Under the pieces are notes generated by a model, which did not search any database, had not been told where the DNA came from, and was given only the letters and a program-made list of their open reading frames with translations. A stretch of 19,341 bases of DNA. Source: Piromyces finnis finn (taxonomy: Eukaryota; Fungi; Neocallimastigomycota). The position numbers were made by a program, and so were the translations under genes. How positions within the stretch are numbered: position 1 is the first letter of the stretch; each line of letters starts with the position of its first letter. The stretch spans positions 1 to 19,341 of the forward strand of contig MCFH01000188.1 in the NCBI GenBank assembly GCA_002104945.1, read 5' to 3'. Shown piece after piece: positions 1-19,341 of this stretch.

Positions 1-1217
1 TAATTTTGAATTTTACTTCAAAAAGTGATTATTATATATATCTTTTGTTATAACTATATAGTTATATTTATTAAGATTTAAAATCGTTTTTATAAAAATT
101 AATAAAATTGTTTTGTTAAAACACTAAATTGTTTTATTAGAAACACTTGTTTTTCTAATATTTAAATATTTAAATATATTTATTTAAGTATAAAAGTGAT
201 TATTAAAAATAAAATATAATCTAACTATAATATTTCTTTATTAATAATAATAATATGATTAAAATAAGAATATTTCATGTATTATATTTTCTTTTAAATT
301 TAAACTATTTACATTAAAATAATAAAATAATAAAAAAAAAAAATTAAAATAACAATAAAAGTAATTAAAAATAAAAATAAAGAAATAAGTTAAAGTAAAA
401 AATTTTACATTAATTAAAGTAATTAAATTATAAGTTGTTTAATTATATTATTTTAAACATGAATTATATATTTGTTTACTTTTAAAGTGTAATTTACTAA
501 CGAAGTTATTAAATATTTAATTTAACAATTAATTTAACAAAAGTTATATATTTTGATCTCGATTAATTAAAGTTTATTATTTTCTTTCAATAATCAAAAT
601 ATATGCAGTTTTAGGATTAATTTCATTTTAGAATTTTAGTAAAGTACTTAATTAAACTATACCTTATTTTAAGTTACTTTTAGGGTTAACTTAAAAATCA
701 GGTTTAATAATAATTTATATTTATTAATTTCATTATTTATCAACTGTAAGAAATAATAATTATTTGATATATAATTAATATTTCTTAGTTAAAATCATTA
801 ATTATTAAACATTAATTAATGTTATTAATATTAGTTTATTTAAATAATTATTCTCATTTAAAATTTATTTTAATTATTTATTTTCACTTAATTTAATATC
901 TTAAATTACATTTAGCCATTTAATTATATTATTCATTAATATTTTTATTTAATATTTTTATTCATTCAAGATGTATTAAACCATAACATATATATATTTA
1001 ATAATACAAGAGTTATTAAATATTAAAACTTTATAATTAAATAAAATAATTTTATATTTTAAACTAACAAAGACTTGCAAATGAACAAGTATAAAAATCA
1101 TTTATTCTATTTTTATTTTCTTATTTATTTTTATTTATTAAATTTTAGATACAAATATTATCACTTTCTATATTCATTTATAGAATTAAGATAATATTTT
1201 TCTTCGTATCAAATTTC

Positions 1218-2813
1218 TGTAAAAGGTGTTTTTATAATATAGTTAATAAGTTATTAATATTTAGCTAATTAAGTTAGTTATTACCTCTCTATACGAGTTA
1301 ATAACTAAATAAAGTTTTATAAAAATAATAAAAGAAATAAAATAAATATTTAAACACTAAAGTAATTACAAAAAAAAACGTATAAAGATTTTATGAAATA
1401 ATGTTTACTTAAATAATTCTATATTAATTATATCTTTTATTTTTATTATAATAAATTACATTATTATTATTATAGTTACTAATTTACTTTAATACTAACG
1501 CTAAAGTATTTTACTTAGTTTCAACTATACTATTTAACTATATTAGTTTATTTTCTTTACCACTTGATTGGGTAAAGTAAATAAACTTCCTATTTAATTA
1601 ATAACCATTAATATATGGTTATACATATATCTGGCGCAATAAATGGTGACCAGAATATATGGTTTGTAAAAGTTTTACTAAACTTATAATTTAATATTAA
1701 AATATTAAATTAAATAAAAGGTTAAAAGATAACTAGGTTAGAAAAAAAAAATGTTTTATTAAAATAATCTTAATTGATTTATAAATGAATAATTAATTAA
1801 TATATTATGGTTAAAATAATTTCTTTTATTTTATTTAATGATATATTGCTAAAATATATAATAATAAGATTATTTAGTAGTAATACTCATTAAGTATTAA
1901 TTATTATTAATAGTTAATAATTTATAGTTAATAATTTAATAATTTATGGTTAATAATTTTTGGTTAATAATCTTTACAAAGATTTTAATTTCATAACTAT
2001 TCTAAACTATTTATACTATTTGTAATTTTACATTTAATAATAAAATAACTTTTCAATACATGATTATATTCATAATATATTTATAATACTTAAACTAAAC
2101 TTAAGACTTATTCCTAATTATTAAAAATAACTATTGTTTATAATATTCATAATATTAATTATTTCTTAATTATAATATAATTCATTGAATATAATATTAA
2201 TATATAATCCTCTAGTTCAAAGATTATAAATTATGTTATTGAATAATTATTATAAAATAAAGTTAATTAGTTCCGGAAAATAATTTTAATTTAATTAAAC
2301 ATAATTTTTTATACTTTGAGTGAATGATTTATGTTTGATATATCAGGGGTGATCATTCTCTGAATAAACAATTAATCATTGCTAACAAAATATCTTTAAA
2401 TTGGAATATCTCGTGAACCAGCAGAGATATTGACCTGATTTTAAGATATGTTGTTTGTCTCGAGCGTGGCTTTCTAACGAATAATTATATAACCAAAACA
2501 TTTTTATTCAAAAATCGTCATTCGTTGAGGAGATACGCGTGTTTTTCTTATTCCATTTTAACGATAAGGGTTAAAGTTATTTATTTATAAAAATTATTAA
2601 GGGTTAAGGTCATATTTTAACCTTTCTAAATTTTTAAATATTTCTTAATAAAATTTTATAATTTATTTGAAAATAAAATATTGTTGATTTTGAATTTTCA
2701 TAAGTGATTTCACAATTCCAAGTGATCTTGAAATTGTAATTTCACTAGTATTCGTGACATGGTTTCAATTGAAATATTTGTGGGCAAACTTATGGCCACA
2801 AATATTTCTTACA
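1218..2813 (-). repeat. 3' LTR of element A (about 496 bp once solo LTR C and one TSD copy are removed)
   Basis: 1218-1664 joined to 2765-2813 aligns colinearly with 15008-15500. Termini TGTAA...TTACA. Confidence 0.93.
1665..2759. mobile_element. Element C: solo LTR (1095 bp) of a third family inserted in the 3' LTR of A
   Basis: Begins TGTAAAAG, ends GTGACA (TGT...ACA). Flanked by a perfect 5-bp TSD TGGTT (1660-1664 and 2760-2764). The uninterrupted site AATATATGGTTTCAATTG is present in the other A LTR (15441-15458). No coding capacity. Confidence 0.85.
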
Positions 2814-2822
2814 ATGCCCCCT
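2814..2822 (-). promoter_or_regulatory. Polypurine tract of element A
   Basis: Minus strand AGGGGGCAT immediately before the 3' LTR start TGTAAG and just after the integrase stop. Confidence 0.75.
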
Positions 2823-2833
2823 AAGGAGAAAAC

Positions 2834-3384
2834 CTAGGTGGGGTTTTGGACACTAACCATGAATTCCTGGTAGCATTTATCTTGAAATTCCTTGAGTAGC
2901 TTATCATAGTGGGAGTTCTTGTCAATGATATCAGCATCAACCCACTCTTGCCTAAAGTCACTAAAGGTAGCTAAGTATTGGTAGTTATCCTTCTTTCTTC
3001 TAGCATTCATGATTTTGATGATTTTCTGGTAGCCCACTGGTGCAGGTGTTAGTTCTTCAGGTTTGTTATGGTAGGGTTCAAGTTCACTGATATGAAACAC
3101 TGGGTAGACGTTGGGGAAAGGTGACTTGCTGATATCCAACCGGTAGTTAAGCTTGCTTTCATTAATTCCAATAACCTTGAAAGGACCGTACTTTCTTGCT
3201 TGTAGCTTGTAGAAGGGAAGAGGGTTGTAATTTTCTGGTTTTCTTAACCACACCAAATCCATGAGCCTAATTTTAGGGTAGTTAAGTTCTCTTCTATGGT
3301 CCAAGTGGTCTAAGAACCGTGTTCTTGATATGTCCAGCATGTGCTTTAAGTTACCTAAGTTGTGAGCGAAGCTATCTATACAGG
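2834..3384 (-). pseudogene. Element A pol fragment: integrase C-terminus (GPY/F motif) and divergent chromodomain
   Basis: KLQARKYGPFKVI...YPVFHISELEPY, then a chromo-like segment YQKIIKI...YQYLATFSDF...EWVDAD...LLKEF. The frame stays open upstream of the ATG at 3340 to about 3384 (..CIDSFAHNLGNLKH-MLDIS). Confidence 0.85.
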
Positions 3385-4780
3385 AGCTTCGCCAAGTGAG
3401 TGGACAAGTTCTGAATCTTGAGGGTTCATATGTACCTGGTAGTTATACAAGGCTAGGAATGGGGACTGCTTAGTAGAACTGTGCACTGCATTATTATAAC
3501 AGAACTCAGCTAAGTACAAGTACTTCAACCATTCGTCGTCATCAAAGGTCTTCACAAAGCATCTAAGGTACATACTTACGTAGGAGTTGTTACGTTCTAC
3601 CTGACCAACTGTTTCATGATGGCCAGTAGTAGCAAGGTTTACTTCTACACCAAAGAACCCCATAATGTCCTTCCACAACTTACTAGTGAACTGGACACCA
3701 CGATCCGTAGTAACCGATTTGGGACAACCATGTAACTTGAATACATGTTGTAAGTATGCTAATGCTGTTTCTTTAGCAGTAGGCATACTCCTAAATCCCA
3801 CTAAGTGTATCATTTTGGTTAACTTATCGCTACAAACCATGATACAACCTCTTCTAGTGACTTCTGGGGGTTCTGATGGACTACTACCTGGTTTTCTGCG
3901 TTCCTTAATAGGTAGGTCCGTCAGGAAGTCAATTTCTACTTCTTGCCAAGGTAAGTCTGCAACTTTTACCCTAGCAGCGCTACCATACGGCTTGTGTCTG
4001 TTGTCCTTTTGGGTACAACATATGGTGCAAGCTTTAATATAACCCGCAATGTCATCCTTCATTTTTGGCCAGTAATAGTTTCTGGCTATCAGGTCGTAAG
4101 TCTTATCCTTTCCTAAGTGACCCGCTGTTTCACTATCATGGTTAAGTTTTATGATTGTTTCCCTTAACACCTTTGGTACATATGTACGTTCTGGTGCATC
4201 CTTCCTAACAATCAACCCATTAACCATCAACCACTTCTTTTTGATGAGCTTGTGGCCTCTTTTTGCGTCAAGACCATCTCTAATTTCCCTAGCAAGCTCA
4301 TCCGTGTTGTAAGCTTGTTTCAATTCTCCCACAAAGCTTACTTCTAACACCGCATAGCACTCTTCTTCCACTGGTGGAAATTCTTTTACCTGTTCAGGTC
4401 GAAGGAGGCTAGCTTTTTCCATCTCCAGTTGTACCTGTTCTGGAGATACCATTCTTGATAGGATATCGGCTCTACCATTCATTTTTCCTGGCCGATATAT
4501 TATTTCGAAGTTGTATGCAGCAAACAGCTCTTGCCATCTTGCCTGTCTTGCTGTCAACAACTGTGGTTTTGTGGCGAACAGGAGATTCCTATGGTCACTA
4601 TATACTAGGACCTTATGTTTCGCACCCATCAACAGGTGTCGCCACTCGATGAAAGCATTCCTAATAGCCAACAACTCCTTTTCTGTGATGGAGTAGTTGA
4701 TTTCTGCTTTCGTAAGCTTCTTGGAATAGTAATACACAGGGTGTAGTTCATTGTCATCGCCTAGTTGTGATAATACACCA
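3376..4780 (-). pseudogene. Element A pol fragment: RNase H and integrase (H2C2 zinc finger and DDE core)
   Basis: YSITEKELLAI, YSDHRNL, RADILSR (RNase H). HDSETAGHLG...CTICC (HHCC). IDFLTDLP, TTDRGVQF, TVGQVER (D-D-E). AEFCYNN..HSSTKQSPF. Confidence 0.93.
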
Positions 4781-5693
4781 CCACCGCGTAGTTACTAGCA
4801 TCGCACTCCACTATAAACTGACGGTCATGGTCAGGATATGCTAATACTGGTGGAGACAACAGCATTTCTTTTAACTTCTCGAACGCCTGGATGCGTTCTT
4901 CATTCCACAGGAACTGTACCTTTTTGGACGTCATAGCATATAACGGCCTTGCTATCTTAGAGAAGTCCTTTATAAACTTCCTATAATAGTCGCAGAATCC
5001 AAGGAATGACTGTAGTTCTTTGAGGTTGGTTGGTTGTGGCCAACTTGCTACAGCTTTTAACTTCTCTGGGTCGGTTTTAATACCATATTTTCCAACTACA
5101 TGACCCAGGAATGCAAGTTCTTCCTTGTGAAACTCACACTTCGCTAACTTAGCTACTAGACGATTATCTATTAGCTTTTGTAGGACTCTTTTTACATGCC
5201 CTACATGCTCTTCAAGTGACTTGGAGTAGATGATGATATCGTCCAAGTACACTTGGCAGCAGTCGTTGATTTTTTCTGCCAGCACCGTATTAATGAACCC
5301 TTGGAACGTGGCAGGAGCATTAGTCAACCCAAATGGCATCACTAGATATTCATAATGCCCAAACTTGGTTGAGAATGCCGTCTTGTATTCGTCACCTTCA
5401 CGAATACGCACGAGGTTGTAGGCAGACTTCAAATCCAACTTGGAGAAGATAGTCGCGCCTTTCATAGCTTCAAACACTTGACTGATGAGTGGTAAGGGGA
5501 AGGAGTTACGCACTGTTACCTTATTAAGACGCCTATAGTCAGTACATAATCGTCTTTCACCACTCTTTTTGGGCACGAATAACACAGGATAACCTGCAGG
5601 ACTCTCTGACTTCCTGATGAAGCCCTTTGCCAGGTTTTCCTCTATATATTCCTTCAGTGCTTTTTCCTCTTCTGGATTGAAGGGATATATAGG
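4761..5693 (-). pseudogene. Element A pol fragment: reverse transcriptase
   Basis: LFVPKKSGERRLCTDYRRLN, FSKLDLKSAYNLVRI, KTAFSTKFGHYEYLVMPFGLTNAPATFQ, VYLDDIIIYS, FLGH, CDASNYAV. The frame extends upstream of 5585 as IYPFNPEEEKALKEYIEENLAKGFIRKSESPAGYPV. Confidence 0.95.
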
Positions 5694-6025
5694 CCTTTAT
5701 GAAGACTAGCATCCGGCTCCAGGTCGATCTTACAGTCGTAAGGACGGTGTTCTGGTAGCTGGTTAGCTATTTCTTCATTAAATGCTTCTTTGAAATTGTG
5801 GTAGTACTTCTCCACGATTTCTTCAGGCGTAGGTTGATTTTCGTTTAAGTTTTCTTCCTGTACCAACCCTACGTAAATGTGATTTTTCTCTAAGTTCGAC
5901 TCTTGTACCAACCCTACTGAAACACAAGTTTTCTCTAAGTTGGATTCAAATGCCAACCCTCCGGAATCACATTTTTTCTCTAAGTCAACACTCTGTACCA
6001 ACCCTACTGAAACGGGATTTTTTTT
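5654..6025 (-). pseudogene. Element A pol fragment: protease-RT linker with 15-aa repeats and start of RT
   Basis: Repeats (V/G)GL(VQ/AF)..NLEK, then LPEHRPYDCKIDL, the typical Ty3 pre-RT motif (compare LPPHRPYDCEIKL in element B). Confidence 0.85.
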
Positions 6026-6055
6026 AAGTTGGAACTCGATGCCAACCCTCCGGAA
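5857..6055 (-). repeat. Coding tandem repeat with 45-bp period in the PR-RT linker of A
   Basis: Core CCAACCCT recurs at 5863, 5908, 5953, 5998 and 6042 (spacings 45, 45, 45, 44). Confidence 0.85.
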
Positions 6056-7737
6056 CTTCCGTTCCTGGTTTCTTTTGTAGCCTTGTGGCTACCATTACCC
6101 ACGATTTCGGCTTCTATGTTTTCCGCAGTTACAGTTACCAGAGGCCTTCTTGCTTTTGCATTAGTAACTGTAGTTATGGGACTTAATTGAGTACAGTAGT
6201 AGATGTCGCCACCATTTACACCATATCTGTTGGTATGTCCTTTATCCTTATCATTATCTACTACGAAGTACCTCACTTGTGCATCTTTATCATAACCTCT
6301 GTAGATAAAGTGCTCATCCATGAAGCCCAGTCCCACAATGATCATCTCCGGCATGTTGTCGGATAGGTGACAACTTGTGTTGAAGCAGTATGGTTTAGCT
6401 TCTTGTTCGCCAGATGGAGTTAACCATAACTTCAACTGCAAGTCATCTGAGAACTGCTTTAACTCGATATCTCCATTCACAGTTCTGAATATGGCTGGTT
6501 TGTCCACTACCTTTAACCCGAGCTTCTTTGCTAAATTTGGGTGGATGAGGTTTGTAGTGGAACCAGTATCATACAAGACTTCTACCCTTTTTATATCTCG
6601 AGGGTTGCTTCTTGCATTTATTTCAGCTACTAGTTGGTTCTGACTGTAGTAACTGTTATTGACCGTCGTTTGACTTGCCATAGCCTTAAGTAGTGGGTTA
6701 TTTCCCATACTAGAAGGTCCTTGCCTTGGTTGGAAGCTAGAACTTCTTCTAAAGCTTGACTTATTTAAGGATTCACGACGTTCTTTAGTACCGTTATTGT
6801 TTTTTGCGTAAGCCTGAGTGTTGGTCTGCTCAACTTTAGGCTTATTATTTGGCTTGTTGTTCTTCTGCTTTAACTCAGCCCATCTAGATGGTCTACATGG
6901 GTCTGTGATGTCCAACAAGGCCATAATAGTGGTCTGGCGGTCTCTTTTGTCGTACTTTTCTATGGTTTCATTACGGAAGACTGCTTGGTGATCATCGCAC
7001 TTTAACAAGACTTCACTTAATGTTTCCAGCGTACGTTCCTGTTCAGGGATATCATAGAACGCTTCCCTGACAGAAGGCCTGACCTGTTGTATTAACACCT
7101 GTCTCCTAACATTTTCAGGAAGCCCAAGTGTTTCCGTCAATTCATTGAACTCTTCCAAGTAATCGTATGCTTTTCCCCACTCATGTGTGAGCTTAAGCAA
7201 CTTTGACTTGCAGAGTTCATGGGGAGACTCTGGTGGGAACTTATCTTGAAGGTGGAGGAATAGTCTTTCAGCATCAGGATTCCTACGCTGCAACATCCTC
7301 TCTCTAAGTCTATACCATCTCAATACTTTCCCACCTAGATGATCTTCAATGAAGCTAACCTTTGCCTTTTCGTCGTTACCATAGTCATATGGGTAACGTT
7401 TGAAATGACGTAAGCACTTCTCTTGAAAACCCTCTAAGTCTATCCCATTATTATCAAACATAGGCACTTTTTCTTCATACCTATGTACTCGCCAGTCGAA
7501 CATCTTCACATCCCCATCCTCGGAGTATTCCGTAGGGTTGGTGCTGCTACTAGTTCCAGCACCATGAGGATTACCCATACCACCGGTTTGATAGGATGTT
7601 CTTTCATGAGCTCTGGCTTCAGCTCTTCTGTTCATGGCTTCGACTTTAGCCTCGAACAATTTTTCTCTTTCTTCTAGAGCATTTCGTTGCTCCCTCAATC
7701 TGGCCATCTCTTTTTTCAAGCTCTTTTTTATAAGAGA
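6004..7737 (-). pseudogene. Element A gag C-terminal part (capsid-like) fused in frame to aspartic protease
   Basis: Retrotransposon-gag-like segment KVSFIEDHLGGKVLRWY...YLEEFNELTETL. Protease motif VLYDTGSTTNLI (DTG at 6562-6570) and MIIVGLGFM. No CCHC knuckle. Starts at the insertion point of element B. Confidence 0.85.
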
Positions 7738-7742
7738 CAAAG

Positions 7743-8346
7743 TGTAATGCTGACACAGAAAGAATAGATTAGGATATCTATTCTATTACAATAACACAAA
7801 ATTTAAAATAAAATAAAAAATTGTTTTATTAAAAATATCTTTTATTATAATAGAAATTTTATTAATAACAATTACATCGATAAAATGATGAAAAATATCT
7901 TCTATTTATATTTTTCCTAAATACATTTATATTATATTATAACTATTTATTTCTTATATATTATTATTTAAAATCTACACTAAAATCTTAATTATTAATA
8001 AATATTTAAACTATAACTATTTTTAGTAAAATACAATTGGCAATTCAAATTAAGTACTATTCAATTTGAATATGTGCCCATGTATTATTGATATATTAAT
8101 CATTTATTATTTATTTATTTCTATGAAAAAACAATACTAAAACTAGGGATTTAAATTGAGAATATTAATTTACTTGTTAAACATTAAAAATAAATTAATA
8201 ATTTATTTTGTTTTAAACTTTAATTATTAATAAATAAATTATGTCTCATTTTCTTTTTCTGAATATAATTTGTGTAACTTAAACAATAATACTTGTGGCT
8301 TAAGTTACATTAAAGATATCAAACAGAGGCGTTTGATATCTTTACA
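7743..8346 (-). repeat. 3' LTR of element B
   Basis: TGTAATGC...CTTTACA, matches 13513-14116 base for base. Confidence 0.97.
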
Positions 8347-8358
8347 ATCTCTCTCTCT
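8347..8358 (-). promoter_or_regulatory. Polypurine tract of element B
   Basis: Minus strand AGAGAGAGAGAT abutting the 3' LTR start TGTAAAG. Confidence 0.85.
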
Positions 8359-8382
8359 AAGTCGAGCTCCTGCGAGATTAAT

Positions 8383-11300
8383 TTATAAGGAATCTTTTCT
8401 CGAAGGAATTTCAATTACAAATGGTTGGTATCTGTGCTTGATTAGATTACCAACTTTATTCTTTCTAATTTTCATGGAGGAGTCGTTCGACTTATATTTT
8501 GACTTTTTAGAGTTTCTTTCAAACTCTTGTATTAATTGTTTATCTGGAATCTGATCTTCAGAAATCCAAGTGGATTTGTCAAATCCTTTCCATGATAACT
8601 TATAAAATGTTTCACCATTAACAGATTTCATCTTTTCAATTTTCTCTGGAATTTTTTCAATTAAATCTGTGTTAAGGTGAATGTTCCTCTTCCTACGATT
8701 AGACCTGTCGTTAAACTTGTTTTCAAAGTATGGTTCTAACAATGAAACATGAAAGACTGGATGACATCTCATTGTCTTTGGAAGTTTCAATTTGAAAGCG
8801 AGAGAACTAACTTTTCCAATTATCTCAAATGGGCCAAGCATTTGAGGTGCTAATTTTCTCTTTAGGTTAGTTCCAGGAGAATCTTTCAATAACCATACTT
8901 TCTTTCCCACTTCGAACTCCGGGGGAATCATTCTCTTCATATCGGCATATTTCTTATATGTTTCTTTTGCTTTTTCTAAGTTTTCTTTTAATAATTTAAA
9001 GTTTTCATTCATATCAATTACTCTTTGTTCAGCTCTACTAGGTCTATCATTAGCCGGGATTTCCAAGCTGAACTTTGGATGAAAACCATAATTAGCAAAG
9101 AATGGGGATTGATTTATAGATTGTTGTAAAGTATTATTATATGCAAATTCAGCAAATGGGATAAGATCAACCCAGTTATTCTGCTTTTTATTTATAAAAC
9201 AACGGAAATATTGTTCTAATATGCCGTTCACCCTCTCCGTTTGACCATCTGTCTGCGGATGGTTGGCAGTTGATAATGAATGATTGATATTAAGAAGGTC
9301 ACAAAGTCTTGACCAAAAGTCAGAAGTAAATTGCGAGCCTCTATCAGAAATGATGGAATCAGGAAGACCATGCAAACGGAAGACATTAGCAATAAAAGCA
9401 TCAGCAGCAATCGAAGCAGTAGGAAGACAACGTAAAGGAATGGCGTGAGCAAATTTAGTAAATCTATCGACAACAACCATGAGAGTTGTCATATCTCTGG
9501 ACTTAGGAAGATCAACAATAAAATCAATAGAAATATCAGACCAGGGCCTACTGGGAGTGTCCAAAGGGGATAACAATCCATAAGGCTTATGTCTGGGGAC
9601 TTTGGATTTGCAACAAGTCACGCAAGATTTGATAAAAGATTTAACGTCTGAATGAAACCTTGGCCACCAAAAGTTTCTGGAAATCAGTTCAGTGGTTTTC
9701 TTAATACCGAAATGACCAGCAGCAACAGAATCATGATGAAGTTCCAAAACTCTTGTCCTAAGAGATTTAGGAACATAAATAAGATTATTATATAACAAAA
9801 ATCCTTCGTTATCAATAATAACTTTATCAATATTTTTAATAGGTGCATTACATGCAGAACCATTCATTTTAAATTGGACAATAGAATTATACAAATCGTC
9901 ATTTTTAAGTTCTAATAAAATAGAATCGATTAACGGTTTGTTATCGCTATGATGAAACGAAATAGTAAGACAAGAAACATCAGAATTAATATTATTCTCT
10001 AAATGGTCACTTCTACGAGACAGGATATCAGGCTTACCGGATTTCTTTCCAGCTCTATAAATGAGTTTAAAATCAAATCTGGATAAGAACAAATTCCATC
10101 TAATTTGTCTCTGAGATAACATTTCAGGTTTTCTAGGAAATGTTAAATTCTTGTGATCAGTATAAATTATGAACGGATGGCGTGCACCTTCTAAATAATG
10201 ACGCCATTCTTCAAGAGCAACTACAATAGCTAAAAGTTCCTTGTCATATATAGGATAGTTTCTTTGACAACTCGTCAAACTTTTAGAAAGAAATGCAATA
10301 GGATGTAATTTGCCATCAAATTCTTGAGAGAGAATAGCACCGACAGCATAATTACTAGCATCAGTTTCTACAATAAATTGTTTATTACTATCCGCATGTT
10401 TTAGAATAGGAGCTGACGTGAACAGAGATTTTAATAAAATAAAAGCGTCCTGATCTTCTTTCACCCAGTTAAAAGCAACATTCTTTCTAGTGAGTTTGTG
10501 AAGAGGGTTTGCAATTTTAGCAAAGTCTTTAATAAAAATTCTGTAATAGTTGCATAAACCAATAAAAGACTGAACCTCTTTAACATTCTTGGGAACCGGC
10601 CAATCGAGAATTGCTTTAATTTTATTCTCATCCATTTGCAATCCATCCTTTGAAATGACATAACCAAGAAAAGTGGTTTTCTCAACATCAAACTCACATA
10701 TTTCTAATTTAACATAAAGATTATTTTCAAGTAGTTTCTTAAGTACCTTTTTAACATGCTCATGATGTTCTTCGATATTATTAGAATAAATAAGAATATC
10801 ATCAATATATGAGATAACAAAATCGTCTAAATAGTCACTAAGGACATCGTTAATGAAGTGTTGAAAAGTTGCAGGTGCATTCTTTAATCCAAAAGGCATA
10901 ACCAGATATTCAAAATGACCATACCTAGTACGAAAAGCCGTTTTGTATTCGTCACCTTCTTTAATACGAACAAGATTATAAGCGGATTTAAGGTCTAATT
11001 TGGTAAAAATCTTAGCATTTTTCACCCTATCCAAAAGGTCACTTATTAAAGGTAAAGGATATGAATTACGAATTGTAATATTATTCAACCTTCTATAATC
11101 AATACAAAGTCTTAAGGAACCGTCCTTCTTTTTAACAAACAAAATTGGGGCACCAGCAGGAGACGATGATTTCCTAATAAAACCTTTATTTAAATTTTCA
11201 TCTATATACTTTTTAAGTTCCTCTCTTTCAACTTCAGTTAATGGATACAAGGGTCCATAAAATAAAGTTGAATCATCCTTAAGTTTGATTTCACAATCAT

Positions 11301-12930
11301 AAGGTCTATGAGGAGGTAACACTTCACAATTTTTTTCGTTAAACACTTCACTAAATTCTAAATATTGGGTTGGTACGGCGACCAATTTATCTTTATTAAT
11401 ATTCTTTTCATTATTATTATTACTACATGATTCATTATCATTATTACATGTTTCATTAATTTTCGTTACAATACATTTAACTTTTTTATTAAAACTAATA
11501 TATTCATCATCGCTGTCATCTTCATCATTAATGGTTCTAACAAGGCGGCCTTTAACATATTCTTTTTCTTCATGGTTTGGGACGGAGGAATCTACTTTCG
11601 GTTTTTTGGTTAAGCTTCGGTCGAGAACATCATGATCTAATTGATCATTCTTGGACTTCTTTCTTGGTTTTCTTTTTCTTTTACCTGTGTTACAGTGTCT
11701 GGCACAATAACCAGAACTAAAAGCGATTTTCTTAGAGTCATAGAAAGCATTTGGATTATGCTTCTTTATCCACGGCAAACCAAGAATAACATCAACACCG
11801 GGGACTTGTAATCCATAAAGTTGAATTACTTCGAAGTGATTTTTGCAACGGAGCATGCACTTCTCAGTCCTTTCCCAAACACTAACAACTCCATCACTAA
11901 CACCTGAAACACGGAATGGTTCCACTTTTTCCAAATTAATACCAAGTTCTTCAGCAAGACTTGGATTAATGAAATTTAATTCAGAACCGGAATCAATTAA
12001 AACCTTAATCTTAACTTCCGAAACTTCATTGGTACTCAAGTAAAAGTCCACAAGGTTTAAATCACTTTTCACTCCCTTGACTCCAACTTTGTAAATTTTT
12101 GGATTAACAATTTTTGGAGTCCTTTCTTTCACAATTCTTAACACTTTTCTGGGCTTTACTCTATTAGGACAATTAAATTTTAAATGTCCTGGTTGTTTAC
12201 AAAGAAAACATAACCCCTTTTTCTTTTCTTCTTCAAAGTTGTCTATGTTTTCATTGTAATTTTTACTTGATCCTTGGATATTCACATACCTTTTGCGTTT
12301 ATTTTCTCTACTAATTCTAAATACATCCACATCCATAGGATCGTTAGCCCTTCTACCATTAAAATAAAATTCACTTAGAGAATTCCTTTTCATCATATCT
12401 TCAACTAAAATAGTTGAAGAAATCAATTGTTCAATTGAAGTTGGGTTTGATTCAATGAAAGCCAACTTCTCCCTAAGTGGTGGTAATAAACCTTTCAGAA
12501 ACATGTAGATTTTTGCGCTGTCATTAAAGCTTGAATTTTGGCTAATACGTTGAAACTCGGTAATGTAATCTAATACCTGACCAAGTTTCCTTTGGCGAAG
12601 ATTATCTAATTTACCGTTAGCTACAACGGTATCGTATCTATAACTGCCAAAATTAGCCTTCAACCTATCTACAAATTCATCATAATGGTTTAAAACCCCA
12701 CTATTATTCTTCATCAACACTGAAGCCCATTCCAAAGGTTTACCAGAGAAGTATGATATAACGAAGTCGACCTTGACTCGATCTGTATTATACAGTGTCG
12801 GTCGAGTACGAAATACCAACTCAACTCTGGTTAAAAATCCATCCAATTCTCTTTGTTTACCAGAAAATATCGGTGGAGCATTAATAATGTTCCCCGAATT
12901 CCCAGAAACACCCACAGTCCTATCACCCAT
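8383..12930 (-). CDS. Element B Gag-Pol polyprotein (gag, CCHC, protease, RT, RNase H, integrase, chromodomain), ~1515 aa from the first ATG
   Basis: CFLCKQPGHLKFNC (CX2CX4HX4C), VLIDSGSELNFI, SYIDDILIYS, TDASNYAVG, YTDHKNL, HHDSVAAGHFG...CVTCC, IDFIVDLP/SDRGSQF/HPQTDGQTER, LGPFEII...HPVFHVSLLEPY, FYKLSWKGF..STW (chromodomain). The ORF-track start at 12972 is TTG; the first ATG is at 12930. Confidence 0.96.
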   Translation of the reverse strand: MGDRTVGVSGNSGNIINAPPIFSGKQRELDGFLTRVELVFRTRPTLYNTDRVKVDFVISYFSGKPLEWASVLMKNNSGVLNHYDEFVDRLKANFGSYRYDTVVANGKLDNLRQRKLGQVLDYITEFQRISQNSSFNDSAKIYMFLKGLLPPLREKLAFIESNPTSIEQLISSTILVEDMMKRNSLSEFYFNGRRANDPMDVDVFRISRENKRKRYVNIQGSSKNYNENIDNFEEEKKKGLCFLCKQPGHLKFNCPNRVKPRKVLRIVKERTPKIVNPKIYKVGVKGVKSDLNLVDFYLSTNEVSEVKIKVLIDSGSELNFINPSLAEELGINLEKVEPFRVSGVSDGVVSVWERTEKCMLRCKNHFEVIQLYGLQVPGVDVILGLPWIKKHNPNAFYDSKKIAFSSGYCARHCNTGKRKRKPRKKSKNDQLDHDVLDRSLTKKPKVDSSVPNHEEKEYVKGRLVRTINDEDDSDDEYISFNKKVKCIVTKINETCNNDNESCSNNNNEKNINKDKLVAVPTQYLEFSEVFNEKNCEVLPPHRPYDCEIKLKDDSTLFYGPLYPLTEVEREELKKYIDENLNKGFIRKSSSPAGAPILFVKKKDGSLRLCIDYRRLNNITIRNSYPLPLISDLLDRVKNAKIFTKLDLKSAYNLVRIKEGDEYKTAFRTRYGHFEYLVMPFGLKNAPATFQHFINDVLSDYLDDFVISYIDDILIYSNNIEEHHEHVKKVLKKLLENNLYVKLEICEFDVEKTTFLGYVISKDGLQMDENKIKAILDWPVPKNVKEVQSFIGLCNYYRIFIKDFAKIANPLHKLTRKNVAFNWVKEDQDAFILLKSLFTSAPILKHADSNKQFIVETDASNYAVGAILSQEFDGKLHPIAFLSKSLTSCQRNYPIYDKELLAIVVALEEWRHYLEGARHPFIIYTDHKNLTFPRKPEMLSQRQIRWNLFLSRFDFKLIYRAGKKSGKPDILSRRSDHLENNINSDVSCLTISFHHSDNKPLIDSILLELKNDDLYNSIVQFKMNGSACNAPIKNIDKVIIDNEGFLLYNNLIYVPKSLRTRVLELHHDSVAAGHFGIKKTTELISRNFWWPRFHSDVKSFIKSCVTCCKSKVPRHKPYGLLSPLDTPSRPWSDISIDFIVDLPKSRDMTTLMVVVDRFTKFAHAIPLRCLPTASIAADAFIANVFRLHGLPDSIISDRGSQFTSDFWSRLCDLLNINHSLSTANHPQTDGQTERVNGILEQYFRCFINKKQNNWVDLIPFAEFAYNNTLQQSINQSPFFANYGFHPKFSLEIPANDRPSRAEQRVIDMNENFKLLKENLEKAKETYKKYADMKRMIPPEFEVGKKVWLLKDSPGTNLKRKLAPQMLGPFEIIGKVSSLAFKLKLPKTMRCHPVFHVSLLEPYFENKFNDRSNRRKRNIHLNTDLIEKIPEKIEKMKSVNGETFYKLSWKGFDKSTWISEDQIPDKQLIQEFERNSKKSKYKSNDSSMKIRKNKVGNLIKHRYQPFVIEIPSRKDSL

Positions 12931-13030
12931 CTCTAAATTTAAATTTTCAAACTCACTAATTAAGTCCTCCAACGTTAAATATAAAACAAAATATAAAAAA
13001 TGTTTTCTTACTACTGTTTCAAGTAAGTAA

Positions 13031-13168
13031 TTTTTTTTTTTTTTTTTTTTAAAAGAAAAAACTATTTCTACAAAAACGATGTTAGTTAATACAAAAGTTA
13101 TTCAAACTCGATCTGTTATACAGTGTCGAACAAGTTTTGTATTATATAATAATAATATTAATCAGAGT

Positions 13169-13200
<32 letters not shown>
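13031..13200 (-). repeat. Two homopolymer tracts in the element B leader (A20 at 13031-13050 and A30 at 13171-13200 on the sense strand)
   Basis: Runs of 20 and 30 T on the plus strand, seen directly. Confidence 0.9.
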
Positions 13201-13205
<5 letters not shown>

Positions 13206-13215
13206 CTTCTGCTAG

Positions 13216-13463
13216 GGTAGCAACAAAGTTTCTTCAATACTCTCTTGAACCAAGGTAGCAACAAAGTTTCTTCAATACTCTCTTGAACCAAGGTAGCAAC
13301 AAAGTTTCTTCAATACTCTCTTGAACTAAGGTAGCAACAAAGTTTCTTCAATAATCTCTTGAACCAAGGTAGCAACAAAGTTTCTTCAATAATCTCTTGA
13401 ACCAAGGTAGCAACAAAATTTCTTCAATAATCTCTTGAACCAAGGTAGCAACAAAGTTTCTTC
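13216..13463 (-). repeat. 38-bp tandem array (about 6.5 units) in the 5' leader of element B
   Basis: Unit GGTAGCAACAAAGTTTCTTCAATA(C/A)TCTCTTGAACCAA starts at 13216, 13254, 13292, 13330, 13368, 13406, with a partial unit at 13444. No spacers. Confidence 0.95.
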
Positions 13464-13501
13464 GGGCGGTAGATATCCTAACGTACTCTTGAAGTAGTTA
13501 G

Positions 13502-13512
13502 GTAATTGTTAT
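13502..13512 (-). promoter_or_regulatory. Self-priming-type primer-binding site of element B (ATAACAATTAC)
   Basis: Abuts the 5' LTR. Does not begin TGG as tRNA PBSs do. Exactly complementary to the sense-strand sequence at LTR positions 13635-13645. Confidence 0.8.
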
Positions 13513-14116
13513 TGTAATGCTGACACAGAAAGAATAGATTAGGATATCTATTCTATTACAATAACACAAAATTTAAAATAAAATAAAAAATTGTTTTATT
13601 AAAAATATCTTTTATTATAATAGAAATTTTATTAATAACAATTACATCGATAAAATGATGAAAAATATCTTCTATTTATATTTTTCCTAAATACATTTAT
13701 ATTATATTATAACTATTTATTTCTTATATATTATTATTTAAAATCTACACTAAAATCTTAATTATTAATAAATATTTAAACTATAACTATTTTTAGTAAA
13801 ATACAATTGGCAATTCAAATTAAGTACTATTCAATTTGAATATGTGCCCATGTATTATTGATATATTAATCATTTATTATTTATTTATTTCTATGAAAAA
13901 ACAATACTAAAACTAGGGATTTAAATTGAGAATATTAATTTACTTGTTAAACATTAAAAATAAATTAATAATTTATTTTGTTTTAAACTTTAATTATTAA
14001 TAAATAAATTATGTCTCATTTTCTTTTTCTGAATATAATTTGTGTAACTTAAACAATAATACTTGTGGCTTAAGTTACATTAAAGATATCAAACAGAGGC
14101 GTTTGATATCTTTACA
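13513..14116 (-). repeat. 5' LTR of element B
   Basis: Identical to 7743-8346. Confidence 0.97.
13673..13680 (-). promoter_or_regulatory. Candidate TATA box (TATAAATA) of the element B promoter
   Basis: Lies 28-35 nt upstream of the transcript 5' end (13645) predicted independently from self-priming complementarity. The AT-rich background limits specificity. Confidence 0.55.
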
Positions 14117-14705
14117 CAAAGGCACTAGATTGACGGTACAACGTTTCTTGGTTGTTTAGCACTTGCTGGTGGTCTTGTAACCTTTCCTCATGTTCTGCAG
14201 TAAAGGCATTTTCCACAGCATGCAGCTCTTCCAAGCTAACTTGGCTAGCTGACTCATTTGCTTCCAACCTTTGATCCACTTCAACAAATTTTTGCTGAAG
14301 AGCATCGTTTATCTCGCTCTTGTAAACCTCAATACCCCGAAGTTGTTCTTCCATAGCACCCAGACGGTTTCCCATACTAGCAAACTGGCTAGATATTTCC
14401 GAAACCCATCTATTAAGAAGAACTTCAATGTGTTGCATTGGGTTTACCTCACTATTACTAGTAAAAAAGAAAGAAGGATCAACAGGGGCGGGCATAGAAT
14501 CCCCCTGTTGAACCTGTAAATTCTGATTAGATTCGACCTCAGTGCTTTCGAGAAGCACCGGGGTTCGAACCCGTGACATTCCCTCTACACCATCCATGCC
14601 ATCCGCGCTCGCCGCGTCAGGACGGGTCCCGTCCCTTACGAATGATGTTTTTGTGTCCAATTTATGGACACCCCGAGGGTTAGGTGACTTACCTGTGTTT
14701 TTCAT
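14117..14705 (-). pseudogene. Element A gag N-terminal part (disordered then coiled-coil-like), cut by element B
   Basis: ATG at 14705, about 300 bp downstream of the 5' LTR. The frame is open to the TSD and stops only inside the B LTR (GTG TAA). E/Q-rich helical composition continues in the 6004-7737 segment. Confidence 0.8.
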
Positions 14706-14996
14706 TTCTAGCTCGAAAATAAATTCTTTTAATAAATTAAAGAATTTATTATATAAAATATGGTTATAATGAATTTTAAAATTTAAAAATAATGAATTTT
14801 TTATTGCTAAACTATTAAAAAATAATTATTTTTAATAATAAATTTACTTCTTTTAAATATAATATTTGAATATTATATAAAATATTGTAAATAATTATTA
14901 TTAATCAATAATTTAAATAAAATAAAATATGTTTTTTAAGAACTTTTAATAACACTAACCTAATTAAAACTAAGCTAACGTAAGAACTTACTATAA

Positions 14997-15007
14997 AGCG
15001 TTAGTAT
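14997..15007 (-). promoter_or_regulatory. Self-priming-type primer-binding site of element A (ATACTAACGCT)
   Basis: Abuts the 5' LTR. Exactly complementary to the sense-strand sequence at LTR positions 15279-15289. Not a TGG-type tRNA PBS. Confidence 0.8.
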
Positions 15008-15500
15008 TGTAAAAGGTTTCTTATAATATTAGTTAATAGGTTATTAATTAGTTAATTAAGTTAGTTATTACCTCTCTATACGAGTTAATAACTAAATAAA
15101 GTTTTATAAAAAATAATAAAAGAAAGAAAATAAATATTATAACACAAGAATAAATACAAGTATATATAAATATTATTATGAAATAAATTTACTTAAATAA
15201 TTAATTTTAATTATATCTTTTATTTATTAATTATAATTATAATACATTAATTATTATTATAGTTACTAATTTACTTTAATACTAACGCTAAAGTATTTAA
15301 CGTTAGTTTTAACTATACTATTTAACTATATTAGTTTATTTTCTTTACCACTTGATTGGGTAAAGTAAATAAACTTCCTATTTAATTAATAACCATTAAT
15401 ATATGGTTATACATATATCTGGCCAATAAATGGTGACCAGAATATATGGTTTCAATTGAAATGTTTGTGGGCAAACTTATGGCCACAAATATTTCTTACA
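15008..15500 (-). repeat. 5' LTR of element A (493 bp)
   Basis: TGTAAAAGG...TTCTTACA, colinear with 1218-1664 plus 2765-2813. Confidence 0.93.
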
Positions 15501-16068
15501 ATTGGTACGTATTATTTAATAATACCATAAATTTAATTATTTATTTTATTTCCAGGAGTCGAACAAAAGGGATTTATACAAAATAATATATTCTAATAAA
15601 AGAATAAAAAAAATGATTATTTGTATATTTATTTATATTATAACTAATAATTATTTTTTAGTGTTATTAATTATTTTGCTTTTACTTTTATTATTTTTAA
15701 CAATTTATACACAAAGTATTTGAATATAAGAAAAAAAAAGGATTAAACATAAAAAAAATCTTATTTGTAACTTTCTCTTTTATTTTATTAATAAAAATAA
15801 TTTTAAGTACATTTATATATTTAATATAAAAAAATATTTTTAGTTAAAACAGATATAAAACTTCTCAATAATTAATTATATTTATCAAAGAACTCCCTTT
15901 TCTTAATAAAAGTGAATTTTTGTTATTTTTATATAAAATTTTTATAATATTTTATTGGTTATTCAATAATAGATTAAATTATTATTTTTCTTAAATAATT
16001 GCTAACCCTTAAAAATAACTATATAAATTTAATATTTTTAACTATATAATTTTATCACGTATCAACAA

Positions 16069-16697
16069 TGATAACGGATTGGTAGTTATATTACAACTTT
16101 TTAAACTACTTATTCGTTACCTTATATTGTTTTATCTCGACAGCTATTGTACGAGCTTTAACAATATCTACTTGTTTTATTATTTATTTAATTTATTTTA
16201 TAATATTTTATAATATTTATAGTTTTATTATTTAATAATATTTATATAGAATAATAACACCAGATTTATTCTATAAAATATTATTTATTATTAACACAAT
16301 AATTACAAACTAGACAAGTTTAATTTCGTTTTTATATTTTCTTTTATTTATTGTTTTTATACTTTTTTTTAACAATAATTTTATTATATAAAAACTTATT
16401 TTTGTCTTTTAATTATTATTATGTATTATTTAACTAACTATATTAACTATTATTAAAAATTCAACTTATTATTAATAATCTAAGTCTTCTCATTTTTTAC
16501 TAAAAATTATTATTATTCTTTATATTAAAAATTATTTTTATAATTTAACCCAATCAAATATATAAATTTATAAAATATTTGATTTTATGTAAATTATATT
16601 TTTATAATAAACTATATAAAATTATTTAATAATTATTTTATAATAAAATTTTCTACTAATATCAAATTTATAATATATTTATAATTATTATTTATCA
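16069..16697 (-). repeat. Putative 3' LTR of element D (629 bp)
   Basis: Bounded by a 6-bp inverted repeat TGATAA...TTATCA and directly preceded on the minus strand by a PPT-like tract. No partner LTR in the window. Confidence 0.5.
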
Positions 16698-16712
16698 AGA
16701 TTTCCTCCCCTA
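16698..16712 (-). promoter_or_regulatory. Putative polypurine tract of element D
   Basis: Minus strand TAGGGGAGGAAATCT followed by TGATAA. It is a conspicuous G-rich purine run in otherwise very AT-rich sequence and resembles the TTAGGGGGCAT of element A. Confidence 0.55.
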
Positions 16713-16806
16713 AGATACGACTTAGTGGTAGCTGATAAAATATTCATAAATAATAATAAATATATAAGTTTTTGATATTTTTATACTAAATATTTAAAAA
16801 TTTAAA

Positions 16807-16844
16807 TTTTTTTTTTTTTTTTTCTATATATATATATATATATA
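16807..16844. repeat. T17 run followed by (TA)10 microsatellite
   Basis: Seen directly. Confidence 0.85.
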
Positions 16845-17677
16845 TGATAAAATAATATAAAATAAGGTTTATAAAAAAAATGATGAAAAATTTGAAAATT
16901 TTTATTAATAAAATTTCTTTTTCAAAGAGAAATAAAAAAAATGAAGTGAAATTTTGTTAAATGTCGTAGTGTAAATATTTTTGTGTTTTTACATATTTTT
17001 GTAATGTAATTGTCGTATTATTTGTATATAAATGTTTAATGTGGTTTTATCTTTCTTTAAACTTTGAAAATAGATGAAATTTTGATTTTAATATGTCGAA
17101 ATAATGTCGTTTTAAAATTGAAGTTACTGATTTGATATAATCTTTTAGATTGAAAATAATTGAATTTGAAATACTTTCTTTTACACTTTTTATTATACTG
17201 AAATATATATTCTTAAACGAATTATTTGATGAATTTTTGATTATATCATTTGTTTATTTCGCTTTTTTCTTGATTTTAATTTCCTGTTAATATTAATATT
17301 CAAATGATTATATTTTAGAATTTTACTTTTATTTTTATATATCTTGATTTTGTGGCATTTTTCGTGAATAATTGGCGTTTTTTCTGCTTCATCACGGCCG
17401 ACAAGATTTGACTTATTAATTGAAAATTTAATAAGTGAATCGTTTTTAATTCTTTTTGGAAATTTGCTGAAATTTGAATGAAAAATGTGATATTTGGATA
17501 AAAATATTTATTTTTAAATTTGAATAAATGTCGAAATTTAATTGAATATAAAAGTTTGTTTTTATTGTTAAAAGTCGAATTAAAATTTTGAATTTTGATA
17601 TTATTATTAAATGAATTAAATTGAGATTCATTAATATTTGATGGATTGAAACAATGAATCATTGAAATATTTGAAGA

Positions 17678-19341
17678 TTATTTTATTTTGTTTAAATTTG
17701 AGGGACGAGCAACCATAATAGGAGATGAATTAGTTTTCATGTAGAGAGAGTCATCATCAGGATCAATGTATAATCGGTGATCCTTTTGAGATTGACGACC
17801 TAATATAATATCATAACATGAATCTTCATCTTCTAGAATCCAGAATAATGCATAGATTTTTTAAATCACCAAATTTAAGAGTTAAATTAACAGCTTGATT
17901 TGTTGAATAACTTGTTTGCTAGCTAATTTAAAGAAAGTTCTCTTAAAATGTGTAATATTATGATTTGCTGATATTAAATTAAAGAAGGATTTAGTAATAA
18001 CATTAACATCAGAACCAGTATCTACTAAAACTCGGACAATGTTATTATCAATTGAGCCAATGACAGAAGCAATGTTGATTTTATTAATGACATTAATTTC
18101 GTTATCTGCTATATTGATAATATCATCATCATTGTCATTATCAGCATCATCATTGTTTTCATTATTTTATTATTATAATTTTCATTAATGATATTAATAA
18201 ATGAATTAATATCATCATCATTAAGATCCATATTTTGAATGGCGTTATTTTCCGAACGTCATTTGAATCAAGCTTTAAACCTTTGGCACAAAGTCTTCTG
18301 ATGATAGGACTGACTGCAAGCAATTGTGCAAAAGAGATACCAGCATTTGTATATTAAGGGCATCAAAAATATTATATTCTTTATTTTTGCCCAACATGAC
18401 AATAGAACGTAGGAAGTCATAATAGTTGCTTTTGGGAGACTTTTTGCTATCTATAACTTCTTCTAATTCGTCCTGTTTACTTGGTATATCTGGACCAATT
18501 CTTCTTTTATTTCTGGTTTCTTTATTTTTCATCTTGCAGAGGAAATATTCTTGCCTGCAATTACCGAGGGGTCTAAGATGTCTAGGCGGGAAGTAGTGGT
18601 ATGAAAATTTGAATTTTTCTCATTACGAATTTCTTGCTGTTCTTTCATCTGAGTGGCCTTTGTGTGTATTGGTAATGGATTTTCTCGAAGTTTCTTTTTC
18701 TTCGACTGAGTCACGTGATCCTCATCATCACTTTCATCACTTTCTTCAGAACTTTTTCTCTTGAATGCATAAATAAGGTTTTCGATGTCCTTATCATCGA
18801 CTGTATTTGTCACGTGATCACGTGTAACGTAATCCTTATCATCTTCATTGATTGGATCATCCACCAAAGGGTTAGAGATTTTTTCTTTAGAATTTGGAAA
18901 TTTTTTTGTTTTATGGAAATCACGTGTATCATCAACATAGATTTGCTCATTAATGTTGTTGATGTTGTGGGTTTGGTTATTATCAATTTTGGAGTTAGAA
19001 GGGGAAGATTGAGAACTTCCCCCATTTAATTTAAATGGTTTTGGGTTTTGGAGGGTAGCTATGATTTTGTTCACATCGGTCATTTCGTTTGGGCAGAAGC
19101 GGGCATCATGTCCTTTCTGGTTACAACGGTGGCAGATATGAATTTTCATCTGGGCAAAGCTTTTGGTCAAAGCATCCAGATCTGATTCTTTAGCTTCTTC
19201 TTTAGTAGTCTTTTCATTATCAGTACTACTATTATTTTCGTTATTATTATAAGAGGTTTTATCTTCAACTTCTATTTTTCTCTTATAATAATTATTTTTG
19301 TTTTTGAGTTCTTTTATTGGGTACATATTCATCATCACTTT
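17678..19341 (-). pseudogene. Element D gag (CCHC zinc knuckle) - aspartic protease ORF, frameshifted, 5' end outside the window
   Basis: CHRCNQKGHDARFC (19093-19134). After one-base corrections: YNIFDALN-NTNAGISFAQLLAVSPIIRRLCAKGLKL, VRVLVDTGSDVNVI (DTG 18014-18022) and CYDIILGRQ...LYIDPDDD. Stop at 17678-17680. The frame is open to the window edge (the track start at 19338 is GTG). Confidence 0.8.

Follow-up and report, generated by a model that had tools for sequence, protein, structure and literature searches.

A probable Tf1-type self-priming module in a chromovirus of the anaerobic fungus Piromyces finnis

The closest described counterparts of the retrotransposon presented here are Tf1 and Tf2 of Schizosaccharomyces pombe, the prototypes of self-priming LTR retrotransposons. 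[quoted passage not shown] Self-priming is described as a habit that Tf1/sushi chromoviruses share in fungi and vertebrates (PMC6317226, PMC4600332, PMC7175516), and has been inferred from complementarity between 5' LTR and PBS for Tj1 (S. japonicus) and Tcn1 (Cryptococcus, mosses), both of which differ from the present element in host and family (PMC4600332, PMC7175516, PMC6317226).

The DNA analysed here (the window, 19,341 nt) belongs to Piromyces finnis, whose assembly comprises 56.46 Mb in 232 scaffolds with 21.2% GC (PMC12341934). Judged from its sequence, element B on the minus strand of the window is an intact, recently inserted or recently active Ty3/gypsy LTR retrotransposon (chromovirus), located in the coding region of an older element A (Table 1). 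Its LTRs are 604 bp long, start with TGTAAAG, finish with TTACA and are 100% identical, without a mismatch in base-by-base extension (14116..13513 and 8346..7743, offset 5770). The 300-bp LTRs returned by a repeat finder are a length-limit artefact, which this direct extension replaces. An earlier note on this DNA had described the element as apparently intact, which agrees with the uninterrupted ORF and its full set of Pfam domains (gag, CCHC, protease, RT, RNase H, integrase, SH3_Tf2-1 and chromodomain). Ty3 Gag-Pol is the best solved relative (E = 1e-144). With identical LTRs, an open ORF and more than 100 copies in the genome at 96-100% RT identity, element B is apparently a high-copy, active element; its LTR has more than 70 genomic matches. 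Subfamilies of element B agree in LTR and PBS and as far as the leader arm of a stem described below, after which their leaders abruptly become unrelated. Tandem repeats, present in the leader of element B, also occur at both ends of the contig of a related element, L061.

Like Tf1/Tf2, element B possesses an 11-nt PBS complementary to its own predicted transcript start, lacks a tRNA-type PBS, and has a single gag-pol ORF with Ty3/gypsy domain order, SH3_Tf2-1 and a C-terminal chromodomain, a likeness in layout and domains. Unlike these, it resides in an early-diverging anaerobic fungus, its R-U5 measures 133 nt, and its leader is 582 nt long and contains 38-nt tandem repeats. In a FastTree phylogeny of the RT-RH-IN region (28 sequences, from the window and from its protein relatives; P0036 was left out because its match is too short) element B falls into a clade with gut-fungal elements and Orpinomyces (support 1.00). 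This clade joins the Batrachochytrium, Ustilago, ascomycete and vertebrate chromoviruses and stands apart from the Viridiplantae clade (0.998). The RT phylogeny against Tf1/sushi chromoviruses proposed earlier is thereby answered in part: the grouping with fungal and vertebrate rather than plant chromoviruses is recovered, in a tree of relatives other than the Ty3, Tf1 and sushi references. Gut- or rumen-type metagenomes and Orpinomyces are the sources of the closest protein relatives. Vertebrate sushi-like chromoviruses (V-clade) are 44-47% identical to element B over RT-RH-IN; they form a separate clade in the tree, and their GC-rich LTRs are not alignable with those of element B.

Table 1. 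Features of elements B and A in the window, and primer/PBS pairs of related elements.
Feature	Position	Strand	Remarks
Element B, 5' LTR	13513..14116	(-)	604 bp, TG...CA; U3 14116..13646, predicted R-U5 13645..13513
Element B, 3' LTR	7743..8346	(-)	second primer-site copy at 7865-7875
Element B, target-site duplication CTTTG	14117..14121 and 7738-7742	(-)	5 bp, on both sides of the element
Element B, polypurine tract AGAGAGAGAGA	8348..8358	(-)	one base 5' of the 3' LTR
Element B, single gag-pol ORF	8383..12930	(-)	ATG 12930, stop 8385..8383; 1515 aa from first ATG, uninterrupted
Element B, C-terminal chromodomain	~8515-8652		PF00385, E = 7.9e-6, above cut-off
Element B, tandem repeat of 5' leader	13216..13463	(-)	38 nt x 6.5 copies, then A30 tract 13171-13200
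Element B, TATA box TATAAATA	13673..13680	(-)	28-35 nt 5' of 13645
Element B, predicted self-primer GUAAUUGUUAU	13635..13645	(-)	start of R; predicted first 11 nt of transcript
Element B, PBS ATAACAATTAC	13512..13502	(-)	directly after LTR-terminal CA
Element B, U5 arm of 20-bp U5-leader stem	13530..13550	(-)	overlapped by local U5 hairpin 13554..13531
Element B, leader arm of U5-leader stem	13470..13490	(-)	closes 44-nt loop containing PBS
Element B, perfect 12-bp inverted repeat	13550..13539 and 13481..13470		U5 TAGATATCCTAA, leader TTAGGATATCTA
Element B, local U5 hairpin	13554..13546 and 13539..13531		AGAATAGAT and ATCTATTCT, 9 bp
Element A, LTRs	5' 15502..15008; 3' 2815..2759/1665..1218		91% identical
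Element A, module	14997..15289	(-)	primer site AGCGTTAGTAT 15289..15279; PBS ATACTAACGCT 15007..14997
L054			78% aa identity to B; primer site, LTR end and PBS as in B
L056			60% aa identity to B; primer site ATAGTTGGAAAAT; LTR end TTTTACA, then PBS ATTTTCCAACTAT
L059/L060			51% aa identity to B; primer site GTAAGGTTAT; LTR end TTTTAACA, then PBS ATAACCTTAC
L061			57% aa identity to B; primer site GAGTTTTTAT; LTR end TTTACA, then PBS ATAAAAACTC
L062			53% aa identity to B; primer site CAGTCTCGACAA; LTR end GACAGT, then PBS TTGTCGAGACTG
Stickleback element			primer site GTGAGGTATT; PBS AATACCTCAC; LTRs defined independently
Ustilago element			primer site AAGGAAAAGAGAT; PBS ATCTCTTTTCCTT; LTRs defined independently

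The PBS of element B is exactly complementary over 11 nt to GTAATTGTTAT inside the LTR (13645..13635), and over 12 bp with the last base of the LTR, A13513, included, as the earlier note had described. This complement begins exactly at the LTR boundary, which is set independently by the 3' LTR and the target duplication, and thereby supports self-priming. With the position of the complement fixed at the LTR edge, 0.3% of 20,000 dinucleotide-shuffled B LTRs contain an exact 11-nt complement to the post-LTR bases (P about 0.003). The TATAAATA box, likewise found where it had been described, is one of only three TATAWA motifs in the LTR, and is invariant among B, its sister family B2 and the relative L054. 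Throughout the genome (56,455,805 bases searched, 232 contigs) a 12-mer containing the PBS occurs 216 times, compared to 56 occurrences of a control word.

Copies of element B within the genome are 93-100% similar, with an invariant primer and PBS and one G.U-compatible change in the leader arm; they are too alike for covariation in primer or PBS to be detectable. The compensatory change between PBS and LTR site, for which the earlier note had proposed to search among family copies, is found across families. Sister family B2 (loci L031 and L033) is 87% identical to element B on amino acid level, and its 726-bp LTRs have diverged from those of B. In the alignment of B and B2 LTRs (81% mean column identity) the longest invariant runs are the TATA box, CGATGTAATTGTTATT, which includes the predicted primer, and the LTR end with the PBS (TTACA followed by ATAACAATTACC); the distance from TATA box to primer is equal in both families. 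Altogether eight distinct self-complementary primer/PBS pairs are present: one in B, B2 and L054, and one each in element A, the four gut-metagenome families L056, L059/L060, L061 and L062, and the stickleback and Ustilago elements; on the metagenome contigs the LTR end was set from the conserved TTTACA terminus together with the match itself, and so with limited independence from it. In eight out of ten elements the primer start is preceded by a TATAWA box at -42 to -25 (chance 3-25% per element), which is the sole TATA box of the LTR in L062 and the stickleback element. Such spacing would be expected of a complementary stretch that forms the transcript 5' end. The stickleback element resembles B in its layout, with TATAAAA at -31, then the primer site, then CA-G-AATACCTCAC.

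L063, a Batrachochytrium dendrobatidis relative, has no complement of at least 7 nt between its post-LTR bases and its LTR; with LTRs of 314-317 bp that are 94.6% identical (L063:2610-2975), it represents a copy or a lineage without the module. L057 (P0041; 55% identical) possesses a three-part long-range duplex of 10 + 6 + 10 bp located 5' of gag (L057:1013-1183) instead of a clean primer/PBS pair. L064 (Berkeleyomyces) displays a nested, complex arrangement.

Element A, 60% identical to element B in RT, possesses an 11-nt pair whose PBS side begins immediately behind the LTR, in the same positions as in B and with a different sequence; its complement is reached in 0.03% of dinucleotide-shuffled LTRs (P = 0.0003). 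The 3' LTR of element A is interrupted by a very AT-rich insertion of 1.1 kb (1666-2758). The nested arrangement of A with B recurs at 99-100% identity on three other contigs, C131 (5935-9651), C22 and C124, which may reflect haplotigs, a segmental duplication or a duplication made in assembly. In the element A family, copies often lie divergently to a tRNA gene, at 11-12 bp from its 5' end (L037, L041, L049; C184, C62, C15). The neighbouring gene is tRNA-Arg(TCT) at L037 and L041, and tRNA-Ser followed by tRNA-Met at L049; a tRNA detectable with ARAGORN is present at 3 of the 19 element A loci scanned. This suggests a Ty3/Tj1-like targeting upstream of pol III genes for the element A family. 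Tj1 likewise inserts near tRNA genes, whereas element B displays no tRNA-gene association in the data examined.

The perfect 12-bp repeat of U5 and leader, pointed out in the earlier note, forms the core of a longer, covarying stem of 20 bp (13550..13530/13490..13470), which encloses the PBS and dominates the minimum-energy fold. The 186-nt RNA of R-U5 and leader folds with z = -5.6 compared to shuffles. In an alignment of B, three B subfamilies, two B2 copies and L054, all 140 of 140 stem cells are paired, and 9 of the 20 pairs show compensatory double changes; an A-to-G change in the leader arm of the B subfamilies retains a G.U pair. The covariation score of the stem is reached by 0 of 500 shuffles, and pairing falls to 39-50% when the partner columns are slid. 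Full pairing, covariation and both controls show the U5-leader stem to be real and subject to selection. The local U5 hairpin, which had been listed along with the repeat, is present in the sequence of element B; it shows no compensatory change and is disrupted in B2 and L054. Unlike in Tf1, the structure with comparative support in element B is thus the 20-bp stem across the PBS and not a local U5-IR hairpin. In avian and other retroviruses a long-range U5-leader duplex encloses the PBS in a loop, where it is presented to the tRNA. The stem of element B is alike in looping out the PBS, and unlike in that the primer would be the 5' end of the same RNA.

The best explanation for these features is, with a probability of roughly 0.85, that element B is primed by the 5' end of its own RNA in the manner of Tf1. 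The self-priming inferred in the earlier note is thus supported, by the complement at the LTR edge, the conserved TATA box, the conserved islands, the eight covarying pairs and the lack of a tRNA-type PBS. RNA polymerase II, guided by the TATA box, would start at or very near G13645; a scan for metagenome contigs beginning at the predicted RNA start found none. The first 11 nt, GUAAUUGUUAU, would fold back over 122 nt onto the complementary PBS just after U5, while the covariation-backed stem would hold the PBS in its 44-nt loop, as retroviruses present theirs to a tRNA. By analogy with Tf1, the RNase H domain encoded by the element would cut after nucleotide 11, and RT would then copy R and U5 by extension from the 3' end so released, resulting in strong-stop DNA. 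The PBS would be copied anew from the primer in every cycle, which would explain why the match is perfect in all copies and all families.

In six of eight families (B, A, B2, L056, L059 and L062), a fold made to contain the primer:PBS duplex lies 0-2.6 kcal/mol above the minimum-energy fold; in L054 and L061 the conformer with the stem is favoured over that with the duplex by 5-8 kcal/mol. Since the stem crosses the duplex, the two should alternate or form a pseudoknot. It is a rather doubtful idea that the crossing reflects such a pseudoknot, or a two-state switch between translation plus packaging and self-priming, or else a PBS loop primed in trans, as by a tRNA, by the 5' end of a co-packaged second RNA. 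If true, a two-state switch or pseudoknot would add a level of control as yet undescribed in Tf1-type elements. The competition of the two structures, along with a transcript start that is predicted, gives some room to an improbable alternative, namely that the complementarity of 5' end and PBS is selected for cyclisation, dimerisation, packaging or translation control, or that a longer transcript contains the site in its interior, while another primer is used; by competing with the duplex, the stem does point to structural roles of the region beyond simple priming. Yet the complementary stretch abuts U5, in precisely the place required of a PBS, and no other candidate PBS can be seen; a transcript 5' end at the site agrees with the TATA spacing, and a like architecture has been tied experimentally to priming or transposition in Tf1 and Tj1 (PMC7175516, PMC4600332).

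Priming by a host tRNA or tRNA fragment, as by half of tRNA-iMet in copia, with an incidental LTR complement, is a still more remote prospect. Half-tRNA priming is known in some LTR elements (PMC6317226), and the PBS complement could pass for an anticodon loop of the Asn type, UUGUUAU. The 40 nt following the B LTR lack TGG, which leaves no site for pairing with a tRNA 3' end, and a tRNA primer leaves unexplained why eight different PBSs each match their own LTR approximately 30-40 nt 3' of a TATA box. As to a half-molecule of tRNA-Asn, the required anticodon-arm 17-mer has no match at 0-1 mismatch, and at two mismatches has 24 matches compared to 67 for the control. No tRNA was detected within the window by ARAGORN, and no tRNA-like match to the PBS was found in the forms tested, with 63 of 2914 Rfam RF00005 candidates scored and a few high-copy tRNAs dominating. 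Among the genomic tRNA hits, 33 are 74 nt long at 69.9 bits and another 23, of 72 nt, are mutually identical; both sets are either tRNA genes of unusually high copy number or repeats derived from tRNAs. Finally, a chance inverted repeat in very AT-rich DNA, a thought prompted by the inverted repeats of 10-13 nt that are common in these AT-rich leaders, has a negligible probability and is in effect refuted already by the comparative data, considering the shuffle values of elements B and A at a position fixed at the LTR edge, the sites that stay invariant within diverged LTRs, and the recurrence of the pattern with different sequences, GC-richer elements included.

The self-priming reading overturns nothing known. 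The earlier note had emphasised a genome far from fission yeast, which is correct for the host, a fungus distant from it; the case is less exotic than implied, since self-priming already counts as the rule in Tf1/sushi chromoviruses. A limited literature search found no prior report of self-priming in Neocallimastigomycota. What is newest is the U5-leader stem, with its strong support and its competition with, or knotting onto, the predicted primer:PBS duplex. Since the host group has few genetic tools, insertion tagging and the testing of self-priming are two uses to which element B could be put. The probable self-priming of element B would extend the Tf1 type to Neocallimastigomycota, on comparative evidence that is unusually clean (eight covarying pairs, nine compensatory stem pairs), and it agrees with self-priming being ancestral in the fungal/vertebrate chromovirus lineage.
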